Shown here: piece by piece, positions 1 to 64,000 of the stretch
How the letters are laid out: each line of letters begins with the position of its first letter
Position numbering within the stretch: position 1 is the stretch's first letter
Virus genome (UHGV): UHGV-0125682
Origin: a virus
Length of the DNA: 64,000 bases
Direction: 5' to 3' (one strand)
Notes under the pieces: generated by a model
The model's input: the letters and a program-made list of their open reading frames with translations, nothing else
The model's database searches: none
Told to the model about the DNA's origin: nothing
Position numbers and translations under genes: made by a program

Positions 1-1001
1 CTAACAGCACGTCTGAAGTGCTGGCCGCTACACCGAAAGCTGTCAAGGCTGCATATGACCTGGCTAACGGGAAGTACACAGCCCAGGATGCAACCACGAC
101 ACAAAAAGGGATAGTTCAGCTCAGTAGCGACACCAACAGCACTTCTGAAACATTAGCTGCAACTCCAAAAGCGGTTAAAGCTGCATACGATCTAGCAGCC
201 GGAAAGGCACCATCCAATCATATACATCCCTGGAATCAGATCACTGGTGTGCCAACAGCTTCATTGACAGCGAAAGGCATCACTCAGCTCAGTAGTGCCA
301 CTAACAGCACGTCTGAAGTGCTGGCCGCTACACCGAAAGCTGTCAAGGCTGCATACGATCTGGCAAACGGAAAACAACCGGCAGATGCCACGCTCACTGC
401 TCTGGCAGGACTTGCCACTGCAGCAGATCGGTTGCCTTATTTTACCGGAGCAGACCGCGCAGCGCTGGCAACCCTTACAGCTATTGGTCGCGCTATTATC
501 GCTAAGGGCAGTATAAAAGATGTCCTCAATTACCTTGGTTTAGGAGAAGGCTCGGCGCTACCCGTTGGTGTACCTGTTCCGTGGCCCACCGCCACACCGC
601 CAGCAGGCTGGTTAAAGTGCGACGGGCGCGCCTTTACAAAAGAACAATATCCTGTTCTGGCCAGAGTCTACCCGACCCTCCGTCTTCCCGATTTACGCGG
701 TGAGTTTATTCGTGGCTGGGATGACGGACGTGGTGTGGATGCCGGGCGACAATTATTATCTTCACAGGGGGATGCAATAAGAAATATTGAGGGATTCGCA
801 GATGGCGGGATCGGTATGTCTTTTGATGCAATCAGAGGGGCTTTTTATGATGCAGGAACACGATCTGCGAGAATGCCGAATAACACAACTGATATAGGCA
901 AAACCGATGACCTTGGATTCGACGCCTCTCGTGTCGTGCCAACAGCTAATGAAAACCGTCCTCGTAATATTGCCTTTAATTATATCGTAAGGGCGGCATA
1001 A
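1..1001 (+). CDS. Tail fibre protein, 5'-partial (repeat region plus currently expressed C-terminal cassette A)
   Basis: Open in frame from window edge; ~40-aa repeats ...SE(T/V)LAATPKAVKAAYDLA(N/A)GK...; conserved segment GEGSALPVGVPVPWPTATPPAGWLKCDGR...RGEFIRGWDDGR; ends ...NRPRNIAFNYIVRAA. Confidence 0.85.
   Translation, partial: NSTSEVLAATPKAVKAAYDLANGKYTAQDATTTQKGIVQLSSDTNSTSETLAATPKAVKAAYDLAAGKAPSNHIHPWNQITGVPTASLTAKGITQLSSATNSTSEVLAATPKAVKAAYDLANGKQPADATLTALAGLATAADRLPYFTGADRAALATLTAIGRAIIAKGSIKDVLNYLGLGEGSALPVGVPVPWPTATPPAGWLKCDGRAFTKEQYPVLARVYPTLRLPDLRGEFIRGWDDGRGVDAGRQLLSSQGDAIRNIEGFADGGIGMSFDAIRGAFYDAGTRSARMPNNTTDIGKTDDLGFDASRVVPTANENRPRNIAFNYIVRAA
523..548 (+). other. Candidate invertase crossover site 1 (26 bp; complement reads TTCTCCTAAACC-AA-GGTAATTGAGGA)
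   Basis: Half-site TTCTCCTAAACC resembles gix/hix half-sites (TTCCTGTAAACC / TTCTTGAAAACC); 2-bp AA core; lies at start of repeat R1 inside coding sequence. Confidence 0.55.
537..715 (+). repeat. Repeat R1 (~170 bp, one of four near-identical copies)
   Basis: Near-identical to 1009-1190 and, in inverse orientation, to 2420-2597 and 2860-3035; encodes the conserved tail-fibre segment. Confidence 0.9.
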
Positions 1002-1020
1002 AAACGTTGGTTTAGGAGAA
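995..1020 (+). other. Candidate crossover site 2 (complement TTCTCCTAAACC-AA-CGTTTTTATGCC)
   Basis: Same conserved half-site and AA core as site 1; stop codon of cassette A lies in its variable half. Confidence 0.55.
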
Positions 1021-1524
1021 GGCTCGGCGCTACCCGTTGGTGTGCCTGTTCCGTGGCCCACCGCCACACCGCCAGCAGGCTGGTTAAAGTGCGACGGGCG
1101 CGCCTTTACAAAAGAACAATATCCTGTTCTGGCCAGAGTCTACCCGACCCTCCGTCTTCCCGATTTACGCGGTGAGTTTATCCGTGGATGGGACGACGGG
1201 CGCAAAGTTGATACAGGACGTAAGTTGCTGTCCGCACAAGGGGCAACGCTGTTAAGAACAGCAATGCTGGATTATTATAACCAGGACACTACGGGAACCT
1301 CGGGGATAGTCGGCATGGGATTCAACAATGAAGATTCCATTACAGACCTTCGTGAGGGCAGCTTTAAAATGCCGGACGGGACAACATTCAGCGATCCTGT
1401 CATAGCAATGTCAGACAATGGTATGCAGGCTACTATTCTGACCTCTATCAGAAGCGGGTATGCGAAGGGTATCACTGTCAGACCCCGTAGCATTGCACTT
1501 AATTACATTGTGAGGGCAGTTTAA
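1003..1524 (+). CDS. Silent tail-fibre C-terminal cassette B (no own start; ORF-track ATG at 1042 is incidental)
   Basis: Begins with repeat R2 encoding same conserved segment, then unique ~100 aa, ends ...RPRSIALNYIVRAV; frame closed by stop at 988-990. Confidence 0.6.
   Translation, partial: NVGLGEGSALPVGVPVPWPTATPPAGWLKCDGRAFTKEQYPVLARVYPTLRLPDLRGEFIRGWDDGRKVDTGRKLLSAQGATLLRTAMLDYYNQDTTGTSGIVGMGFNNEDSITDLREGSFKMPDGTTFSDPVIAMSDNGMQATILTSIRSGYAKGITVRPRSIALNYIVRAV
1009..1190 (+). repeat. Repeat R2
   Basis: Direct copy of R1 with one mismatch over ~170 bp. Confidence 0.9.
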
Positions 1525-2138
1525 TGAGTAACACTGCAGTTCTGGATGAAAACGGTATCGCCACTGTAGCGGGCGATATCACTGTATATCACTATGACGA
1601 GGAAACCCGGGAATACACCTCATCCTCTGTGGAGTATCTCGCCCTTGGGGTGGGTACTCCGGCACATTCGTGCGCCGATGCACCGCCGGAGGCAATTTCG
1701 GGTTACGTGGTTTGCCGGACTGCCACGCTGAACGGGTGGGAGCATGTGCCTGATCACCGCGGCGAGACGGTATACAGCACGGAGAACGGTAACCCCGTTC
1801 TGATTACCCAACCGGGTGATTACCCGGCGGACACCACCACAAAACAGCCTGCCACACCATGGGATACCTGGAACGGTGAAGCGTGGGTAACTGATACTGA
1901 ACGGCATAGAGCCGCAGAGCTGGAGACTGCCAAACTGCAACGCCAGAAACGGGTGGATCAGGCGATGAAGTCCATCGACCTCATCAACCTCAAACTGCGG
2001 GCAGGTCGCAGTCTGAAACCAGAAGAAACGGCAAAACTGAACGCCGTGCTGGATTATATCGACGAGCTGAACGCACTGGATATCAGCAAGGCACCTGAAA
2101 TCAGCTGGCCGGAAGCGCCACTGGCGCTTGCCGGCTGA
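1524..2138 (+). CDS. Tail fibre assembly protein (Tfa/U-like chaperone)
   Basis: 204 aa; start overlaps cassette B stop (TAATG); N-terminus MSNTAVLDENGIATVAGDITVYHYDEE... and size typical of Tfa. Confidence 0.75.
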   Translation: MSNTAVLDENGIATVAGDITVYHYDEETREYTSSSVEYLALGVGTPAHSCADAPPEAISGYVVCRTATLNGWEHVPDHRGETVYSTENGNPVLITQPGDYPADTTTKQPATPWDTWNGEAWVTDTERHRAAELETAKLQRQKRVDQAMKSIDLINLKLRAGRSLKPEETAKLNAVLDYIDELNALDISKAPEISWPEAPLALAG

Positions 2139-2144
2139 ACGGTA

Positions 2145-2597
2145 TCACGCCGCCCTCACGATATAGTTAAATGCGATATTGCGGGGGCGAGCTGATACAT
2201 AAGCCCACCAGTCATATCTTTGTGCACCTTTAGAGGATGCATCAAATATCCACTTTTTGCCATTTATGACCCCCAGTTGATTAGAGGTTAAAGCGTCACC
2301 AAATCCGTATTGTGTAGAGCCGAGCGAACTGATATCTCCGGTATCATTATCATCAAAACCGGATACGATAGTCCCTTCCTGAAATGAAAGTAGCGCACGC
2401 CCGGTATCAACCTTTCGTCCGTCATCCCATCCACGGATAAACTCACCGCGTAAATCGGGAAGACGGAGGGTCGGGTAGACTCTGGCCAGAACAGGATATT
2501 GTTCTTTTGTAAAGGCGCGCCCGTCGCACTTTAACCAGCCTGCTGGCGGTGTGGCGGTGGGCCACGGAACAGGTACACCAACGGGTAGCGCCGAGCC
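2145..2597 (-). CDS. Silent tail-fibre C-terminal cassette C (inverted; absent from ORF track, no ATG)
   Basis: Reverse strand translates without stops: ...LPDLRGEFIRGWDDGRKVDTGRALLSFQEGTIVSGFDD...ARPRNIAFNYIVRAA*; preceded by inverted repeat R3. Confidence 0.6.
   Translation of the reverse strand, partial: GSALPVGVPVPWPTATPPAGWLKCDGRAFTKEQYPVLARVYPTLRLPDLRGEFIRGWDDGRKVDTGRALLSFQEGTIVSGFDDNDTGDISSLGSTQYGFGDALTSNQLGVINGKKWIFDASSKGAQRYDWWAYVSARPRNIAFNYIVRAA
2420..2597 (-). repeat. Repeat R3 (inverted copy)
   Basis: Reverse complement matches R1/R2. Confidence 0.9.
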
Positions 2598-2623
2598 TTC
2601 TCCTAAACCAACGTTTCATGCCG
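2598..2623 (-). other. Candidate crossover site 3 (TTCTCCTAAACC-AA-CGTTTCATGCCG)
   Basis: Conserved half-site plus AA core, inverted relative to sites 1-2. Confidence 0.55.
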
Positions 2624-3035
2624 CCCTTACGATATAATTAAACGCAATGTTACGAGGACGAATGGTTACATAATTAACCCCATCACCTCGTGAAGGCCCT
2701 GCAAATGAAAAACGGGAAAATCCTGGTTGGTTAGAAACAATTTGGTCATAGTTATTGATTGAATGACCAGACCCAATGTCGAAATTACCTCCGTAATGAG
2801 AAAAACTTGTACCATCCTGCCGTGAAAGCAGATCGCGCCCTGTATCCACTTTTCGCCCGTCGTCCCATCCACGGATAAACTCACCGCGCAAATCGGGAAG
2901 ACGGAGGGTCGGGTAGACTCTGGCCAGAACAGGATATTGTTCTTTTGTAAAGGCGCGCCCGTCGCACTTTAACCAGCCTGCTGGCGGTGTGGCGGTGGGC
3001 CACGGAACAGGTACACCAACGGGTAGCGCCGAGCC
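2616..3035 (-). CDS. Silent tail-fibre C-terminal cassette D (inverted)
   Basis: Reverse strand: GEGSALPVGVPVPWPTATPPAGWLKCDGR...RGEFIRGWDDGRKVDTGRDLLSRQDGTSFSHYGGNFDIGSGHS...IRPRNIAFNYIVRAA*; ORF track shows only the distal 91 aa. Confidence 0.6.
   Translation of the reverse strand, partial: GSALPVGVPVPWPTATPPAGWLKCDGRAFTKEQYPVLARVYPTLRLPDLRGEFIRGWDDGRKVDTGRDLLSRQDGTSFSHYGGNFDIGSGHSINNYDQIVSNQPGFSRFSFAGPSRGDGVNYVTIRPRNIAFNYIVRAA
2860..3035 (-). repeat. Repeat R4 (inverted copy)
   Basis: Reverse complement matches R1/R2. Confidence 0.9.
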
Positions 3036-3061
3036 TTCTCCTAAACCAACGTTTATCTCTC
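3036..3061 (-). other. Candidate crossover site 4 (TTCTCCTAAACC-AA-CGTTTATCTCTC)
   Basis: Conserved half-site plus AA core; immediately upstream of invertase gene. Confidence 0.55.
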
Positions 3062-3115
3062 AAATCCTCCCCACATTATCTCAGTACTTTAACCACTCAA
3101 AAGGGAGTATTTTTA

Positions 3116-3688
3116 ATGCTGATTGGCTACATACGTGTGTCAACAAATGACCAAAACACAGATTTGCAACGCAATGCATTAATGTGCGCAGGATGTGAAC
3201 AGATTTTTGAGGACAAAATGAGCGGAACCAAGTCGGAACGACCAGGCCTGAAACGCGCTTTAAAGTGCCTTAAAAGAGGGGATACATTGGTGGTCTGGAA
3301 GCTGGATCGGTTGGGTAGAAGAATGAAACACCTCATTGCTCTCACAGAAGAGCTACGCGCAAAAGGTGTCAATTTTCGCAGTCTGACGGATTCAATCGAT
3401 ACCAGCACTCCGATGGGAAGGTTCTTTTTTCATATGATGGGTGCACTGGCAGAAATGGAGCGTGAACTGATAGTTGAGCGCACGCTGGCAGGACTGGCTG
3501 CTGCGCGATCACAAGGAAGAGTTGGAGGACGTCGCCCGAAACTGACGAAGGAGCAGCATGAGCAGATCGCAAGATTGCTCCAGAAAGGGTATGACAGAAA
3601 GCGGCTGGCAATTATCTATGATATTGGACTGTCAACGATCTACCGCTATCACCCTGTTGGGACTGTCATAACGCAACCTGAAATGTAA
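3116..3688 (+). CDS. cin: Serine DNA invertase, Hin/Gin/Cin/Pin family
   Basis: MLIGYIRVSTNDQNTDLQRNAL...VVWKLDRLGR...MGALAEMERELIVERT...; resolvase catalytic domain plus C-terminal HTH; RBS AAGGGAG; true ATG at 3116 (ORF track starts at 2987). Confidence 0.93.
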   Translation: MLIGYIRVSTNDQNTDLQRNALMCAGCEQIFEDKMSGTKSERPGLKRALKCLKRGDTLVVWKLDRLGRRMKHLIALTEELRAKGVNFRSLTDSIDTSTPMGRFFFHMMGALAEMERELIVERTLAGLAAARSQGRVGGRRPKLTKEQHEQIARLLQKGYDRKRLAIIYDIGLSTIYRYHPVGTVITQPEM

Positions 3689-3904
3689 TTCTTTTTCAAA
3701 TAATGAAACGCCGCGTGGATGCCATTTATTGCACAAGATAGAGTGCATTTATCGCGCGGCGCATCATCATTTGTTGATATGCGAATGTATCCAATAAGCA
3801 TATGTCTCCCTTGTATGCTAAGGATACGATCCTAGAAGATGTCCTGTAAGGAAATAACAAACTGACTAAGTTAGTGGCGCATTAGATGTTATTTCTGGAG
3901 GGGT

Positions 3905-4231
3905 ATGTTTGCAGATTATGAAAATCTGGCTGTAGTAGTCATAACATCCCTACTAAGTGGAACCGGCGTATTCCTTCTCGGAGTTAGAGACGGGCGCATT
4001 TCTGCGTCCCTGCTCAATCTTGCGAGTGAATTGTTTACTGCGGTAACAGCCGGGCTTGCGGGGTATGGGGTGGCGGTTAGCCAAGAATGGCCTGAAGGTA
4101 TCATTTTCTGCGTTGTTCTGATTGCCAGTAACAACGGTAGTGAAATTTTACAGGGCTTGAAGTCCAGAGCTAGTAACGTCTTGAATCTCTTAAGCGTAAT
4201 AGCGAATGGGGGAAAAGGTGGAGAGAAATAA
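3905..4231 (+). CDS. lydA: Holin-like small membrane protein (P1 LydA-like by size and position)
   Basis: 108 aa with hydrophobic segments and charged C-terminus; AT-rich; RBS GGAGGGG; follows invertase as in P1. Confidence 0.5.
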   Translation: MFADYENLAVVVITSLLSGTGVFLLGVRDGRISASLLNLASELFTAVTAGLAGYGVAVSQEWPEGIIFCVVLIASNNGSEILQGLKSRASNVLNLLSVIANGGKGGEK

Positions 4232-4677
4232 TGGGTAACTTTGGAAATTATTTCATTTTTATCATGGCATTTGTTGCCATCATTGACCGTTTCATTTTTC
4301 GTCGCAAGAGTGTTGAGATTTTGAGTATTGGTGACGCTGTAGTGAAAGAATCCGCTATAGCATTTCCTGTTTCGCTACGTGTTAAGCGAAGCTGGGTCAG
4401 CAATGCTCAAATCGAATATTGGTTGCAAGACCTGAAAAATCCATCTGTGGTTATTTCAGGGAAAACGCGACCAGTTGACGCCTCAAAACGCGGTGAGAGA
4501 GAAGAGTATTTGCTCATCGATACGAAATATCTTGAGCCAACGAAGTGGGATCTGAAAGTCACATTGACTAACGGTAACTGTCGACTGAATCCGCTTTATC
4601 GCATTTTCCCTATCAATGACTGCATAGAGCGCCAGTTTACGATCGAAAAGCGTGAAGGAGACTGGGATGTCAAATAA
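4231..4677 (+). CDS. lydB: Antiholin-like protein (P1 LydB-like by size and position)
   Basis: 148 aa, N-terminal TM; ATG overlaps upstream stop (TAATG). Confidence 0.4.
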   Translation: MGNFGNYFIFIMAFVAIIDRFIFRRKSVEILSIGDAVVKESAIAFPVSLRVKRSWVSNAQIEYWLQDLKNPSVVISGKTRPVDASKRGEREEYLLIDTKYLEPTKWDLKVTLTNGNCRLNPLYRIFPINDCIERQFTIEKREGDWDVK

Positions 4678-5287
4678 GAATAATTATGTTCTTCTTAATT
4701 ATGATGAGTTAAACGAAAAGGGGCTGTCAAAACTCGTCAAAGAAATCAGCAAAGGTGGTTACAAGATAGCGAGGGTGATCCCTGCAAGTAATGGCAGGAA
4801 GAAAGATGGGATCATGACGCGCACGTTTACCCTTATTGGTATTGATGAACAGACAATGGAAGTTCAGGTTAACGATACCGGTGATATATCTGGGATCAAA
4901 CTGAATGGTAAAACAGTACCGTTCAAGCCAGTAAAAACAATGTCGGCTTTGGGGCAATCTCTTGCGGCTTTATTTAATCGCGGAGCAACTTCTTTCCAGA
5001 AGTCATTAGCTCGAAAACTTGCTCGTGCAGCAAAAAATATTGATGACGGAAATAAGAAGCGGCAGGGAGTTAAATCTAACGCTCAGAAATTAGCTGAAGC
5101 GAAAGAATCACGTGATGCACTCCGTGAAGATATCGCTAATGCTAACGACAAACTGTCTAAACTCCAGAGCAAGTCAGACAAAGTAATGCAAGATACGGGT
5201 AACGTTAAAGCTGCCTTGTCTCAGGAAGTAGCTAAGACACGTGCTCTTAAAGAAGAAATCGCGCGCCTGGAGGATGAGCATGATTAA
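4667..5287 (+). CDS. hdf: Hdf-like coiled-coil protein (dar operon, by synteny)
   Basis: ~206 aa from ATG 4667 (RBS GAAGGAGA); coiled-coil C-terminus; precedes DarA-like gene. Confidence 0.4.
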   Translation: MSNKNNYVLLNYDELNEKGLSKLVKEISKGGYKIARVIPASNGRKKDGIMTRTFTLIGIDEQTMEVQVNDTGDISGIKLNGKTVPFKPVKTMSALGQSLAALFNRGATSFQKSLARKLARAAKNIDDGNKKRQGVKSNAQKLAEAKESRDALREDIANANDKLSKLQSKSDKVMQDTGNVKAALSQEVAKTRALKEEIARLEDEHD

Positions 5288-7205
5288 CAATCCTTTACGA
5301 ATTAATATTCAGTCTACTTTTGCTGATACGATCCCCGGCTATGTGCCAAGTCGCTGGTCTTCAGAAGAATTAAGCGAAGATGACCTGATTTTTGAGGCGG
5401 CGACCTTAGAAGATATTGAGCTTGCCTATATGGGCAATGAAATTCTGGTTGTGTCTGACGAAGCTATGTTTGAGTCCATAACTACAACCAGAATTCGGTT
5501 AGCTCAAACAATGCGAGCTTTCGTCCGTGCGCTGAATCGTGGCCTGAATGGTACGAATATTATGGCAGGGACTGATGAAGCCGGGACCGATGAAAATGGA
5601 CGTAATTGTATTGGTGGTGCGATTATCGGTCGTGTACGTCGGGTAGCTAATATCCCTGTTTTGACCGCGCAGATACCGCTTACTGACGGGCAGAGTACAA
5701 GCATAATTTTCCACTCTCCAACAGCTGACGGGGCAAAAATAAAGAGTAACGACGAGCTTGTTGCATTTCAGTTTTTACTTAATAAGCGTAACGTAACTCA
5801 CGTTGTCGCCCCGATTGGTGGGAGAGATGTTTCTTTAAGCCAGGTATGCCAGGCGCTATCTAATTTGATTGAGCGTAACAGCGAAAAATTTAAGAAAGCA
5901 AAAGAGCGCCAGGACAAAATGAAGGCAGATATTGAGAGTTATCTCAATGAAGCAGATAAACTGGCAGAAGAACGGTCAATAATGATTGATCAGGTGGACG
6001 TTGCGCAACGTGGGCTGACTGAAAAGCGTGCTGCTCTTACGGAGATGCAAAAAAAACTTGATGCCCAGAAAGCCATCAACGAGGAATTACAAGAAAAACG
6101 CGATAAATTGTTGTCTGCTAAAGGTGAAAAAACGAAGGAACGAGCGTTTAGTGACCAGCTGCGACATGTAAAACATAATCTTGCCATTGACGGAAAAACA
6201 GTGCTGGATAATGGCGCTGAAGTTAATTATATCACGTCCGGCAGTGACAATTTCGTTACGATAGTAGCACCTGAAGGTAAATTCAGTATTGATGCCAGTG
6301 CTGTCAAAGGAGGCAGTTTGGCAGATGCTGCAACCAAATTACTTAAAGCCTACCGAGAGCATAACGCAGATAAATATAAAGTTGATGTGTTACCAGGCCA
6401 GCAGGAAGACCCCGAACCACCACAGACAGACCCCGAGACGAACCCAGTATCACAACCAGAGAGCCAGGATGTAGGTAAATACCACTATGCACTTCAATCT
6501 CGCCCGGCTGGTGTTGGTGCTGTGCCGGATGGAAATAAAGCCGTGCTTGATCGTCCTGACCAGGCTGATCAGTATTACGAATATGCTCGTCACGGTATCA
6601 TTACGTATGACCGTAAACTGACAGATGAAGAAGTCAGCCAGTACGAGTTGCTCTATCTTCCTGATGAAGATGAGCTGAAAGATTTTGCAGGCCAATTGGT
6701 TGTGTCCAGCATGTCGAAACATATTGATGGCTATGTAGACCTGTTTGGCAGTGACCTGAAAACATTCAAGGCGCAAGTGAAAATTCTTTTCCGCAAAGCG
6801 TTTCCAAACGTGGCGTATCCACTTGGTGATGGGGAGAACCTTTTCATTATGGACGTGTATAACGCCCTTCAAAATCATTCAAGCGAAGTAAAAACAGAGC
6901 ATGTGGTTGAGCCGGAATCACAACCACAACCAGCACCAGAACAGGAGCCGGAGCCAGAAGAAGCTGGTGAATCAGCAAGTGAAGCTGATCAGGAGGCAGA
7001 TAAAGCACTGGAGTACCTGAAATCCGTGCCGGAGCAGTTTACATCCCGCGATCTGACGGTCATCAGTGCTGAACTTGATCATGTGCAGGAAGCAGCAAAC
7101 GCTCTAATCAGCGCAGGTCGATACGACGAGAACGAAGCCACTGTTGGTGCAGCAGTTGACTACCTGATCAACATTCTGGCTGAAATTCAGCAGGGAGGTG
7201 CTTAA
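5283..7205 (+). CDS. darA: DarA-like anti-restriction / capsid-internal protein
   Basis: ~640 aa; central coiled coil and acidic PE-rich linkers; size and order match P1 dar operon; no sequence motif independently confirms it. Confidence 0.45.
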   Translation: MNNPLRINIQSTFADTIPGYVPSRWSSEELSEDDLIFEAATLEDIELAYMGNEILVVSDEAMFESITTTRIRLAQTMRAFVRALNRGLNGTNIMAGTDEAGTDENGRNCIGGAIIGRVRRVANIPVLTAQIPLTDGQSTSIIFHSPTADGAKIKSNDELVAFQFLLNKRNVTHVVAPIGGRDVSLSQVCQALSNLIERNSEKFKKAKERQDKMKADIESYLNEADKLAEERSIMIDQVDVAQRGLTEKRAALTEMQKKLDAQKAINEELQEKRDKLLSAKGEKTKERAFSDQLRHVKHNLAIDGKTVLDNGAEVNYITSGSDNFVTIVAPEGKFSIDASAVKGGSLADAATKLLKAYREHNADKYKVDVLPGQQEDPEPPQTDPETNPVSQPESQDVGKYHYALQSRPAGVGAVPDGNKAVLDRPDQADQYYEYARHGIITYDRKLTDEEVSQYELLYLPDEDELKDFAGQLVVSSMSKHIDGYVDLFGSDLKTFKAQVKILFRKAFPNVAYPLGDGENLFIMDVYNALQNHSSEVKTEHVVEPESQPQPAPEQEPEPEEAGESASEADQEADKALEYLKSVPEQFTSRDLTVISAELDHVQEAANALISAGRYDENEATVGAAVDYLINILAEIQQGGA

Positions 7206-7573
7206 TGACCATCTCTGTTTTAGACCGCCTGAAATTAGGTAAAGAGCTATCAGATCTAATGCAGGCGCAGAAAACGGCGCCAGTATTGCAACGCGTCACC
7301 ATTGGTAAGCAGATTGTTGATGTGATGCTGAAATTGGGCTTGGGGACTGCCGCGCAACCGGCAGCGGAACCGCAACAACAGACTGATCCTGTTGTAGATG
7401 AAGTTCCTAAGATAGTGACTGACTTCCTGGGCGGTGTGTTCACAAAGTCCACACAAATGGAATTTATTGATGCGCTGCGTGGGATCTCAAACTATGTTGG
7501 CGAGTTCCTTACGTTGGAACAGGCAAAAGAGCAGACCATAAGCTGGGTGAAAGCCAACGGTTATGCAGGGTAA
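7205..7573 (+). CDS. ddrA: DdrA-like small protein
   Basis: 122 aa; ATG overlaps darA stop; synteny only. Confidence 0.35.
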   Translation: MTISVLDRLKLGKELSDLMQAQKTAPVLQRVTIGKQIVDVMLKLGLGTAAQPAAEPQQQTDPVVDEVPKIVTDFLGGVFTKSTQMEFIDALRGISNYVGEFLTLEQAKEQTISWVKANGYAG

Positions 7574-7666
7574 TCAAAGGGGCTGAAATGCCCCTTTCAC
7601 TTTCCTGTAAGTCCATAAATCACACACTTTTTACACTTCCTGCTTTCTATGTAAGGGGAGTGTATT

Positions 7667-10600
7667 TTGAACAAGTCAGTTACTTCCGCGCTATCCGAAG
7701 CAGCAGACATTAACAGTGTTATTGCGCTGGTTTCTTCATTAGAGAGGCGAGAAACACGCCAGGGGCGCAGTAGTTACGTAGTCACCAGTAAAGGGGCAGA
7801 GGTAAAGACGGCTTTTAAGGTCGTTGATGCCAGCAGTCTGATCATTTCGAACAACCTTGACGGTACGATTAATCCGGCCTTCCCGGAAGAACTCCAGCCA
7901 CGTGACCGTACACGGCTATCAAGCAAACTCCAGGTTAACCGTATTGCCTCCAATTTACGCCCGGCACAATTAACGGATTCCGGCATGAGCAGCCACGGAG
8001 CGCCGATAGTTGGTCCGGACAACGTTGTTGAATCCGGCAACGGAAGGAGCATGGGTATCTGGCGTGCCTATGAGCAAGGGCAGGCGGATGAATATCGCCA
8101 GTACCTGATCGATCATGCAAAAGAGTTTGGTCTGAATCCTGACGACATTTCACAAATGTCTATGCCCGTATTGGTGCGAGAAAGACTCACAGATGTAGAC
8201 CGCGCACAATTTGCCCGCGATTCAAACATCAGCGATCTGCAAGAGATGGCTGCAAGTGAAAAAGCGTATGCGGATGCGCAATTTCTCACTGAGAGCGTCA
8301 TGGCGCTATTTAATCCTTCAGATGATGGAAATCTACTGGCGCGGTCCAATGATGCGTTTATTCGTGCGTTTTTGCGCGAAATAGGTGATACGGCGACGGC
8401 AGGTTTGCTTACTGCCGATGGGCGTCCAACGAAACAACTTATCGACCGCATCCAGAATGCAATTTTTGCCAAAGCGTACAAGGATGAAAGGCTTGTTCGG
8501 CTGGTGGCGGAAGAGCCAGATCCGGAAATGCGTAACATTCTTACCGCATTAAATACGGCAGCCAGCGATTTTGCGCAAATGCAGTCGCTTTCAGGTGATG
8601 TTCACCATGACACGGTAACCGGACTGGTAGACGGTATAGAGCAATTGAATGGTCTGGATAAACAGGCTATTGCCGCGCTACAGGAAGCAATTAACCTTGT
8701 TCGTGAAGCAAAAGATAACGGTCAGGCAGTAGAAGAGGTGATCGCACAGCGTGGATTGTTTGGAGATAGCACTCCGGAAGCAGAAGCGCTTGCTCTGTTT
8801 ATTGTTGCCAACAACCGAAGCGCTAAGCGAATGGGGGCAGCTTTCAAGAAACTGGCGCAAAAAATTAACGATGAACTTATTCACCAGCAACAAGCGTTAG
8901 GCGATATGTTCGGCGGCGGAGATGTCGATCTGCGTAGCATTTTATCTGCCGTTTCTGATGAAATTGAGGCTGAGTATGGCGAAGGTAAAGGGCTTAATTT
9001 CGCCATGTTTGAATCGGTTTCAGGAGAGGTCGAACCATACATTTCAAAGCTAATTGCTGATGCGACCAGCGTGGAGGACTTGATCCGAATCGTGAAGGTG
9101 TCAGAAAAAATTAAGGAGTCCGCAAAAAAAATAAAGCGCAATGTATTTTTGGAACTTGGTTTTTATATTCGCAATGTCACCGTTAATGAGATTAAGGAGT
9201 GGGCTAAACGTTATGGATACAGCGACGCTGTGTTAACAACGATGTTATTGTCTTATCAACGCAGCAATTTTTATGCTAACGCACTGCGTGACGCGATTGA
9301 AAAAGGAGATGAAGCTCCTTCGCTCGCAGATGAAAGAAATATTGATTGTGATATTGAAACGTTTTGCAACATATCAGAAGAAGGCGTGCCCGCTGAACAA
9401 TTTATACGTGTTTTACATAATGCAGCAAAACATATTCCTGATGACTTTAGTATTGATGAATTGCGCAATGGTTGTCTTGTTTGGTTAGGTAACTATTTAA
9501 AATCTCCAGCGTCTATTGCAGAGAAAACAGCTTTAAGATTTAGAAAGGAAATGAATAAAGCTGGAAGCGCAGAAGAGATGGTGTGCATAATCCAAAATAC
9601 TTTGAAGTTATTCAAAAAGAGCTTGCATAATATCGACGATATTATGGCGGCTGGTAGGAAAATAACAGCCAGTGTCGGAGTTAGCTCTGAACTAACGGCA
9701 GAGGAGATCGCTGATGCGTATATTGAGACACTTGTCAGGCTTAAGGAGATAGTGGAATTAGCAGAGCATTCCTCATATTACGGAATCAAGGAGCGTGTTG
9801 ACTTTACTATAGAACAAATCAATAAAGTTAGGTCAAATAAGGAAAAACTCACTGACTACCTTGCTGATGTTTTGCACCAGAATGATCATGGGATTGGATA
9901 TGATCTGAAAAAAATGCTTGTTTTTAATCTGGACATACCGGAAGACTTGCAAGCAGAACTATATGAAATAGCTTCATTAACACGTGGACAAAAAGCCTAT
10001 CCTAATGCGCTTGAAAATGTAGTACATAAAAAAGTCAGAGCCGCATTTGACATGATTCTTGAATCGTCAAATGTGTCACATGACCAGTCTAAGGAATGGA
10101 GTCGTGGGATTGCTATTTCTGATGAAGCAGAGCAGTTAAGTGGTCACGATAATGAAACTTTCTCCCGTAAAGCATACAGTATTCGCGAGACGATTGAAAA
10201 AGCCTATATTATTTCAGGAGGGACTTTATCTACATTAAAAAATATTAACCACAAGAACAATGTTCGTGCTTTTGCAAGTCGAAATGGGAATATAACAATT
10301 GATGCTAATAGTGATCACGAGCGTGTATTATGGCATGAAATAGGTCACCATATAGAACATTCAAATCCCCATCTATTGGAGAGGGCCAAAGCCTTCATTA
10401 AATCAAAAACTAACGGTAAAGTTTCTTATCATAATATTGGTAGCCGTGGCAGTGCTGAGTATTTGGTGCGAACCGACCTAAGTCATGGATATATGTCTAA
10501 AATTTATATGGAAAATACGGTAAGTTCTGTCAGCGGCAGATTTATATCAAAGCCACCTGCATTAAGCAATTGCAGGGCGACTGAGATTTTTTCTATGGCC

Positions 10601-10708
10601 TTGCAGATGTATGCCGATCCGGAGCAGGCGACTAACTCTGTATTAAACAATGACGGCGTGCTGGAATTTTTCTTGGGATGTATGAAGGAGTTGCAAAATG
10701 AAGTATAG
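7667..10708 (+). CDS. ddrB: DdrB-like large protein with C-terminal HExxH (putative Zn-metallopeptidase) motif
   Basis: 1013 aa; TTG start with RBS AAGGGGAG; C-terminal half AT-rich; motif LWHEIGHHIEH near aa 880. Confidence 0.45.
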   Translation: MNKSVTSALSEAADINSVIALVSSLERRETRQGRSSYVVTSKGAEVKTAFKVVDASSLIISNNLDGTINPAFPEELQPRDRTRLSSKLQVNRIASNLRPAQLTDSGMSSHGAPIVGPDNVVESGNGRSMGIWRAYEQGQADEYRQYLIDHAKEFGLNPDDISQMSMPVLVRERLTDVDRAQFARDSNISDLQEMAASEKAYADAQFLTESVMALFNPSDDGNLLARSNDAFIRAFLREIGDTATAGLLTADGRPTKQLIDRIQNAIFAKAYKDERLVRLVAEEPDPEMRNILTALNTAASDFAQMQSLSGDVHHDTVTGLVDGIEQLNGLDKQAIAALQEAINLVREAKDNGQAVEEVIAQRGLFGDSTPEAEALALFIVANNRSAKRMGAAFKKLAQKINDELIHQQQALGDMFGGGDVDLRSILSAVSDEIEAEYGEGKGLNFAMFESVSGEVEPYISKLIADATSVEDLIRIVKVSEKIKESAKKIKRNVFLELGFYIRNVTVNEIKEWAKRYGYSDAVLTTMLLSYQRSNFYANALRDAIEKGDEAPSLADERNIDCDIETFCNISEEGVPAEQFIRVLHNAAKHIPDDFSIDELRNGCLVWLGNYLKSPASIAEKTALRFRKEMNKAGSAEEMVCIIQNTLKLFKKSLHNIDDIMAAGRKITASVGVSSELTAEEIADAYIETLVRLKEIVELAEHSSYYGIKERVDFTIEQINKVRSNKEKLTDYLADVLHQNDHGIGYDLKKMLVFNLDIPEDLQAELYEIASLTRGQKAYPNALENVVHKKVRAAFDMILESSNVSHDQSKEWSRGIAISDEAEQLSGHDNETFSRKAYSIRETIEKAYIISGGTLSTLKNINHKNNVRAFASRNGNITIDANSDHERVLWHEIGHHIEHSNPHLLERAKAFIKSKTNGKVSYHNIGSRGSAEYLVRTDLSHGYMSKIYMENTVSSVSGRFISKPPALSNCRATEIFSMALQMYADPEQATNSVLNNDGVLEFFLGCMKELQNEV

Positions 10709-10991
10709 CATTGTGAGTCCCGCTGGGATTAGAGGGATTGTTGAATGCTCTGATGACGGCACATTGCGTATATTTGAAGGCGATATTTCGGAAGAAAATA
10801 TTGCGCAAGATTTACGCTTTATCAACACAAATTCCGCAATGGGGATCGTGAATACCATTCATGCCGATGGGGTGTTTGTTCTGCGGAGCCTGGAAACTGT
10901 TGGCTGGGAGGTTGAGTGGCCAGAGGTGGAAGGAGATCCTGACGACGAAGACGATACTGGCGAATCATATCAAGACATTGATGTGAATTGA
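10698..10991 (+). CDS. Hypothetical acidic protein (overlaps ddrB end)
   Basis: 97 aa ORF; ATG at 10698; followed by terminator. Confidence 0.4.
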   Translation: MKYSIVSPAGIRGIVECSDDGTLRIFEGDISEENIAQDLRFINTNSAMGIVNTIHADGVFVLRSLETVGWEVEWPEVEGDPDDEDDTGESYQDIDVN

Positions 10992-11004
10992 TATGATTGA
11001 TAAT

Positions 11005-11027
11005 CCCGCCGTCAGGCGGGTTTTTTT
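11005..11027. terminator. Rho-independent terminator between convergent genes
   Basis: CCCGCC-GTCA-GGCGGG followed by TTTTTTT. Confidence 0.75.
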
Positions 11028-11289
11028 AGCGTGGTGTAAGAATAAATTCAGGATGCTCTCCAGCAAGCAATAACAGGTACTCAAATTCACCAGCCATAAG
11101 GCGTCTCGGTTTATTTCTATCTTCTTTGAATTGCCAAGCCCGGAGTTGATACCCCATTTTGTGGGCTAACTCCGTTTGCGTTAGCCCCATTCGCTGGCGG
11201 ATTTCAATTATAGTTTCCGGGGTGTTTGGTGGGAGTTGTTTCACAATATGCCCTTTGCCAATGCTGTGATTCGCAACGAAGTATATCAT
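11026..11289 (-). CDS. hxr: XRE-family HTH regulator (P1 Hxr-like)
   Basis: 87 aa; ...IRQRMGLTQTELAHKMGY... helix-turn-helix. Confidence 0.55.
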   Translation of the reverse strand: MIYFVANHSIGKGHIVKQLPPNTPETIIEIRQRMGLTQTELAHKMGYQLRAWQFKEDRNKPRRLMAGEFEYLLLLAGEHPEFILTPR

Positions 11290-11301
11290 CGTTGAATCGA
11301 T

Positions 11302-11604
11302 TCACAGAGCTGCGCCGAATAGACCGCAGCATGGCATCCCTTCATCACAGTACCTGGCCCATTCTTTTTGGCATTCTTCTGTTTGCGCGTATTGGCTTAA
11401 CGCGTCATCCAGCATATCCCAGGCCTTATAGGAATCCTCTGCAACGCTAAACAAAGTCCTGCCTTCCCGGCTTAGAATTTGCAGATTGTAAATGTTTTCA
11501 TTGCTCAGACATGCGCGGCTGATATGCATGTAAACCGACCATGCAGGAACTCGATTTTTGATAGCAAGTTGGTGTAATTTGGAATTAATTAAAGAGCTTT
11601 TCAT
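11302..11604 (-). CDS. Hypothetical protein
   Basis: ~100 aa from ATG preceded by GGAGAAA; Cys-rich C-terminus. Confidence 0.4.
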   Translation of the reverse strand: MKSSLINSKLHQLAIKNRVPAWSVYMHISRACLSNENIYNLQILSREGRTLFSVAEDSYKAWDMLDDALSQYAQTEECQKEWARYCDEGMPCCGLFGAAL

Positions 11605-11787
11605 GGGATTTCTCCGCAGCAAAGTGGTCAACTTTTTCAATCTTAATGCGCACAATGTGCATATTCAAGTTTTATTCTTCACTTTGTTACGAGAGGGGCC
11701 AGCCAATATTTCTAGTTGAAAAGATCCATCATCAAAAATCACATACTGATTATGCTGCCGCAAACTGAAAACATTTCGCGGTGACTC

Positions 11788-13470
11788 ATGGCAACGAAAG
11801 ACAAAAACAAAGGCTTTCTGTCGGCATTGAAGAAAGCCTTCAACAGTGGCGATGTCACGCCTGCCGATCCGGTCGTTTTTACGAGCGGTCATAGTGTCGT
11901 TGCGCGTTCTGGTCTGTCCGCTTTACGTCCGGGGATACTGGGTGGCAATAGCGATGGCATGACAAGCGCGGCAGATACAGTATCAATTTCGGCAGAACTG
12001 CCCGGCGACCGCCTGCAAAAGTACAACATCCTGGAAACGATGGCTAAAAGCCCGACTATCTCGACGGCTTTAAATATTCACATTGCACATGCGCTTGCGC
12101 CTTCAAAAAAAACCGGACAAGCATTCATCCTTTCGCCAAAGGATGGTTCCGATGCCGAGGCAGTAAGTAGATGTGAAGAGTTAACCGCTGATTTGGGGAC
12201 GATGATTAATGACGGACTTCCTTCATGGGCCATGATTATGGCGATCTTTGGGGTGTCTTATGTCCGACCTTATGCTGAACAGGGCAGGGGGATAACAGGC
12301 ATTGAGTCCAGTTATTACACTCTGCCACACTTCGTCCAGGAGTTTTATCGTGGTAGCCAGCTGGTAGGTTTCAGTGGTGATTACATTCTGGATACGCATA
12401 GTTTGCGCAGAGTAATAACCGAACCGTGGAATCTGGTTTCCATGAAAAATCCCTATTGGACGCCACAGCATAAAGTTATTCCGGTTAGCTACGGCACAAA
12501 AGGGTACTCACTGTTAAGTGATCAGGCTGATAAGCCGTTAATGGAGACGCAGAATTACGGAACTTCATTCCTGGAATACAGCTATGAACCTTACCTTAAT
12601 TTATGTGCTTCGCTCGCCGCGCTGAAATCAACGCGAAATAATGCAGCCAAAATTGACCGCCTGATTGCTCTTACGACGAACACACTGGACCCGGTTAATG
12701 CGGCGAACTATACGCGTGGCGTCAGCCAGGCATTGAAGCGTCATAGTGACCTGGTGGCGCAAAGGTCGATTAATGCCAACGCTATTCCGACTGTGCTTAA
12801 CCATCTGATACCTGTTATGGGAGACGGGAAGAACGGCATCACCATTGATACGCAATCCATACCCGCAGATATCAGTGGTATCGAAGACGTTATGTTTCAC
12901 CTCCGGCAGCTTGCTGCAAGCCTCGGCATTGACGCAACAATGCTTGGCTGGGCTGATCAGATGAGCGGAGGGCTTGGAGAAGGCGGCTGGCAGCAAACTG
13001 CTATCCAGGCTGCATTGCGTGCGAACTGGATCAGACAGGCCGCCCAGCGAACTATTTATCGGCTTCTGGACATTCACCTCGCTTATAAATACGGCAAGGT
13101 TTACACCGAAACAAACCGCCCTTATGACGTGCAATTCAACTCAATGAACACAGCTATCCAGGAAGAGGAAAACCGAGAACTGGATGCACGCGCCAACTTT
13201 GTTGCTGTCATCTCCCAAATTATGGACCAGATCCAGAACAACCCGAAACTGGCTGGTAGTGACGCGTTTATGCGTTATCTGTTCACCGAGCAGTTGCACA
13301 TCGACGATGACACTCTCAACACCATGATCAAAGAGTTTAAGGCGAATGAATCAGAGCAAAACAGCGAGCATGGTATGTACGAATCCGCGCCGTTGTCGTC
13401 CGGTGACGATCCGGAAAACTGGACGCCAGAACAGTTAATAAACTTTGCAAAATTTGTGATGAGCAATTAA
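11788..13470 (+). CDS. Putative virion morphogenesis protein (possibly portal, P1 Prt-like by size)
   Basis: 560 aa ORF; assignment by size and neighbourhood only. Confidence 0.35.
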   Translation: MATKDKNKGFLSALKKAFNSGDVTPADPVVFTSGHSVVARSGLSALRPGILGGNSDGMTSAADTVSISAELPGDRLQKYNILETMAKSPTISTALNIHIAHALAPSKKTGQAFILSPKDGSDAEAVSRCEELTADLGTMINDGLPSWAMIMAIFGVSYVRPYAEQGRGITGIESSYYTLPHFVQEFYRGSQLVGFSGDYILDTHSLRRVITEPWNLVSMKNPYWTPQHKVIPVSYGTKGYSLLSDQADKPLMETQNYGTSFLEYSYEPYLNLCASLAALKSTRNNAAKIDRLIALTTNTLDPVNAANYTRGVSQALKRHSDLVAQRSINANAIPTVLNHLIPVMGDGKNGITIDTQSIPADISGIEDVMFHLRQLAASLGIDATMLGWADQMSGGLGEGGWQQTAIQAALRANWIRQAAQRTIYRLLDIHLAYKYGKVYTETNRPYDVQFNSMNTAIQEEENRELDARANFVAVISQIMDQIQNNPKLAGSDAFMRYLFTEQLHIDDDTLNTMIKEFKANESEQNSEHGMYESAPLSSGDDPENWTPEQLINFAKFVMSN

Positions 13471-13483
13471 CCGGAGGGAAATA

Positions 13484-14482
13484 ATGCAATCACTGAATAC
13501 TGTTACGGATCGCTTCTCCCTGGTAGAGAAAATCCGCAAACACACACCGCAGAACAACCGAAATTACGTCATTCAGTCGGTACGAGACACATTCAACTCG
13601 CCAGAAACAAAAGAGCGTATCGCGCTGGGTGAGATGTATGGTTATTACGGTCATGGTCGCCGGGCGATGCACTATAACAAAACGAAAAGCCTGAACTTGC
13701 CGGAAGTCTCTGTTGTGATGGTAGATGGGAAGCCTGTTGTATTGGAGAACGTGCCGTCAAACAGGACTATCGACATTTCGATTGACGACAACGGCATTGT
13801 TACTCATACGCAGGAAATACTGGATACAGACACCGGGCGTATTGTTCAGGGCATGATTAATTCTGGTGCTGGTGGTTGGTCGTGGGCTACATCTGGTCCA
13901 GATTCATCGGTATCCCTGGTAAAGTCTTTCCACGGCTTTGATTACGTAACTGTGCCTAACTATATCAGCCTCGACAAGAAAAGCCTGATGCTTGAATCAG
14001 CAGAAGAGCGCGATGCGGCTATTCATGCAGCACTTATCGAACAAGGTTTTACCGATAACGCTGCTACGGATCTGGTTCACCACTTTTCAGCAATGAAAAA
14101 TCAGCAAGCCATGCTCGAATCTGCACATCGTGAAGCCCTGGAATCAGAATTGATGCTCCTTGAAGTGGAAAACATACAGCTTCGAGATAAGCTGCGCGCT
14201 CAAACAGCGATGATGGAAAGCCAGGGGGAAAATGCAAAGCAATGCCGCCGGATTTTGCGTGACGCTATCCAGGAAATGCCTGTTTTTATCAGCGCAGAAC
14301 AGCGCCGGGCGCTCTGCCGTATGCAGTCTGAAGATGATGCCCGCATAGTGGCTGCGATGCTTGAATCTCTTGGGGCAAATGCTACTTATGGCTTACCGGT
14401 ATCAGGCAAGAAAGAACCAGAGTTATCACCGAAGGAGAACAAAAACACCACCCCGTTACTCTTCGTTTCCAGAAGGGGGTAA
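13484..14482 (+). CDS. Putative head maturation protease/scaffold (P1 Pro-like by size)
   Basis: 332 aa with C-terminal coiled coil; immediately after preceding gene. Confidence 0.3.
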   Translation: MQSLNTVTDRFSLVEKIRKHTPQNNRNYVIQSVRDTFNSPETKERIALGEMYGYYGHGRRAMHYNKTKSLNLPEVSVVMVDGKPVVLENVPSNRTIDISIDDNGIVTHTQEILDTDTGRIVQGMINSGAGGWSWATSGPDSSVSLVKSFHGFDYVTVPNYISLDKKSLMLESAEERDAAIHAALIEQGFTDNAATDLVHHFSAMKNQQAMLESAHREALESELMLLEVENIQLRDKLRAQTAMMESQGENAKQCRRILRDAIQEMPVFISAEQRRALCRMQSEDDARIVAAMLESLGANATYGLPVSGKKEPELSPKENKNTTPLLFVSRRG

Positions 14483-14492
14483 TCGCCTTGTT

Positions 14493-14510
14493 AAGTTAAA
14501 TTTCTAACAT
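14493..14510 (-). promoter_or_regulatory. Operator-like motif (AAGTTAAATTTCTAACAT)
   Basis: Instance of recurring 18-bp motif AAATTAGTTTTCTAACAT. Confidence 0.4.
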
Positions 14511-14597
14511 AGTGTATTTATATACACTGTTGATCCTGGTGGATGGGATCGAGTAGGATCGCGGTCACTGCTCCGGTAGCGACTGCCAAAAAAGCAA

Positions 14598-14620
14598 AAG
14601 CCGCTGAGAAGCGGCTTTTT
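14598..14620 (+). terminator. Rho-independent terminator
   Basis: AGCCGCT-GAGA-AGCGGCT followed by TTTTT. Confidence 0.7.
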
Positions 14621-14682
14621 GGGTGTATAAATCCACTGCCATAGATTTATACGGTAGATAGATTTTTTCACGGAACTATCTG

Positions 14683-15645
14683 GTGAGTATTTTAAATTCA
14701 GTTTCAGTAACTTTCAACACTTCTGAGTATAAAAACAACACTGAATACCACAAAAAAATCAAAGGTCATCAGTTGAGTTTTTTTGCTCGTCATAGCGGTC
14801 TTCTTTCCCCTTCACATAGCGCCATTATTGCCGAGTTCGCCAACCTGGCAGGGTCTACCGATGAATACATGATCCGTCGCTCATATGCTGATATGTCCGA
14901 GATTACAGGACGCAGTATTTCTACTGTGCGCCGGGCATTTGCTGAAGCGACGAAGTGCGGAATGCTTGTTAAGCAACATCAGGTAGCGAATAACAATGCC
15001 CAGGTGTGTAACGTATATCGGTTTACGACACAATTTCTCCACTTCATTCATGTAGCAATGGAGATAGGGGGTAAGCAGGGCATCAAATTTGCCAACGCCA
15101 CAAAACTGGTTAAGCAGTTGATTTCAAAGGTTCGTTATTTTTTTGAAACTGGGAACCCCCTGTTCAAATTGAACAAGTCCCCCCATGTTCAAAATGAACA
15201 GCCAATAGAAAATAAGAGTTACTCTATAGCCAAAAGAAGAGAAAGATCATGCGCGGTTCAGCCAAAGGCTTCACCAGCAGATAGTTCTCAAACGGATAAC
15301 GGTGTACTGGATAAAAAACCAGTAATCAGGGAAGAACATACCAACCACTGCCTGGCGGCGGCAAAAGCGAGAGCTGCAAAGCGTCGTTCAGACGAGGGGC
15401 ACGCAAAACGGCAGGCTCTGTATCGTACCGCTGAAAAGCTGGCAAAAAAATTTGCATGGATACGTAGTGCCGCTACCGCAGTGAATAAGCCTAAACAATC
15501 CAGTGCCCTGGATTTCTCAATGGATTATTCTGGCTCCCAGGGGTGTGCAACCATTGGTGAAGCCTTTGACCTGATGAAACAGCGTGGCTATCGGTCTGAA
15601 TTTGACCGTGAGGATTGGTCAATCCCTGCGGGATTTAGGGGATGA
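14683..15645 (+). CDS. Putative replication initiator, winged-HTH (RepL-like)
   Basis: 320 aa; GTG start uncertain; wHTH-like SEITGRSISTVRRAFAEATKCGMLVK; twin palindromes inside the ORF. Confidence 0.4.
   Translation: MSILNSVSVTFNTSEYKNNTEYHKKIKGHQLSFFARHSGLLSPSHSAIIAEFANLAGSTDEYMIRRSYADMSEITGRSISTVRRAFAEATKCGMLVKQHQVANNNAQVCNVYRFTTQFLHFIHVAMEIGGKQGIKFANATKLVKQLISKVRYFFETGNPLFKLNKSPHVQNEQPIENKSYSIAKRRERSCAVQPKASPADSSQTDNGVLDKKPVIREEHTNHCLAAAKARAAKRRSDEGHAKRQALYRTAEKLAKKFAWIRSAATAVNKPKQSSALDFSMDYSGSQGCATIGEAFDLMKQRGYRSEFDREDWSIPAGFRG
15161..15200. other. Twin 15-bp palindromes inside RepL-like ORF (candidate origin or binding site)
   Basis: TGTTCAAATTGAACA and TGTTCAAAATGAACA, 25 bp apart, each preceded by a C5 run. 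Confidence 0.4.
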
Positions 15646-15698
15646 CCTGTGTGTCTACAAAACATCCCAATGATCGGAAAATGCTCGTTCGATGATTT

Positions 15699-15716
15699 GT
15701 GTTAGAAAATTAATTT
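15699..15716 (+). promoter_or_regulatory. Operator-like motif (GTGTTAGAAAATTAATTT)
   Basis: Recurring motif; upstream of icd/ant module. Confidence 0.45.
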
Positions 15717-16058
15717 GCTGTTTCTAAATCGGAATGTATGATCTGCATCATCGACTGAAGTCATCCATTGCTGAAATTTTTAGTTGATCTTCCATGTTTT
15801 CAGGCTTATATTCATGCCGTCGTAGCAAATTCTGCGACCGGGTTTGACAGCCTGAATACTTACGCGGACAACCGCACATTTCCGATATTGCGGTATTTTT
15901 GTGTCCGTAAAACCACGTTACGCCCGAATTATGGTGGGGCGTGATGGGGAGGCTTCGGCCTGCTGGTTTCGTAAGTGCCAGTCTGTCAACCCTGTCACGT
16001 CCTGCCACCTGTTTGACAGCGGGTCGCAGGTTGTTTATCAACTTACGAGGCCGTAACT

Positions 16059-16283
16059 ATGGTTAATGCCAATCCTTGCTCACGCCCAGAATTCATCTGG
16101 CGTTTCCACTCCCTGCAAAAACACTGCGATCACTTCGCAATTGCCGCAACCGAAAAAGAAGCCCGTTCTCTGATCCCTGATCAGTATGGTGTTCTTACTG
16201 GTCGTTTCTCTACTTCCCCACAACCAAACACTAATCCCTGGTATCGCAATATTACCAATCCCGGAATTGCGGAGGCACACTGA
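16059..16283 (+). CDS. Small protein paralogous to 56458-56673 (Icd-like position upstream of antirepressor)
   Basis: 74 aa; shared motif EFIWRF.S.QKH......AATE.EARS with the second copy; stop overlaps next start. Confidence 0.45.
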   Translation: MVNANPCSRPEFIWRFHSLQKHCDHFAIAATEKEARSLIPDQYGVLTGRFSTSPQPNTNPWYRNITNPGIAEAH

Positions 16284-16990
16284 TGGAAATCTGCATTCTT
16301 GAAAAGCCATCAATGACCAGCATTGAGATCGCGGAGCTGGTGGGAAGTCGTCACTCTGATGTTAAACGCAGCATCGAAAGACTTGTTGCTAAAGGAGTTA
16401 TCCAACATACGCCATTGGCTACAGTTGAGAATAATCAATCACTTAGCCCTAATAAATACACAAAAGCCTATTTCTTCGAAGGCGAGCAAGGCAAGCGCGA
16501 TAGTATTGTCGTCGTCGCGCAGCTCTCTCCCGAATTCACCGCCCGGCTGGTGGACCGCTGGCGCGAACTGGAAGAACAAGTACGCCAGCCGTTGACCGAA
16601 ATAGAGATGATCGCCGCAATGGCTGCAAATGCAGTTCAGCAGCAAAAGCGGCTTCATGTTGTTGAGTCAAAGGTTAGTCAGGTGGTAGAAACCGTCGAGC
16701 AAATCAAGAAGGGCAACATGCCAGATGGTTACATTGGCTACCGCCAGCTGGCTGCGAAATGTGGACTGACCGAAGCCAAATGCCGCAACCTGGTTAATGC
16801 TTACCGGATTCCCACCGATACACATGAGTTTTTAACTCCAGAGGGGGTATTGTCGCGTCGTTCCATCGTGGCCTTATCTCCCTTCATGAATGCTTTTAAC
16901 CGGATGATGTCGGAGGCTGAACACCGAGGAAAACGCTGGTATCACCCCAAAATGGGGCAATTCCAGGTGATCGGTTGGGGAGGTGAGTGA
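16283..16990 (+). CDS. Rha-family phage regulatory protein / antirepressor (Ant-like), lacking C-terminal domain
   Basis: MTSIEIAELVG.RH..VKR... Rha-type N-terminus; ~75% identical to 56673-57614 but stops early. Confidence 0.7.
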   Translation: MEICILEKPSMTSIEIAELVGSRHSDVKRSIERLVAKGVIQHTPLATVENNQSLSPNKYTKAYFFEGEQGKRDSIVVVAQLSPEFTARLVDRWRELEEQVRQPLTEIEMIAAMAANAVQQQKRLHVVESKVSQVVETVEQIKKGNMPDGYIGYRQLAAKCGLTEAKCRNLVNAYRIPTDTHEFLTPEGVLSRRSIVALSPFMNAFNRMMSEAEHRGKRWYHPKMGQFQVIGWGGE

Positions 16991-17187
16991 TGGACATCAT
17001 GCAGGCGGTAAAAAAAATCAGGGAAGGACAGGCTGAAGTGTGCCGCCGTAAAGCATGGAGTGTTGGTGTATGGGCCTGGCCTGATAATTACTCTACTACC
17101 GGATGGTTTTGTATTAATGGACTCCAGATCCGGGAAGTTGATTTATCGACGGCTGATATAGTCGGTAATGATTGGATCGTGACTTGA
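16987..17187 (+). CDS. Separate ORF matching the C-terminal domain of the intact antirepressor paralogue
   Basis: 66 aa ...CRRKAW.VGVWAWP... matches C-terminus of 56673-57614; different frame from 16283-16990. Confidence 0.4.
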   Translation: MMDIMQAVKKIREGQAEVCRRKAWSVGVWAWPDNYSTTGWFCINGLQIREVDLSTADIVGNDWIVT

Positions 17188-17195
17188 AGCGTGAT

Positions 17196-17220
17196 GCCCC
17201 GGCCTGGCCGGGGCTTTTTT
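17196..17220 (+). terminator. Rho-independent terminator
   Basis: GCCCCGGCC / GGCCGGGGC stem followed by TTTTTT. Confidence 0.7.
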
Positions 17221-17705
17221 CATGCCTCATTAGTTGAGGTTGCTGCGTCTCCGACTGGTAACAGAGCGGTATTGCGTGGTTCGCCAGCAGGCCAGCGATA
17301 GCCAGACACTCTTGATGTTGGGAATGCACGAATATTAACCGCATCCCCCTGGTTCCCACCCAGGACAAGCAGATCGCCATTGGCGCGGCGTCCGACAACG
17401 AAGCCTACGTGCCCACCGCCTACGCGGGTAAATACAACGATACATCCGTATGCCGGTGTATCTAATTTCTCGCCCCAATCCAGATAGGATTTTGCCGACT
17501 CAAATCTTGTTGAGCGGATGCCTACACGTTCCAGCATTGCACCGACAAATGCTGCGCACCACGGCGTTTCATCGTCTTTAATTCCGCCGCGCTTGATGTC
17601 GCGCCAGAACTGAACGATTTCAGGGTTGTGTTTAGCGCCTTTTATTTCAGTCAGGCCAATGTGCTTACGGGCTTCAATTAGCCAGCGAGGTTCAATGTTT
17701 GCCAT
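17220..17705 (-). CDS. Putative peptidoglycan hydrolase (CHAP / NlpC-P60-like)
   Basis: 161 aa; ...TPWCAAFV... and ...GGHVGFVVG... resemble Cys/His hydrolase motifs; not a T4-type lysozyme. Confidence 0.45.
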   Translation of the reverse strand: MANIEPRWLIEARKHIGLTEIKGAKHNPEIVQFWRDIKRGGIKDDETPWCAAFVGAMLERVGIRSTRFESAKSYLDWGEKLDTPAYGCIVVFTRVGGGHVGFVVGRRANGDLLVLGGNQGDAVNIRAFPTSRVSGYRWPAGEPRNTALLPVGDAATSTNEA

Positions 17706-17855
17706 ATTTTTCTCCCGGTCATGGGTTAATAAGTAGGCAAACTATGGGGAGTATGTGATTTTGACGGTAGTATCGTCCCCCTGAAAATAACATTCTCCAT
17801 ACCCTCTCAACCGTACCGCATAGCGGAATTTTTACGGTTTAGAGGGGGAAATCCT

Positions 17856-20800
17856 TTGGACAAATTACTTCATTCAATCAGTGAAGCCTCCAGCTTAGGC
17901 GAACTGATTGAAATTGTTAGTCGGTTGCATAAATTACGTGCTGTTGCGACCTTTGGCGTCAGGAAAGCCGATGGCGTCAGTATTCAGAAAACACGCCGTG
18001 CAGCAAACAATGCCGCAGTAAATCTTCTTAATTCCCTTCCGCCCGGCTTCGATGGGGCGAAATTAACTGACGAACAACGTCAGATTCTTGCTGGGTATAC
18101 CGGTGAAGGCGGCCTGACAGATGGTGAGGGCAGCCAATACGAATACTACACGCCACAGTTTATGGCTGAAGGTATATGGGATCTGTTTGCTGACTACGGT
18201 ATTGATGGCGGGCACGTACTGGAACCATCAGCGGGCACAGGTATTTTCCAGGAGACAAAACGGCAGGGCATGATAATGACCAGCGCCGAACTGTCTCCGA
18301 TTTCTGGTCGAATAAACCAGCTTTTGCACCCGGAAGACGATGTGAATATCGGGGCGTTTGAGGCGCTGGCGGCGAAAGATGCAATGTATGACCACGCTGT
18401 TGGTAACGTACCGTTTGGTGAAGGGCGTTCCGGCGTTGCCGGGCTTGATCCGGCATATGCAAACGAGAAGAACGTTGGCAATTACTTTGTGCTGCGCACG
18501 ATCGACAAGGTTAAGCCAGGTGGGCTTATCGTATTGGTGGTGCCGAATGGCATGACCGATGGTACGAAATATAAAAAATTGCGCGATAAAGTCAGCCGTA
18601 AAGCGGAATTTTTGGGCGCACATCGTATGCCTTCCGGTACGTTCAGCGAATCTGGAACAGATACCGTGGTGGACGTATGGGTATTGCGTAAACACCCGGA
18701 AACCTTCCTGGAGATGATCCCCGACACGGATGATGCAACGCTCAAATCGGCAAACGTCCTTTGGGATACCTTCCTCAAAGGGAAATGGTTTACAACCGAT
18801 GGGAAGCGATTTGTTTACGGCGACATGGAACGTACCAGCTTCCGCAATACCCTGGTGGTGAAAAAAGACGGTCGTGTATCCAATGAGTCGATGAAAACCG
18901 CGCTATCTCGTCGCTTTGATAGTCGCATCAATTGGGATTTGCTCGGCGTAACTACTCAGGCATGGCAGGGCGCGAAAGTGGGCGATAAACGCCTTGTAGG
19001 CGGTATCTGGCATGAGTTTGATGGTCTGAAATGGGTTAAGGACACGACAACCAAATCCTCCGCGCTTGATGTAAGTCGATATGGTGTTTCGACGTTTGGC
19101 GATCTGCAGATCGCGTTCCAGTCAACAAACGGGATTCTGGCTTTGTCATGGGACCAGATATCGGCGATCGCGTCCGACTATCCATCGGTTGTCAGTGATG
19201 AAGTGGCAGCAATGATTCGCTTTGCTGGCAAACAGCGAGAAAAAGACAGGGAGCGCGTTATGCGCGGTGCGTTGATAGGGCAGTTGATCAACAAGGCACT
19301 TGATTTGCGTAACCTGGGGGTGAACGTTGATGACAAACTGGCAGATGCATCCCGCCTGGCGGCAGCAGAAGTTGCGAAGTATGGACCACCGCACGCGATT
19401 AAGCTGAATGGGCTTGCTGAAGCTGGCGCTAAAAACTGGATGACGTTCACTGGCAATGTGAAACAGGATGGTTCCACTTCTGACCTTCTGGCAGGGCGAC
19501 TTGATGTAACGGATGGTGCTGCCGGTATTGACTTTACGCGTCCTGAACAAGTGATAGCACATCTTTTTAGTGATGTAGCCCTTAATCCTATAACGCTGGG
19601 CGACTTTCGTGAGGCGTTTGCTGGTGAACTGCCAGAGGACGACGACGCGGTCCTTGAATACCTGGCGAAATTTGATGATATCGCTATTGATGGGTATGGC
19701 TGTCTGCTGCCGATGGACCGCGCCACCAGCGGCGATGTTGCAACCAAAACAGCACTGCTGGTGGGCTGGCGTGATGCGTCAACAGGTGAGCAGAAAGCGA
19801 ACTTTGAGCGTCAGTTGGCGAAAATCGAAGAGAAACGCATTTTCACGCCACTAAATAAAGTCACCGTTAATCTGAATGCCCGCTGGCTGGATCGCCGCTT
19901 GATAAAAGAGTTCCTGGCAGAGCAGGGCTATGACGAGTTTAAGTACACTGAACCTGATCTGAAGGTCGTCGATGGCATTCTGGTATCTCCGGACGATTAC
20001 GAAGGTAAGGACGGGGTATTTACCGGCTATCAGCTACGAACCGTAAACGGCAAAAACGGGAATGAGTTCAAGAAGGCCAACAATAAAGACGGCTTCCTGA
20101 ACCAGTTAGAAAACTACCTGAACGGTGTTAAACCGCGTGGGCAGAACGCTAACGAGTACCTGGATAAAATTGCTCAACTGGAAGTTAGTTTTAACGACTG
20201 GTTACGCACTCACCCGCAGGCTGATCAGATAGCCCGCGAGTATAACGACGCATTCAATGGTTTCATTCCGTTCACGCATTCTGACGCACCGCTTGGCCTG
20301 GAAGGGCTTAGTGGAAAGCGCATTCCTCTTACTTATCAGAATGAAGAAGTTCGGCGCTTGTCAGAAGATGGGCGCGGCATCATGGGATTTGGTACCGGGC
20401 TGGGTAAAACCACGACCGCGCTTGCGCTTGAGGCGTATAACTTCGAAACAGGTCGCACTAAACGCACGTGTATTGTTGTTCCGAAGGCGGTTTATCAGAA
20501 CTGGTATCACGAGGCACAGAGTTTCTACAGTGCTGATGCCTTCGCCAATATGATGTTTATCGGTTTGGATGAAGTTCGTGATGACAGCGGAAATATTCTG
20601 ACCGCGCCGGTGCTTGATGAAAATGGCGAACCACGCCTCGACAGTAACGGGCAGCCTCTTACCAGAAATGTTGTGAAAGAGTCCGCCAGCGCCGTTATCG
20701 TTCAGCGTATGAACATGATCCCGTCGTCAAATTGGCGAACGGTCATCATGACAAAAGAACAATTCGCGTCTATCCCGCTACGAGAAAAAACCATCGAGGA

Positions 20801-23800
20801 GAACTCACAGCAAGCTGTCTTTAATGCTGTGGAAATGGGGCGTCTTGACCTGGCGTCCGGTAAACACCGTGATGCGCAGAAGAAGAACAAGATTAAGGAT
20901 CAGGCCGCGAATACCGGTACAACGAAGAAGCAGAATATCCCGTACTTTGAGGATATGAACTTCGATAGCGTGATTGCCGACGAGGGGCATAATTACCGCA
21001 ACTCCTTTAATGCCGGGCGTGAAGCGGGACAACTGGCATATTTGCCTAACCCGGCAGTATCCAAGATGGCCCGCGACATGGCTGTAAAAGCTGCGTACAT
21101 GATGAAACGCAACAACGGGCGTGGTGTAGTCATGCTGACGGCAACTCCGCTGGTGAACAGTCCGATTGATGCCTTCAACATGCTGTCTACTGTCATTCCG
21201 CAGGAAGAGTGGATGCGCATGGGTATTGTTACGCCGGATGATTTCGTTCGCGTGTTCGGCAAAACAGCCACAGTTCAGGTTCAGAAAATTTCCGGTGAGG
21301 TGGAAGAGAAGCAGGGGCTGGTGGGCTTCCAGAACCTTGATGGTCTGCGTGGTATTTTCCACCGTTGGACCACTCTGAAGACTGCCGCAGATGTCGGAGC
21401 GACGGTTAAAATTCCCGATATCATCGAGAACACCTTGCAGATCCCGATGACAGGGGAGCAGGAGGCTGCTTATGAAGAGCTTCGTAAGCGTGCTCAGGAG
21501 TTAAGTCGCAATGATGAGCTGACAGTCGATGAAAACGGGCATATCACTAACGACAAACCGGATGATTTCATCTTCTCCATCATCCGCGACATGGATAAGG
21601 TTGCTATAGATCCGGATCTGTATGCCAGTGCGATTACATTCCAGTTCCCCGTTGAGCTTGCAGACAAGGTAAAAGCTATTGCTGATGCCCTGCCAAAAGT
21701 CGCAGGCGGTAAAGTGGCAGATGATGCAGACGAGGCCGAAGAAGACGGCGCTGGTGGACTGGTCAGTACGCGTACCAGCAAGGTAGTGAAGACCACCTTT
21801 AGTGAACATCCGGCGCATGTTGAAATACGCGCCAGCATTGAACTGGAAGCTGAAATACTGAAGGCCATTGCTGCCGCCGGGATTGATCTGCAGCAGGTAT
21901 CACACCCCATCCCACCGAAGTATGCCGCGCTGATCGAAAACCTTCGTGAAGGTCTGAAGAACGGTAAACAAATTGTCTTCATTGATGAAAAAGCCCAGCA
22001 CCAGAAGCTGCGCCGTATTATCGCCAGTGCACTGCAAATGCCGGAGCAGGAGATAGGCATTATCAATGCGACGACCGTTAGCCAAGCTGGCGGCATCAAG
22101 CTGAAGAAGGTGAATAAACCGACTGAACCTACTCCGAATAAAAACGGTGAATACAAAGAAGGGGCATGGGAAACCTACTACAGCAAACTTGCCCAATATG
22201 AGGATTATCTCTCAGCTAAAAATGATGCTGGCCTTGAGGGCATGGAAGGTATTGCCGCCGACTATAACGAAGGTCGCACGCGCATCATAATCTGTAACAA
22301 GAAGGCTGAAGTAGGTATTAACCTGCACATCGGGACAACCGATATCCACCACCTGACACTACCCTGGACACCAGCCAGTATCGACCAACGAAATGGGCGC
22401 GGTGCGCGCGTAGGGTCACCGCAAGAGAAGGTCAATGTTCACTACTATTGTGGCAAAGGCACATTCGATGACTTCCGTCTGGATACGCTTAAACGTAAGA
22501 AAGACTGGATCAAGATGGTGATGACCTCCGACATGTCAGAGATCGCCAATGGTGATGCGGATGATGCTGATGAACGCGCCATTATGCTGGCGGCAAACCC
22601 GGAAGAACGCCGCGCAATCATGGCTCGCCAGGCGCAAGAGCGTGAAGAACGTCTGAAACTGAAAGCACAGCGCGAGGCCAACAATGCTCTCGATATCTAC
22701 CTGAAAGCGGCAAACGCCGCCGGAAAAGATATCGGCATGATGGAGACAGAACTGAAAAGCGCGATGGAACAGATAGAGTATTACCAGCGAAATCTTGACG
22801 ACCTGATAAAAGCGGGTACGAACAGGAATGGGCAAAAATACGCGCTTGAGCAGTTGAGTAGCTACAGAAAACGTGCGCGGGTGCTGCGGTTTGCGATCAC
22901 CAGGGCAAAAGACGCGGATACCATAATGAAACGCTCTCGTGGTGATGTGGAGCGCGCTATTAAGTCTGGTGTGCTGGATATCAGTATCGATGTTATTCAG
23001 AACCCACAGGAATATATGCGCACTGACAAGAATATCCTGTTGCATAAAGGTAGTTATTACCGTGCAGTCATTGATGATCGCGAAACAACAGCGATTGTCC
23101 GGGTGGAAAAAATTGACGGTGAAAAAGCACAATACCTCTGCCGTATCGCCTGGCTGGATAGAGCAAGTCGTTACGCTCGAGCACCGGGGTCAATCGTTAC
23201 ATTGCCGTTTGACTCTGTGATTGAAGCGGTAACTTTTGAAGAGGGGGTAGCTGAATCGCGCGCAACGGCTGCGCGAGGTGTTCAGTGCCACCAGCTATCA
23301 ACAATACTTACTCGCGATCAGTTCTATGATGCTATTCGCAATGGGGTAATGAATGTTATTGCTGGTAAACCTGGTAATGCATGGGGCGGTGGGTCAGCTA
23401 TTAAATACTGGGCATATCGCACAGATGATGGTCAGATCGCGCTGTCATCGGCCTATGATGGCGTGATAGGCCAAAAAATCGGGCGAGCATCGGATATAGC
23501 ACCTGAGCGATGGATATATCCTGATGGCAACGACGAGGCGCTGAAGCGTGAAGTGGCAAAAATACAAGCCAGTGATAACCCGCTGAATATCGTGGACGGC
23601 GAGGGATTCCTCCAGGCATTGTATGGGTATGATTACACCCAGGGAATGCAGGCATGGGGCGCACAGGCAACGATGGATGATGTTGCCCATGAGTTCGAAA
23701 ACTGGATGGCTGGGCGTGGTCTGTCAGGTCGTTCGCTTAATAAAGTCACTTCTGAAGATATTCTTAGCTTGTTCCGCAAACCGTCCGGAGAAGGTCTGGA

Positions 23801-24692
23801 ATCATTCTGGAGGACCGTGCTGGCATACCGTTTATTCCAGGGCAGGATGAAAGCCTTTAGCAATATCGATGATATTGAACGGATGTTTAATCAGGTCAAG
23901 ATCGCGAAAATTAAGGCGAAGATCGAAAAAACACGTTCTGCGCTGGTGGCCTGGCGCGATGCATTGTTTGAGCAATATAAATCACTCAGTGATGCAGATG
24001 GATGGGCGGCATTGGAACAGCTGGCGAATAATGGGGTAGATGGAGCGAAACTCGCCATTGTTCAGGCTGATAACCCCCTGGAATCACCGGCAGCACAGTG
24101 GATTAAGGTGGGGGCTGTCATCAATGCATTTGATGAAAAACACATTAGTAAGGACGATTTTGCTGATGCTGTTTCTGTTAATCGCCTGGTAGAAATGGCT
24201 ACCCGCCGCGCCCGTGAGTTGAAAGACGGCGACTATGTGAATGAGTTGCCGGATACGCTCAAATCGGCAACGTGGCAGGACTATGTATCGCTGAAAAACG
24301 GCGGGGCCACTGAATCAGAGATCGCGGAAAGGCTTGAGCAGGCTGAAAGCAAAAGAGAAGAGCAGGCGGCAGTGGCTGAAGCCAGAGCTGATGAAGCGGC
24401 GAATGATGACTATATCATTGTGGTTAATGATAAGCCGATTCGCGCTAAGGCGCGTGTTCGCGGGCGCTGGTGGAGCGTCAGCGAGGACGTTGGCGCGGTT
24501 TATCTCATTGCCGACCAACCAGGTTCCTCGACAATACGGAACGCCAAAGACGCGATTAAGAAGATTGGCGGACGTTTCTGGAATTTTGAAGCAAACCCGG
24601 TTGCTGATGTGAACTTTGACCGTCCTGCATGGATGGTATCTACGCGTTACTCGGTAGATGAACTGCGTAAAATAATCGCCGATGCGGCCTAA
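17856..24692 (+). CDS. darB: Giant N6-adenine methyltransferase-helicase fusion (DarB-like anti-restriction protein)
   Basis: 2278 aa; TTG start with RBS; MTase motif I LEPSAGTGIF and motif IV NVPF; Walker A GTGLGKTT; motif II DEGHNYRN; size matches P1 DarB. Confidence 0.8.
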   Translation: MDKLLHSISEASSLGELIEIVSRLHKLRAVATFGVRKADGVSIQKTRRAANNAAVNLLNSLPPGFDGAKLTDEQRQILAGYTGEGGLTDGEGSQYEYYTPQFMAEGIWDLFADYGIDGGHVLEPSAGTGIFQETKRQGMIMTSAELSPISGRINQLLHPEDDVNIGAFEALAAKDAMYDHAVGNVPFGEGRSGVAGLDPAYANEKNVGNYFVLRTIDKVKPGGLIVLVVPNGMTDGTKYKKLRDKVSRKAEFLGAHRMPSGTFSESGTDTVVDVWVLRKHPETFLEMIPDTDDATLKSANVLWDTFLKGKWFTTDGKRFVYGDMERTSFRNTLVVKKDGRVSNESMKTALSRRFDSRINWDLLGVTTQAWQGAKVGDKRLVGGIWHEFDGLKWVKDTTTKSSALDVSRYGVSTFGDLQIAFQSTNGILALSWDQISAIASDYPSVVSDEVAAMIRFAGKQREKDRERVMRGALIGQLINKALDLRNLGVNVDDKLADASRLAAAEVAKYGPPHAIKLNGLAEAGAKNWMTFTGNVKQDGSTSDLLAGRLDVTDGAAGIDFTRPEQVIAHLFSDVALNPITLGDFREAFAGELPEDDDAVLEYLAKFDDIAIDGYGCLLPMDRATSGDVATKTALLVGWRDASTGEQKANFERQLAKIEEKRIFTPLNKVTVNLNARWLDRRLIKEFLAEQGYDEFKYTEPDLKVVDGILVSPDDYEGKDGVFTGYQLRTVNGKNGNEFKKANNKDGFLNQLENYLNGVKPRGQNANEYLDKIAQLEVSFNDWLRTHPQADQIAREYNDAFNGFIPFTHSDAPLGLEGLSGKRIPLTYQNEEVRRLSEDGRGIMGFGTGLGKTTTALALEAYNFETGRTKRTCIVVPKAVYQNWYHEAQSFYSADAFANMMFIGLDEVRDDSGNILTAPVLDENGEPRLDSNGQPLTRNVVKESASAVIVQRMNMIPSSNWRTVIMTKEQFASIPLREKTIEENSQQAVFNAVEMGRLDLASGKHRDAQKKNKIKDQAANTGTTKKQNIPYFEDMNFDSVIADEGHNYRNSFNAGREAGQLAYLPNPAVSKMARDMAVKAAYMMKRNNGRGVVMLTATPLVNSPIDAFNMLSTVIPQEEWMRMGIVTPDDFVRVFGKTATVQVQKISGEVEEKQGLVGFQNLDGLRGIFHRWTTLKTAADVGATVKIPDIIENTLQIPMTGEQEAAYEELRKRAQELSRNDELTVDENGHITNDKPDDFIFSIIRDMDKVAIDPDLYASAITFQFPVELADKVKAIADALPKVAGGKVADDADEAEEDGAGGLVSTRTSKVVKTTFSEHPAHVEIRASIELEAEILKAIAAAGIDLQQVSHPIPPKYAALIENLREGLKNGKQIVFIDEKAQHQKLRRIIASALQMPEQEIGIINATTVSQAGGIKLKKVNKPTEPTPNKNGEYKEGAWETYYSKLAQYEDYLSAKNDAGLEGMEGIAADYNEGRTRIIICNKKAEVGINLHIGTTDIHHLTLPWTPASIDQRNGRGARVGSPQEKVNVHYYCGKGTFDDFRLDTLKRKKDWIKMVMTSDMSEIANGDADDADERAIMLAANPEERRAIMARQAQEREERLKLKAQREANNALDIYLKAANAAGKDIGMMETELKSAMEQIEYYQRNLDDLIKAGTNRNGQKYALEQLSSYRKRARVLRFAITRAKDADTIMKRSRGDVERAIKSGVLDISIDVIQNPQEYMRTDKNILLHKGSYYRAVIDDRETTAIVRVEKIDGEKAQYLCRIAWLDRASRYARAPGSIVTLPFDSVIEAVTFEEGVAESRATAARGVQCHQLSTILTRDQFYDAIRNGVMNVIAGKPGNAWGGGSAIKYWAYRTDDGQIALSSAYDGVIGQKIGRASDIAPERWIYPDGNDEALKREVAKIQASDNPLNIVDGEGFLQALYGYDYTQGMQAWGAQATMDDVAHEFENWMAGRGLSGRSLNKVTSEDILSLFRKPSGEGLESFWRTVLAYRLFQGRMKAFSNIDDIERMFNQVKIAKIKAKIEKTRSALVAWRDALFEQYKSLSDADGWAALEQLANNGVDGAKLAIVQADNPLESPAAQWIKVGAVINAFDEKHISKDDFADAVSVNRLVEMATRRARELKDGDYVNELPDTLKSATWQDYVSLKNGGATESEIAERLEQAESKREEQAAVAEARADEAANDDYIIVVNDKPIRAKARVRGRWWSVSEDVGAVYLIADQPGSSTIRNAKDAIKKIGGRFWNFEANPVADVNFDRPAWMVSTRYSVDELRKIIADAA

Positions 24693-24728
24693 CAGATAAG
24701 GAGCGGCCCCAACTGGGGCCGAATTTGA

Positions 24729-25163
24729 ATGACGACATTAATTGACACTGTAAAACCGACGGAATCCTACCTTGAGGACATTTTGCCGCAGGCGCTCAAT
24801 GGCAGGAGTGAAGAGGCGTTTCTGGATGCATATCTGAATGGCATGGTGGAAAGGCTGAAACGAGATCCACAGCTTTATCACCTTTATGGGCCGTGGTGGC
24901 CTGCGCTTAAAACGTTATTGCTGGAGCGCGGCGACATATCATTTGGACAAGTTGTAGATAGTGATGTGGCAGAGATCTACAAAATGAGTCGCCCGGCGCT
25001 TACGGTTTTGGCTGGGCATCTGTATTCGAGCGATCGCCTGGAAAATGACGCGGTATACAATCCTGTTCATGCTCTGGAAGTCGCACCTTATGCCGATGAT
25101 ACAGAGCCATACGTGTACACAAGTTACGACGAGTCTATAGAGAAATATCGAATTATGGGGTAG
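24729..25163 (+). CDS. Hypothetical protein
   Basis: 144 aa ORF directly downstream of darB. Confidence 0.5.
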   Translation: MTTLIDTVKPTESYLEDILPQALNGRSEEAFLDAYLNGMVERLKRDPQLYHLYGPWWPALKTLLLERGDISFGQVVDSDVAEIYKMSRPALTVLAGHLYSSDRLENDAVYNPVHALEVAPYADDTEPYVYTSYDESIEKYRIMG

Positions 25164-25165
25164 CC

Positions 25166-25426
25166 ATGCGAAAGAATCGTAGGTTTACGGTCGAAGACCT
25201 AAAGGAATATTCCATATCGAAGGGGTATATCCTTGAGTTCCACCGATACAAGAAGGTTTTTACGCTGCGAAAAGCAGAAAACCCTGCGAACTGGAGCTGG
25301 ATATACTTTCCTCACACCGATGATAAGTTGGTAGAACTTGTTGATGATTTAACCTATGAAGGTTGGTTGATCGCAATCGACAAGACAATCAAAGAATTAT
25401 CCGAACAGGATAAAATAACCCTTTAA
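25166..25426 (+). CDS. Hypothetical protein
   Basis: 86 aa ORF. Confidence 0.45.
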   Translation: MRKNRRFTVEDLKEYSISKGYILEFHRYKKVFTLRKAENPANWSWIYFPHTDDKLVELVDDLTYEGWLIAIDKTIKELSEQDKITL

Positions 25427-25562
25427 AAATAACAGGTTGGGTAAATGCCATGCGATTTACCCTCCTTGTTGATTAAGGTCACTCTTTACTCTAAAAGCAA
25501 ATCCGACCTGTTGCATATAGACCATCCTTGAGTAGTATCTCTCTTGTTTTACAAATCTAACG

Positions 25563-26057
25563 TTGTTGTTATTATTTCGCATATTTACTATCAATGGGTG
25601 TGTTAGAAAAATAGCGCGAAAGAGAAGGCGTCGCAGTGAATATTCTGAAACATCCCCACATGCCGCAGCTCTTAGAGAACTGGAGAAAAACCCAGATCTA
25701 ATCAAAAGGAACCATGAGCATTACGAGCAGGTTCGCGTCCTGGACTGGATGTATCGCAATATGCGTTATGTGTATGAGCATACTCACGCCACTCCAAACG
25801 GTGGCCTGCGAGGCATAAGGACGGCAATAAAAATGGTGGCAGAGGGCCAAAAGAAGGGATATCCCGATCTTTCTATAGACCTTGCTTGTGGGGGATACCA
25901 CGGAATGCGCATTGAGATGAAACATGGGAGAAATCGCCTGACTCCCGAACAACTCGTCTGGATGACTCGCCTCACAGAAGCCGGTTACTACTGCTTTGAG
26001 GCGCGCAGTGCCGCTGAAGCCATAAAAGCTATCACGGAGTATGTTTGTCTTGATTAA
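25563..26057 (+). CDS. VRR-NUC domain nuclease-like protein (start uncertain)
   Basis: ...PNGGLRGIRTAIKMVAEGQKKGYPDLSIDL...IEMKHGRNRLTPEQ...; no in-frame ATG before the domain, TTG at 25563. Confidence 0.5.
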   Translation: MLLLFRIFTINGCVRKIARKRRRRSEYSETSPHAAALRELEKNPDLIKRNHEHYEQVRVLDWMYRNMRYVYEHTHATPNGGLRGIRTAIKMVAEGQKKGYPDLSIDLACGGYHGMRIEMKHGRNRLTPEQLVWMTRLTEAGYYCFEARSAAEAIKAITEYVCLD

Positions 26058-26071
26058 ACGGAGAAATCGTT

Positions 26072-26272
26072 TTGCGGTTACTTAACGTGGCAGAACTTAT
26101 CCCTGCAGGAACTAATGCTATCGCTCGTCGTCGCTCATGGCAGCAGGCTCTATGTATTGAGATCTCGAAACGTATCAATGGAAGTTTTGAAGCTCGCAAT
26201 ATTGTTACTGGCGATAAGGTTCACATAACCCCGGAAAGTGCAAGCGCTGATGATTGGGAGTTTGTACATTGA
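26072..26272 (+). CDS. Small DUF2829-like protein
   Basis: 66 aa, TTG start with RBS GGAGAAA; motifs ARRRSW and C-terminal ADDWEFV shared with C-terminus of 31646-32221. Confidence 0.4.
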   Translation: MRLLNVAELIPAGTNAIARRRSWQQALCIEISKRINGSFEARNIVTGDKVHITPESASADDWEFVH

Positions 26273-26568
26273 GCAAAAAATATTATGTGAGTCTGGCGTT
26301 CGCTGACGATGCGGGGAGGACGCGGAGTATCACGTTGAGCACACCGGTTAAGGCTGTGACAGCGCCGTTAATCCGTGAAGCTCTCAGAGAGCTGGAATTG
26401 GGTGAAAACTCGGCACTGTTGTCGGTTAGTTGGTTAGGGAAAATGTCAGAGAAACAATACGTGGATGGAGTTACCCCAATAACAGTAATGAGGCTACTTT
26501 CATTGCTGCAATGGGCCATCGTACCTGTATTTATCGCGTATCTTATTTATCAGGCTGCAACACAGTAA
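26269..26568 (+). CDS. Hypothetical protein with C-terminal TM helix
   Basis: ~99 aa; non-ATG start; followed by strong terminator. Confidence 0.4.
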   Translation: MSKKYYVSLAFADDAGRTRSITLSTPVKAVTAPLIREALRELELGENSALLSVSWLGKMSEKQYVDGVTPITVMRLLSLLQWAIVPVFIAYLIYQAATQ

Positions 26569-26580
26569 TTGCATAAAAAC

Positions 26581-26604
26581 CCGCCAATTAGCGGGTTTTT
26601 TGTT
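26581..26604 (+). terminator. Rho-independent terminator
   Basis: ACCCGC-CAATTA-GCGGGT followed by TTTTTTG. Confidence 0.8.
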
Positions 26605-26643
26605 TATTGCATCTTCCGATACCGTCATCAAACTAATAAAATA

Positions 26644-26660
26644 TGTTAGAAAACTAATTT
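26644..26660 (+). promoter_or_regulatory. Operator-like motif (TGTTAGAAAACTAATTT)
   Basis: Recurring motif upstream of 26682 gene. Confidence 0.45.
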
Positions 26661-26681
26661 AACAAAGTAACGGGAACAGCA

Positions 26682-27890
26682 ATGAGTCAACACACTGATA
26701 CTTCTAATCTGGAAATTATCTCGACAGCAATTGAAACGCTGCGCACACAAATCGCTCTTATACAGAAACGGAATCCGGGTGATGACCTGTCAAAGCGACT
26801 GCACGAGAGTGTCATTGCCACTACAGATAACCTGGTGGCGGAAATCAACAAGCTGCTTGATGATGGGGCAGTTGATTACAATAAGCTGGTGGATCAGTTT
26901 GAGGAATACCAACAAGCCGTTAATGATGGCTTGATCCGTTTTTCACAAGTCACAGGCGTATCAGCGACAGTTGAAAGCCTGGGTGATGCAGTTAATCAAT
27001 TTGCCGCGAATATGCGTAATGAGATCGGCAATCTGGAAGCGCGTCTTGAACAGGCAAATACACTGCGTAAATCTGCCGAAGCCGATTTGAACCGTTACAA
27101 AAAAGACTATCCGCCCAGCCTGACAAAGCGGCTGGATGTTGCGGAGAAGGATAACCGCACGCTGAAAAGAGAGCGCCGGGAACTAAAAGAGCGTTTAACC
27201 AAGCTCAATCAGCAATGCATTGATTATCAAGGCGAAGGCGTCACACTGCGTAAAAAGTTGGCTACAGCGCAGAGCATTATCGAAACATTAAAGCGAGAGT
27301 GCTCACAGCTTGGTCACGATCTGAACCGTGCTTGTGGCATGGGACAAAGACCAGAGACATTTCCACTTATGTATGACGGAAGGGATGCCATTGCCTACAT
27401 CCATGAGTATCCGCACGGCCTGGTTGCGGAAACTGGGCAGCGTGGCGAAGCACTGCTGACGGCTAATTACCATCAACAAATCAGAACCAATCGCCTGTTA
27501 ACGATGGATGTGATCCCATCGGTATGGGGAACGCCGCTTTACTATCGCCTGCCGGGCTTCGAAAAGGACTGGAATACCGACATAGACGAATGTCTCGCAG
27601 ATAAAATTATGGCGTACCTGGAGACGGATTTTCCGTGCTTATATCGCCGGATTATGGACTCTAAGGATGCGCCAATCGATGAATTAAAAATGCGTCCGGA
27701 GACGCTGGAGGCAATCAAGCAGACGGAGTTTGATACTGTATTCAGTGTGGCCTGCATTCCAAGCTGTTTCCATGAAAGCATTCCGTTCATGCAAGGAGAT
27801 CGTCGTCAGGAAATCATTGACGCTTGCCGGGTATGGGCGAACGAATGGGATAAGAATAATGGGGGTGTAGAAGATCTTTACGGGAAATAA
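26682..27890 (+). CDS. Hypothetical coiled-coil protein
   Basis: 402 aa; heptad-rich N-terminal half. Confidence 0.55.
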   Translation: MSQHTDTSNLEIISTAIETLRTQIALIQKRNPGDDLSKRLHESVIATTDNLVAEINKLLDDGAVDYNKLVDQFEEYQQAVNDGLIRFSQVTGVSATVESLGDAVNQFAANMRNEIGNLEARLEQANTLRKSAEADLNRYKKDYPPSLTKRLDVAEKDNRTLKRERRELKERLTKLNQQCIDYQGEGVTLRKKLATAQSIIETLKRECSQLGHDLNRACGMGQRPETFPLMYDGRDAIAYIHEYPHGLVAETGQRGEALLTANYHQQIRTNRLLTMDVIPSVWGTPLYYRLPGFEKDWNTDIDECLADKIMAYLETDFPCLYRRIMDSKDAPIDELKMRPETLEAIKQTEFDTVFSVACIPSCFHESIPFMQGDRRQEIIDACRVWANEWDKNNGGVEDLYGK

Positions 27891-27892
27891 TG

Positions 27893-27909
27893 TGTTAGAA
27901 ATCTAAAAT
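27893..27909 (+). promoter_or_regulatory. Operator-like motif (TGTTAGAAATCTAAAAT)
   Basis: Recurring motif at start of ORF-poor island. Confidence 0.4.
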
Positions 27910-28048
27910 CACAATTCGAATGTATTGATTGTGAAGGTAACTTAACATAGAATTTTCCTTGCTGGTGGGCGGTACCCACGTTTCGCTTGCTGGGCTTGAT
28001 AGTCACTTATTGGTTATTGTTCGCCCACCAGCATTTAACAAATTAAAG

Positions 28049-28065
28049 TGTTAGAAAAGTATAGT
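28049..28065 (+). promoter_or_regulatory. Operator-like motif (TGTTAGAAAAGTATAGT)
   Basis: Recurring motif. Confidence 0.35.
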
Positions 28066-28250
28066 AACGCAAGAGCACGCTTTGGCACCGTGCAGGCCAA
28101 AGTTCAGCAGGTTTAGTGCGGAAAGTGGTTTCAGAGAGAGCACTTTGCGGAGTAAACGACAATACATGTTGAGCCAAGGAAGGTCTTTTTAAGGTGTTTA
28201 TTGATGATGGTCCGGCAGAGAGTAACGGTACATGCTGCATCTAATCATCA

Positions 28251-28316
28251 ATGCACATCTTCAACATTAAGGAGGCATAGGGATTTTTGTGGCGGTTACC
28301 TTTTGCCCTGAGTCTC
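28251..28316. other. Long hairpin 1 (13-bp perfect stem CAACATTAAGGAG, 40-nt loop)
   Basis: Perfect inverted repeat; no credible ORF. Confidence 0.45.
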
Positions 28317-28543
28317 CTTAATGTTGCGGTAATGCACCTATGCGGATGTGGCCTTGCATTGTGTCTTGAAAGAATGGGGTAAGGCCGGGGATATCCCCAG
28401 GGGGAGGCACCCCCGCTGCAACGAACAGCCACAGACGGCAGTCGAGTGATGGAAACGTGCAAAGACTTTAAACCTCGTTACGGCTGGCGTGGCAAACGCG
28501 ACAACCGAGACAGAGCGGTGACGGGCGGAGAGAGTGCCGCATC

Positions 28544-28620
28544 AAGAAAGAAGCCGACTTGTGATCCCTTTCAGCGGGCATTTGAAAGTGAATCCAGCTC
28601 AGGCAGTCGGCTTCTTTCTT
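28544..28620. other. Long hairpin 2 (15-bp perfect stem AAGAAAGAAGCCGAC, 47-nt loop)
   Basis: Perfect inverted repeat with nested CTTTCA/TGAAAG; terminator 21 bp downstream. Confidence 0.45.
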
Positions 28621-28640
28621 GTGTGAGATGTAGCGTATTT

Positions 28641-28664
28641 GCCCATCTTCGGGTGGGCTTTTTT
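28641..28664 (+). terminator. Rho-independent terminator inside non-coding island
   Basis: GCCCATC-TTCG-GGTGGGC followed by TTTTTT. Confidence 0.6.
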
Positions 28665-28850
28665 AGGGTTTTCGTCATGGTTAGCGACTTTGCGGCGGTT
28701 TATAAACTGACCATTAAAGTAAATGCAAACGATGATCTGATGATGGTAGCGGCCTAAGAAGCCAGACGCCACGGGGTATGAGTCGTCCCCCGTCAAAAAA
28801 TCGACCGCAGAGTGTCCCCGTCTGTGTATTAGGGAACGGGGAGGCATAAC

Positions 28851-28923
28851 AGGCAAGGGCGCTGGTGTGATTAACCAGATGAATGAGAAGGGTCAGGTCT
28901 TTCTGGTCAGCGCCCTTACCTGT
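28851..28923. other. Long hairpin 3 (15-bp stem, one mismatch, 43-nt loop)
   Basis: CAGGCAAGGGCGCTG ... CAGCGCCCTTACCTG. Confidence 0.4.
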
Positions 28924-29124
28924 TACGTCCCTCCCGCGTAACAGCCATTGATTAATGGCTTTCTGGGATAACATCCTACTACGGGTATATCCCGTCATGC
29001 TGAAGGCGCTAATCACGCTGGAAGCCAGGGTTGTGCATCCCCTGTTACCGAATTGCAGCCAGGGCGCGGTGCGCCGAAAAGCATACGGAGGTGGAAGCCC
29101 TCGCCGGAGACGTACCCGGCAAGT

Positions 29125-29201
29125 GATGGTGTAGCTCAGTAGGATAGAGCAGCAGCCTTCTAAGCTGTCGGTCGGTGGTTCGAATCCACCCACCATCGCC
29201 A
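29125..29201 (+). tRNA. tRNA-Arg (anticodon TCT)
   Basis: Cloverleaf folded by hand: acceptor GATGGTG/CACCATC, D-arm GCTC..GAGC, anticodon loop CTTCTAA, T-loop TTCGAAT, 3' GCCA. Confidence 0.85.
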
Positions 29202-29203
29202 AT

Positions 29204-29279
29204 GCCGGTTTAGCTCAGTTGGTAGAGCGCCTGCCTTGTAAGCAGGATGTCAGCGGTTCGAGTCCGTTAACCGGCACCA
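29204..29279 (+). tRNA. tRNA-Thr (anticodon TGT)
   Basis: Acceptor GCCGGTT/AACCGGC, D-loop AGTTGGTA, anticodon loop CTTGTAA, T-loop TTCGAGT, 3' ACCA. Confidence 0.85.
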
Positions 29280-29288
29280 ACACAACAG

Positions 29289-29365
29289 GTAAGGGTATTT
29301 TGCGACGTCGGAGATCGCCGTGCTTGGCAGAGGGTTCGAATCCCTACGAAGTACCCTTACCGTTG
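29289..29365 (+). other. tRNA-like remnant / hairpin 4 (10-bp stem around canonical T-loop GGGTTCGAATCCC)
   Basis: GGTAAGGGTA...TACCCTTACC stem; has T-arm but no D-arm or anticodon arm. Confidence 0.4.
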
Positions 29366-29508
29366 TGATGAAGTGCAGCTCTTTGAAGCAACCAGAAGAT
29401 AAGCATCTGGCTTCACAACATAAACCGCAGGAACGACCAATAAACGGTAGTCCGTATGGAGAACACCCCGTTGAGGAAGAGGCCTGGCCGGAACCGTAAC
29501 CGGCACTA

Positions 29509-29598
29509 CAACGTTGAGAACACTGGCGTAACGGGGTCATATCCCAATCTATGAATAAATGTTGCGTTGCAGCGTGACAACCAGTGTTCTCAACATTG
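29509..29598. other. Long hairpin 5 (18-bp stem, one mismatch, 54-nt loop)
   Basis: CAACGTTGAGAACACTGG ... CCAGTGTTCTCAACATTG. Confidence 0.4.
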
Positions 29599-29917
29599 TG
29601 GTGAATGCGCAGGCTGATGCGCGAAAGACATTGCAGCTATTGCGGAAAAGAGCTGTTCGGCGGGGCAATTAAACGCCCGTGAGAGTCTGAAATAACCGCA
29701 AGCCGGAGATCAGCACCGGTCGCCACAATAACGGGAGAGTAGGGAGCATGGTGCTCAAGCAGTCTTGAAAACCGTCCCATTGCGCACGCGGAACAGTTAA
29801 AACAATCCTCCTTAGTGGTTAAGTCAAACATCCCGGCGTTAATTGTTAACTGGTTAACGTCACCTGGAGGCACCAGGCACCGCAGCTTTTTTATTCGTTA
29901 AATAATGGAGTGAGAGG

Positions 29918-30154
29918 ATGCAGAACAATCCGAACAAATGTCGAACGCTATGGGTGCGGTTATATATTTATGTCGTCCTCTGTTTGATTGTGTCACTGGT
30001 TCTGTATGTTTGGCTTTTGCCAAATATGATCTCATCTGACAGCACAATACTTGTATTGTTGGGAGTCCTTCTCGCGCTCATTTACCCGGCTTTTGCAGTA
30101 GTCTTTTTTCGTGAAAAAACCAGGAAATTGATTAATGAAAAAAACGTTGATTAG
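29918..30154 (+). CDS. Small membrane protein
   Basis: 78 aa, two hydrophobic helices; overlaps start of next gene. Confidence 0.45.
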   Translation: MQNNPNKCRTLWVRLYIYVVLCLIVSLVLYVWLLPNMISSDSTILVLLGVLLALIYPAFAVVFFREKTRKLINEKNVD

Positions 30155-30962
30155 TGCAGCGATTATTTTTGGTTCTTTATGTCTGACCGGATGCGACCGG
30201 GTAGAACCAGGCAATGTAGGGATCAAAGTAAATAAGCTGGGGGATGATAAAGGTGTCGGCGAAGTAGTTGGCGTTGGTCGCTACTGGACAGGCTGGAACA
30301 CAGAAGTTTATATCTTCCCGACCTTTAAGCAAATGAAGACCTATGATGATCCGTTCAGCTTCCAAATGAGCGACGGGACAACAATTGGTTACCACATTGG
30401 TGTAGCTTACAAGGTTGATCCGGCAAAAGTCACAACTGTATTTCAGACCTACCGCAAAGGCGTGGATGACATTACCGACACCGACCTGCGCCAGAAGATT
30501 GCCGACGCACTTAACCGACTGGCCAGCAAAATGACCACCGACAAATTTATCGACGGTGGCAAGTCTGAACTACTGGATGCAGCTCTTAAAGACATCCAGG
30601 AAGAAATGACGCCCATCGGTATTCAGGTAATGAGCCTCTCATATGTGGGCAAGCCGGAGTACCCGCCAACCGTTATCGACAGCATTAATGCCAAAGTCAC
30701 GGCGAACCAGAAAACTCTGCAACGCGAGCAGGAAGTCAAGCAACGCGAAGCAGAAGCCAACATGCTGCGCGCAGAAGCTGCCGGACAGGCCGATGCCATT
30801 CGCACAAAAGCCCAGGCTGAAGCTGATGCCATTCGTTTACGCGGTGAGGCTCTGCGCCAGAACCCCGGCGTTATGGAGTTGGAAGCGATCAACAAATGGA
30901 ACGGAACGCGACCGCAGTATATGACCAGTAATACCGCTGTTCCGTTTGTTCCGGTGAAATAA
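30135..30962 (+). CDS. SPFH/band-7-like lipoprotein (P1 Plp-like position near tRNAs)
   Basis: Lipobox LSAAIIFGSLCLTGC; coiled-coil A/E/Q/R-rich C-terminal region. Confidence 0.6.
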   Translation: MKKTLISAAIIFGSLCLTGCDRVEPGNVGIKVNKLGDDKGVGEVVGVGRYWTGWNTEVYIFPTFKQMKTYDDPFSFQMSDGTTIGYHIGVAYKVDPAKVTTVFQTYRKGVDDITDTDLRQKIADALNRLASKMTTDKFIDGGKSELLDAALKDIQEEMTPIGIQVMSLSYVGKPEYPPTVIDSINAKVTANQKTLQREQEVKQREAEANMLRAEAAGQADAIRTKAQAEADAIRLRGEALRQNPGVMELEAINKWNGTRPQYMTSNTAVPFVPVK

Positions 30963-30975
30963 CCAAATAGAGAAC

Positions 30976-31107
30976 ATGATGGAATTTTGGACGTTTGCCG
31001 ACAAGAACCCTTGGTGGACATTTTTATTTCTGCTGGTGGTTGCATATGGGGTCGAGCAAGCAGCAAAAGCCTTACGCGGTCCTGGCAAAAAGCGTAAGCG
31101 GAATTAA
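30976..31107 (+). CDS. Small hydrophobic peptide (below ORF-track length cut-off)
   Basis: ~43 aa MMEFWTFADKNPWWTFLFLLVVAYG...KKRKRN; ends 10 nt before tRNA. Confidence 0.3.
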   Translation: MMEFWTFADKNPWWTFLFLLVVAYGVEQAAKALRGPGKKRKRN

Positions 31108-31116
31108 CAGTAATCT

Positions 31117-31192
31117 GGCCCTTTAGCTCAGTGGTTAGAGCTGGCGACTCATAATCGCACGGTCACCGGTTCAAGTCCGGTAGGGGCCACCA
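31117..31192 (+). tRNA. tRNA with CAT anticodon (Met or lysidine-modified Ile2)
   Basis: Acceptor GGCCCTT/AGGGGCC, D-loop AGTGGTTA, anticodon loop CTCATAA, T-loop TTCAAGT, 3' ACCA. Confidence 0.85.
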
Positions 31193-31645
31193 TATTTGGT
31201 TGTAACACGGCGTATGGCACATGCGTCGTTAGCGGTCTGGTGACGTTAAAGGGGTTACCTTTTCCCCAAGCTCAGGCAACAAACCAGGTAGCCGGAATGT
31301 GCAAGCCCCGTACATAGCGTCGGACCGAGGACTCACCACCCTGGCGATTCGGTGTGACAGCCGGAAGAGTACGGCGCACAACAGGAAAAGGCGTTTAATT
31401 AACGCGAGCGCCGTTTCCGTTGTGGTAATTGCGGCTATGCGCTCGTGACGAAGCCATTTTCATTCACTACGTTCTGATAAGTGACGTCGCCAGGAGTGGC
31501 TAACCTGGCAGGTGGAGGCACCACCGCCACAACTCCTTTCAATTCATCATATAGCCGCTCAGGCTGTACCCCTTAATTAATACGAAGTTTCGACATCTCT
31601 ATCGGTTTAACCGAGGGATGGTCGCGCGTGTAAAAAGGAGACGTT

Positions 31646-32221
31646 ATGTTAACGGCGAACGATAACGCGTATGCAGAAGCAGATCTCATATTGAGTGACT
31701 TCATCGGTCAGCGGGAACGCTGGACACAAAAGCGAGAGGAACTTTATGCCTCGTTAGTTCGCAAAGGTGTCAACATTGAAACCGCTCAAAGCGGCGATAT
31801 GACGGTAGTCAGTGTTGGATTACATGGTGTGAGCGTGTCCGCAGCCAATCATGAGCCATACGTAGCGTTATCAGAGTCGATGGCAAGGCTAATTAAGTTT
31901 CTGAAGCAAACAGAAGCCAATAATGTTTTCATCGCCAAAAAGAACATCAATTTTTCTGCCGCCGTGTTCTGGATGATGAAGGGGCTTGACGCCCGCCGGG
32001 CATCATGGCCTAAAGGGAGCTATATGTCGATGTTCCGTGGCAGTATAGGCAGCAAAGAAAAGCTCGTCGAATTCCTGCCGGAAGAAGCATTCGATATTGT
32101 GGAAGGGTGCGATGTGATGATTATGCCTCGGCTGGTAATGATGAATGGAGACTTACAGGCACAGACAGACTGGTTCGCCACTGGCGTGGATATTATCGCG
32201 ACTGACTGGGAGGCATTCTGA
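31646..32221 (+). CDS. Protein with C-terminal DUF2829-like domain
   Basis: 191 aa; RBS AAAAGGAGA; C-terminal ...RRASWPKGSYM...NGDLQAQTDWFATGVDIIATDWEAF paralogous to 26072-26272. Confidence 0.5.
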   Translation: MLTANDNAYAEADLILSDFIGQRERWTQKREELYASLVRKGVNIETAQSGDMTVVSVGLHGVSVSAANHEPYVALSESMARLIKFLKQTEANNVFIAKKNINFSAAVFWMMKGLDARRASWPKGSYMSMFRGSIGSKEKLVEFLPEEAFDIVEGCDVMIMPRLVMMNGDLQAQTDWFATGVDIIATDWEAF

Positions 32222-32613
32222 TGTACGAGACCACAAAATTAAGCATTCACGAAGTATCCAATGTGGAGTGGAATATCGTCACCTGTAAGATTGTATCGTG
32301 TAATGCTGCGCGTACTGATGCAGGCCATAAGAGCACGATAACAGGCTACATGGTAATGGCTTATAGGGGATTGAGAGTTCGCTTTATCTGGAAAGCTCGG
32401 CAATTGACACCATTCAGAGAGCCGTCAATGCCATTAGAGGTAGAACAGGATTATTTAAGCCTGCCGGAAATAGACGGTGCAACGCTGGTGGATTCTGATG
32501 GTCGTAAGGCTGATTTTGAAGTCAGCTTAAAGGTGGCGCAGGCCGTAATTAATAACTCACGTGGTAAGTGGATCGCTAAGGTAAAACACGGCGTTCGCTT
32601 ATCTCGCTGGTAG
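32221..32613 (+). CDS. Hypothetical protein
   Basis: 130 aa; start overlaps upstream stop. Confidence 0.5.
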   Translation: MYETTKLSIHEVSNVEWNIVTCKIVSCNAARTDAGHKSTITGYMVMAYRGLRVRFIWKARQLTPFREPSMPLEVEQDYLSLPEIDGATLVDSDGRKADFEVSLKVAQAVINNSRGKWIAKVKHGVRLSRW

Positions 32614-32645
32614 TGTTAGATGAATGGAATTAATTTTCTAATATA
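32613..32645. promoter_or_regulatory. Paired operator-like motifs in inverted orientation
   Basis: TGTTAGA...TAATTTTCTAATA upstream of 32722 gene. Confidence 0.4.
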
Positions 32646-32721
32646 ACCAACTTTTTGCCAGTCTATACAGAAATAACATTCTCATTATCATCCCCTCGGT
32701 CATTTCCTGCCTGGGGGATTA

Positions 32722-33114
32722 ATGGAGCATATCAGCAGCGCAGAAATTGCGGATATCATGATTAGGGCTGACTGCTATCTGACAGTCACCGAAATCACCA
32801 CTCTAGCTAAAGAAAAATATCCTCACCTTCATGTTTCACGCGTAAGTGTAACCAACATCATTCGGCATTTTGTGCGGTCAAGCCGAGCTATTTGTGAGCT
32901 TGATGATCGTGTTTACCCACGGAAATACTGGTTGCATGGCCTGAACGGATATCAGTTCAAGGTGCGCGGGCGCACGCCTGAATACGGTAGCTTACTGGTT
33001 AAAAACTGTAGCAGGAAATCAGTCGAACAGGCGCGAAAAGAGCAACGAGAGCTGGTGGACATGGCGAATAAGCTGTGGAATGCCGCCGTTAAAAAGCGTG
33101 GTGTTGCTTTATGA
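32722..33114 (+). CDS. Putative late-promoter activator (P1 Lpa-like by position upstream of pacA)
   Basis: 130 aa; HTH-like LTVTEITTLAKEKYP; operator motifs upstream. Confidence 0.4.
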   Translation: MEHISSAEIADIMIRADCYLTVTEITTLAKEKYPHLHVSRVSVTNIIRHFVRSSRAICELDDRVYPRKYWLHGLNGYQFKVRGRTPEYGSLLVKNCSRKSVEQARKEQRELVDMANKLWNAAVKKRGVAL

Positions 33115-34475
33115 GTCTGGTTAATTGGGAGGAGCACCGCGCCCGCTTTATAGCGTTGCGTGAAGAAAAAGGGATCACTGTAAAGGAATACTGTGAGGAG
33201 CATGGCCTTAGCTTCAATACAGCCAGAAAGCATCTCAATATGAAAAAAAATGAGGTGCGGTCGCAGGTAAAGACAACAAAAAAAAGCACCAAATCACCTG
33301 AAAAAAAACGGGCGGGAAGAGCAACAAAAAAGCTGGAAGAGGGTGCAGAAAAAACAAAATTTACAGAAATTGACAATTCGCAGGGCGCAGGTTCTTTCCG
33401 AAGTATGCCGAGAAAGAAAACTTCGGATCATGAAAATAATGCAAATAATAACAATGAGATAAAAGAATCTGTCAGGAGATCATTGCGCGAAAAAATGGCG
33501 AAAATGATCCCCGAAGAAGATAAAAGCGCCCCAAAAATTGAGGGATCTTCAGCAATGATCCCTGGCGGTGCTGTGCAGCGTGCCACATTGCCCACTACGA
33601 ATGTGGCTCGCGATATGATGAAGAACGGCGCAGAAGAACACCTGCGGTTAGCAATTCAAATGGCGCAAGAGCGCGCACTTCAGTATCAAAGCATTGTTGA
33701 TCAGGAGGCCGAACGTCTACAGGCGGAAATAGACGCCTTGGGCGATAAAGAGCCAGAAGGAATGCACCCTGGGCAGCGCCTTCTCGGTCTAATCAGTGAC
33801 GCTGCCTACTACATGAATGATTTTATCAGTAGGTTGGCAGCTATATATCAGTCCGAACAAAAGCTGCGACAGGGGGATGAAAAGCTTCGTCAGAGCGCTC
33901 GCCAGCAAGCATTCAAAGAGGCTGAGGCCAGAGAAAAACTCGAATTAGCACGCCTACAGGCCGAACAGCGTGGCAAAGAGATTGAATATCGCATTGGCGC
34001 TGACGCACGCGCAGCCAGAGTTATCGCCGCCGCTATACGTATGCGTGAGCGCGAGGAACTGGATGATATCAGTGTTGCTGAATACATCGAGCGCCAGGGG
34101 GTCAGCGTCCCGGCTATCCTCGCGGCGCGCGCGGCGAAAGCTATCACTCTTCTCGAACCACCTGTTTCTGACGTCAATGATGTTGATGATGAACAGCTGG
34201 ACAAAGAGGCAAGGGAGTTTGCAACGCTTCAGGCTAACCATCCGCAATGGCTGGCAGAGCGCCGGGCGGATGTGGCAACCATTGTTGAAGAATTGGGGTG
34301 CGGAGATTACGACCGCAATGGCGAGCGTAAAGCTGGAGAATTCGAGGCCAACGACGAAGAGCTGGATATTGACCCTTCGGCAACGGCTGAAATTTACGGT
34401 GATTATGATGCATCTGATGCAGGGTATGACGCCGGAGATGATGATATCGCGATAGAACCGCCGGAGGATGATTAA
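33111..34475 (+). CDS. pacA: Terminase small subunit (PacA-like)
   Basis: 454 aa; N-terminal HTH ITVKEYCEEHGLSFNTARKHL; K-rich linker; acidic C-terminus; GATC-hexamer cluster inside; directly precedes large terminase. Confidence 0.7.
   Translation: MSLVNWEEHRARFIALREEKGITVKEYCEEHGLSFNTARKHLNMKKNEVRSQVKTTKKSTKSPEKKRAGRATKKLEEGAEKTKFTEIDNSQGAGSFRSMPRKKTSDHENNANNNNEIKESVRRSLREKMAKMIPEEDKSAPKIEGSSAMIPGGAVQRATLPTTNVARDMMKNGAEEHLRLAIQMAQERALQYQSIVDQEAERLQAEIDALGDKEPEGMHPGQRLLGLISDAAYYMNDFISRLAAIYQSEQKLRQGDEKLRQSARQQAFKEAEAREKLELARLQAEQRGKEIEYRIGADARAARVIAAAIRMREREELDDISVAEYIERQGVSVPAILAARAAKAITLLEPPVSDVNDVDDEQLDKEAREFATLQANHPQWLAERRADVATIVEELGCGDYDRNGERKAGEFEANDEELDIDPSATAEIYGDYDASDAGYDAGDDDIAIEPPEDD
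33420..33565. other. Candidate pac site (clustered TGATCC/GGATCA Dam hexamers)
   Basis: GATC at 33426, 33506, 33545 and 33557 within ~140 bp of pacA. Confidence 0.35.
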
Positions 34476-35983
34476 TGGCTGGCGGGCGCAAGATTAAATG
34501 CGTCACCAGCGATCCACGCTGGCGCGATATGGTAATCAAATACCGCTACAACTTTACCCAAGCTGTTGTCGATATTTTTGGGATGTTCCCCTCCCACCAG
34601 CAGCAGCAGATCATTCAGTCAGTGCAGGAAACGGGGAGTAGGACTACCGTCACGTCCGGACACGGAACGGGGAAGTCGTCCCTTACCGCGATGTTGCTGT
34701 TGATTTTTATGATCCTGTTCCCCGATGCCCGTGTCATCATTGTTGCTAACAAGATAGGCCAGGTAAAAACAGGCGTATTCAAATACGTTAAACAGTATTG
34801 GGCGAATGCAGTTAAGCGTCATGGGTGGTTGCAGACCTATTTTGTCCTCTCTGACACCATGTTTTATGAGCGCTCCCGTAAGGGGATTTGGGAAGTTCTC
34901 TGCAAAGGTTATCGACTCGGCAACGAAGAAGCGCTGGCGGGGGAACATGCGGCACATTTGCTTCTAATTCTGGATGAAGCATCTGGTATATCTGATAAGG
35001 CGATCGGCGTAATGACCGGTGCTCTTACTGAAGAAGATAACCGGATGTTGATGCTATCCCAGCCAACAAGGCCAAGTGGTTATTTCTACGATTCGCACCA
35101 TTCTCAAGCAAAAACCCCAGACAACCCGAAAGGGATCTGGACAGCAATTGTTCTTAACTCGGAAGAATCACCGTTCGTCACACCACAATTCATCAAGCAG
35201 AAGCTTCTGGAATATGGCGGGCGCGATTCTATTGAGTACATGGTCAAGGTGCTTGGTCAGTTCCCACGAGAAATTAACGGCTATTTGCTTGGTCGTGATG
35301 AATGCGATCGCGCAGCTCGCCGCAAGGTGTTGTTGGAGAAAAACTGGGGATGGGTGGCAACGGCTGACGTTGGTAATGGGCGAGATAAGTCGGTCCTCAA
35401 CATCTGCAAGGTATCTGGTCACAGGGATAAGCGGCGCGTTGTTAACTTTAAGGTAATGGAGATGCCTGGCACTATGGACCCATTGGCCTTTGCTGACTTC
35501 ATATATAACGAATGTACGCCGGAAAAATACCCGAATATAACAATCGCGGTTGATGCCGATGGTTTTGGTTCTGATACGTGTGCGCAGTTGGTGCGTCGTG
35601 GTGCGAACCCGGTACGTATTCGGTGGGGAAAACCCATGTTTGCAAACAAAGACAGGGAGCGATTTGTTAATCAGCGTGCCTACGCAAATATTATCGCGCG
35701 AGATGCCATAAAGTCAGGGCGTATGCGGATAGACAGTGACCCTAAAACGGCAGAGCAAGCGTCAAAAATCCCCTTTTTACTGAATGAAGAAGGGAAAATG
35801 GCGATGATGCGCAAAGAGCACATGCGGCAAAAGCTAAACATCAAATCGCCTGACCGATGGGATACCTACTGCTTCACTATGCTGGTGGACTATGTGCCTG
35901 CTAATGAAGATATTGGTGCCGAAATGGCAACTTTTCGGGATCAGGTTCTGGCGGATATCGAAATGCCGGATCTGGATATATAA
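34475..35983 (+). CDS. pacB: Terminase large subunit (PacB-like)
   Basis: 502 aa; Walker A TSGHGTGKSS; Walker B LLLILDEASG; ATG overlaps pacA stop. Confidence 0.85.
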   Translation: MAGGRKIKCVTSDPRWRDMVIKYRYNFTQAVVDIFGMFPSHQQQQIIQSVQETGSRTTVTSGHGTGKSSLTAMLLLIFMILFPDARVIIVANKIGQVKTGVFKYVKQYWANAVKRHGWLQTYFVLSDTMFYERSRKGIWEVLCKGYRLGNEEALAGEHAAHLLLILDEASGISDKAIGVMTGALTEEDNRMLMLSQPTRPSGYFYDSHHSQAKTPDNPKGIWTAIVLNSEESPFVTPQFIKQKLLEYGGRDSIEYMVKVLGQFPREINGYLLGRDECDRAARRKVLLEKNWGWVATADVGNGRDKSVLNICKVSGHRDKRRVVNFKVMEMPGTMDPLAFADFIYNECTPEKYPNITIAVDADGFGSDTCAQLVRRGANPVRIRWGKPMFANKDRERFVNQRAYANIIARDAIKSGRMRIDSDPKTAEQASKIPFLLNEEGKMAMMRKEHMRQKLNIKSPDRWDTYCFTMLVDYVPANEDIGAEMATFRDQVLADIEMPDLDI

Positions 35984-36011
35984 AAGCCCCGCGATGCGGG
36001 GCCGGTTGTGA

Positions 36012-37049
36012 TTACCAGAGCTTCGCGGCGTACTGCGTTTGGGGGAATGTGTATCCGTAACGTTCTTCGATTGCTTTGCCGTATTTTTTACGAGCTTCAT
36101 TCAGTTTAATGCCGGTCAGGTCGTCTCCAGAGGCCATCATTACGTCTAACAATTCCAGATCCATTTTATCCAACCTTGCCATTGCTTCACGTGATGTACG
36201 TATCTTACGCTCAATGATATGGCGAATAGCCGGATCGGCATCCTCCAGCATCTTAGCGGATTTCTGCTTAAGGCTTTCATTGCGAATATCGATGTTCCTT
36301 AAGATGTACGACTTCGCAACGTAGCTTGGCTGGTGTTTTTCCAGGTCACGAACACGATATAAGTTAAAATCGCCGAGAAGGCTGCATGGTACCGATTCGA
36401 CGCCAGAATAAATTGTAATGCTCCGGCGTTCACCAACATTATTGACAACGGGGATCGTTGTCTTCGGTAGTCTTGCGAAAACCAATGCGCCATGTGCGCC
36501 AACTCTAAAGCGAGAAAGGGCATTGCTGCCTTCGATGTTTGTTGTCAGCACAACATCTGTATATGCCTCTTTACGCGCCCGGTAGATCTCGCCTTCAGGC
36601 TCAGCTTCAAAGAAGCGCTGTTCTTCTTCAAGAGCACCTACGATTTGAGAAAAAACCCTATTTTTCAGGCTTTTCTTTATGATTTTGTCGTATTTTTTTA
36701 GCAATTGTTCACGTGTAAATGTACGTGTTGTTGTAGCGCTTTGCACAACGACATGCGTGCTTTGATTGGTGTCCTCAATGATGAATGGGATCGGAGAATA
36801 TACAGACTCAACAATGTTCGACGCTTTGCCGTCGGCATCGCGGCACATGTCAACGAAGGCTTTCCATTCAGCAAGACATTTTTCAGCTTCTTCTAATATG
36901 TTTTGGTCATGCGTTAATGCAACATGGCGGAATTCCTCGCCAGCATAACTGGTATCATGGAAAACAGAGTTTGCGACCACCAGCTCTTTCCACCGTTCAG
37001 CGGTTTGCAGGAACCGTTTGTACTCTTTCTCGATCGACTTCTTACTCAT
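36012..37049 (-). CDS. Putative C1-type immunity repressor (by position between pacB and rox)
   Basis: 345 aa; divergent from dre; operator-like motif 12 bp upstream of its start. Confidence 0.4.
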   Translation of the reverse strand: MSKKSIEKEYKRFLQTAERWKELVVANSVFHDTSYAGEEFRHVALTHDQNILEEAEKCLAEWKAFVDMCRDADGKASNIVESVYSPIPFIIEDTNQSTHVVVQSATTTRTFTREQLLKKYDKIIKKSLKNRVFSQIVGALEEEQRFFEAEPEGEIYRARKEAYTDVVLTTNIEGSNALSRFRVGAHGALVFARLPKTTIPVVNNVGERRSITIYSGVESVPCSLLGDFNLYRVRDLEKHQPSYVAKSYILRNIDIRNESLKQKSAKMLEDADPAIRHIIERKIRTSREAMARLDKMDLELLDVMMASGDDLTGIKLNEARKKYGKAIEERYGYTFPQTQYAAKLW

Positions 37050-37060
37050 TATTCCTACTC

Positions 37061-37078
37061 GATTTAGTTTTCTAACAT
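37061..37078 (-). promoter_or_regulatory. Operator-like motif (GATTTAGTTTTCTAACAT)
   Basis: Recurring motif immediately upstream of putative repressor gene. Confidence 0.45.
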
Positions 37079-37259
37079 AAAATTACTATGACAAATTTAT
37101 GTCGAATAACAGGGTGAGTAAAGGATCGAACTGTGATTTTTTGTCATCAATTTTAGAAAACCAACCGTAGAAACCACACTTCGCAAATTAAAGACCATGA
37201 AGGCAACGTGTTACTGGTCATCATCAATCTATGATGGATTAAAAAAAATCGGCATTTTA

Positions 37260-37291
37260 TAACTTTAAATAATTGGCATTATTTAAAGTTA
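37260..37291. other. rox: rox-type recombination site (14-bp inverted arms, 4-bp spacer)
   Basis: TAACTTTAAATAAT-TGGC-ATTATTTAAAGTTA; matches rox as recalled; 150 bp upstream of Cre-like gene. Confidence 0.8.
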
Positions 37292-37443
37292 GGCTATAAT
37301 CATGTGTAGATGAACAGTGTTGACATCACTGAAAATACGTGCCTCGAATCAAAGGCTTGTATTTTGAAAATTAACTTATAGCTACCCTGTCATTTTTATA
37401 TTTTTCGCGTAGCGTCATCTGTATATAGAGGTCAAATAGTTTC

Positions 37444-38472
37444 ATGGGCGAATTAATTATCTCTGGCAGTTCCGGTGGTTTTCTGCGCAACATTGGCAAA
37501 GAGTACCAGGAAGCCGCAGAAAACTTTATGCGGTTCATGAATGACCAGGGAGCTTATGCGCCGAATACTCTGCGCGACCTCCGTTTGGTGTTTCATTCCT
37601 GGGCGCGCTGGTGTCACGCTCGCCAGCTTGCCTGGTTTCCGATCTCACCAGAAATGGCCCGCGAGTATTTTCTTCAGCTGCATGATGCCGATCTGGCTTC
37701 GACCACCATTGATAAGCACTACGCCATGCTGAACATGCTGCTTTCGCATTGTGGCCTTCCACCACTTTCGGATGATAAAAGTGTTTCTCTGGCTATGCGG
37801 CGCATCCGGCGCGAAGCGGCAACTGAAAAAGGCGAACGAACAGGCCAGGCTATACCGCTGCGGTGGGACGATCTGAAACTGCTCGACGTCCTGTTGTCCA
37901 GGTCTGAACGGCTGGTGGCCCTGCGCAACCGGGCTTTTCTCTTTGTTGCATACAATACGCTGATGCGTATGTCGGAAATCTCGCGTATTCGTGTAGGAGA
38001 TCTGGACCAAACAGGTGACACTGTCACGCTACATATTTCACACACGAAGACAATAACGACCGCCGCCGGGCTTGATAAGGTGCTTTCCCGTCGCACTACC
38101 GCTGTGCTGAATGACTGGCTGGATGTTTCCGGGCTTCGCGAACATCCTGACGCAGTGCTGTTCCCGCCGATACACCGTAGCAATAAGGCCAGGATCACGA
38201 TAACGCCCCTTACTGCACCTGCAATGGAGAAAATATTCAGCGACGCCTGGGTGTTGCTGAATAAAGGAGATGCTACGCCAAACAAAGGAAGATACCGGAC
38301 GTGGACCGGGCATAGTGCACGCGTCGGGGCCGCTATCGATATGGCTGAAAAGCAGGTCTCTATGGTGGAGATTATGCAGGAAGGAACCTGGAAGAAACCG
38401 GAAACACTTATGCGGTATCTGCGCCGTGGCGGCGTGTCTGTGGGGGCTAATAGCCGCCTGATGGATTTATAA
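37444..38472 (+). CDS. dre: Tyrosine site-specific recombinase, Cre family (Dre-like)
   Basis: 342 aa; Cre-like ...WTGHSARVGAAIDMAEKQVSMVEIMQEGTWK...; 34 bp cognate inverted-repeat site upstream. Confidence 0.9.
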   Translation: MGELIISGSSGGFLRNIGKEYQEAAENFMRFMNDQGAYAPNTLRDLRLVFHSWARWCHARQLAWFPISPEMAREYFLQLHDADLASTTIDKHYAMLNMLLSHCGLPPLSDDKSVSLAMRRIRREAATEKGERTGQAIPLRWDDLKLLDVLLSRSERLVALRNRAFLFVAYNTLMRMSEISRIRVGDLDQTGDTVTLHISHTKTITTAAGLDKVLSRRTTAVLNDWLDVSGLREHPDAVLFPPIHRSNKARITITPLTAPAMEKIFSDAWVLLNKGDATPNKGRYRTWTGHSARVGAAIDMAEKQVSMVEIMQEGTWKKPETLMRYLRRGGVSVGANSRLMDL

Positions 38473-38488
38473 ATTAAATTTCTAACAC
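38471..38488 (-). promoter_or_regulatory. Operator-like motif (AAATTAAATTTCTAACAC)
   Basis: Recurring motif just after dre stop. Confidence 0.4.
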
Positions 38489-38545
38489 ATCTTTTTAGAT
38501 TAACATCTTTGCTGTAAAGTACCCTCGCCTATTTAGGAGGGTGCT

Positions 38546-38890
38546 TTGCAGAGTCAAATCACGGAATCAAGACGCTTCAAGGTGGATGGTTACACCGTAA
38601 CCTTCGCCGCTGGTGTTAAGAACAGTCATGCTGTCGTTGTGTTCGGCATCATGACCGGGCTTGAGGCCGTCCCTGTGTTTACCCTCGAAAAAAACTGGCG
38701 AAATCTGGAGGAAGCAGAAAGCTACGTCCGGAAAGTAACCATCATTGCCGCCGAAAAACTCCTGGCCCACTATCAGGAAAATTATCGCACTATGGTCGAG
38801 AAGATTAATCTCGCTTTCACTCGCCCCACTACCGGCTTTATTGCACCGGATACTAATGCAGGTCGATATCCTGCAAGGGGGCGTCGGTGA
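38546..38890 (+). CDS. Hypothetical protein
   Basis: 114 aa; TTG start with RBS TAGGAGGG. Confidence 0.45.
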   Translation: MQSQITESRRFKVDGYTVTFAAGVKNSHAVVVFGIMTGLEAVPVFTLEKNWRNLEEAESYVRKVTIIAAEKLLAHYQENYRTMVEKINLAFTRPTTGFIAPDTNAGRYPARGRR

Positions 38891-39363
38891 AAACTTATTA
38901 CCCATCTCTGAATTGTTACCCGTCTTCCTATCCAGAATTATCCGGGAAGCTGTTAGCTCTATTAGCTAAAGCACCTACGGAATGGTTTAAGCCAGTCGTT
39001 ATCAATCCACACTTCCTGGATTACGGATCTGTTCGCACTCGTAACGAACTCAAAAACCTACTGGCGCATGGATTCATTCGACACCGTGCCGGGAAAGGCT
39101 ATCAGTTAGCGATTGCGCCAGAAGAGGCCGTGCGGCTATTCGCATATCGTGACAGCCAGACAAAAGCTCGGGTAATAGCTCAAATACTTCTTAACGGCAG
39201 CACCTATGCCCGCCAGTTTGGCGGCGACACGTCGCAGTTCTTGCGGGCGGTGCGATCGCTGGAGGAGCAAGGGGTTATTGAAAGTTCCTGTCTTCCTGTT
39301 CCTACCGTTCCACATATCAAACGTCGGGTTTACACCTTCACGCAGAGAGCTAAAAAACAATGA
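38887..39363 (+). CDS. Hypothetical protein
   Basis: 158 aa; GTG start overlapping upstream stop. Confidence 0.45.
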   Translation: MKTYYPSLNCYPSSYPELSGKLLALLAKAPTEWFKPVVINPHFLDYGSVRTRNELKNLLAHGFIRHRAGKGYQLAIAPEEAVRLFAYRDSQTKARVIAQILLNGSTYARQFGGDTSQFLRAVRSLEEQGVIESSCLPVPTVPHIKRRVYTFTQRAKKQ

Positions 39364-39854
39364 TTTACGTAAAAGTGAAACGCCTACATCCGGCAGCAAA
39401 ACTTCCAGCTTATGCCACCTCCGGATCGGCGGCGATGGATTTTGAGGCTGTTGAAATAAAACCATGCGTCGATAGCAATGGTGCAATTTCCTCAAGCTGG
39501 TGGGTGTACACCGGACTGGCTATGGAGATCCCGCCCGGCTGGTGTCTGAAACTCTATCCGCGCTCCGGATTGGGCTGCAAAAAACATACTCGCTTGGCTA
39601 ACTGCGTAGGAATTATCGACTCCGATTATCGCGGTGAAATCATGGCAAAACTGATTACTGATCCAGGCGGGGAAGTCGTTCGTCTCAAGCCTGGAATGGC
39701 TGTCATGCAAGGCATTTTTGAGCGTGTTGAACAAGTCTCACTAGTCGAGGTTGAGGAACTCAACGAAACGGAGCGTGGTGCTGGTGGCTTTGGTAGCACA
39801 TCGGAAGGCCACTTTGAAATAAAGCGTTCACCGCTTCAGTACGAAAAGTTATAA
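39360..39854 (+). CDS. dut: dUTP diphosphatase
   Basis: 164 aa; motifs AYATSGSAAMD, RSGLG.K, GIIDSDYRGE, GGFGSTS. Confidence 0.9.
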   Translation: MIYVKVKRLHPAAKLPAYATSGSAAMDFEAVEIKPCVDSNGAISSSWWVYTGLAMEIPPGWCLKLYPRSGLGCKKHTRLANCVGIIDSDYRGEIMAKLITDPGGEVVRLKPGMAVMQGIFERVEQVSLVEVEELNETERGAGGFGSTSEGHFEIKRSPLQYEKL

Positions 39855-39868
39855 GCAGAGAAAAGACC

Positions 39869-40636
39869 ATGAATAACATGAAAACAATTCAATACCGCTT
39901 GCGTAATGGCCTGCTGGTGGCTGTTAACGCCGACATGTCACTGCCGTTTGACACGATTGAACGCACTATCATGACGTATCTCGGCTTTAATGAAGAGCTG
40001 AATGAAGAGCATGGCGTAGCTATATGGAGTGATGCAGAAAGCGGCGTTCATCGTTACATCACCGCCAGGGGCAAAGACTACTCTCTTGAAGAACTGTTTA
40101 CCCTTGCACAGTCTTTCGAATGTGTAGCATTAGACCTGTTTAATGATCCTGCTATAGCGCAACGACTTATACGCGAGTTTGGGCTATCCGTTACACCAAT
40201 TATCTTTAAAAATGGCAGCCTGACTGGCACATGGCGCGTAGAACGCATCTCAAACTACCTTCCATATAACCGACAGTTAAATGGAGTAATCTCCGGCGTT
40301 AATCAGCCCGTAGCGTGTGAAAATGTAAACCTGGTTGTCGCTGTTTTGGCAACCGCATGTCGTGTTATCGGTTTGGCTAAACAGGCATTTATTCATTTCC
40401 CAAATGGTGCAGAAGGTAGCGCAGAGATTATCGCGTGTGATTTCGAATTTACCTGGATGCTACGCGAATATCTGGACCAAACAGTATTCCGTGCCGAAGA
40501 ACTGGATATGTATATCACGTCAACGATTCCAGACGATGTGCGAGCTGAAGCAATCGCTACAGCCAGGGCGAAATGCCGTGCGGCGATTGCAGAACAGGCC
40601 AAAGAAGAAGTTAAGGAAGTGGCAGATGGCGACTAA
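39869..40636 (+). CDS. Hypothetical protein (upstream partner of PacB paralogue)
   Basis: 255 aa; stop overlaps next ATG by 11 nt. Confidence 0.5.
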   Translation: MNNMKTIQYRLRNGLLVAVNADMSLPFDTIERTIMTYLGFNEELNEEHGVAIWSDAESGVHRYITARGKDYSLEELFTLAQSFECVALDLFNDPAIAQRLIREFGLSVTPIIFKNGSLTGTWRVERISNYLPYNRQLNGVISGVNQPVACENVNLVVAVLATACRVIGLAKQAFIHFPNGAEGSAEIIACDFEFTWMLREYLDQTVFRAEELDMYITSTIPDDVRAEAIATARAKCRAAIAEQAKEEVKEVADGD

Positions 40637-41720
40637 GAGCAATATTTATAAAGATCCGCGCTGGCTGTCGCTGGTGGAGAAATATAAAGACAATTGGGTA
40701 CTGGCAGCAAAAGAATTGTTTGATATTGATTTAAGCCACCAGCAACAACAAATTGTTGAAGCTATACAGCCCAATAATGCAAAAGCTACTGTCACCACTC
40801 CGTATGGGATCGGACGACCGCAAGTGCTTGCTGTTATTAGTACCCTTTATACGATTATGTATCCTGATTCCCGGACAGTAATTGTTTATCCAAAATCAAA
40901 TGTTTGCAAAAGAGGAATTGTTGCATATGTGTGGCAATGTTGGGAGGCATTGCTGAAAAAACAACCTTTTATCATTGAGTATTTTAAGGTCGGTGATAGC
41001 GGTCTGATGTTCAATGAATTTTGGGGAATGTGCTTTTGTAACTACCGCCTTAACTATGAAGATAGCATTGCAGGTCACTACGCCGACCATCTTTTATTCA
41101 TTATTGTGGATTCCGCACATATCAGCGATCGGGCATACAGCATTGTGTGGGCAAGCATGACTAGTGGTGATTCACGCATATTGCTCACTTCAATTCCGTC
41201 ACCAGAGGAAATAGGCTTTTTTTATGATTCACATCATGGACGTGCTTTAGCTGAAGATAATCCGAGTGGTGTATATAAAGCCATTAAGCTGAGTGCGGAG
41301 GATTCACCATTTATTACCCAAGAATATCTTGATCATTTTGCCGAAAGGTATGGCGGGCGAAATAGTGATGACTATCGTCGTATGATTCTTGGTGAGTTCC
41401 CTGGTATTAGGGAGGCTGTTCTTGAATCAGATATGCCGAAGACAATGCGCTTTTCGATGCCTGATGGTAGTGAATGGACAATGCCATTACGAGTGATAGC
41501 CCGGCATCATGCGCAGCACCACGCCAAAAAACATGGCGTCACAACATTAGAATGGTTGAAATCGCACACTATTCCACTCTTCACTGCAGATCACAATGCT
41601 ATCGTTGAGTGGGCAAAAACAATTCCGTGGGAGCATGTCGCTGAATATGCTCACATGCTAAAACCGCCGAAAGACAGGCACGAAATTAGCTGGCTGACAG
41701 CCGAAAAAATCATTGAATGA
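40626..41720 (+). CDS. PacB-paralogous terminase-ATPase-like protein with degenerate Walker motifs
   Basis: ~364 aa from ATG 40626; aligns with PacB N-terminal ~270 aa (DPRW, HQQQQI, FYDSHH conserved); Walker A is TTPYGIGRPQ (no GKS/T), Walker B is LLFIIVDSAH (DE to DS); no PacB-like C-terminal nuclease region. Confidence 0.7.
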   Translation: MATKSNIYKDPRWLSLVEKYKDNWVLAAKELFDIDLSHQQQQIVEAIQPNNAKATVTTPYGIGRPQVLAVISTLYTIMYPDSRTVIVYPKSNVCKRGIVAYVWQCWEALLKKQPFIIEYFKVGDSGLMFNEFWGMCFCNYRLNYEDSIAGHYADHLLFIIVDSAHISDRAYSIVWASMTSGDSRILLTSIPSPEEIGFFYDSHHGRALAEDNPSGVYKAIKLSAEDSPFITQEYLDHFAERYGGRNSDDYRRMILGEFPGIREAVLESDMPKTMRFSMPDGSEWTMPLRVIARHHAQHHAKKHGVTTLEWLKSHTIPLFTADHNAIVEWAKTIPWEHVAEYAHMLKPPKDRHEISWLTAEKIIE

Positions 41721-41755
41721 TAGTAAGAAGCCCGCCTGGTTGAGCGGGCTTCTTT

Positions 41756-42136
41756 TCAAATATTGGAACCATATAGTTCACGTAGTTTTTTCGCTACTGA
41801 AGATACGGGGATTTCACCAGTTGCAGCCCCCACTGCAAGCTCCACCAGCACGGGATCATCATATACCTGTATACCGTTACGGCGTAGAAATAGCAGCGCA
41901 CTGTTTAGCGCGGTACGCTTATTGGCATCATTGAATATATGCCCTCTCGCCGTAGCCACCAGGTAGGTGGCGGAGACTTCGAAAAGGTCGGTGATCTCTT
42001 CGTAGGCAACTCTGGCCTGAACTCTCCCGATAATGGCCTCTGCCCTACCCGGATCTGACATTCCCGGCAGGCCGCCGTAGCGGCTTATATTCGCATCATG
42101 AAGCGCAATAAGTTCTTCCGGTGATATATGCCTCAT
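41756..42136 (-). CDS. doc: Doc toxin (Fic-family kinase; death on curing)
   Basis: 126 aa [25 protein letters not shown]...; near-identical to P1 Doc as recalled; overlaps phd stop. Confidence 0.95.
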
Positions 42137-42357
42137 TATCGGTTAACCAGTTCCTTGTTGGTGGAGTCCAGGGTGTCAAACAGGGATGCAAATTCGGCAT
42201 CCAGCGCCGCTTTTTTGTAGGCTTCAAAAGTAGCCTTGCTAACAATTACTGCTGGCTCACGGCCTCTGCGGGTGATTTCAACCTCTTCCCCGGCTTCAAC
42301 ATTGTTGAGCACTTCAGAAAGGTTGCCGCGCGCGGTACGGAAGTTAATGGATTGCAT
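42136..42357 (-). CDS. phd: Phd antitoxin
   Basis: 73 aa from second Met: [39 protein letters not shown]... Confidence 0.95.
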
Positions 42358-42465
42358 AAACACCTCGTGTGCTCGTTATGTGTACGCAATTATAGGTTTT
42401 AATGATGCTGAATACCACTTCTTGGTGCCTTAAATCCTCGAGATGCAGTCTTGCAATTGCTGGGA

Positions 42466-42888
42466 TTAAGCAGAATAAGTGGTTGGAATTCTGAGCAGTA
42501 ATCCAATCTTGGCTATGTGCTCATATGGCAGCTCTCCGGTTTTACCATCATGTATCGAGGCTATCAGATTCAATTCTTGCGCCGCTTTACGAATTTCAGT
42601 TTCTGATGGAACAAGGCGAAAACCGATGTGTAACATTTTGATATAGAAAGGTAATAGTTCGTACTTCACCCGTAACTGTGCTGCCGCATCTTTCAAATCA
42701 TGGATGATTTCTTGTTTTAAGTCAGAGCGGGGATTCGATAGCTTTGCTTGGTTAGACAATAACAGATGCGATATTTCCCCCAACTGTTCCTTGAATGAAA
42801 TGTAAGACTCAACCCCCTTGATGATGAGTCGACCTAGGACAAAAACGCTTACTCCAGTGACAACAGTGACAAAAGCAGACGAACTCAT
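42466..42888 (-). CDS. Hypothetical membrane protein
   Basis: 140 aa with N-terminal TM helix. Confidence 0.5.
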   Translation of the reverse strand: MSSSAFVTVVTGVSVFVLGRLIIKGVESYISFKEQLGEISHLLLSNQAKLSNPRSDLKQEIIHDLKDAAAQLRVKYELLPFYIKMLHIGFRLVPSETEIRKAAQELNLIASIHDGKTGELPYEHIAKIGLLLRIPTTYSA

Positions 42889-43022
42889 TCGCGTACCTAA
42901 AAAGAGAATTATAACCTCATCTTATCTTCAAGTGAGTAACCGCGTCTAATGGGAGGAATCATTTAAATGGCCAGGGCGATATAGATCCAGTCATGCCTCT
43001 CTATGGTTTCTCTGAAAACAAA

Positions 43023-43412
43023 TCATATAGCAGGACTATCATCAAATTCACCGCCCCTGGCGTCATTGATAATGTGGGTGATCACACCAAAAACAGCATT
43101 ACTACCCGTGTAACCATCGTCATCTACTGGTAACGCCTCTTTCTTCCCGGTGCTTAAATCCTCCAGGTGCTGGCGCGGATACTTCCGGTATCTTTTTACG
43201 CGATATTCTCCCTCCATAGCGCATATAAGCAGTGAGCCATCAACCGGAGTAAGTGAGGAATCAACCACCAGCAAAGCACCTTGCAATATTCCCTCACGGT
43301 GATGGCTGTCTGCCGCCCGCATGAAGTAGGTCGCTGAAGGATGTCTGATTAGTTGCTGATCAAGAGAAATACGGCTTTCAACATAATCCGCCGCAGGAGA
43401 AGGGAAGCCCAT
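43023..43412 (-). CDS. humD: UmuD'-like protein (P1 HumD homologue)
   Basis: 129 aa; GFPSPAADYVE...HPSATYF... matches UmuD' N-terminus; LexA box at its promoter. Confidence 0.85.
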   Translation of the reverse strand: MGFPSPAADYVESRISLDQQLIRHPSATYFMRAADSHHREGILQGALLVVDSSLTPVDGSLLICAMEGEYRVKRYRKYPRQHLEDLSTGKKEALPVDDDGYTGSNAVFGVITHIINDARGGEFDDSPAI

Positions 43413-43430
43413 AGCGTTTTACCTTAATGA

Positions 43431-43450
43431 TACTGTTTATTCATACAGTA
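43431..43450. promoter_or_regulatory. LexA (SOS) box
   Basis: TACTGT-TTATTCAT-ACAGTA between humD and divergent 43603 gene. Confidence 0.8.
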
Positions 43451-43602
43451 TACATTGAAAAGGCATAGTTTGTGAAAGCGGGGTTTGTAAGCAACGCCGC
43501 TGGCGGCAAGGTCTACGTTCACCTTGTCTCGCTCTTCCTGGCTTTTAGCTGCTATATTTCGATCTGACACAAGAAACCTCCAGGAGTTAGTGGATCAGGC
43601 AC

Positions 43603-43953
43603 ATGCACAATAACGTTCTCAATGTTAGCCGTTCAATTCAGACAATCAGAGACTGCACCAGTGTGGTGGCATCAATCCCATTGCGAAACAGCATAGACGA
43701 ACTGCAAATTCGTGTATTGAATCCGAATCAGGCTAATAAGCAATTGCGCTTTATTTTGACGCTGAAAAGTGAAACAGAGGGGATAAAGCACAGCGTAAAA
43801 GTGTTTTCTGAGGCCATTCTGCTTAATGGGAAGCTCCGGCATCTGGTAAGGCCAGAACGTCAATATCCTGACGTCCTGGCGCGTGAAAAAGACCTTCTTT
43901 CTGAAGTTCAGGATAGGGTGATCGATTTCGTCAAATGCTATCCCCTGCATTGA
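43603..43953 (+). CDS. Hypothetical protein (possibly LexA-regulated)
   Basis: 116 aa; divergent from humD across the LexA box. Confidence 0.5.
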   Translation: MHNNVLNVSRSIQTIRDCTSVVASIPLRNSIDELQIRVLNPNQANKQLRFILTLKSETEGIKHSVKVFSEAILLNGKLRHLVRPERQYPDVLAREKDLLSEVQDRVIDFVKCYPLH

Positions 43954-44222
43954 GGGCAGGTGTTCCCTTCCGCAAAGTAGGGAAAACTGCTATCAAGTTC
44001 ATCACACCATCTGCGATGGTCGTAGCACCAAAACGCCTCCCACGGTGCACGGAAATACTTCATCCACCAGGACACTCGATCAGGTATATCTGCTGGTGGC
44101 AGTTCTTCTGGCAATAATTTGCCTGATAATTCCCTTTCCGCCCGCGACAGCATTTTTTTGAGGCTCGCGTTCTCTTTTTCAAGCTCATCTACGCGCACCT
44201 GTAATTCAGCTTTCGTTGGCAT
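43938..44222 (-). CDS. Hypothetical protein with C-terminal Cys cluster
   Basis: ~94 aa from MPTKAELQ...; ends ...CPQCRG. Confidence 0.4.
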   Translation of the reverse strand: MPTKAELQVRVDELEKENASLKKMLSRAERELSGKLLPEELPPADIPDRVSWWMKYFRAPWEAFWCYDHRRWCDELDSSFPYFAEGNTCPQCRG

Positions 44223-45711
44223 GGTCCGCCTCATGCTTTTCAGCCACCAGCGGCAATAAAGCCCTGGCCATCTTATGAACCAATAGTGCATCAATAATGC
44301 CAAGCGTATGCCCCGGCTTAATGTTTAATGCCGCCTCAAGGTGACACCTTTCCAGGCCACTTTTCTCGGCTTGTTTATGATGATCTGGTGTAATAACGTC
44401 GCCCAAAACACGGCTAATTCTTTCTCGTAATTGCTGGGTGCCAGCACACTTGATCGCTGTATCGTGGAGACGGTTAACCAGTTCGCGATAAACATGCGGC
44501 TTAATTCGGATACGTTCACCGGTGACGCCCTTTCCTGGTGCTGGCACCGAACTATCCGGAATATCCGGATAGTTGCCTGCCAGTCTACGCAAAACGGCCT
44601 TAACAGCCTCAATACGGTCATCATCGCAATTTTCCAGCGTATCTATGCGATCGAGCATGATGATGGCGTTATCAATATCAGGATTGCCGGTCCACTCATT
44701 ACCGCGATTGGATTCGGCAGCCTGGTTGCCGCGTACTGGTTGATTATCGGCTTTACCCAGTCTGTCGTTGCTGCATGAATGCCCTTCCAGCAAGGCCAAT
44801 GCTTGTCGCATGAAATACGCAATATGTTTGCCGTGGTAATCGTCTTCATCGATGTGAAAAGCGATACTGCGGATGTATTCAATTGCGTTTTCAATGGCCT
44901 CCGGCGTTATCGGCGCTGACATATTTTGATTTTGGAGTGCCAAGACGCGACTGGCATCCTCAACGTTCTTCACTGCATCTGCGCAGTAGTTATAGCGATT
45001 GCATTCCACTAACTTCTGCTTGAGATTTTCAATTGCTTGCGCGACATCAGCCTGTATTTCCGGAACTGGCGGAACGGCTGTCTGCTGCTCTCGAACGTCA
45101 TTAGTCGCTATCGGTTCTGCTGCCAGCTGACTGGCATATTTGTTAATGGTAACGATAAGCTCTTGCTCGGCCTCATCCAGACAATCACCGATACCTCGCC
45201 TGTCACCGTCAAAATCATCGAAATCGGCACGAATCTTGGCAACCTTCTGGATTGCGGACAACACCTCACTAGGAATTACCGGATAGTTGGTTGACGTTTC
45301 CGCGATTTCCCGAAAATTATTGGTTGACGAATTCTTGTTTTCCCGAAAGTTTCCGGACTGAAGCATGGCTTCGCGGCAATCGTTCCAGCCTGTAGCGTAT
45401 GCAGCCGCTTTGCTGCTGCCTTCAACTGGCGCATCCTGCCAATACATTTCTTCCGGCACTACCTGCACCTGAGGGGTGGCGTAGAGTGGAATTCCTCCCC
45501 CTCCACCAGAAAATTCATTGCGAGCGTTATACTCACGACCATCTGCGTCATCACGCATCCACGCCACCGGTTCTGCTTCCAGCGATGCCAGCGCGATACG
45601 AAACACATTGGCAAGCAGGCTGTCTGAAGATTGGTTATCGTGCGCCGGGTCGCTCAGGAAGCCTGTGATGAATGATTTAATCTCCGCACGTTCTTTGGTA
45701 ATAGTGGTCAT
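44206..45711 (-). CDS. Hypothetical protein; C-terminal module shared with 54184-54798
   Basis: 501 aa; Gly5 run; C-terminal ...KPHVYRELVNRLHD...GTQQLRERI... Confidence 0.55.
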   Translation of the reverse strand: MTTITKERAEIKSFITGFLSDPAHDNQSSDSLLANVFRIALASLEAEPVAWMRDDADGREYNARNEFSGGGGGIPLYATPQVQVVPEEMYWQDAPVEGSSKAAAYATGWNDCREAMLQSGNFRENKNSSTNNFREIAETSTNYPVIPSEVLSAIQKVAKIRADFDDFDGDRRGIGDCLDEAEQELIVTINKYASQLAAEPIATNDVREQQTAVPPVPEIQADVAQAIENLKQKLVECNRYNYCADAVKNVEDASRVLALQNQNMSAPITPEAIENAIEYIRSIAFHIDEDDYHGKHIAYFMRQALALLEGHSCSNDRLGKADNQPVRGNQAAESNRGNEWTGNPDIDNAIIMLDRIDTLENCDDDRIEAVKAVLRRLAGNYPDIPDSSVPAPGKGVTGERIRIKPHVYRELVNRLHDTAIKCAGTQQLRERISRVLGDVITPDHHKQAEKSGLERCHLEAALNIKPGHTLGIIDALLVHKMARALLPLVAEKHEADHANES

Positions 45712-45721
45712 GTGTTACTCC

Positions 45722-45985
45722 TTAACCCGCAGTGCTTTCAACTGATGAGGGGAACAAAATCTTTTCATCAAACCCTGCATTCATATCATGAACAGCAACA
45801 CACCAATCCATCGACGAACGATTATCAAGAGCCTCCATGATTTCATCCATGCGGCGCAGGTCATACAGGTAAATGCTTTTATCGCCAATGGTGTAAAAGC
45901 CAATTTTTTTCGGTGATGGACAGCGATCAAGAACGTCCTGTAATTCGTTCAACCATGCCCGTTCTTTTTTTGTTAAAGTTGCCAT
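45722..45985 (-). CDS. Hypothetical protein
   Basis: 87 aa from MATLTKKERAWL...; RBS AAGGAGA. Confidence 0.5.
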   Translation of the reverse strand: MATLTKKERAWLNELQDVLDRCPSPKKIGFYTIGDKSIYLYDLRRMDEIMEALDNRSSMDWCVAVHDMNAGFDEKILFPSSVESTAG

Positions 45986-45986
45986 A

Positions 45987-46175
45987 TCACTCTCCTTTAG
46001 TGCGCAAATGGTTTTTCCAGCGGTTTTGCGCCGCGCTGGGCTTTTTGCAAAAACCACAATCCATCATCCCGTAATATTTCATCAACCCCATCCGTCGGTT
46101 GCTGAGTCTCACCCACTGCCAGACGCCAGGAGCGTTTCTACGAACTAACAGAATCTTTGCTTTACGGTTTTTCAT
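45987..46175 (-). CDS. Hypothetical small basic protein
   Basis: 62 aa ORF. Confidence 0.3.
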   Translation of the reverse strand: MKNRKAKILLVRRNAPGVWQWVRLSNRRMGLMKYYGMMDCGFCKKPSAAQNRWKNHLRTKGE

Positions 46176-46347
46176 CGCTTTGCTCTCCTGCGTCTCTTTG
46201 CTGCTCGTCGTGCCGCTGCAATACCGGTATGGCGGCGCTTTGGTGCCGGGATGATGTTGTCAGCCATCAGGACATACGGCTTTGCAATTAGCGCAGAAGC
46301 CCAAAAACGAGTCGGGTACGGTAACAAGCCGATACATGCCACACGCA

Positions 46348-47109
46348 TTACTCACCTCCTTTGATGCGAATGCCTGCAGCGCGGATTGCAGCGATGACTT
46401 CAGAAACTTTGTATGCCATTACCGTTTGGTAATCATCGTGAAAATCTGTTCGATGAAGCATGCTGCTACGTTCCGGGAGCGATATTTCCCGAGCATCCAG
46501 TTCCTTAACGCGTTCCTCCAGTTCGTAGACCCTGCATTGTTCTCTATCATCAATCAGATATAACCCAAGACATTCGCTTTCTACCCAACCGCCAAAATCA
46601 TGATCGTAACGCTCACATGAAAACTCACCGTCACCGTCCTTTGTTGGAATGGTGTAACTATCTAATGGGCCACCATATGTCGGCACATTTCCCAATGTTG
46701 GATGCTCAATCCACATGAAAAATGCACGTCCGGTTATTGGGCAAATATCTGGCCGCCATTGGTTACGAACAGCCTTGGTTTCGGATAATTCTTCAGCGTG
46801 TTGTTTTACTTCCTCAAGCTCAACTCTCAGCTTCCCTACCGTTAGCGCAATATCCTCGTTCTCCTGATCGCGGCGTTTTATGTATTGCTGGTTTCTTTCC
46901 CGTTCATCCAGAAGCGCCAAGACGGTAGCCGGATTGGCTGCGGCGATGAATTCAGCATCACGAGATTCGTTTTCACTGAACACCATAGCTATTTGCTCAT
47001 GGTTTATGCCGTCAGTGGAGTAAATCTCATCGTCGAATTCAACAGCCCACTTACCTTTCGTAGCCTTCTCTGCCGCCTCACGCAGTGCCTGATAGTCAAT
47101 CTTGCTCAC
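46348..47109 (-). CDS. Hypothetical protein (MSKIDYQALREAAE... N-terminal family, Ea22-like)
   Basis: 253 aa; N-terminus shared with 47847-48032. Confidence 0.55.
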   Translation of the reverse strand: MSKIDYQALREAAEKATKGKWAVEFDDEIYSTDGINHEQIAMVFSENESRDAEFIAAANPATVLALLDERERNQQYIKRRDQENEDIALTVGKLRVELEEVKQHAEELSETKAVRNQWRPDICPITGRAFFMWIEHPTLGNVPTYGGPLDSYTIPTKDGDGEFSCERYDHDFGGWVESECLGLYLIDDREQCRVYELEERVKELDAREISLPERSSMLHRTDFHDDYQTVMAYKVSEVIAAIRAAGIRIKGGE

Positions 47110-47410
47110 TGGCAGCCTCCTTTGCCGGGATTTCTAACTTTTGAGTGGTTGTATCAAATTCAAACAACTTAACCACGTCATCAAACAGGACATAATCACC
47201 ATCAGGATCTTCAGTCATATCTGCGCCACAATCCTGACCGCACGAGTCGCAACCATCCATATCAAGCTCGTATCGCTTCAGGTTTGCGATATTTGATAAA
47301 TTCAGCGCCAGTACAGCCAGGTCATAAACCTCTTCGGCAGTGACATCGCTGTTCAGTCCCATTTCATGGCGATATATGATTTTTTCTACCCGTTGTTTTG
47401 TGATTGTCAT
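47096..47410 (-). CDS. Hypothetical acidic protein
   Basis: 104 aa; overlaps neighbours by a few nt. Confidence 0.45.
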   Translation of the reverse strand: MTITKQRVEKIIYRHEMGLNSDVTAEEVYDLAVLALNLSNIANLKRYELDMDGCDSCGQDCGADMTEDPDGDYVLFDDVVKLFEFDTTTQKLEIPAKEAASEQD

Positions 47411-47850
47411 TTTTGCTCACCTCCCTGTTCTTCCAGAAAAATACGCATAGCCTCAAGCATCTCTTCGGTGTCATACGGTGACAACTTGTCACGCAGGATG
47501 TGTTCAATGCTGTTAATGAACTTGCGGATTGCTTTGCGTTCAATTTCAGCCAGGAAAGCGTCGGTGGCTGACATATTTCCTGTTGCCTTCATGGCCTTCA
47601 AAATAACCAGAACGCCATCTCGCCCAACCACCTCAGCGATAACCTCAGTGTTGTCGCCAACAACATCGCAGAATGCCTGAACTGCCTTACGAGCCAGCTC
47701 ATTCTCCACTGCCAGCGCCGCGCACTTGGCCTCAAGAGCGGCAACCACTTCCTGATGGTCTTTGTACTTAACGTATGAGCCGGAGATGTCATCACCTTCG
47801 GTGTTTAGCCATGCGTCATTGCAATTCACTGCGTAGGTTCTGATGCTCAT
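47407..47850 (-). CDS. Hypothetical protein, ATDAFLAEI...EQ(L/I)RKGG paralogue family
   Basis: ~147 aa from MSIRTYAV...; motif shared with 51553, 52191, 53392 genes. Confidence 0.5.
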   Translation of the reverse strand: MSIRTYAVNCNDAWLNTEGDDISGSYVKYKDHQEVVAALEAKCAALAVENELARKAVQAFCDVVGDNTEVIAEVVGRDGVLVILKAMKATGNMSATDAFLAEIERKAIRKFINSIEHILRDKLSPYDTEEMLEAMRIFLEEQGGEQK

Positions 47851-48032
47851 GTTGATGCTCTCCCGCCCCTGACAGACGCCAGGCCAGTCAATAAAGTATC
47901 CGCACAATGCCTACCCTCAGACGTGCGCGCAGGATAAATGCCGTTATGACCCGGCAAAATATATGCTACCCATTCATCTTGCGTTGCCTGTTCCGCCGCC
48001 TCGCGCAGTTCTTGATAGTTAATTTTGCTCAC
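47847..48032 (-). CDS. Short ORF with Ea22-like leader fused to unrelated sequence (possible remnant)
   Basis: GTG start; first 22 aa match N-terminus of 46348-47109, then divergent. Confidence 0.3.
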   Translation of the reverse strand: MSKINYQELREAAEQATQDEWVAYILPGHNGIYPARTSEGRHCADTLLTGLASVRGGRAST

Positions 48033-48720
48033 TGGTTGCCCCCTGAATACGCTTAAACTCGATTACCCACACCCAAGGATTAGCGTTCCAACTATCTTCG
48101 CCATAAATTGATTTCCATAGGCTACGGAAACATGGGTAATGCTTATCGCCAATGAGGGTCGATTCTGTTGGTGCGCCCTCAGCCCTTGCATCGCATTCGC
48201 TGATATCGTTCAACCGCTCAACGCGCACGTTGGTAATTTCCAGAAGAATGCGCGATGCCCAGCGCGGCATGTGAATTGATGGACACCACCCGCCATCAAA
48301 TTTTTCATTCACAGTGTGAGGTTTCCAGTCGGCATCATCGGGTATCGACCACAAGCCGTAATCACCCGGCTTTTGCTCACAACTGGCCCGATAAATCCTT
48401 GCTGCGTTCTTCTCATCGCCACGACAAAGGTTGTCGTTCCAGTCCACACTGCAACCATCCTCATTGCCTAATATCGCCCACGCCTCACGGACCCATATGC
48501 GATCACCAACGTTACCGAACGGGCATAAACCATGTTCAGGTGCATCCATAACGTGGGTATAGACACCATTGCGTTTCTTTGTCGGTTTACGGATAACCAG
48601 GCAGTTATCGGCCCTGACATTTTTTACAGGTCGGCGAGTCTGCGTCTTCCTTCCTTCGAGGATGGCCCTGACCATCTCATCGTTAAAAATCATCCCGCGT
48701 TCTTTCATTTTTTGATCCAC
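48019..48720 (-). CDS. Conserved phage protein (MIFNDEMVRAILEGRKTQTRR N-terminus)
   Basis: 233 aa. Confidence 0.55.
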   Translation of the reverse strand: MDQKMKERGMIFNDEMVRAILEGRKTQTRRPVKNVRADNCLVIRKPTKKRNGVYTHVMDAPEHGLCPFGNVGDRIWVREAWAILGNEDGCSVDWNDNLCRGDEKNAARIYRASCEQKPGDYGLWSIPDDADWKPHTVNEKFDGGWCPSIHMPRWASRILLEITNVRVERLNDISECDARAEGAPTESTLIGDKHYPCFRSLWKSIYGEDSWNANPWVWVIEFKRIQGATSEQN

Positions 48721-48724
48721 CTCA

Positions 48725-49720
48725 TCAGTTATTGAAAGTGATCACTCCGCGCTCGATGGCGAAGTCAAAAAGCTGGTTAGCGGCTACGTAAAGGCGTATG
48801 CCATGTGCTTTTTCCCATGCCCGGACATCGTTTTCTGCGCTTCTGGCGCAGTCATCGCAAAGAGGAACAGCCCAGCGGTCGTGTTCGTTTAACGAGCGGG
48901 CGCGGTACATGAACGGGTGGTTAACTTTGCCACCGCATCCGATGCACGGACGAGAAACCACAAACCGGAGATAAGCCGGGCTTTTACCGAGGACCGCTTT
49001 TGGTCGGCGCATATAAAGCAGGCCGGAATCCTCATCTACAGACAGGTTGACGATCTGCTCTGCGGTTATGTCCACCAGCTCGCGGGTACTGTGCTCCCAG
49101 GTGATATCTGATTCTTTCAGCGTACCGGTAGGGATTTCAGTTTTTGGCTGACAAAATGCAATGCGACCGGCTTCATCTGGCAGCTCATCTTTCAGATTCC
49201 GGCGAATGGCCCAAAAAGTGAGTTCAACCATGCTCAGATCGCGTTCTGGCGGTAGTTTTAACTCGCTCGCAGCCCAGTTCATAACCCAGTTGGCACGATT
49301 CAGGGATAACTGGTCGTCCAGCTTGCTGTACCCCTTCATCATGTATTCCGCATCATGCTTCCAGCACAGGCGAACGGCAGAGCCGTTATAGAAATGAGTG
49401 GTTAGCTGGTGGCTGCAATCGCGCTTATCGTGCGCCTGGCAATCGTGGATATTGGAACTTACCCAATGAACAAGCGAATCTTCACCGCCCAACGCGTTAA
49501 ATACGCGCTCGCTTTGAAAAAACGGTTTCAGAGACTGGTTGGCAACCAGCGAATAATTCAGATCCACTACGCCATCTGGCGTGTTTTCAGCCTGTTCACG
49601 CGGAAGTGGGGAGATAATGAAACGGCGACCTACGCCAATGTAGTTACTGGTGGGCTTGTCTACCGGAAAGACAGCCACACCAGCTCCGTTTACGAAATGA
49701 GGTGTGATTATTGCACTCAT
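48725..49720 (-). CDS. Hypothetical protein, possibly DUF968-like
   Basis: 331 aa; Cys/His cluster ...RPCIGCGGKVNHPF...CDDCARS... Confidence 0.45.
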   Translation of the reverse strand: MSAIITPHFVNGAGVAVFPVDKPTSNYIGVGRRFIISPLPREQAENTPDGVVDLNYSLVANQSLKPFFQSERVFNALGGEDSLVHWVSSNIHDCQAHDKRDCSHQLTTHFYNGSAVRLCWKHDAEYMMKGYSKLDDQLSLNRANWVMNWAASELKLPPERDLSMVELTFWAIRRNLKDELPDEAGRIAFCQPKTEIPTGTLKESDITWEHSTRELVDITAEQIVNLSVDEDSGLLYMRRPKAVLGKSPAYLRFVVSRPCIGCGGKVNHPFMYRARSLNEHDRWAVPLCDDCARSAENDVRAWEKAHGIRLYVAANQLFDFAIERGVITFNN

Positions 49721-49762
49721 AATGTATACCGACTCTGTTTTGTTCCGAGCGGTAAAATAATA

Positions 49763-49793
49763 TGTTAGAAAACTAAAATCAATGTTCTAACAC
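49763..49793. promoter_or_regulatory. Operator-like motifs (TGTTAGAAAACTAAAAT plus TGTTCTAACAC)
   Basis: Recurring motif between two genes of the leftward operon. Confidence 0.45.
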
Positions 49794-49817
49794 ATTTTGA
49801 GTGCGTAAATGATTTGA

Positions 49818-50510
49818 TCAGACTTTAAGCTGCCCTCCCTTCACCTGCATTAGCGTCAGATTTCCGCAAAAAACCGCGCCCGTGTCTATGTAGTGCTGAT
49901 TCCAGTATGCTTTTGGTCTTCGTACCGGTGTGTGCCCAAAGATAAAGCGATCTGCGCCTGTGATTTCTCCACCAATGCCATCTATCGAATCACCGACGCG
50001 ACTGCGCGACCAGACAACATCAAAAAGCGACACATCCTTACCGAACTGGTACTCTCCACCTGGATAGTCGGCATGGGCTATAACGATAGTTTCATGCCCG
50101 GTGTTCAGCTCAATGATATAGGGAAGACGTCTTACCAGCTCCACCAGCGCCCTGGCTAATATTTCCCGATCAGCGTCCAGCATGAAGAACCATTGACCGC
50201 CATTCATTAGCCAGTTATTCACATTGCCTGCGGGACTTAACGCATCGATCATTAATCGCTCGTGGTTTCCCATAACCGACCGAAACCAGGGCATCTGCAA
50301 TAGCTCCAGGCATTCAACATTTTCGGTGCCGCGATCGATAAGGTCGCCAACCGATATCAGTAAATCCTGCGCCGGGTCAAAATCCACACGATGGAGTTCA
50401 TTCATAAGTAGGGTGTAGCAACCGTGCAAATCACCAACAACCCATATGTTTCTGTAGCCTGAACCATCAATACGGCTATATAAATTCACTTCATGCAGCG
50501 CCTGGTTCAT
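49818..50510 (-). CDS. Ser/Thr protein phosphatase (lambda-phosphatase family)
   Basis: GDLHGC, GDLIDRG, GNHE metallophosphatase motifs. Confidence 0.85.
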
Positions 50511-50818
50511 GCGGCAACCTTCTCCCGCAGCCAGATACAAACCGGGCCATCTTCAGTGTCATGAATAGAGCCAACAAACCATCCTTCGCCCGCTGGTCGC
50601 TCTGGTTCCCAGGCGGCAATATCGGGACCATCTGCGTCCAGATTAAAATCATCTTCATCCATACTGCGAATAGTCCACTGAAGATTATTTTCCTTCATCC
50701 AGGCGTCAAATTCCTCAGTGGATATATATTCACGACCTGCGCAAAACTTTTCATACTCCGGATGTGTCCAGCAGCCATATTCATCACGTTCTACCGGCAT
50801 TTCTTTAATTGTGCTCAC
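50507..50818 (-). CDS. Hypothetical protein
   Basis: 103 aa. Confidence 0.45.
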
Positions 50819-51039
50819 TCTTCATCCTCCAAGTCGGCAACGGCATCCATCACATCAGAACCGCGAATAAACTCAAAAGCACGGCAAGCCATTTCAAACA
50901 CCTGTTGTTCTTGCGGATGCGGTGACTCCCAATACTTAAAACCAGGTCGATGCTCGTAACCCATCATGGAATAAAAATCGCCAGCAAGTTCAATCGCGGC
51001 ATCAACAAGTTCGCGATTTGTCATCGTCTGTTCTGTCAT
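50815..51039 (-). CDS. Hypothetical protein
   Basis: 74 aa. Confidence 0.4.
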   Translation of the reverse strand: MTEQTMTNRELVDAAIELAGDFYSMMGYEHRPGFKYWESPHPQEQQVFEMACRAFEFIRGSDVMDAVADLEDEE

Positions 51040-51311
51040 TTTGTTTTCTCCTGTCTGAACATCACTATCATCAGGTCGCCTTTTGTCGCTATCCTCGCTG
51101 TTGTGCCTGGTTCAATGCTGCCAAGTTCAAATGCGTCATAGAACGCTTCTAATGCCTTCAGGCGTAGTTCCTGTTTGCGCCGTTTTTTCCACTGTTTCAG
51201 GAAAATGGAACCCAGCCATCGCCATGTACGGGACATGATGTAAAGCCAACCGAGAAGTGCCAGACCGGTATTTAGGGCCGTATCGAGCGTTATCGTGGTG
51301 TCGATATTCAC
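51036..51311 (-). CDS. Hypothetical membrane protein
   Basis: 91 aa with TM segment. Confidence 0.4.
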   Translation of the reverse strand: MNIDTTITLDTALNTGLALLGWLYIMSRTWRWLGSIFLKQWKKRRKQELRLKALEAFYDAFELGSIEPGTTARIATKGDLMIVMFRQEKTK

Positions 51312-51556
51312 TGTGGTGGCTCCTGCTTTTCTGCCTTTAATACCATGCGAGAACCATCATCCAGCTCCCAATTAATTTCACCGCCTTCAGCCATGACTAG
51401 ATGCCAAACGAGTTGTGCGGCCTCGTTGGTTACATCACGACCGCGATCATTGCCGACACGACGTTTTGTTCCATCCCCTAAGTCACGCATTTTTGCCAAC
51501 ACGATGGTTTTTGATAGCGGTGAAAAACCAAGCTGTAGTCGTGCGGTATTACTCAC
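51308..51556 (-). CDS. Hypothetical protein
   Basis: 82 aa. Confidence 0.4.
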   Translation of the reverse strand: MSNTARLQLGFSPLSKTIVLAKMRDLGDGTKRRVGNDRGRDVTNEAAQLVWHLVMAEGGEINWELDDGSRMVLKAEKQEPPQ

Positions 51557-52194
51557 TGTTTGCCTCCTTTTCGAAGCTGGTCAGCGAACCTATCAGCTGC
51601 ATCCGCGCAAGCAGAAGCAACGGAATCAAAAAATGGATCATCTCCGGTATCGCGCATCGTCAAAGCGAATGCCTCCACCCCTTGTGCCTGTATTTCTACA
51701 AGGTATGCCTTAGATGTAGTGCTTTTCGCCTCGCCTAATTCGTTATGAGCGATGTTCGCTATACATGCGATGTCTATATCTGGATGATTAATTGGGCAAT
51801 GGCTAAGAATTGCCTCAAGTGCTGCTTTTTTGCTTTGGCATTCCGCCACCATCGCCCCGCAATTGCTTTCATATTCGGCAATACGCTGTTTAGCAGCCTC
51901 CAGCTCAACACGCAGCTTCTCAAGCGTTAGAGCCATCTCCATGTTCTCGTCCAGCAGTTCAATCACATCAGGATCGCTATCATCAACTACTGTTATGCGC
52001 GATTTTTTGTAATGCTCGTCAGCATAAGTTCGTCCAGTTTTGAAGCATCCGTCGTCCTCCATGCCGGAACAGGCATAAACAACATGTGATCCAGATATGC
52101 GCTGCATTGACATTTCCTCGCCACAAACAGAGCATTTAGGCGCTGGTTTCGGTGAAAAACGTTCACGTAACGTATGATAGTAAAGCTCGCTCAC
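51553..52194 (-). CDS. Hypothetical protein, N-terminal zinc ribbon, paralogue-family C-terminus
   Basis: 213 aa; CSVCG...YACSG; ends ...FADQLRKGGKQ. Confidence 0.5.
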   Translation of the reverse strand: MSELYYHTLRERFSPKPAPKCSVCGEEMSMQRISGSHVVYACSGMEDDGCFKTGRTYADEHYKKSRITVVDDSDPDVIELLDENMEMALTLEKLRVELEAAKQRIAEYESNCGAMVAECQSKKAALEAILSHCPINHPDIDIACIANIAHNELGEAKSTTSKAYLVEIQAQGVEAFALTMRDTGDDPFFDSVASACADAADRFADQLRKGGKQ

Positions 52195-52988
52195 TGGCTG
52201 CCTCCTTTGCGAAGCTGTTCAGCGATATCTTCGAGAACGCCATCAGAGAATGAGCGGTCAAAATCGCCTTCCCGCGCATTAGCCATAAACTCAGTAGAGG
52301 TAAGAATCATCCGGGCAATATCCGCGGCGTTCTTCGCAGTATCATCAATAAAACCAGCTTCCCAAGCAGCCAGCATTCTGTTCGCCACAAAGTAAGCGCC
52401 CTCCTTGCGTGCTTCAGTCTTCACTTCATCCAGGAAAGTGTCGGTCGCAGGAGTGGTTTTTTGTGGTGATAGGGCGATACGAATTGTTTCAAGAGCTGGA
52501 TCTATTTCCACTGTTGGCACTTTGATAAAACCAAGCTGCACGCCATTCATAATGAACGTGCGGCGATCCTCACATATCGCCTTCAGTCTCGCATTCTCCG
52601 CAGCCAGCGCCGCGCGATTACCCTCCAGCTCTGCAATGCGCTGTTTTGCGGTATCAAGTTCAATCGATAATTTTTCCAACTGCTCTTTATGCTTCTTATA
52701 TTCCTGATATGCGTGCCAGGACTGACCTTTGCGCACACTATCAGTAATATCAGTAATCTGTTCTGGTGTTAGCGTAGTCAGTGGCTGTGCTGGGAAAATC
52801 AGCACTTTCCCGGAATCCCAATCAAAACCAGCGTGAATTGACTGAACCTCAACTGAGGGTGTTGAACCAATGCTGCCAGGCGAATGAACAACGATCGTTA
52901 CATCCATATCGCGACGATGGCTGTGGTTGTTGGACAAAATACGATTCACCAACTCAGAAAATTTGGAGAATTTCATGCGGAGCCTCAA
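52191..52988 (-). CDS. Hypothetical protein, paralogue family
   Basis: 265 aa; ...ATDTFLDEV...AEQLRKGGSQ. Confidence 0.5.
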   Translation of the reverse strand: MRLRMKFSKFSELVNRILSNNHSHRRDMDVTIVVHSPGSIGSTPSVEVQSIHAGFDWDSGKVLIFPAQPLTTLTPEQITDITDSVRKGQSWHAYQEYKKHKEQLEKLSIELDTAKQRIAELEGNRAALAAENARLKAICEDRRTFIMNGVQLGFIKVPTVEIDPALETIRIALSPQKTTPATDTFLDEVKTEARKEGAYFVANRMLAAWEAGFIDDTAKNAADIARMILTSTEFMANAREGDFDRSFSDGVLEDIAEQLRKGGSQ

Positions 52989-53395
52989 TATGCAAAATAG
53001 ACCGTTGCCACGCCGTTATAGTGATCAAACGATACGGCGTTTACTTCATAGCTGGCAGGGAGCTTCGATCCGAGAACATATCCGGGCCACGTTTTCCATG
53101 GAATTTCTCTACTCTCACTATCCCCATATACCGTACATCCAAGTGAACCTACAGCTTCATTAGAACGCGTGCCGCACGTTATGAATCCCAGATTTTGCTT
53201 ACTGCTCTTAATGGTGATTGAGTGAACGCTGGCTGATGCATTAGCAGCACGCTGTGCCTGTTGGTTTGCGATATTCGCAGAGTTCGCAGCAGCTACAGCA
53301 GCCGTAGTCGCGGCGGTAGAGGCTACAATAGCTGCTGAAGCATGCACTTGTTGGATATTCACCAACAATGCCGCGACAAAAATCATCTTCTTCAC
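52985..53395 (-). CDS. Secreted protein (signal peptide)
   Basis: 136 aa; MKKMIFVAALLVNIQQVHA. Confidence 0.5.
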   Translation of the reverse strand: MKKMIFVAALLVNIQQVHASAAIVASTAATTAAVAAANSANIANQQAQRAANASASVHSITIKSSKQNLGFITCGTRSNEAVGSLGCTVYGDSESREIPWKTWPGYVLGSKLPASYEVNAVSFDHYNGVATVYFAY

Positions 53396-53880
53396 TTGTC
53401 AGCTCCTTTGCGAATCTGTTCCGCCCATTCTTCAAGGGATTTCTCCGCATATTCACCGGACAGGCCATCAATCGGGTGCGGTTCATTAGCCAACTCTTCT
53501 TTCGCTGACAGAATCATGCGTGTAACGTCGAAAACTTCACGTAAAGACTTATTGATAAATCCGTGGTTGAAAGCAGCAGCAAGACGGCTTGCGGTATAGT
53601 TAATCCCCTCGTTGCGAGCCTCCGCACGAATTTCAGCCAGAAAAGCATCGGTGGCTGGAGTTTCGCTGTGGTGCAGGGCATCGTTGATAATCATTGCAGC
53701 AACTCCGGCCTGCCCTGCATCCGTGACCGACACATGCTCAAGAGTTACAGCCATTGCATGTTTCAGCCCAGCATTCTCCGCCGCCAGCGCCGAGCGTTCT
53801 TTCTCAAGTCGGGAAATTTCCGTTACATACTCAGCGTTACGCTCTGCCAGTTGTGCTGGCGTTAAACCTTCAGACTTCAT
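53392..53880 (-). CDS. Hypothetical protein, paralogue family
   Basis: 162 aa; ...ATDAFLAEIRAEARNEG...AEQIRKGADK. Confidence 0.5.
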   Translation of the reverse strand: MKSEGLTPAQLAERNAEYVTEISRLEKERSALAAENAGLKHAMAVTLEHVSVTDAGQAGVAAMIINDALHHSETPATDAFLAEIRAEARNEGINYTASRLAAAFNHGFINKSLREVFDVTRMILSAKEELANEPHPIDGLSGEYAEKSLEEWAEQIRKGADK

Positions 53881-54187
53881 GTACTCTCCTTTCGAAATAA
53901 ACGTACTGATTAATCATGCTCAAGGGCATTTCGAGTTTTTCTGCGATCTCACGGCGGGGAACACCACACCGATGAAGCTGCCGTGCCAGTTCTATATCGC
54001 CCTGCCGGTATTTGGCTGACGGGTGAAAGTCTCCTTTCAGAATCATGCAGATCCGCAGTTGCCGCGCTTTGGTTCTGACAGCACTACCGGTACGCCCGAT
54101 CAGCCTCCCAATACTCTCGACTGTCATAGTCCCGGCGCACTGGCGGAGTATCATGATTTCTGCCCTTCCCCATCCCCGCCAGCTCAC
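53870..54187 (-). CDS. Putative DNA-binding protein (HTH)
   Basis: ~95-105 aa; HTH-like ...VPRREIAEKLEMPLSMINQYV. Confidence 0.45.
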   Translation of the reverse strand: MSWRGWGRAEIMILRQCAGTMTVESIGRLIGRTGSAVRTKARQLRICMILKGDFHPSAKYRQGDIELARQLHRCGVPRREIAEKLEMPLSMINQYVYFERRVHEV

Positions 54188-54798
54188 GCAGAACTCCTTC
54201 TAACCAAAAGAACGCCATCTTCAGAAACAACGTTGCAGGACTTCAGGTAATTCATTGCCTCTTTCGGTAATGGATTCTTTGGATCGGCGTTTGCCAGGGA
54301 TTTCGATAACCTCATGATAAATTTGATCATTACCTTCTGGCGGAGCTTGTGCTCATGAGATAAAGACAGGTAATAGGAAATGGTATGGGCTAAACGCTCA
54401 CGAAGCTGTTCTGTGCCGTGATATACAGCAGCGATATCACGCAGTGCATTGACCAGTTCCCGGTAAATATGCGGAGCAACCTGGCATTCAATGTTGGTTG
54501 GTGACTCATAAATTACAGTCAGCCCCAGCTTTTCAGCCAGCGCGTGCTCTGCACGAGCACCAATCGATTCCTCCCATCGATTGAGCAAGTAGATCGCATC
54601 AGCAGAACGCACCATTGCCAGGCAAATATCCATGTATTCACTCTGACAAAGGCCACCAGGTAACACAGCTGGATTCAGAACGATATGCCCTTCAGCCATC
54701 AGCTCGCTCGCTTTCGCATTAAACGCCGCACGGTTGTAGTCTGGATAACCAGTCATCGGCCCCGCGATGTAAATTTTCAAAACACGTCTCACCATCAA
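54184..54798 (-). CDS. Nucleoside 2-deoxyribosyltransferase-like (DUF4406-type) protein with extra C-terminal module
   Basis: KIYIAGPMTGYPDYNRAAF...GHIVLNPA...; C-terminal ...PHIYRELVNALRD...GTEQLRERL shared with 44206-45711. Confidence 0.55.
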   Translation of the reverse strand: MMVRRVLKIYIAGPMTGYPDYNRAAFNAKASELMAEGHIVLNPAVLPGGLCQSEYMDICLAMVRSADAIYLLNRWEESIGARAEHALAEKLGLTVIYESPTNIECQVAPHIYRELVNALRDIAAVYHGTEQLRERLAHTISYYLSLSHEHKLRQKVMIKFIMRLSKSLANADPKNPLPKEAMNYLKSCNVVSEDGVLLVRRSSA

Positions 54799-54989
54799 AA
54801 TTTCCCCAGCATCGTGACGAAAAACATCAGCACGGCAAAAAGCTCAATACCTAATTCAAGTAGCGCCAACGCCCCGAAAAAAAACACATAGAACAGGCCA
54901 ATCTCATTCACAGATGGCTGGTGGATCGCACTTAAAGCTATAAGCATCATGTCCTCCAAACATTTATCAGTGATGATATTAATGTTTTG

Positions 54990-55006
54990 TGTTAGAAAAT
55001 CAATTT
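54990..55006 (+). promoter_or_regulatory. Operator-like motif (TGTTAGAAAATCAATTT)
   Basis: Between the leftward operon and ref-like gene. Confidence 0.45.
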
Positions 55007-55067
55007 TGAATATCTAACTGCTTTGATCAATCATAGAAAAATCGCTGAAAAGTAAGAGGCAGCCATC

Positions 55068-55646
55068 ATGCAGAAACAGAGCTATTGGGAGAAACAGAGA
55101 CAAAAAGCCATGCAAAAATTGGCTGACCCAGCCTGGCGAGAGGAACAAAGGGCAAAGCGCCTTCAACAAGCTCAACGCCAGCAGCAGCGAGCGAGAGAAA
55201 AAGCCGCATCGCCTGAATATCGGCAAAAGAAAATTGAAAAAGCAAAGCAATATGAACAGCGGAGAAAAGATAAAGCTGTATCCGCTCCGTCCAAAAAAAC
55301 ACGCACGTCACGCGGCCTGAAAGGCAGATCACTCACAGCCGATGAACGCCGGATACAGACCGCTATCGGTGCTCTCCCCTGCATTGCCTGCCATATTCAC
55401 GGGCAACATAGCCCAGTGGTATCCCTGCACCATATCTTCGGGAGAACGGCAGAGAACGCGCATAAATATGTCCTCCCTTTGTGTAAATGGCACCACCAGT
55501 ACGCAGCGCCAGCCGAGGTCAGAGAACAATATCCCTGGCTGGTCCCTGTTCATGCTGACGGAAAAATAGGCGGAAAAGCAGATTTCATGCGGCACAATGC
55601 CGATGAAATGACGTTGTATCAGATGGCGATTGAGTTGATAAATTAG
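55068..55646 (+). CDS. ref: HNH-type nuclease, P1 Ref-like
   Basis: 192 aa; K/R/Q-rich N-terminal ~95 aa then ...CIACHIHGQH...HHIFG...PLCKWHHQ. Confidence 0.5.
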   Translation: MQKQSYWEKQRQKAMQKLADPAWREEQRAKRLQQAQRQQQRAREKAASPEYRQKKIEKAKQYEQRRKDKAVSAPSKKTRTSRGLKGRSLTADERRIQTAIGALPCIACHIHGQHSPVVSLHHIFGRTAENAHKYVLPLCKWHHQYAAPAEVREQYPWLVPVHADGKIGGKADFMRHNADEMTLYQMAIELIN

Positions 55647-55657
55647 TTTTCTAACAT
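55640..55657 (-). promoter_or_regulatory. Operator-like motif (AAATTAGTTTTCTAACAT)
   Basis: Exact consensus instance just after ref stop. Confidence 0.45.
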
Positions 55658-55976
55658 TTTAAGTTGAATTGAAAAACTCTCCGATGTACATTCACTACCG
55701 ATTGGCACACCGGTCAACTTTTTGAGACAAACTGTTTAGTTTTTCGTATTATTGCCTCCGCCATACCTATGGCGGTGCAATATAGGTGGCTGAAAAGCCC
55801 CCGTTGACTCACGGTGTTCCAGCCTTTATTGCGCCGCCACCAGACCGTGGAACAGTCGATGGCGGCTCCGAAAGCAAGGAGTCACAACACTATGAACAAC
55901 TACAGTCTTTTCCCATCACTCGTCTTCCACCACTCACGCGATAATCTGCATTCTTTGCTCGCGCCGGGGGTGTCAA

Positions 55977-56147
55977 AATGACTGTTCGCTACCTCAACTT
56001 TCAAATCAAGAACATTACTGGCGGTTGCTATGACTGGTTTGTCACTCTCGGAAAAGAAGTGATCACCGGGAAGCTGGATGAAGTGAAAGCTAAAGCAATG
56101 GCCTACGCCTGCAAGCAAGTCAGGAAGAAATCCGCCAAAGCATAAAA
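55977..56147 (+). CDS. Possible small protein (below ORF-track cut-off)
   Basis: 56 aa MTVRYLNFQIKNITGGCYDWFVTLGKEVITGK...; terminator-like hairpin downstream. Confidence 0.25.
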
Positions 56148-56457
56148 CACTGACTGTTGCGCCCTGGCATTATCGTGGGGTATATTTCTACGGCACCTTA
56201 GAAAAACGGGTGCCGGGATTGGAACCCCGGATAATGCAAAAGGCGACACAGACGCCGAAAGCGTCTTTTTTTGTGTCATGCCATCGCACAGCCATACGTA
56301 GCGTTTAGCTCAGAGATCAATGGTAGTGCTGGCTGGGCTGCCGAAAGGCAGGCCGGTTCCCTTTTGCGCCGGTAGTTCCAACCCAGTCAGTGCTACCGCC
56401 ATTGAGATTGGAACCTCACGCGGTAGCTCCTTAAATTAGCAAAAGGAGGCTGCCAAT

Positions 56458-56673
56458 ATGGCTACTATCCCTACCCCAACTCATTCTGAATTTATCTGGC
56501 GTTTCTATTCCTGCCAAAAACACCTGTATATCTGCGTCATGGCTGCTACCGAAGCAGAAGCTCGTTCATACCTTCCTGAAGAACCCTGCATTTTTGCCGC
56601 ACGCTTCACTCTTGATGCGATGGAGATCCTAAATTACTGGAATCTGCCAATGAACTGCGTGGAGGTGCACTGA
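56458..56673 (+). CDS. Small protein paralogous to 16059-16283 (Icd-like position)
   Basis: 71 aa; RBS AAAGGAGG; stop overlaps next start. Confidence 0.45.
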   Translation: MATIPTPTHSEFIWRFYSCQKHLYICVMAATEAEARSYLPEEPCIFAARFTLDAMEILNYWNLPMNCVEVH

Positions 56674-57614
56674 TGAATCTGTCCATCTCTCAAAAAGCGA
56701 CAATGACCAGTATTGAGATCGCGGAACTGGTAGGTAAGCGTCATGATAATGTGAAGCGTACCATTGAAGTATTAACTAAAGGTGGTGTCATTCAATTTCC
56801 TCAAATTGAGGAAATTGAAAATAAACAATCAGTTGGCCCTCGTCGATTTTCCAAGGCTTACATATTTGAAGGCGAACAAGGAAAACGAGACAGCATCATT
56901 GTCGTCGCGCAGCTCTCTCCGGAATTCACCGCCCGGCTGGTGGACCGCTGGCGCGAACTGGAGAATGCCCGGGTACAGTTAAAATCAAAAGCCGAAATTC
57001 TGGCTGAAATGGCGCAAATGCATCTTGAGCATGAACGCCGGATCAACGCCGTAAATGCCCAGGTAGCCGAGGTATCAGCACAAGTATCGATGGTCGCTGA
57101 AACACTCGAGCAAATAAAGAAAGGCAATATTCCGGAAGGCTACATTGGCTACCGCCAGCTGGCGGCGAAATGTGGCCTGACTGAAGCCAAATGTCGCAAC
57201 CTGGTTAACGCTTTCCGGATTCCCACCGATACGCATGAGTTTTTAACTCCAGATGGTTTGCTTGCGCGACGCTCCATTGTGGCCCTGGTCCCCTTCCGGA
57301 AAGCCTTTAAGCAGGTGATGTCGGAGGCAGAACCACGCAATAAACGCTGGTATCATCCAAAGATGGGGATGTTTCAGGCAATCCACCATCCTGTGCCTGA
57401 AAGCCCAAAGGATAATCTGTCACTACATACCGTCAGAGAGAAGATCAGGACTGGATACGCAACAGTGTGTCGTCGTTCTTCCTGGCCTGAAGGTATATGG
57501 GTGTGGCCCGAAGGTGGATCACGAAAGCACTGTCGCACCATCCGTGACGGGAAAATCCATGCTATTGATTTAGCTCCAGAGGATGTTATTGCTATGGACT
57601 GGATTGTTAGTTAA
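56673..57614 (+). CDS. Rha-family phage regulatory protein / antirepressor (Ant-like), full length
   Basis: 313 aa; MTSIEIAELVGKRHDNVKR...; C-terminal domain present. Confidence 0.7.
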   Translation: MNLSISQKATMTSIEIAELVGKRHDNVKRTIEVLTKGGVIQFPQIEEIENKQSVGPRRFSKAYIFEGEQGKRDSIIVVAQLSPEFTARLVDRWRELENARVQLKSKAEILAEMAQMHLEHERRINAVNAQVAEVSAQVSMVAETLEQIKKGNIPEGYIGYRQLAAKCGLTEAKCRNLVNAFRIPTDTHEFLTPDGLLARRSIVALVPFRKAFKQVMSEAEPRNKRWYHPKMGMFQAIHHPVPESPKDNLSLHTVREKIRTGYATVCRRSSWPEGIWVWPEGGSRKHCRTIRDGKIHAIDLAPEDVIAMDWIVS

Positions 57615-57673
57615 ATGCTGCATCCCCGGCGACGCCGGGGATTTAACTGCCAAATAATCGGATTATCCGCACG

Positions 57674-57985
57674 ATGAAAAAAATAGATTTCACTTATTCT
57701 GCCGCCACACTTGAGCGGCGCTTCACCCTCATTAGAGAGTTGGAACTGTCAAAAGTCTGGTATCAAATCCTACTGGATGAAGAGTTTTCACTGATGGTTA
57801 TAGCAGAAAAATTGGCTATGCCTAATGATCGGCACAAGGTCATAGCCAGCCTCGATCTGGTGACAAACAGATACTGGGAAACAGAGGAACTACATGAGGC
57901 GGGAGTAATTCGTGACCTGATGGAGAATTCCGTTCCCCGCCGCTATCGTGCAGGGAACGGCATCTCCGTGGTTAAAGGTGTTTAA
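57674..57985 (+). CDS. Hypothetical protein
   Basis: 103 aa. Confidence 0.45.
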   Translation: MKKIDFTYSAATLERRFTLIRELELSKVWYQILLDEEFSLMVIAEKLAMPNDRHKVIASLDLVTNRYWETEELHEAGVIRDLMENSVPRRYRAGNGISVVKGV

Positions 57986-58374
57986 AGCTCACCTGCGCGC
58001 TGTTTTTCAAGCACAGATTTAACATTTGGCGCTTTCCCTTTAAAAGAATGGAAAGTGCCACATTTTTCTGTTTTAACCTCGCGCAGAGCTTCGCCATCGG
58101 CGTTCTGCCATTGATGGGATAATGTCATATCACCGCGAGAAGGAACATCCAGCGAGTACAGCGTGTAAGTTCCCCCCATCTCCGCATACTCCTGGAACAC
58201 ATAGCTCATTACGTCAGATTCAGTTTTTCGGTGTGCGTTATCAACCTTATTCCCATTCAGAAATATGGCATCTGGATAGATTTTTATATCAAACCTACCG
58301 CACTTAACTTGTAAATTTCCGGCGCTCGCGATCAAAGGGAAAGACGCCAGTAAAGCAATAGCCAATCTTTTCAA
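57982..58374 (-). CDS. Secreted protein (signal peptide)
   Basis: 130 aa; MKRLAIALLASFPLIASA. Confidence 0.5.
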   Translation of the reverse strand: MKRLAIALLASFPLIASAGNLQVKCGRFDIKIYPDAIFLNGNKVDNAHRKTESDVMSYVFQEYAEMGGTYTLYSLDVPSRGDMTLSHQWQNADGEALREVKTEKCGTFHSFKGKAPNVKSVLEKQRAGEL

Positions 58375-58394
58375 TTCTGCCTCCGCTGCGTAAC

Positions 58395-59018
58395 TTATTG
58401 CCCGTATTTTTTACACCATTGCTCTGCCATTTGTTTGGCTAAAGGCCCGGCTACTGCACTGTATTCTGCTGTTTTACTTTGCACACATGAAGCAGATGTT
58501 TTTTTATTTCGCTGCTCGGTTAGTTTGCGCTCATAAGCCATCATGCTATCGAACCCGGCAATATCACTTTGGCGAAGCATTCCCTTTTTAACCAAAAATT
58601 GCTGCCCCTCGGGCACCAGCGCAAGCATAAAAAGTGGTTGTAATAACTCACCTAATCCTTGCTGGCGATACACTTCGAATTGCTGCCATCCCTGACTTAA
58701 TCTGGAAAGAGTATCTTTGGTTGAATAACCTGTTTTTGTTATAGCTTTGTCCGTCAGATATGCTGTATATGCAAAAACGCAAAAGTCAGTTTTACCAATA
58801 AACTGAGTTCCAACAGGCCGTAATGGAATGCCCTCTCTCTTGCAAAAGTCCATAATTGCCGCTTGTGAATGATCCCCACCAGCGTTATTCATAACCTGCT
58901 GCCCTGCCCTGAATTGTGCAGGTAACGCAGTTGCATTGGCTGTATTAACAGATACGCATCCCAACATAGCCGCGAGCGCGGTCCCTAAAACCCTTAACTT
59001 CACTACACCGTCCTTCAT
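58395..59018 (-). CDS. Secreted protein (signal peptide)
   Basis: 207 aa; hydrophobic N-terminus ...LGTALAAMLGCVSVNTANA. Confidence 0.5.
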   Translation of the reverse strand: MKDGVVKLRVLGTALAAMLGCVSVNTANATALPAQFRAGQQVMNNAGGDHSQAAIMDFCKREGIPLRPVGTQFIGKTDFCVFAYTAYLTDKAITKTGYSTKDTLSRLSQGWQQFEVYRQQGLGELLQPLFMLALVPEGQQFLVKKGMLRQSDIAGFDSMMAYERKLTEQRNKKTSASCVQSKTAEYSAVAGPLAKQMAEQWCKKYGQ

Positions 59019-59286
59019 GTAAACAAAATGAAGTTTTATGTTACAAAAACAATCAACTACATCAACATGATTTAGGCCAAATTTCGGTCAAAAAATAAAA
59101 TCCACAAAAAGTGGTTGACACTATTTTGGAAATCACAAACTGCACATAATCCATCGCGCTAACGGCTCCCGTTGAAGGTTCTTTTGACGATTAACTTTCA
59201 GCCGAAGCGCGGTAGGGAGTCATAACGCCAAAGCAGGCCGCCATGTGCGGCCTTTTTTTGTATCCGTCATCCGTGGAGGAAGGACA

Positions 59287-59940
59287 ATGGAAAAGATCGC
59301 AATATTCAGCCTGACCACCAGCAAGCCTCAAATGCTCACTGCAATACTGAAAGACGGTGCTCTCATTATTAACGAAGTAAAACCCCTTCCCGCGTCAGCA
59401 TTGGAGCAAAAGCAAAAAATTCCTCCAGCCATAGCAGCCCTGCGGAAAAGCAAATTTAAGGTACTGGTAGACGAAATTACGCCAACGATCTCCGCTGGCA
59501 CCGGAGCAAGCCAGGTGACTCTCAAGACCCGTCATGCCGATGGCAGAGCAGCAATCATCGTCGGGATGGAAAGATACAGAGAGTTAAAACTCCAGAAGCT
59601 ATTATCCCTGCCGCAAAATAACAAAGGTGCTTTCGAAATCCCCGACTCTATCGTTGATACCGAATACAACGGTAACGGAGAAGAAGTCTACAGGGTGAAC
59701 TGGCAGGATATCAGGCCGGAGCATATTCTGATGATCCTGTGTTGCTACGCGACCGTATACCACAACGTTGCCAGTGCGGATTACGTAGAGCAGATGACCG
59801 GTACAGTCGATAAAGAGCAAAAAACAGGCATACTCGCTTCGTTCCTTTCCATTATTGGGCATGAAAAAGTTAAAGCAGGCACCTCCCAGCCAAAGTCACT
59901 GGCTGGGAAAGAAGTTGATGAAGATACCGTGATACTTTGA
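59287..59940 (+). CDS. Hypothetical protein
   Basis: ~217 aa from MEKIAIFSL...; RBS GGAGGAAGG. Confidence 0.5.
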   Translation: MEKIAIFSLTTSKPQMLTAILKDGALIINEVKPLPASALEQKQKIPPAIAALRKSKFKVLVDEITPTISAGTGASQVTLKTRHADGRAAIIVGMERYRELKLQKLLSLPQNNKGAFEIPDSIVDTEYNGNGEEVYRVNWQDIRPEHILMILCCYATVYHNVASADYVEQMTGTVDKEQKTGILASFLSIIGHEKVKAGTSQPKSLAGKEVDEDTVIL

Positions 59941-60268
59941 TCACATTAGTAGCTTTGTTAACTCCCTCAATACCAGGTAGAAGAGTAACAAAAATATTGA
60001 CGCCAGTATTTGAGTGGACAATGAAGCGTTCATAAACAGATCAATTAGCATTAATAATTCGAAGATAACATCCATGTCATGCACTCCGTTTAATTTTTAA
60101 TCTAATGCCAGCAAATGAAGCTGGCCCCCGCATAAAGATTAATGAAAGTCACTTGTCACCAGTGAGGGGATTTATGAACCACATCCCCCTGAACTGGTGG
60201 CCTGTCTGTTTCTCGCATTTCACACCCTGCATACAGTTTCCCCCAGGTTATGACTGAGGGGCTTTGTT

Positions 60269-60598
60269 ATGGGCTATAGCAGACTCGACGATAGGTACAT
60301 TGAAGACGATATTTTTCGTGCGCTGTTTCACCAGGAAATGATTAAGCGGGTATCGGAGTATCACTCTGATAATTTCCAGTACACGATAAAGATTGATGAA
60401 GTATATCGTTCAGACCTTGCAGCCTACAGGGCGTATGGCAATGCAGATTTGCGCTGGGTATTCCGGGTGCTGGTGGGCCATGAGTCAGAAATGGAAGAAA
60501 TGCCCGCCGGGACCACGTTAACTCTTCCTGATGTGGCATGGCTGAGGAACAAGATCCGTGATTACGCGAGCGCGGAACCGGAGATAGAAAATGCCTGA
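60269..60598 (+). CDS. Hypothetical protein
   Basis: 109 aa. Confidence 0.45.
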   Translation: MGYSRLDDRYIEDDIFRALFHQEMIKRVSEYHSDNFQYTIKIDEVYRSDLAAYRAYGNADLRWVFRVLVGHESEMEEMPAGTTLTLPDVAWLRNKIRDYASAEPEIENA

Positions 60599-61781
60599 TT
60601 TCCTGAAAAACCAGGACGGGCGCTATATCACTGACGGTCTGTCCTCTAAGGACTTCACGCGTTTATTCGACCTTATCAGGAAAGAACAAACCCGTAAGCG
60701 CCGACAAGCTCACCGGACGCTGACGCCAGGCAGACTTAGGAACAAATCCGCCGAAGATATTCTCAAGTTAGGGAAGAAAAAAGGCGGCACGTTCTTTACG
60801 CGAGACGATCTGAAAGGCTTCGAAAAGCTACGGAGTAAAACGCGCGAAAAATATGACAGCAAGACGGCTGGCATCACATACGCCCAGCTGGTGGCATCCA
60901 GCCAGGCTATCGATATTAAGCGTGCAAATAACGCCGTGGATGACGGATCTGGTATCAAAAGAGCTACACCCGTATCTCTTCGCCACAATGTGATTAATAT
61001 CCGCGTAGAAGCATCGGATATATCCGTCCACCAGCACCATATCGTCCGGATACGCTTTGAAGAATGGGATCAGATGGTTGATGATATCGCAGAAGACGAT
61101 AAATCAGCTCTCAAAATCACTAAATCACTGTGCGCCGGGCGAGTGTCTTTCGATTGTGACTGTGGTCGTCATCAATACTGGTATCGTTACATCGCCACTG
61201 CGGGTAACTTTGCCCTGGCACCGCCAAAAGAATACGCCTATCCAAAAGTTCGCAACCCGAAGCTGCAAGGCGTCGCCTGTAAACACGTGATCCACTCAAT
61301 GACGCGGTTACAGTCCGCCAGTTGGCAAATGAGTATTGCTCGTGCGCTACAAAAGGCTGCAACGCAAATTGCATTTGGTGACGATCGCCGCCGTACAACC
61401 AAACACTTCTCAAAAGAAGACGAGAAGGAGTTTAATCGCAATCGTAGCAGTAAAACGAACGTTGACGCTGCCAAGCGAGAATGGAGGCTCTATCAGAAGC
61501 GCCAGGCCGCTTTAAGCACAAAACTGGCAAAGGACAACGGCAAGATTGACAAGCTACGTGACCAACTGACCAAGGCCAGAAAGTTGTCAGACGCACAGAA
61601 AAAACGGGCGGCAGCAAAAGAAGCGGCGTTGCAACGTGAGAAACAGAAAAACAAGGAGCTTCAGCAACGCCTGGCCGATCAGTTCGCACTGAAGAAGCAG
61701 GCGTTCATTGATGCGCTTGTCATGGCTGGAACACCACCAGCACAAGCTGAAAAAATGTTCATGGAGTACATAAAAAATTAA
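60591..61781 (+). CDS. Hypothetical K/R-rich protein with SWIM-like CxC...CxH zinc-finger motif
   Basis: 396 aa; ...FDCDCGRHQYWYRY...GVACKHVIH...; basic coiled-coil C-terminus. Confidence 0.5.
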   Translation: MPDFLKNQDGRYITDGLSSKDFTRLFDLIRKEQTRKRRQAHRTLTPGRLRNKSAEDILKLGKKKGGTFFTRDDLKGFEKLRSKTREKYDSKTAGITYAQLVASSQAIDIKRANNAVDDGSGIKRATPVSLRHNVINIRVEASDISVHQHHIVRIRFEEWDQMVDDIAEDDKSALKITKSLCAGRVSFDCDCGRHQYWYRYIATAGNFALAPPKEYAYPKVRNPKLQGVACKHVIHSMTRLQSASWQMSIARALQKAATQIAFGDDRRRTTKHFSKEDEKEFNRNRSSKTNVDAAKREWRLYQKRQAALSTKLAKDNGKIDKLRDQLTKARKLSDAQKKRAAAKEAALQREKQKNKELQQRLADQFALKKQAFIDALVMAGTPPAQAEKMFMEYIKN

Positions 61782-61783
61782 CA

Positions 61784-61808
61784 AAGGTGGGTTTATCCCA
61801 CCTTTTTA
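61784..61808. terminator. Bidirectional rho-independent terminator
   Basis: AAAGGTGGG-TTTATC-CCACCTTT flanked by A- and T-runs, between convergent genes. Confidence 0.7.
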
Positions 61809-62524
61809 TTAGCATCGCATTTAATTTTTTCAAGTGAATCAGAAAGCTTTGAGAGAAGCTCCTCAAGTGTTTCCCTGTCATTTGTATCACCCGAACGAAA
61901 AGATGAGTTTTTCACGGCGGTAAAAAATTCATAAAAATCATCCACCGAATTTAAGCTCTCACCTTTCTCTCTATATAATTTAATAATATGAATGATATCG
62001 CTATCCACACATTCAATCTGTTTCCTAATTTCTTTAAGCCGTTTTTCTAATGATTCAAGTTCTTCTTCTTGTTCAATATACTTTTTAACGTCTCTCTGCT
62101 TCTTAATGGCTTTCTTAATATCACTGTTAATTGTCCTTATTTGTTCTTTTTTATTTGCAATTTCATCTATTTTTCTTAATTTAGCATATAATGTGCTTGT
62201 CACCAAAGAAATTAACAGGGTTAACAGTGGCGCTAATATTGATGCCACAACACCATAAATAAAAGGCAAAACAAAATGAGCTACGAACGATGGTAAAAAA
62301 AGATTCCCCAATAATGGGATCTTTTCCCCGACAAACACTATAGATAATGTATACATAACATCATCTTTTGACTTCAGTAATATAAATATGTCTCGCCAAT
62401 TAGAAATTAAAAACGAAATAAAAATGTAGGCAAAAACCTTATTAAACAACTTATCTTTTACAGCATCTTCTAACAGATTTTGGGTAGAGGAGTTTTCCTT
62501 TTCTATTGATGAATCAGCGCTCAT
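61793..62524 (-). CDS. AT-rich membrane protein with C-terminal coiled coil
   Basis: 243 aa; hydrophobic helices in residues ~30-110, then K/E-rich heptads; markedly lower GC than neighbours. Confidence 0.55.
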   Translation of the reverse strand: MSADSSIEKENSSTQNLLEDAVKDKLFNKVFAYIFISFLISNWRDIFILLKSKDDVMYTLSIVFVGEKIPLLGNLFLPSFVAHFVLPFIYGVVASILAPLLTLLISLVTSTLYAKLRKIDEIANKKEQIRTINSDIKKAIKKQRDVKKYIEQEEELESLEKRLKEIRKQIECVDSDIIHIIKLYREKGESLNSVDDFYEFFTAVKNSSFRSGDTNDRETLEELLSKLSDSLEKIKCDANKKVG

Positions 62525-62555
62525 ATAATTACCAAATATTTAAACATTGATTTTA

Positions 62556-62580
62556 TGTAAAAGCGGTCATCCAGACCGCA
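62556..62580 (-). terminator. Rho-independent terminator downstream of higA
   Basis: Minus strand GCGGTC-TGGAT-GACCGC followed by TTTT. Confidence 0.6.
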
Positions 62581-62584
62581 AAAC

Positions 62585-62944
62585 TTAAACACCAACCAGA
62601 CTTTCCAGTGGAATACCAAACTGGGCATGTAAACGACGAATCATAGGTAACGTCAAATTTCGTGTCCCATTAAGCACTTCGTAAACACGGTTTGACTTAC
62701 CAATTGCCGGTTCCAGATCCTTCACGGTCAGCCCTTGCTGTTCCATACGGAATTTAATGGCCTCAATAGGTGATGGTGGCTCAATTGGGTAATGTTTTTT
62801 CTCGTACTCCTCAATGAGAAGACACATGACCTCAAAGAAATCACCTTCCGGGGTGTTCATTTCCGGTTCGTTATCGAACATCGGTTCGACCGCACGCAGT
62901 GCGGCCTCATAATCTTGTTCTGTACGGATAGGTTTAATGTTCAT
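62585..62944 (-). CDS. higA: HigA-type antitoxin (XRE HTH)
   Basis: 119 aa; C-terminal HTH ...LTVKDLEPAIGKSNRVYEVLNGTRNLTLPMIRRL...; directly downstream of HigB-like toxin. Confidence 0.75.
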   Translation of the reverse strand: MNIKPIRTEQDYEAALRAVEPMFDNEPEMNTPEGDFFEVMCLLIEEYEKKHYPIEPPSPIEAIKFRMEQQGLTVKDLEPAIGKSNRVYEVLNGTRNLTLPMIRRLHAQFGIPLESLVGV

Positions 62945-62947
62945 GAT

Positions 62948-63250
62948 TTACTCCAGTTCTATTGTATCCGCTTCAATGGCATCGTATTCCTTATGTGTTC
63001 CAATAAACTTAACGAACATCCATCCTCGCTGATAAGCAATTGCGACAATTAACCTGTAATCATTTCCCTTAATATTGAACACCACGCGCCTGTTTTTAAG
63101 GATGCTGGCTGTCCGGTACTGTTCTTTGATCTCAGCCGGATTTTTCCAGTCAGCCTTTGTTGCTTCATCAACCCATGCCTTTAATGGCTGTTCTGCATCG
63201 GGATTCTTCGCCCAGAAATCCCTTAGTGTTTTTACCGAAATTATTTTCAT
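62948..63250 (-). CDS. higB: HigB-type toxin (RelE/ParE superfamily)
   Basis: ~100 aa from MKIISVKTLRDFW...; ...FVKFIGTHKEYDAIE... resembles HigB GTHKEYD motif; RBS GAAGGA. Confidence 0.75.
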   Translation of the reverse strand: MKIISVKTLRDFWAKNPDAEQPLKAWVDEATKADWKNPAEIKEQYRTASILKNRRVVFNIKGNDYRLIVAIAYQRGWMFVKFIGTHKEYDAIEADTIELE

Positions 63251-63280
63251 CACAGATTCCTTCTCTCTGAAAGCAGAGTA

Positions 63281-63326
63281 GTCCCAATATGGGACAATGT
63301 AAAGCACTTTAGTCCCATGCTGGGAT
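63281..63326. promoter_or_regulatory. Twin palindromic operators upstream of higB
   Basis: GTCCCAATATGGGAC and GTCCCATGCTGGGAT, 31 bp apart. Confidence 0.55.
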
Positions 63327-63395
63327 ATGAATTGAAATCACAATCTCCAGACAATGCACCCTCGATACCTGATAAATCGACCTTTGAGGATGCTT

Positions 63396-64000
63396 ATGGG
63401 CCGTTTTGACGAATGGTTTTCTGACGATGCAAACCTGGCAAGTAAGGAGTCAGAACATGACAGCACGCAGAGAGAAACGCCAGCGCCGATTGAAGCGAAT
63501 GCAGGAGGCGCGCCGGAACATGGCAATACCAGTTCGGATTCATTCAGCATTCTGGAAGAGCAACCCGCCGCCAAAGCTGATAGCCATGATAATTTTGCTG
63601 ATAGCAACGGTGGCCTTACTCCAGATGCTGGCGAATCAGATATAGCCATACTTCCACCTTCCCTGGCTGGCAGAGAACCAACTCCACAGCTAAAAGCACG
63701 CTATAACGGGCATAAAGCCTTTAACGACCAAATCCGCGCAGACTGGATGCTGATTATTGAATCCAGCCCAGACGCGTTTCAGGCTCTCTTATATCGACCA
63801 GATGTTGGCACATATGGGGTAGTCAGCGACGAAACAGGAGAAGAGTCATTCACTGAACTGGATAACAACCAGCGCGAACTGACTTACCAGGAACCTGAAA
63901 TCGTTTATGTGCTGGATAACCCGGACGGGCGTGACTCTTTCCATGCGATTGACGCAGACGGTGAGCAGGATGGCTTAACCGATGATGTTCTGATTCTGCG
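63396..64000 (+). CDS. Hypothetical acidic protein, 3'-partial (runs off window; not in ORF track)
   Basis: ATG at 63396, open for 201 codons to window end; divergent from higB. Confidence 0.5.
   Translation, partial: MGRFDEWFSDDANLASKESEHDSTQRETPAPIEANAGGAPEHGNTSSDSFSILEEQPAAKADSHDNFADSNGGLTPDAGESDIAILPPSLAGREPTPQLKARYNGHKAFNDQIRADWMLIIESSPDAFQALLYRPDVGTYGVVSDETGEESFTELDNNQRELTYQEPEIVYVLDNPDGRDSFHAIDADGEQDGLTDDVLIL

What the first reader, a model, noticed from the sequence alone, without database searches (positions are those of the whole stretch)
57982..59018. Pair of secreted proteins of unknown function
Two adjacent leftward genes both encode proteins with N-terminal signal peptides and no recognisable enzymatic motifs. 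Phage-encoded periplasmic proteins are often superinfection-exclusion factors or lysozyme/toxin inhibitors.
Basis: inference. Interest (0 to 1): 0.35.

Follow-up and report, generated by a model that had tools for sequence, protein, structure and literature searches.

The report
Secreted protein pair in sim-like slot
Two adjacent genes of a D6/P1-like phage-plasmid of E. coli encode exported proteins from uncharacterised families that work as a pair and sit where related phages carry a "superimmunity" gene, so they are most likely a new module for keeping rival phages out, though no experiment shows this.

Summary
Two co-oriented minus-strand genes, orfA (58395-59003/59018) and orfB (57982-58374), both start with a classic signal peptide. 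Both are conserved under purifying selection, with dN/dS about 0.1.

The window is a D6-like phage-plasmid. The pair lies between the immI-like module (C4 RNA, icd, ant, pmgF-like) and mat. Phage D6 carries its SimB-like "superimmunity accessory" gene in exactly this slot.

- **Natural fusions:** orfA and orfB occur as one polypeptide in Enterobacter phage-plasmids and in other relatives.
- **Pairing:** orfA is followed by orfB in 14 of 17 viral loci and 16 of 19 metagenome loci.
- **SimB links:** in other relatives orfA is followed by the SimB-like gene, or a SimB homologue sits directly before an orfA::orfB fusion.
- **D6:** it is a 588-bp deletion derivative that keeps only orfA's first ~14 codons.

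Best reading, confidence about 0.4: a two-part envelope module of the sim-type locus that excludes superinfecting phage. The function is inferred, not shown. Interest is moderate.

The parts
58395..59018 (-). orfA. It is 207 aa from ATG 59018, but more likely 202 aa from GTG 59003. It is an exported all-alpha protein of the PHROG family phrog_12786.
58932..59003 (-). orfA signal peptide, MKLRVLGTALAAMLGCVSVNTANA, with predicted cleavage before the conserved TALPA. It contains a non-conserved lipobox-like MLGC.
   Evidence: A signal peptide followed by an (A)LP(A) motif recurs in nearly all full-length homologues. Cys16 is Gly in P0002, P0003 and P0008.
58530..58950 (-). Core N-domain of orfA. 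It carries the invariant Cys pair and the GYS-x-KDT motif. This is the segment that differs most between allele lineages (50-68% nt identity).
   Evidence: Sliding identity against NZ_CP104667. Invariant columns. dS is saturated here, as it is in mat, so these are old allele lineages joined to orfB by recombination.
58380..58384 (-). GGAGG ribosome-binding site of orfB, in the 20-nt gap after the orfA stop codon.
   Evidence: Sequence reading.
57982..58374 (-). orfB, 130 aa with a TTG start. It is an exported beta-rich protein of about 112 aa when mature, with an invariant Cys25/Cys105 pair. PHROG family phrog_13864.
58321..58374 (-). orfB signal peptide, MKRLAIALLASFPLIASA, with predicted cleavage before GNLQV.
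   Evidence: In the fusion proteins this segment is replaced by a linker.
59019..59244 (.). Divergent control region shared by orfA and mat. Together with the first ~14 codons of orfA it is conserved (about 96%) in D6 and NZ_AP027688, and it acts as the fixed left anchor of the cassette site.
   Evidence: A late-promoter-like box lies on the + strand only, at 59109-59127. The scan found no consensus sigma-70 promoter. No P1-type C1 operator was found.

Best explanation
orfA and orfB form a two-gene operon of a D6-like phage-plasmid.

**Proposed mechanism**
1. Both products are exported by the Sec pathway.
2. They are oxidised in the periplasm, giving two likely disulfides in orfA and one in orfB.
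3. They act together as one unit, probably as a complex.
4. orfA may additionally be lipid-anchored in this allele.

**Proposed role**
- The operon is one of several interchangeable cargoes of the sim-type accessory locus next to the immI region.
- Its most likely role is superinfection exclusion. The resident element would place the pair in the envelope, where it blocks an envelope-crossing step of incoming P1/D6-like phage. The model is P1 Sim, which blocks infection after adsorption and before DNA reaches the cytoplasm.

**Shown here**
- Gene structure, export signals and conserved cysteines.
- Purifying selection.
- The functional link between orfA and orfB.
- The slot, its cassette behaviour and its linkage to SimB homologues.
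- Dispensability for phage viability.

**Inferred**
- Physical complex formation.
- Expression in the lysogen.
- The exclusion phenotype and its target.
For: **Export**
- Most homologues have a clear tripartite signal peptide, and mature cysteine counts are usually even.

**orfA and orfB are one unit**
- Natural single-chain fusions exist: P0024/P0040 (277 aa, Enterobacter hormaechei, 13 cluster members), P0027, and L055/L077.
- orfB follows orfA in 14 of 17 IMG/VR loci and 16 of 19 metagenome loci.
- The pair is still adjacent at about 30% identity on a Vibrio plasmid, where the orfB-like reading frame looks interrupted.

**Sim-type locus**
- The same slot, divergent from mat and beside c4-icd-ant, holds the SimB-like orf79 in D6.
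- In NZ_AP027688, L035, L037 and L038, orfA is followed by that SimB-like gene instead of orfB.
- In L055/L077 a 111-aa SimB homologue (37% identical to P1 SimB, E 1e-18) directly precedes an orfA::orfB fusion.
- D6 equals NZ_AP027688 minus 588 bp that remove orfA.
- The closest complete plasmid has no SimA, SimB, SimC or orf79 homologue.

**Accessory, not essential**
- D6 is a plaque-forming phage that lacks both genes.
- P1 sim genes are non-essential (PMC10695390).
- Only 38 of 5426 complete E. coli genomes carry the cassette, almost always on plasmids.

**Other points**
- P1 sim confers superinfection exclusion (PMC9177967 citing Kliem & Dreiseikelmann 1989; PMC2409434).
- No late-promoter box lies on the orfA strand.
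Against: - There is no detectable homology to SimA, SimB, SimC or the C-terminal domain of D6 orf79, by BLASTP, hhalign or HMM.
- The only Sim protein with a demonstrated phenotype is SimC. SimC is absent here, and none of the SimB-like genes found next to orfA is a SimC homologue. SimB is only a 'putative accessory'.
- Guilt by association in a cargo hotspot is weak evidence, because hotspots collect unrelated genes.
- Expression timing is unknown. The scan found no consensus sigma-70 promoter.
- Distant orfA homologues sit alone in non-phage contexts: the Pantoea chromosome and a Proteus island beside an integrase.
- orfB homologues occur alone on an Enterobacter kobei plasmid.
- No phenotype data exist in the searched literature.
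Confidence: 0.4

Rival explanations
1. The pair is a lysogenic-conversion factor that benefits the host for reasons unrelated to phage. It could be a periplasmic protective or immunity pair against envelope-targeting attack, such as colicins, type VI amidase or muramidase effectors, or host lysozyme. It could also be another envelope fitness factor carried as cargo.
For: - The proteins are exported, disulfide-bonded and non-enzymatic, and sit on a mobile element in a cargo hotspot.
- Distant orfA homologues occur outside phages, on the Pantoea chromosome and a Proteus island.
- A lone orfB homologue lies next to an Hcp gene on an Enterobacter kobei plasmid.
- orfB resembles small ligand- or partner-binding barrels.
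Against: - No cognate toxin gene is adjacent.
- The locus is tightly fixed next to mat and immI in P1/D6-like elements and is repeatedly combined with SimB homologues.
- The families are almost confined to phage-plasmid-sized replicons.
Confidence: 0.2
2. The pair excludes phage by masking a receptor rather than by blocking entry. In this allele orfA would be an outer-membrane lipoprotein, lipidated at Cys16, that together with orfB inactivates an outer-membrane component used by incoming phage. This is the mode used by T5 Llp and T1/phi80 Cor, and it could also protect progeny from adsorbing to debris.
For: - This allele and several others have a lipobox-like MLGC at the right distance from the N-terminus (my reading of the PROSITE lipobox rule).
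- The best BFVD neighbours of orfB are annotated lipoproteins: Serratia phage Scapp (E 4.6e-4, TM 0.46) and Escherichia phage ESCO41 (E 0.047).
Against: - The Cys is replaced by Gly in alleles P0002, P0003 and P0008, and is absent from all distant homologues. The AxA site followed by LPA is the conserved feature instead.
- The BFVD matches are weak, with TM below 0.5.
- From prior knowledge, P1-type phages adsorb to the LPS core, which a lipoprotein on the periplasmic face could hardly mask.
Confidence: 0.1
3. The pair has a lytic-cycle function in the envelope, for example modulating lysis timing, endolysin or spanin activity, or release. It would be expressed with mat during lytic growth rather than in the lysogen.
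For: - The pair is divergent from mat and shares its control region, which carries a late-promoter-like box.
- The proteins are exported.
Against: - The late-promoter-like box is on the mat strand only.
- The lysis genes lie far away in the related plasmid.
- Neither protein looks like a spanin: there is no N-terminal membrane anchor plus embedded lipoprotein gene.
- D6 plaques without either gene.
- The slot exchanges with a SimB-like gene.
Confidence: 0.07
4. The ORFs, or their signal peptides, are artefacts. They would be non-coding or decaying ORFs, or orfA would really start at Met43 as PGAP annotates in some records and would be cytoplasmic.
For: - PGAP gives a 165-aa product from Met43 in NZ_CP021537 and NZ_CP115379.
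- orfB uses a rare TTG start.
Against: - dN/dS is about 0.1 in both genes.
- Both AF2 models are confident.
- The signal-peptide region is retained in homologues down to 22-28% identity, directly before a conserved LP motif.
- Both proposed starts have Shine-Dalgarno sequences.
- The cysteine pairs are conserved.
Confidence: 0.02

Closest known systems
P1 sim (superimmunity) locus: simA-simB-simC
   Same: - It is a short operon of small proteins, each with an N-terminal signal peptide (sequences).
- It lies beside the c4-icd-ant immunity region of a P1-type phage-plasmid.
- It is dispensable for plaque formation.
- SimB homologues are found in the same operon as orfA, or as orfA::orfB, in relatives.
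   Different: - There is no sequence or profile similarity to SimA, SimB or SimC.
- The locus lies downstream of immI and divergent from mat, whereas in P1 it is upstream of c4.
- SimC, the proven exclusion determinant, has no counterpart by homology.
Phage D6 orf79 ('putative superimmunity accessory function protein', SimB-like domain plus a C-terminal domain of about 160 aa)
   Same: - It occupies exactly the same slot.
- It shares the same upstream control region and even the first ~14 codons, at 96-97% nt identity.
- It is exported.
- It follows orfA in NZ_AP027688, L035, L037 and L038.
   Different: - It is unrelated in sequence beyond the shared leader.
- D6 has lost orfA through a 588-bp deletion, so the annotated N-terminus of orf79 is a relic of orfA.
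T5 Llp and T1/phi80 Cor-type exclusion lipoproteins
   Same: - They are small exported phage proteins, rich in beta strands and containing disulfides.
- The weak best BFVD neighbours of orfB are annotated phage lipoproteins.
- orfA in this allele has a lipobox-like motif.
   Different: - orfB has no lipobox.
- The structural matches have TM below 0.5.
- No homology was shown, and receptor masking was not tested.
VtrC and ToxS periplasmic calycin-like barrels
   Same: - From prior knowledge, they are periplasmic barrels that function only as obligate partners of a second protein's periplasmic domain. This matches the genetic coupling and fusion of orfB with orfA.
   Different: - Those proteins are membrane-anchored regulators of transcription factors, not phage cargo.

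Membership tests
P1 SimC (sim superinfection-exclusion protein) | Sequence homology to SimC | tested here: not met
   BLASTP found no hit. hhalign probability was below 1% for both families. tblastn of SimC against the window and against the closest full plasmid found nothing.
P1 SimC (sim superinfection-exclusion protein) | Cleavable signal peptide, with the processed protein outside the cytoplasm | tested here: met
   Both proteins have tripartite signal peptides with AxA sites, conserved across both families. This rests on a heuristic; SignalP was not available.
P1 SimC (sim superinfection-exclusion protein) | Blocks P1 infection after adsorption but not transfection | not testable with these tools
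   This needs plating, adsorption and transfection assays.
SimB family (P1 SimB, N-domain of D6 orf79) | Sequence homology to SimB | tested here: not met
   BLASTP E-values were above 0.3. hhalign against orf79 gave 0.9% probability. As a positive control, D6 orf79 and the L055 protein do match P1 SimB, at E 2e-26 and 1e-18.
sim-type accessory locus (positional and operonic membership) | Operon of exported proteins beside immI, in the same operon as a SimB homologue in relatives | tested here: met
   C4 RNA, icd and ant are adjacent. The slot is the same as D6 orf79. The orfA-then-SimB-like and SimB-then-orfA::orfB architectures both occur.
Sec/SPase I secreted proteins | Positive n-region, hydrophobic h-region of 7-15 residues, small residues at -3 and -1 | tested here: met
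   One search covers the two window proteins and all 24 homologues. The even, conserved cysteine counts in the mature parts support an oxidising compartment.
Bacterial lipoproteins (SPase II) | Lipobox [LVI][ASTVI][GAS]C with an invariant Cys | tested here: inconclusive
   orfA has A-M-L-G-C16, which fits the permissive PROSITE-type rule (my reading). The Cys is Gly in P0002, P0003 and P0008 and is absent in distant homologues. orfB has no Cys in its signal peptide.
Periplasmic lysozyme inhibitors (Ivy, MliC/PliC, PliG) | Match to the family profiles or folds | tested here: not met
   [not shown]
Spanins (Rz/Rz1 type) | Inner-membrane-anchored i-spanin plus an embedded or adjacent outer-membrane lipoprotein o-spanin within a lysis cassette | tested here: not met
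   orfA is a globular helical protein with a cleavable signal. orfB has no lipobox. The holin and lysis genes lie elsewhere in the related plasmid.
PHROG families phrog_12786 (orfA) and phrog_13864 (orfB) | Full-length profile match | tested here: met
   E-values are 1.8e-132 and 2.9e-90, both end to end, and both families are 'unknown function'.
Known anti-phage defence systems (PADLOC-DB) | Match to any defence-protein model | tested here: not met
   No hit at E up to 0.1.

The most novel reading that the evidence does not exclude
orfA and orfB define an unrecognised two-domain periplasmic exclusion system: an alpha domain with a fold not seen in the PDB, plus a disulfide-bearing beta barrel.

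P1/D6-like phage-plasmids would mix and match these domains with SimB modules at one recombination-prone locus. Deeply diverged orfA alleles would set which rival phage-plasmids are excluded. That would make the locus an 'exclusion-type' determinant shaping which phage-plasmids can coexist in Enterobacteriaceae.
Probability: 0.2. Interest if true: 0.55.

Novelty: new variant of a known kind. Interest (0 to 1): 0.4.

Why it matters
P1/D6-like phage-plasmids are common carriers of resistance genes in E. coli, Salmonella and Shigella. What decides whether a cell that holds one can take up another is poorly understood.

The only described P1 exclusion system, sim, has no known mechanism, and its accessory genes have no known function.

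This work shows that the sim-type locus is a cassette site that swaps exported modules: SimB-like, orfA and orfB, both separate and fused. That gives a concrete, testable set of candidate exclusion proteins. It also supplies a confident all-alpha model with no relative among solved structures.

Finally, it corrects two annotations: the start of D6 orf79, and the truncated PGAP call of orfA.

If the pair does something else in the envelope, it is still a compact, conserved two-protein unit of unknown function carried by a clinically relevant mobile element.

Tried and rejected
- **Family libraries.** Pfam, NCBIfam and PADLOC scans of the two proteins, and Pfam scans of 30 family members, gave nothing above noise.
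- **PDB by sequence.** Profile searches found nothing.
- **INPHARED phages.** tblastn found no match for either protein.
- **Homology to Sim proteins.** SimA, SimB, SimC and D6 orf79 were rejected by BLASTP, hhalign and HMM search of six-frame translations.
- **SimA signal peptide.** It is 43% identical to that of orfA over 21 residues. I tested whether simA is a relic of an orfA-type gene. There is no DNA homology, so I dropped the idea.
- **Faster evolution of orfA.** I first read the 65% orfA versus 96% orfB identity pattern as faster evolution or diversifying selection of orfA. The Nei-Gojobori analysis shows dN/dS of about 0.13 with saturated dS in orfA and mat, but dS of 0.24 in orfB. 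The pattern is therefore recombination between old allele lineages, not positive selection.
- **Regulatory sites.** No P1-type C1 operator was found anywhere in the window. The operator-like sequence near mat is not repeated elsewhere. No consensus sigma-70 promoter was found. Regulation remains unknown.
- **Fold libraries.** The afdb50 library was unavailable.
- **Species-representative genomes.** Scans of genome contigs with both families returned no relatives.
- **Literature.** Searches for the protein accessions, the PHROG ids and related terms found no study of these proteins. Lobocka et al. 2004 was not held.
Full report
**1. What is there**

The finding's coordinates match two co-oriented minus-strand ORFs exactly.
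- orfA is 58395..59018: 207 aa from the first ATG.
- orfB is 57982..58374: 130 aa from a TTG.
- A 20-nt gap separates them. A GGAGG lies 5 nt before the orfB start.

orfA more probably starts at GTG 59003, giving 202 aa. That start has an AAGGA 7 nt upstream, and homologue P0001 and D6 orf79 begin at the same codon.

Both N-termini are textbook signal peptides:
- orfA: MKLRVLGTALAAMLGCVSVNTANA|TALPA
- orfB: MKRLAIALLASFPLIASA|GNLQV

**2. Is the export signal real?**

I could not run SignalP. I used a crude n/h/c and -3/-1 scorer on the two proteins and on 24 homologues.
- Each one has a candidate cleavage site, and nearly all have a positive n-region and hydrophobic core, although that region diverges in sequence.
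- orfA relatives carry a conserved (A)LP(A) motif straight after the predicted cut.
- Mature orfA has four cysteines that are invariant among its nine closest relatives (C59, C80, C178, C202 in 207-aa numbering). Mature orfB has two (C25, C105). Most relatives likewise have an even count.
- In natural orfA::orfB fusions the orfB signal peptide is replaced by a linker that ends where cleavage is predicted.

Two caveats apply.
- This allele of orfA has a lipobox-like MLGC16. It is Gly in alleles P0002, P0003 and P0008, and absent from distant homologues.
- PGAP starts orfA at Met43 in some records. The conservation of the upstream segment argues against that start.

Both genes are under purifying selection. 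dN/dS is 0.09-0.17 for orfA and 0.08-0.29 for orfB.

**3. Where it sits**

The window is a D6/P1-like phage-plasmid of Enterobacteriaceae.

Upstream, on the + strand, lie:
- a C4 antisense RNA (RF01695, 56316-56403);
- icd;
- a Rha-type antirepressor;
- a pmgF-like gene whose stop codon overlaps that of orfB.

On the other side, orfA diverges from mat (mat start 59287).

In phage D6 the same slot holds orf79, annotated 'putative superimmunity accessory function protein, similar to P1 simB'. Residues 52-137 of orf79 are 52% identical to P1 SimB.

Nucleotide identity between the window and D6 (96-97%) runs through the mat-orfA control region and stops about 14 codons into orfA.

A published comparison of D6-like Salmonella plasmids had already noted that the simB neighbourhood is replaced by hypothetical genes in pSL26_91 (PMC6799933). 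That plasmid, NZ_CP032492, carries this cassette.

**4. The two proteins are one functional unit**

An exhaustive HMMER search of 1.84 billion representative proteins with the orfA profile found only 22 proteins. Among them are single polypeptides joining an orfA N-domain to an orfB domain:
- P0024 (277 aa; 13 cluster members, those named being from Enterobacter hormaechei or E. cloacae, most on contigs of about 87 kb);
- P0027 (281 aa).

The Enterobacter fusion lies in the same slot, divergent from mat.

Architectures in other collections:

| Collection | orfA then orfB (separate genes) | Other loci |
|---|---|---|
| IMG/VR, 17 orfA loci | 14 | 3 have orfA then the SimB-like gene |
| Metagenome, 19 orfB loci | 16 | 1 single-chain fusion, 1 SimB homologue before a fusion, 1 truncated orfB without orfA |

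In every locus long enough to show it, the operon diverges from mat. The orfA-orfB order survives at about 30% identity on a Vibrio parahaemolyticus plasmid, though the orfB-like reading frame there looks interrupted.

Solo copies also exist:
- orfA on an IS-rich 168-kb plasmid, on a Proteus island beside an integrase, and on the Pantoea chromosome;
- orfB on an Enterobacter kobei plasmid.

**5. Link to sim**

In NZ_AP027688 and IMG/VR loci L035, L037 and L038, orfA is followed by the D6-type SimB-like gene instead of orfB.

D6 equals that arrangement minus 588 bp. The deletion removes orfA from about codon 15 to 16 nt past its stop. The annotated N-terminus of D6 orf79 (VKLMVLGTALAAKM...) is therefore a relic of orfA's signal peptide.

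In the more distant L055 and L077, a 111-aa SimB homologue (37% identical to P1 SimB, E 1e-18) sits directly before an orfA::orfB fusion. P1 has simC in that position.

The closest complete plasmid, NZ_CP115379, has no SimA, SimB, SimC or orf79 homologue anywhere.

So orfA and orfB belong to the repertoire of exported modules that are combined at the sim-type locus. They are not homologous to any Sim protein by BLASTP, hhalign or HMM.

**6. Structures**

orfA:
- The AF2 model has mean pLDDT 82, with nine helices after a disordered signal peptide.
- The conserved core spans roughly residues 27-165. It carries the first Cys pair and an invariant G-Y-S-x-x-D-T motif.
- The C-terminal helical hairpin, with the second Cys pair, comes in at least two versions. 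It is replaced by orfB in the fusions.

orfB:
- The AF2 model has mean pLDDT 88, with nine strands and a short helix.
- Matches in the viral structure set are weak. The best is a Serratia phage 'lipoprotein' at TM 0.46.

No family library names either protein except two PHROGs of unknown function.

**7. Evolution**

Against the '65% allele' lineages, orfA looks far more diverged than orfB. Identity is 65% versus 96% at the amino-acid level. Nucleotide identity is 50-68% across 58950-58530 and 83-100% from 58526 onward.

Codon analysis shows this is not faster or diversifying evolution. dS is saturated in both orfA and mat (about 1.8-2.7), but only 0.24 in orfB. dN/dS for orfA is about 0.13.

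So old orfA-plus-mat lineages have been recombined with a younger orfB-plus-pmgF segment. The junction lies near the 3' end of orfA.

At comparable dS, orfA is less constrained than mat: dN 0.25 versus 0.08.

**8. Regulation (unresolved)**

- The only P1 late-promoter-like box in the control region is on the mat strand, at 59109-59127. It has two mismatches and is not significant on its own.
- There is no P1-type C1 operator in the window.
- The scan found no consensus sigma-70 promoter.
- Expression in the lysogen is therefore assumed, not shown.

**9. Interpretation**

The best-supported reading is that orfA and orfB are an exported two-part unit. They would be one of the interchangeable cargoes of the sim-type locus, and would act in the envelope to exclude superinfecting P1/D6-like phage.

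The model is P1 sim. It confers superinfection exclusion (Kliem & Dreiseikelmann 1989, cited in PMC9177967; PMC2409434) and is non-essential (PMC10695390).

I give this about 0.4. The argument is positional and by association. SimB has no proven role, SimC is absent, and cargo hotspots collect unrelated genes.

Rivals:

| Rival | Confidence |
|---|---|
| Another envelope-protective conversion function | 0.2 |
| Llp/Cor-like receptor-masking variant with lipidated orfA | 0.1 |
| Lytic-cycle envelope role | 0.07 |
| Artefact | 0.02 |

The remaining probability is for functions I have not thought of.

**10. Prevalence and novelty**

- The full cassette is in 38 of 5426 complete E. coli genomes, and nearly all matching places are on plasmids.
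- orfA is in 69 PLSDB plasmids and orfB in 87.
- Neither family appears in the 185,579 species-representative genomes at the sensitivity of that scan.
- No paper in the searched library mentions these proteins.

I rate this a new variant of a known kind, namely a prophage-encoded exported exclusion-type locus. Interest is moderate.

Noticed in passing
window 56193-57614: An immI-like module lies here: an isrK-like sRNA (56193-56271), C4 antisense RNA (56316-56403), icd (56458-56673) and a Rha-type antirepressor (56673-57614). A pmgF-like gene (57674-57985) follows, and its stop codon overlaps the orfB stop.
   Followed up: partly
window 16271-16576: This stretch is 75% identical to the region just after icd (start of the Rha-type antirepressor) in NZ_CP115379, and the immI region at window 56661-57368 resembles that plasmid's second icd/Rha module. 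The element may therefore carry two immI-like modules.
   Followed up: no
L001 (phage D6) 5888-6037, orf79 start: The annotated N-terminus of D6 orf79 is the in-frame relic of orfA's first ~14 codons, left by a 588-bp deletion relative to NZ_AP027688. The real SimB-like protein probably starts at MFFIKNGKRF.
   Followed up: yes
NZ_CP021537 / NZ_CP115379 (L010, L021), WP_001436217.1: PGAP annotates orfA as 165 aa starting at Met43. This removes the conserved signal peptide, so automated localisation predictions on that accession would be wrong.
   Followed up: partly
L055 4154-5339 and L077 855-1995: In a distant P1-like contig, a 111-aa SimB homologue is immediately followed by an orfA::orfB fusion of about 282 aa, in the position P1 gives to simC. 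HigB/HigA-like genes lie between this operon and mat.
   Followed up: partly
window 59230-59258: A GC-rich hairpin followed by a T-run lies on the + strand, between the late-promoter-like box (59109-59127) and the mat start (59287). It could terminate or attenuate transcription into mat, or belong to its leader.
   Followed up: no
window 61793-62524 (-): A 243-aa protein with predicted membrane segments and a coiled coil. It has a weak Pfam hit to TraS entry exclusion (E 0.06) and lies next to RelE/HigA modules in relatives. It may be another exclusion or abortive-infection gene.
   Followed up: no
window 1-370: This stretch matches a series of 300-bp tandem repeats inside the tail-fibre gene of NZ_CP115379 (61178-63099).
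   Followed up: no
L003-L006 (168-kb plasmid OZ039654 and relatives): A solo orfA homologue (57% identity) lies among IS elements, RepL and pmgF-like remnants, an Ail/Lom gene and an SslE/M60 peptidase gene. It looks like a fragment of a P1-like element captured by a large virulence-type plasmid.
   Followed up: partly
P1 SimA versus orfA N-termini: The signal peptides of P1 SimA and orfA are 43% identical over 21 residues (K-x-G-x-V-x-[ML]-R ... VN-A). The DNA shows no homology, so this is unexplained and may be chance.
   Followed up: yes

Follow-up and report, generated by a model that had tools for sequence, protein, structure and literature searches.

The window analysed here, a 64,000-nt stretch of the virus genome UHGV-0125682, contains three genes that lie on a common strand and encode proteins of 217, 109 and 396 aa, the last of which is followed by a terminator (Table 1). 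Between positions 59000 and 61777, its DNA is 98.2% identical to that of phage D6, a relative of P1 in which the matching genes are annotated as mat, 26 and 25, and, from homology together with synteny, the region belongs to a D6-like plasmid phage of the P1 family, of which it carries mat, 26 and 25. All three genes were already known to serve in virion assembly in phages of the D6/P1 type; the sole new point is that gp25, so far unexplained, seems to have a divergent SWIM-like zinc-binding domain at its centre (see below).

Table 1. Location of the mat-26-25 genes, of the parts of gp25 and of neighbouring features in the window.
Feature	Position	Strand	Evidence
mat homologue (P1 "maturation control" protein Mat; D6 orf78), 217 aa	59287..59940	+	phrog_1837, E 3.4e-94
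Lpa (late promoter activator) box, perfect P1-type, mat-26 spacer	60146..60154	.	exact match
Gene 26 homologue, baseplate protein, 109 aa	60269..60598	+	phrog_1269, E 2.3e-36
Gene 25 homologue ("tail stability" protein gp25), 396 aa	60591..61781	+	phrog_1722, E 5.1e-197
gp25 N-terminal basic helical region, aa 1-90, net charge +12	60591..60860	+	AlphaFold secondary structure, charge
gp25 SWIM-like core, aa 118-262	60942..61376	+	
gp25 CxC half of putative metal site (codons C189 61155-61157, C191 61161-61163)	61155..61163	+	motif conservation
gp25 CxH half of putative metal site (codons C230 61278-61280, H232 61284-61286; K231 between)	61278..61286	+	motif conservation
gp25 C-terminal basic helical tail, aa 266-396, net charge +18	61386..61778	+	AlphaFold secondary structure, charge
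Hairpin terminator shared by gene 25 and the convergent 243-aa gene	61783..61805	.	folding
Cargo cassette interrupting the late operon	61793..63250	-	GC, phrog_8191, PD-Lambda-2_A/B matches
HigA-like gene, in cassette	62585..62944	-	
HigB-like gene, in cassette	62948..63250	-	
Gene for a 243-aa AT-rich membrane/coiled-coil protein, in cassette		-	
Gene 7 homologue (neck "stopper")	63396..64000, runs off window	+	phrog_1906, E 1.7e-70

The 217-aa product shares 33% identity with P1 Mat in a pairwise comparison (E 5e-40) and is placed by sequence in the P1 Mat family (PHROG 1837). The 109-aa product, with 41% pairwise identity to P1 gp26, is assigned by similarity to the gp53/gp26 family of T4 gp53-like baseplate wedge or "plug" proteins, its match to Pfam Phage_gp53 reaching E 0.053 at best; P1 gp26 has been located in the baseplate by cryo-EM (bioRxiv 10.1101/2025.07.21.665459; PMC12810830). 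Genes 26 and 25 share 8 nt. The 396-aa product is almost certainly the orthologue of gp25, with a phrog_1722 match that covers residues 2-395, 99% identity to D6 orf74 and 56-57% identity to P1 gp25 (BLASTP, E 8e-138). The open reading frames, cysteine-histidine motif, basic helical tail and hairpin described in the original prediction were all recovered where it had placed them.

Judged from homology and gene order, mat, 26 and 25 open a conserved late operon, mat-26-25-7-24-6-5, and belong to the core rather than to the accessory gene set. The annotated P1 record gives the order 26-25-7-24-6-5 with a late promoter, LP26, and a gene-neighbourhood comparison indicated that the mat-26-25 order is kept among relatives. 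Gene 26 adjoins mat at 0-9 nt in many non-P1 lineages, and the gap between genes 25 and 7 is 6-24 nt in relatives except for the cargo-carrying ones, in which 325-2918 nt are inserted. The operon order is also kept in a contig at 29% identity and in a decayed Vibrio prophage; for a short gp25 homologue of Sulfurovaceae, the upstream genes (176 and 70 aa) could not be demonstrated to encode Mat or gp26. In the window, the gene 7 homologue starting at 63396 corresponds to the resumption of the operon after a 1.6-kb cargo insertion.

The three genes had been described as one operon, which agrees with their common strand and conserved order, but a rightward late or sigma-70 promoter was sought for gene 26 and for mat and none was convincing, and mat is separated from gene 26 by 328 bp. 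This spacer contains a perfect P1-type Lpa box (AAGTCACTT) as defined by the annotated P1 record, in which LPmat is AAGTGACTT-4-CAGAAT and LP26 is AAATGACTA-4-TAGAAT. An orientation scan detected a -10-like hexamer, TAATCT, at the P1 spacing (4 nt) from the box on the minus strand only. Exact matches to the box occur twice in the window versus 0.71 expected by chance, and a search for enriched 9-bp palindromes did not recover it. Because the spacer holds this promoter-like site on the minus strand together with a small minus-strand ORF, mat-26-25 is kept here as a candidate operon, that is, as a candidate single transcript.

The bidirectional hairpin reported after gene 25 was confirmed by folding: its stem is 9 bp long (-14.1 kcal/mol, z -4.5), it folds on both strands with a better U-run on the + strand, and it overlaps the stop codon of the convergent 243-aa gene. 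From the sequence, an opposite-strand cargo cassette, which does not belong to the gp25 module, cuts the late operon of the D6 lineage right after gene 25. Its toxin-antitoxin pair matches PADLOC PD-Lambda-2 A/B, and its GC content (0.31-0.36) differs from that of gene 25 (0.48-0.52), which is backbone-like. In relatives the same junction is either empty or occupied and the cargo content varies, whereas gene 25 is constant; the comparison also shows that toxin-antitoxin and membrane-protein cargo has landed repeatedly at the 25|7 junction, within an essential late operon. That gene 25 adjoins the AT-rich membrane gene and higBA, as originally pointed out, is explained by D6-like elements carrying cargo between genes 25 and 7, and the accessory status deduced from this setting does not hold for an orthologue of a P1 late morphogenesis gene. 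The same proximity to AT-rich cargo with a PD-Lambda-2 A/B-matching pair is what would speak for gp25 being an accessory, possibly defence-related nucleic-acid-binding zinc finger grouped with the membrane gene and higBA, a reading whose probability we consider practically negligible. Gene 7 directly follows gene 25, with no cargo in between, in P1 and many relatives; PADLOC gave no match for mat or gene 26 and a single one of 13.4 bits for gp25, restricted to its coiled-coil tail; and P1 gene 25 is listed among the known essential genes (PMC10695390). A defence role finds no support for this core gene 25 orthologue, which is devoid of any real PADLOC match.

The gp25 protein of the window is strongly basic (net charge +35, pI 10.1) and is made up of basic helices at the N-terminus, a domain in the centre and a basic, helical tail that varies. 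The long basic tail previously noticed carries +18 over the C-terminal 131 residues, which are predicted as long helices; its length and composition vary among homologues, with a small helical end-domain that is conserved. The CxC...CxH motif lies in the central domain, residues 187-200 being FDCDCGRHQYWYRY and residues 227-235 being GVACKHVIH. A C.C(36-43 residues)C.H pattern was found in all gp25 homologues of at least 300 aa (245/245), and the four Cys/His positions are among only 11 invariant columns of a 72-sequence alignment reaching down to 22% identity, so that, on the evidence of the alignments, the motif is real and not a chance pattern. In the structural model, the core is composed of a three-stranded sheet and two helices, with a strand ending in C189-x-C191, then an inserted helix, a conserved loop (E214, P218, K219, N222, G227) and a helix beginning with C230-K-H232.

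In silico modelling further indicates that gp25 quite probably carries a metal-binding SWIM-like domain. The invariant Cys-x-Cys...Cys-x-His set most likely holds one predicted zinc in a SWIM-like fold, which is interrupted by a family-specific, highly conserved helix-and-loop insert of ca. 37 residues. Structure prediction, which had been proposed as a check of the zinc finger, gave AlphaFold models with pLDDT values of 82 and 91, the latter for the core, and a structure search with the core model returned the SWIM protein ZSWIM8 (PDB 9rwz) as best PDB match, as well as 8 BFVD matches at E <= 1e-3, two of which are phage proteins named "SWIM-type domain-containing". As modelled, the core thus resembles solved or annotated SWIM domains in fold. 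Native gp25 has no match to Pfam SWIM, and such matches occur in 3 of 32 homologues, at E 2.8 or worse, the scan of these homologues otherwise giving only coiled-coil noise; when the insert was artificially deleted, SWIM became the top Pfam match, with 13.1 bits versus a cut-off of 19.6 bits. Pfam and NCBIfam scans of gp25 yielded nothing useful, a profile search of the core domain against 5.8 billion proteins retrieved nothing but members of the family and fragments, all of them lacking a Pfam annotation (SWIM included), sequence and profile searches of PDB chain sequences revealed no relative of gp25, and a literature search combining SWIM with phage tails found nothing relevant. Of the SWIM-like zinc finger first proposed, the conserved CCCH module is therefore very likely, while the Pfam SWIM assignment itself falls below threshold. 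It seems highly improbable that the Cys3-His set holds an iron-sulfur cluster, like those of lambda gpL and 3Cys-1His 2Fe-2S proteins, or no metal at all: many homologues do have extra cysteines beside the third ligand (G-C-C-C-K-H) and lambda gpL provides a precedent for metal clusters in tail assembly proteins, but these extra cysteines are not conserved, the window has G-V-A-C-K-H, and the fold matches are zinc-binding SWIM proteins.

With regard to function, gene 25 is labelled "tail stability" in the P1 GenBank annotation, a label that reportedly goes back to electron microscopy of P1 amber mutants in 1983. Amber mutants of the gene are on record, and CRISPRi knock-down lowered plating by only about 10-fold (PMC10695390). 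Mass spectrometry of CsCl-purified P1 virions detected only 2 peptides of gp25, for which HHpred gave no match (PMC9024508). Cryo-EM studies of P1 have located gp26, gp7 (identified as the stopper in PMC12810830), gp24 (terminator), gp6 and gp5, and none of the three mentions gp25 (PMC12810830; PMC10304247; bioRxiv 10.1101/2025.07.21.665459).

We tentatively propose that gp25 might act as a low-copy or transient neck/tail-completion factor, a possibility that we rate below even chances. As a morphogenetic factor placed by inference at the neck or at the head-proximal end of the tail, it would use its zinc-stabilised domain and conserved loop as a rigid docking module, and its basic arms would bind an acidic partner, for which the very acidic stopper gp7, encoded by a neighbouring gene, would be the leading candidate, followed by the terminator gp24 or the electronegative lumen of the tail tube. 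Without gp25, tails would fail to be capped or joined properly, hence the "tail stability" phenotype of P1 gene 25 mutants. The gp7 homologue of the window carries -31 over 201 aa, and the pairing of +35 for gp25 with -31 to -33 for gp7 (window, D6 and P1) is a suggestive charge complementarity, with the caveat that most phage structural proteins are acidic anyway. Distant gp25 homologues are basic too and are followed by an acidic gene. Within virion modules, the gp25-like gene lies between gp53-like and phrog_4597 genes in Acinetobacter phage ABMM1 and, in Xanthomonas phage Rb1, precedes a phrog_4597 gene; since no pairwise similarity was found between gp7 and the phrog_4597 proteins of these phages, a "conserved gp25-stopper pair" would be conserved there in position and size only. 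Taken as a whole, the explanation (identity, anatomy of gp25 and mechanism) appears reasonably probable.

Nucleic-acid binding, which had been suggested for gp25, is plausible from its charge, and two further roles have to be weighed. In one, which we regard as unlikely, gp25 is a DNA-binding virion protein, a few copies of which accompany the packaged genome within the channel of the neck or tail, might for example hold or protect a DNA end there, and could be ejected with the DNA, a function like that of T4 gp2. That SWIM domains were first put forward as modules binding DNA or protein counts for this reading, as do the net charge of +35 (pI 10.1) and the basic character found family-wide; a homologue auto-annotated as nucleoid-associated protein points the same way, but this annotation probably reflects composition only. 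So few copies would be invisible in symmetrised cryo-EM maps, consistent with weak detection of gp25 in purified virions (PMC9024508) and its absence from symmetric reconstructions (PMC12810830; bioRxiv 10.1101/2025.07.21.665459). Against it, no DNA-binding family matched gp25 in profile searches, similarity to T4 gp2 was absent from all searches run, and the reported phenotype concerns tails and not the fate of DNA.

It is very unlikely that gp25 instead assists, as a chaperone, the tape measure protein Sit or the polymerisation of the tail tube, in which case its long basic helices would cover the tape measure, or the acidic tube lumen, during assembly and be discarded afterwards. The long helical basic tail with its small conserved end-domain is scaffold-like, and the gp25-like gene of Xanthomonas phage Rb1 is located just downstream of a Sit-like tape measure/lysozyme gene, but gene 25 does not adjoin sit in P1-family genomes, the tail-length phenotype is annotated for P1 gene 6, and known tape-measure chaperones have no homology to gp25. 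The lack of resolved density for Sit in P1 maps (PMC12810830) and the description of the P1 tube lumen as electronegative (PMC10304247) would be compatible with such a role.

Whether gp25-type proteins constitute a class of zinc-dependent morphogenetic factors of phages that has so far gone unnoticed is rather doubtful at this stage. If they do, the class would combine a SWIM-derived domain, a conserved insert and long polybasic arms, and gp25 would either chaperone the assembly of the acidic stopper and terminator or hold the DNA end from an asymmetric position in the neck channel; either reading would account for gp25 being the sole protein of the P1 tail/neck operon without a place or a mention in the cited structure papers. 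P1 is a classic model phage whose relatives are common plasmid phages carrying resistance genes in Enterobacteria, and recent P1 cryo-EM work claims a near-complete protein identification from head to tail, yet gene 25, listed as essential from its amber mutants, is still without fold, location or mechanism in published P1 work. The invariant Cys3-His site, the extreme positive charge and the conserved linkage to the very acidic stopper gene make this blank testable.

When compared to known systems, gp25 of the window is closest to P1 gp25 and D6 orf74, which have the same length, motif and position after gene 26. The C-terminal tails of the P1 and window proteins diverge past about residue 335, and gene 7 directly follows gene 25 in P1, whereas a cargo cassette and a terminator lie between the two in D6-like elements. 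T4 gp2 is a basic, low-copy DNA-end protector and head completion protein that is encoded in the vicinity of gp53 and the neck genes and without which head-tail function is impaired; its likeness to gp25 would apply only if gp25 binds DNA in the virion, and is an analogy, homology being undetectable in the searches. Lambda gpL, a tail-tip protein with a Cys-ligated Fe-S cluster, resembles gp25 as a tail morphogenesis protein with conserved cysteines forming a metal centre (putative in gp25), but the two are unrelated in sequence and fold, and metal, position in the tail and role all differ. With SWIM domains (Pfam PF04434), exemplified by ZSWIM8 (PDB 9rwz), Shu2 (PDB 6dex) and the "SWIM-type domain-containing" proteins of the phages Motura (Achromobacter) and BcepSauron (Burkholderia), which are the top structural matches of gp25 in the PDB and among viral models, gp25 shares the CxC...CxH ligands, the CxC ending a strand and the C-K-H beginning a helix. 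The ligand halves are roughly 6-25 residues apart in canonical SWIM domains and 36-43 in gp25 because of the conserved inserted helix and loop, and, unlike in SWIM proteins, the domain of gp25 is flanked by long basic helices and encoded in a virion-assembly operon.

The three co-directional ORFs running toward the window end have exactly the coordinates of the original prediction. The region 59000-61777 shares 98.2% DNA identity with Escherichia phage D6, a P1-like plasmid prophage in which the same genes are annotated as homologues of P1 mat, 26 and 25, and PHROG matches and pairwise comparisons agree with this annotation for the products Mat, gp26 and gp25. Judged by sequence similarity, none of these genes is new, and a published phage genome has nearly the same DNA. 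P1/D6-like features extend to the rest of the window: Ref, an Icd/Ant region that includes a C4 antisense RNA and, at its end, a homologue of gene 7. As in the P1 immunity region, an isrK-like element precedes the icd/ant genes.

Location of the features discussed in the text, with the matches or scores obtained
Feature	Position	Strand	Details
Weaker second C4-like copy	55765-55844	+	40.2 bits, below gathering
isrK-like element	56193-56271	+	62.5 bits
C4 antisense RNA	56316-56403	+	76.7 bits
mat homologue, 217 aa	59287-59940	+	phrog_1837, E 3.4e-94; 33% identity to P1 Mat
Gene 26 homologue, 109 aa	60269-60598	+	phrog_1269 'baseplate wedge subunit', E 2.3e-36; 41% identity to P1 gp26
Gene 25 homologue, 396 aa	60591-61781	+	phrog_1722 'tail protein', E 5.1e-197; 56% identity to P1 gp25
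C189, C191 of gp25	61155-61163	+	CxC half of motif
C230, H232 of gp25	61278-61286	+	CxH half of motif
GC-rich hairpin, 9-bp stem	61783-61805	both	-14.1 kcal/mol; z -4.5 (+), -4.2 (-)
Cargo cassette	61793-63250	-	GC 0.31-0.36 vs 0.48-0.52 for gene 25
Gene 7 homologue	63396-64000		operon resumes here after cassette

The late unit annotated in P1 is 26-25-7-24-6-5, under late promoter LP26, with mat elsewhere. When gene order was compared in 80 P1-family loci from IMG/VR, the mat to gene 26 gap was 0-9 nt in many non-P1 lineages and ca. 332 nt in D6-like ones; the order Mat-26-25-7-24-6 persists in a contig with a gp25 of only 29% identity, and a decayed Vibrio prophage also keeps it, as a Mat-26-25-7 remnant. 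This conservation indicates that mat, 26 and 25 form the head of a longer late operon, and the comparison with relatives designates P1 proper as the exception in mat placement. This Vibrio locus, on a Vibrio alginolyticus contig (L091), has its gp25 gene broken into two parts of 111 and 237 aa (6564-7714), and an IS605-family transposase gene adjoins the remnant, which points to a decaying P1-family prophage.

The three genes initially proposed as an operon are the head of this unit. In the window, genes 26 and 25 overlap by 8 nt and are surely co-expressed, but the link from mat to 26 is less clear. Their 328-bp spacer carries a perfect P1-type Lpa box (AAGTCACTT, 60146-60154) with a -10-like hexamer, TAATCT, 4 nt away (the P1 spacing) on the minus strand only, and scanning it for promoters and their orientation revealed no convincing rightward promoter; a single mat-26-25 transcript is no more than plausible. 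The minus-strand promoter-like site is directed at a very hydrophobic 44-aa ORF (59941-60075, minus strand; D6 orf77), the end of which adjoins the mat stop codon and which may encode a small membrane peptide expressed late, from transcription running antisense towards mat. Just 5' of the mat ribosome-binding site, a long hairpin (59151-59216) precedes a terminator-like hairpin (59235-59253) that has a seven-U run on the plus strand, where no upstream plus-strand gene occurs for it to terminate. The region (59128-59262, plus strand) has no Rfam match and could represent a candidate small RNA or attenuator leader for mat.

Gene 25 had been placed in the accessory end of the window, with a possible link to defence, and neither reading was borne out. 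Genes 25 and 7 are separated by 6-24 nt in P1 and in many relatives, but by 325-2918 nt in D6-like lineages and a few others, where the content of the gap varies (loci L007-L075) and always lies on the opposite strand: a ca. 243-aa protein that is AT-rich, of membrane/coiled-coil type and present as divergent alleles among lineages, toxin-antitoxin-type pairs (HigB/HigA or RelE/HigA) and small ORFs. Since the gap is short in relatives and the cassette variable and AT-rich, gene 25 belongs to the core, and its neighbours, the membrane gene and higBA, are an insertion between 25 and 7. PADLOC returned nothing meaningful for the mat, gene 26 and gene 25 products, and a defence or accessory role of gp25 is essentially excluded. 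The strong bidirectional hairpin predicted after gene 25 was recovered; it starts 2 nt past the stop codon, covers the stop of the convergent 243-aa gene and is the junction terminator between gene 25 and the cassette.

Within this essential late operon, cargo recurs at the 25|7 junction (61782-63395 in the window). Here, the HigB/HigA-like pair (62585-63250, minus strand) matches PD-Lambda-2_A (E 1.9e-41) and PD-Lambda-2_B (E 6.9e-43) in PADLOC, the antitoxin appearing as a short form of its component because its alignment spans just positions 1-119 of the 402 in the profile; the 243-aa membrane protein gives only weak coiled-coil matches to PADLOC defence models. Another spot, at 57982-59018 (minus strand), varies relative to D6, in that the simB-like gene of D6 is replaced by two genes of 130 aa (with a signal-peptide-like N-terminus) and 207 aa that match only PHROGs of unknown function (phrog_13864 and phrog_12786).

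The CxC...CxH motif predicted in gp25 was located (FDCDCGRHQYWYRY, residues 187-200; GVACKHVIH, residues 227-235). Its residues C189, C191, C230 and H232 do not vary across 32 homologues, nor across 72 that reach down to 22% identity, where invariant columns total only 11, and every one of the 245 collected homologues with 300 aa or more shows the pattern C.C(36-43)C.H (clustering at 50% gives 444 representatives for the family). AlphaFold2 models (pLDDT 82 and pTM 0.71 for the full protein; 91 and 0.87 for residues 88-265) display a strand ending at CxC, an inserted helix (192-204), a conserved loop and a helix starting at CKH. Fold comparisons of these models point to SWIM proteins: ZSWIM8, the best PDB match of the core model, also ranks second for the full-length one, amid coiled coils, and of the eight Foldseek matches to viral models at E <=1e-3 (TM about 0.5-0.6), two carry the name 'SWIM-type domain-containing protein' (Achromobacter phage Motura; Burkholderia phage BcepSauron).

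The zinc-finger claim is supported by these invariant ligands and the confident SWIM-like model, but Pfam SWIM stays below threshold: native gp25 is unmatched, only 3 of 32 homologues match, at E 2.8 or worse, and artificial deletion of the insert yields 13.1 bits, under the 19.6-bit cut-off. Profile searches from gp25 led neither to a SWIM protein annotated by Pfam nor to a PDB sequence. The protein probably carries a SWIM-like, putative zinc-binding domain, membership of the SWIM family proper not being established. We read this domain as interrupted by a family-specific insert of ca. 37 residues, and invariant E214, P218, K219, N222 and G227 suggest that the insert is itself functional.

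As predicted, gp25 is K/R-rich with a basic tail (83 Lys+Arg vs 48 Asp+Glu; net +35, pI 10.1), the N-terminal 90 residues contributing +12 and the C-terminal 131 residues +18. Its charge is almost exactly complementary to that of gp7, the neck stopper (-31 to -33; window, D6 and P1), and distant homologues likewise carry a strong positive charge (+23 to +31), with an acidic protein encoded by the next gene. The P1 record annotates gp25 as 'tail stability'; two of its peptides were found by virion mass spectrometry, and HHpred gave no match above 50% (PMC9024508). Gene 25 is listed among known essential P1 genes, with CRISPRi reducing plating only about 10-fold (PMC10695390). Cryo-EM has placed gp26 in the baseplate (bioRxiv 10.1101/2025.07.21.665459; PMC12810830) and identified gp7 as neck stopper (PMC12810830), gp24 as tail terminator, gp6 as hub and gp5 as spike, and these studies nowhere mention gp25 (PMC12810830; PMC10304247; bioRxiv 10.1101/2025.07.21.665459), which leaves it the orphan of its operon. 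It is probably low-copy, asymmetric or transient.

The gp25-like gene remains in the virion module of distant phages, lying between a gp53-like gene and a small phrog_4597 gene in Acinetobacter phage ABMM1 and followed by a phrog_4597 gene in Xanthomonas phage Rb1. This placement, the orphan status and the charge pairing with gp7 favour, tentatively, gp25 as an assembly factor for neck or tail completion; its zinc domain would do the docking, and its basic arms would attach to an acidic partner, for example gp7, gp24 or the tube lumen. The main rival reading, a less likely one, is a DNA-binding protein riding in the neck or tube channel. A tape-measure chaperone is improbable, and it is highly improbable that the Cys3-His site holds Fe-S instead of zinc.

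The SWIM-like Cys3-His module of gp25 and the charge pairing of this protein with the stopper, neither mentioned in the literature searched, appear to be new here, a modest and testable addition rather than a surprise. Compared with SWIM as defined in Pfam, the gp25 module differs by ligand halves lying 36-43 residues apart, with the family-specific insert between them.

Follow-up and report, generated by a model that had tools for sequence, protein, structure and literature searches.

What does a membrane protein gene, much richer in AT than its surroundings, do on the opposite strand between two tail genes of a phage-plasmid, directly behind a predicted toxin-antitoxin pair? The question is raised by an open reading frame near one end of the window, that is, the whole stretch of 64,000 nucleotides analysed here from virus genome UHGV-0125682. 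This reading frame, for which FAM is used as a working name, had been described in a first-pass annotation as a 243-aa ORF and as a candidate for horizontally acquired cargo acting in abortive infection or exclusion. The ORF is present at the coordinates given there, and the features of the locus are collected in Table 1.

Table 1. Features of the FAM locus, with positions counted from the first letter of the window.
Feature	Coordinates	Strand	Description
Tail gene 25 homologue, left flank	60591..61781	+	phrog_1722 tail protein, 5e-197; 57% to P1 gp25, 99% to D6 orf74
Two-way terminator-like hairpin	61783..61805	.	9-bp stem with 5 GC pairs, then a T run; read from the sequence
FAM	61793..62524	-	243 aa, ATG start
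Coiled coil (aa 114-186) and small helical C-terminal domain (aa 187-243) of FAM	61796..62185	-	AlphaFold
Membrane helix 2 of FAM (aa 79-113)	62186..62290	-	Hydropathy up to 2.26; conserved P87 and P99; runs into the coiled coil
Membrane helix 1 of FAM (aa 29-51)	62372..62440	-	Hydropathy and AlphaFold; kink at N42-W43
Stem-loop GCGGTCTGGATGACCGC followed by TTTT	62563..62579	-	In the 60-nt spacer between the higA stop and the FAM start
higA antitoxin gene	62585..62944	-	119 aa; Pfam HTH_3 3.8e-5, 24.1 bits against a cut-off of 23
higB toxin gene	62948..63250	-	100 aa from ATG 63250; Pfam HigB_toxin 5e-34, 116.8 bits; PADLOC PD-Lambda-2_A 1.9e-41
Inverted repeats TCCCAATATGGGAC / GTCCCATGCTGGGA	63282..63325	-	Upstream of higB
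Tail gene 7 homologue, right flank	63396..64000	+	Starts MGRFDEW; matches D6 orf69 / P1 gene 7; runs off the window end

Matches to the region comprise Escherichia phage D6 and about 90 plasmids of E. coli and Salmonella that are non-mobilizable and roughly 90 kb long; within 5,426 complete genomes of E. coli, it is located exclusively on plasmids. From these matches and the plasmid-only occurrence, the window is assigned to a D6-like, P1-related E. coli phage-plasmid. Elements of this D6/P1-like kind are frequently encountered in E. coli, Salmonella and Enterobacter and disseminate resistance genes. P1 has its tail genes 26-25-7-24-6-5 in one uninterrupted series, in which genes 25 and 7 are only 3 nt apart, and the latter two are likewise adjacent in Cronobacter phage JK004. 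In the window and in D6, gene 25 is separated from gene 7 by an opposite-strand block of higB, higA and FAM, and the cassette starts directly after the stop codon of tail gene 25. Because P1 and JK004 keep the two genes adjacent and the block is antisense here, we identify it, on comparative grounds, as an insertion ('moron') into the late tail operon.

The annotation had also pointed to an unusual composition, and windowed calculation bears this out. FAM has a GC content of 31.7% (28.7% at third codon positions), whereas the window averages 47.8%, with an sd of 3.6% among stretches of 732 bp; only 0.3% of these stretches are as AT-rich, every one of them overlapping FAM, and the global minimum of the 64 kb for this length starts at 61821. 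A GC content lower than that of the flanks, by 4-17 points, is a property of every family member examined. FAM is a real gene under purifying selection, as shown by dN/dS values of 0.2-0.35 between allele pairs. A terminator had been placed at each end of the gene, and terminator-like hairpins are indeed found at both. FAM and tail gene 25, which converge, have the downstream hairpin in common; the FAM stop codon falls inside it, and the final residues of the protein, KKVG, are encoded there. The stem-loop in the spacer between higA and FAM probably represents an attenuator or a structure at an mRNA end, and a stem-loop of different sequence stands in the same place in the Enterobacter/Klebsiella cassette and in that of a second plasmid type (L046). 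The weak promoter that had been attributed to FAM itself could not be upheld: no promoter-like site was detected in the 60-nt spacer, the sole minus-strand match (62668-62640) lies inside higA, and the 4 promoter-like matches of the region are not above the 5.0 +/- 2.4 expected from shuffles.

The adjacency to higBA was correctly noted, since HigB (Pfam HigB_toxin) and HigA (HTH_3) are encoded directly upstream on the same strand. The toxin gene directly precedes the gene of the HTH antitoxin, with a gap of 3 nt, which is the type II HigBA gene arrangement, and we assign the two genes to a predicted type II HigBA toxin-antitoxin pair. The mechanical ORF of higB extends to a GTG at 63307, and sister plasmids annotate a 303-nt CDS. 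HigA consists of an N-terminal domain of the toxin-binding type and a C-terminal HTH, without a peptidase domain according to Pfam. It matches the PD-Lambda-2_B profile at 6.9e-43, aligned to positions 1-119 of 402 only, and a protein identical to it bears the RefSeq label of HigA family antitoxin. The inverted repeats upstream of higB are a probable HigA operator overlapping the promoter of the cassette, an assignment by analogy with the known autoregulation of HigA (PMC11980606).

Adjacency is only part of the relationship between FAM and higBA. An Enterobacter phage-plasmid (L020) and a Klebsiella IncFIB plasmid (L056) share a single block of 1,731 bp that is 95% identical and extends from about 190 bp upstream of higB to 2 nt past the FAM stop, with protein identities of 99% for HigB, 99% for HigA and 91% for FAM. 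Because the shared DNA is a single block ending at the FAM stop, the comparison identifies promoter, higB, higA and FAM as a mobile cassette of 1.6-1.7 kb that moves as one unit. The annotated position 'beside' higBA was therefore accurate as far as it went, and FAM is further found to belong to this discrete three-gene cassette. Among Klebsiella plasmids, 54 records contain a FAM match; in the one whose cassette context was examined, of the IncFIB type, HigB-HigA-FAM lies between IS elements. The proposed horizontal acquisition finds strong support, as P1 lacks the cassette, which runs antisense to the tail operon, is AT-rich in all contexts examined and, as an identical three-gene unit, is also present on Klebsiella IncFIB plasmids.

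Across 47 loci, the D6-like slot always holds FAM, while the content upstream of it varies. It consists of HigB and HigA119 at 10 loci, of RelE and HigA112 followed by an intact HigA119 at 7 or by a truncated HigA119 at 12, of a different HigB+HigA139 pair at 2 loci in Enterobacter, and of nothing in a more distant P1-like phage (L043, L044). On the second plasmid type, of about 95 kb, FAM is preceded either by HigB and HigA138 (L046) or by TacA-TacT and a 68-aa HigA remnant (L017-19). FAM is intact at 45 of the 47 loci, HigA119 being truncated in 12 and HigB replaced in 19. Because FAM persists intact where its partners are replaced, truncated or absent, we infer that it would not depend strictly on HigB or HigA.

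The alignment of the window with seven sister elements places the divergence precisely. Nucleotide identity is 95-100% through genes 26, 25 and higA/higB/gene 7 and 42-70% exactly within FAM, the identity break lying about 125 nt inside FAM in one allele class. In E. coli and Salmonella backbones, at least eight classes of FAM alleles, set apart by <75% identity, are found at this single site. Amino acid identity of the other allele classes to the window FAM is 56-66% over the N-terminal half and 20-27% over the C-terminal one; for L021, which belongs to the window's own class, the values are 92% and 76%. HigB and HigA are 99-100% identical where FAM alleles are only 39-65% identical, and since identical pairs carry such different alleles, the variable half of FAM does not co-vary with HigA/HigB. 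In the closest allele pair (window vs L021), dN/dS is 0.12 in the membrane half and 0.75 in the cytoplasmic half; for L005 vs L026, the commonest allele class, it is 0.20 over FAM. These ratios give no gene-wide sign of positive selection on FAM. Synonymous divergence within the gene (dS 0.25-1.6) lies far above that of the nearly identical flanks and, because it far exceeds what these flanks allow, the alleles appear to be old and exchanged by recombination rather than made in place. Relaxed constraint on the coiled coil together with recombination could be an alternative source of the diversity. Hypervariable-allele patterns such as that of FAM are typical of conflict genes.

Regarding the protein, the annotation had claimed hydrophobic helices followed by a coiled coil, and this architecture is recovered as two hydrophobic blocks in the hydropathy profile (aa 30-50 and 69-115) and a long helix in the AlphaFold model. 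The model was built on a 51-sequence alignment of diverse relatives (pLDDT 86) and was used instead of a poor one based on 9 sequences only (pLDDT 63). It contains helices at 6-26, 29-51 (kinked, as 29-41 and 43-51), 56-64 (short), 79-186 (unbroken), 194-206 and 214-242, and the coiled coil has a hydrophobic periodicity of 3.5 residues. In the 51-sequence alignment, N42 is the same throughout, and at least 90% of the sequences keep each of W43, S52, P87 and P99. The conserved part of the family is thus the membrane hairpin, and the coiled coil and C-terminal domain retain pattern, not sequence. Across the family, the K/R density is highest just after membrane helix 2 (0.23) and lowest in the inter-helix loop (0.11); since it peaks right after helix 2, the distribution fits an N-in/C-in two-helix hairpin with a cytoplasmic coiled coil. 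Foldseek comparison of the model with BFVD and PDB gave generic helical matches only (E >= 1), and the profile search against PDB sequences gave no match for the family. Several of the non-significant PDB matches were two-helix pore modules of cation channels, a likeness that was counted as a coincidence of topology and not as evidence.

At the family level, FAM matches phrog_8191 (PHROGs v4) at 5.9e-74, with residues 1-241 on profile positions 1-242 of 242. A word-indexed search recovered 15 clusters, all from E. coli. The exhaustive profile search of 1.84 billion representatives extended the family to 72 clusters at E <= 1e-3, nearly all of 200-300 aa and matching over their full length. In species-representative genomes, the profile of the D6-like subgroup found no relatives, and a genome scan with a second family subgroup gave 8 loci. 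Pfam, NCBIfam and PADLOC scans of FAM returned coiled-coil noise only. The best matches in PADLOC-DB v2.0.0 were LmuB (1.1e-5), PbeC and JetC, all on coiled-coil residues 112-239, and the same was observed across 51 family members, none of which matched a specific Pfam family or defence model. The longer members carry no informative extra domain, and Pfam TraS, the model for entry exclusion proteins of the TraS type, scored 13.4 bits against FAM (cut-off 27.4, E = 0.063), below its gathering score, so that FAM was not assigned to them. A literature search by protein accessions and PHROG identifier found no paper on the family. The FAM family is undescribed apart from an unannotated PHROG, and it constitutes a novel membrane third gene in a TA-linked cassette.

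Homologues are also found far from tail genes 25 and 7. The family occurs in roughly 19 independent contexts, most of them clearly on mobile elements. In about 8 of these, a TA, Abi or defence gene is the immediate same-strand upstream neighbour, and about half have no recognisable defence neighbour. In L012, FAM follows after 11 nt the gene of a zinc-ribbon+DUF4145 (HEPN) protein that matches PD-T7-4 (4.8e-13), with resolvases alongside. In L048, from Erwinia, FAM lies between serine recombinases, and a gene for an AbiTii-domain protein (3.9e-37) precedes it by 88 nt. A NACHT NTPase is encoded two genes upstream of FAM in L055, and in L054 a retron-type reverse transcriptase gene lies 1.4 kb away, separated from FAM by a transposase gene that was recognised as IS30-like from its sequence. 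PD-T7-4 is a validated defence gene. HEPN domains and AbiTii have been linked to abortive infection (PMC3710099, PMC13064643). Stand-alone copies at cargo sites of prophages are located in a P2-like prophage between gpD and ogr (L045), in a lambdoid nin region (L016), in an Advenella phage between the terminase and portal genes, as read from translated ORFs without family search (L053), and next to a tyrosine integrase that is Pfam-confirmed in the first of two loci only (L049, L050). Further copies lie after a umuC-like gene and adjoining a Bro-N gene (L047), in a soil island (L013-15) and alone in an Enterobacter chromosome (L010). Among the unknown upstream neighbours, no conserved partner was found. 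In general, neighbourhood is a weak argument in the cargo regions of mobile elements, where accessory genes of many kinds are located.

Considering these results together, we tentatively favour a role of FAM as a prophage-expressed membrane effector or sensor that would protect the lysogen against other phages, by exclusion or abortive infection. The hairpin would act as effector, the variable part would serve recognition, the coiled coil oligomerisation, and the higBA promoter and the spacer hairpin would determine expression. In such a mechanism, the antisense insertion between tail genes 25 and 7 would position the cassette, comprising promoter/operator, higB, higA and FAM, for expression from the plasmid prophage and not together with the late genes, expression in the lysogen being assumed. 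Transcription from the HigA-autoregulated higBA promoter would probably read through the spacer hairpin, with a basal level of FAM that would be low and would rise upon loss of the antitoxin. The variable cytoplasmic part may recognise a phage component or a state of the cell, and the conserved membrane hairpin, oligomerised via the coiled coil, could perturb the inner membrane, leading to abortive infection, or block genome entry, leading to exclusion. The defence function put forward in the first-pass annotation is thus plausible: it accords with the recurrent TA, Abi and defence neighbours and with the hypervariable alleles, whereas specific matches in PADLOC, Pfam and NCBIfam are missing. 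Two observations that the annotation had named as arguing against itself, a GC difference without significance and homologues restricted to structural phage proteins, were not made; the difference is real and the homologues are not structural phage proteins.

It can also be hypothesised that FAM is membrane cargo unrelated to phage defence, serving envelope or stress adaptation or competition between plasmids or phage-plasmids, or being a passenger stabilised by the addiction module. This would agree with the many types of mobile element and the varied neighbours, including umuC-like and metabolic genes, with the several contexts that have no defence gene nearby and the failure to match any defence model, and with an AT-richness that is common to horizontally acquired genes of diverse function. 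However, deep allele diversity at one fixed site in near-identical backbones is unexpected for a housekeeping-type accessory gene, and toxin or Abi genes, from five different families, recur as direct neighbours on the same strand, so that we regard this explanation as rather unlikely, although deserving of attention. A different relation to higBA is envisaged in a tripartite HigBA module that requires FAM as its third component, where a membrane-anchored accessory would time the release of HigB or localise the complex, for plasmid addiction, defence or both, by a logic like that of the chaperone of HigBAC/TAC systems or of the third gene of PD-lambda-2. Four replicon backgrounds have kept the triad, and the unit that is transferred stops exactly where FAM stops; higB, higA and FAM share one strand, and the spacer of 60-70 nt contains a stem-loop in three lineages; divergence across the two main lineages is similar (HigB 26%, HigA 28%, FAM 36%); a HigA remnant still precedes FAM where TacAT has replaced HigB; and tripartite HigBA-type defence systems provide a precedent (PMC9519451, PMC11980606). 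An obligate partnership is nevertheless difficult to reconcile with a FAM that is intact and under purifying selection where RelE-HigA112 replaces HigB and HigA119 is cut to 66 aa, or with one that occurs by itself, both in this tail-gene slot (L043/L044) and in numerous other elements. The combination of an identical HigA/HigB pair with FAM alleles sharing as little as 39-65% identity points in the same direction, as does a HigA without the C-terminal extension of the chaperone-addiction type, and we judge such a component unlikely.

The position in the late region also invites consideration of a lysis or virion-morphogenesis factor, be it a holin, an antiholin, a spanin-like protein or a tail assembly helper, since FAM is located between tail genes 25 and 7 and combines membrane helices with a coiled coil as i-spanins do. 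Against it, FAM is on the strand opposite to the late tail operon and not near lysis genes, it is absent from P1 and Cronobacter phage JK004, the same cassette is carried by non-phage Klebsiella plasmids and the family extends to chromosomal islands. Moreover, the protein has two membrane helices and a large domain that is cytoplasmic by charge distribution, whereas the coiled coil of i-spanins is periplasmic. We consider such a function extremely improbable. To return to the protection of the lysogen by FAM, a far broader version of this idea can be formulated, in which the family would comprise widespread inner-membrane effectors pairing modularly with translation-targeting toxins (HigB, RelE, TacT, HEPN/DUF4145, AbiTii-type) and would represent an unrecognised class of TA-coupled membrane defence cassettes. 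The autoregulated TA promoter would then be an infection-responsive switch, the hypervariable cytoplasmic coiled-coil/C-terminal domain would determine phage specificity, and the Asn-Trp hairpin would form an oligomeric pore; this generalisation is speculative, and we hold it to be quite doubtful. At a single fixed position in backbones that are otherwise almost identical, the locus offers a membrane protein in at least eight alleles of deep divergence. Should FAM prove to act in defence or exclusion, the anti-phage repertoire would gain a new protein family, and the locus would provide a natural allele series for the mapping of specificity and constitute a simple system for the study of TA promoters as infection sensors of a downstream effector. 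If it is not, the allele diversity still calls for an explanation.

Among known systems, the cassette resembles the canonical higBA of the E. coli K-12 type in its toxin-first order, its HigB_toxin domain, its HTH antitoxin and the palindrome in its promoter region; the canonical system, however, has two genes, whereas here a hypervariable third gene joins the transferred unit. In the paper on a Salmonella D6-like phage-plasmid, it is higA-higB only that is named as an addiction system. PD-lambda-2 is a three-gene anti-lambda system (Vassallo et al, 2022; PMC9519451), with which the cassette shares a HigB-type first gene, a second gene similar to HigA over its N-terminal 119 residues, and the organisation as a three-gene same-strand operon whose third gene is not a TA component. 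In contrast, the B protein of PD-lambda-2 is an HTH fused to an ImmA/IrrE peptidase, while HigA of the window ends after the HTH, and its C protein is P4-antitoxin-like, while a two-helix membrane coiled-coil protein without a PADLOC match to PD-Lambda-2_C is found here. Because both the peptidase fusion and the P4-antitoxin-like component are missing, membership in PD-lambda-2 was rejected despite the strong matches to A and B. The HigBAC/TAC systems, including CmdTAC, likewise combine a HigB/HigA-type pair with a third gene, and for the E. coli version, abortive infection set off by the sensing of a structural phage protein has been reported (PMC11980606, PMC9519451). Their third gene encodes a SecB-like chaperone, which is soluble and binds the antitoxin at a C-terminal extension, whereas FAM is a membrane protein; as FAM has no SecB or chaperone match in Pfam or NCBIfam and HigA119 has no extension, this assignment was also rejected. 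Lambda RexB, T4 Imm, P22 SieA/SieB and HK97 gp15 are prophage-encoded inner-membrane exclusion or Abi proteins. FAM is comparable to them in its general design only, as a small inner-membrane moron of a temperate phage outside the late operons; it differs in that no sequence or fold similarity to annotated families was detected, and in its long cytoplasmic coiled coil and its distinctive hairpin with the N-W / P...P signature. A further known group is phrog_8191, the family of D6 orf73, a PHROG without annotation and of unknown function that FAM matches over its full length, and which is widened here to 72 representative clusters from Enterobacterales and beyond, including non-phage replicons.

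The higB-higA-FAM cassette, in which FAM encodes a 243-aa inner-membrane coiled-coil protein, is found on other replicons. An Enterobacter D6-like phage-plasmid (L020, 4010-5740) and a Klebsiella pneumoniae IncFIB plasmid (L056, 3980-5704) have in common a 1,731-bp higB-higA-FAM block with 95% identity; in the Klebsiella plasmid this block is bordered by IS66 and IS903B. FAM matches occur in 54 Klebsiella plasmid records, the cassette context having been examined in one of them. The reading frame of FAM is interrupted or shortened in only two of 47 loci (see table). The partner of FAM has itself been exchanged: in the second plasmid type, of ~95 kb (L017, L018 and L019), a TacA-TacT pair is separated from the FAM gene by a 68-aa remnant of a HigA N-terminal domain (4710-4916), which has 41% identity to HigA139, the antitoxin of a different HigB-HigA pair in Enterobacter loci. 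The remnant is the footprint left when one toxin-antitoxin pair took the place of another upstream of FAM.

A second slot with variable toxin-antitoxin content lies 1.5 kb from that of higBA-FAM, in the interval that separates gene 26 from the mat-like gene. In the window this interval measures just ~330 bp (59941-60268); in pGF4-B and pAPEC201603, two sister plasmids, it holds an additional RelE/ParE-HigA pair. Another variable cargo site is the region 57982-59018, where the position of the D6 simB-like superimmunity gene is taken by two ORFs with signal-peptide-like N-termini, the cargo probably being envelope-directed.

Only one stretch of the window is more AT-rich than the C-terminal half (~9300-10600) of a 1013-aa ORF, where the GC is ~0.37; this ORF contains a HEIGHH zinc-metalloprotease-like motif. 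A further low-GC ORF, of 345 aa, adjoins a 342-aa ORF which, judged from its position and sequence alone, is taken for a putative Cre-like recombinase. Three tRNA genes are also present.

Features of the window and of the compared loci (L-numbers; positions within the locus)
Feature	Position	Strand
1013-aa ORF	7667-10708	+
c4-a1b1 target element (first C4)	15806-15858	+
C4 antisense RNA gene, first	15927-16012	+
tRNA genes Arg(tct), Thr(tgt), Met(cat)	29125-29279 and 31117-31192	+
345-aa ORF	36012-37049	-
342-aa ORF	37444-38472	+
isrK-like RNA (second C4)	56193-56271	+
C4 antisense RNA gene, second	56316-56403	+
130-aa ORF	57982-58374	-
207-aa ORF	58395-59018	-
Extra RelE/ParE-HigA pair	L002 906-1477; L004 33-604	
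FAM, 147+83 aa	L027 4001-4731	
FAM, 209 aa	L036 3811-4440	

The presence of two C4 antisense RNA genes, each with an associated RNA element, implies that two immI-type immunity loci reside in this single element; P1 has one.
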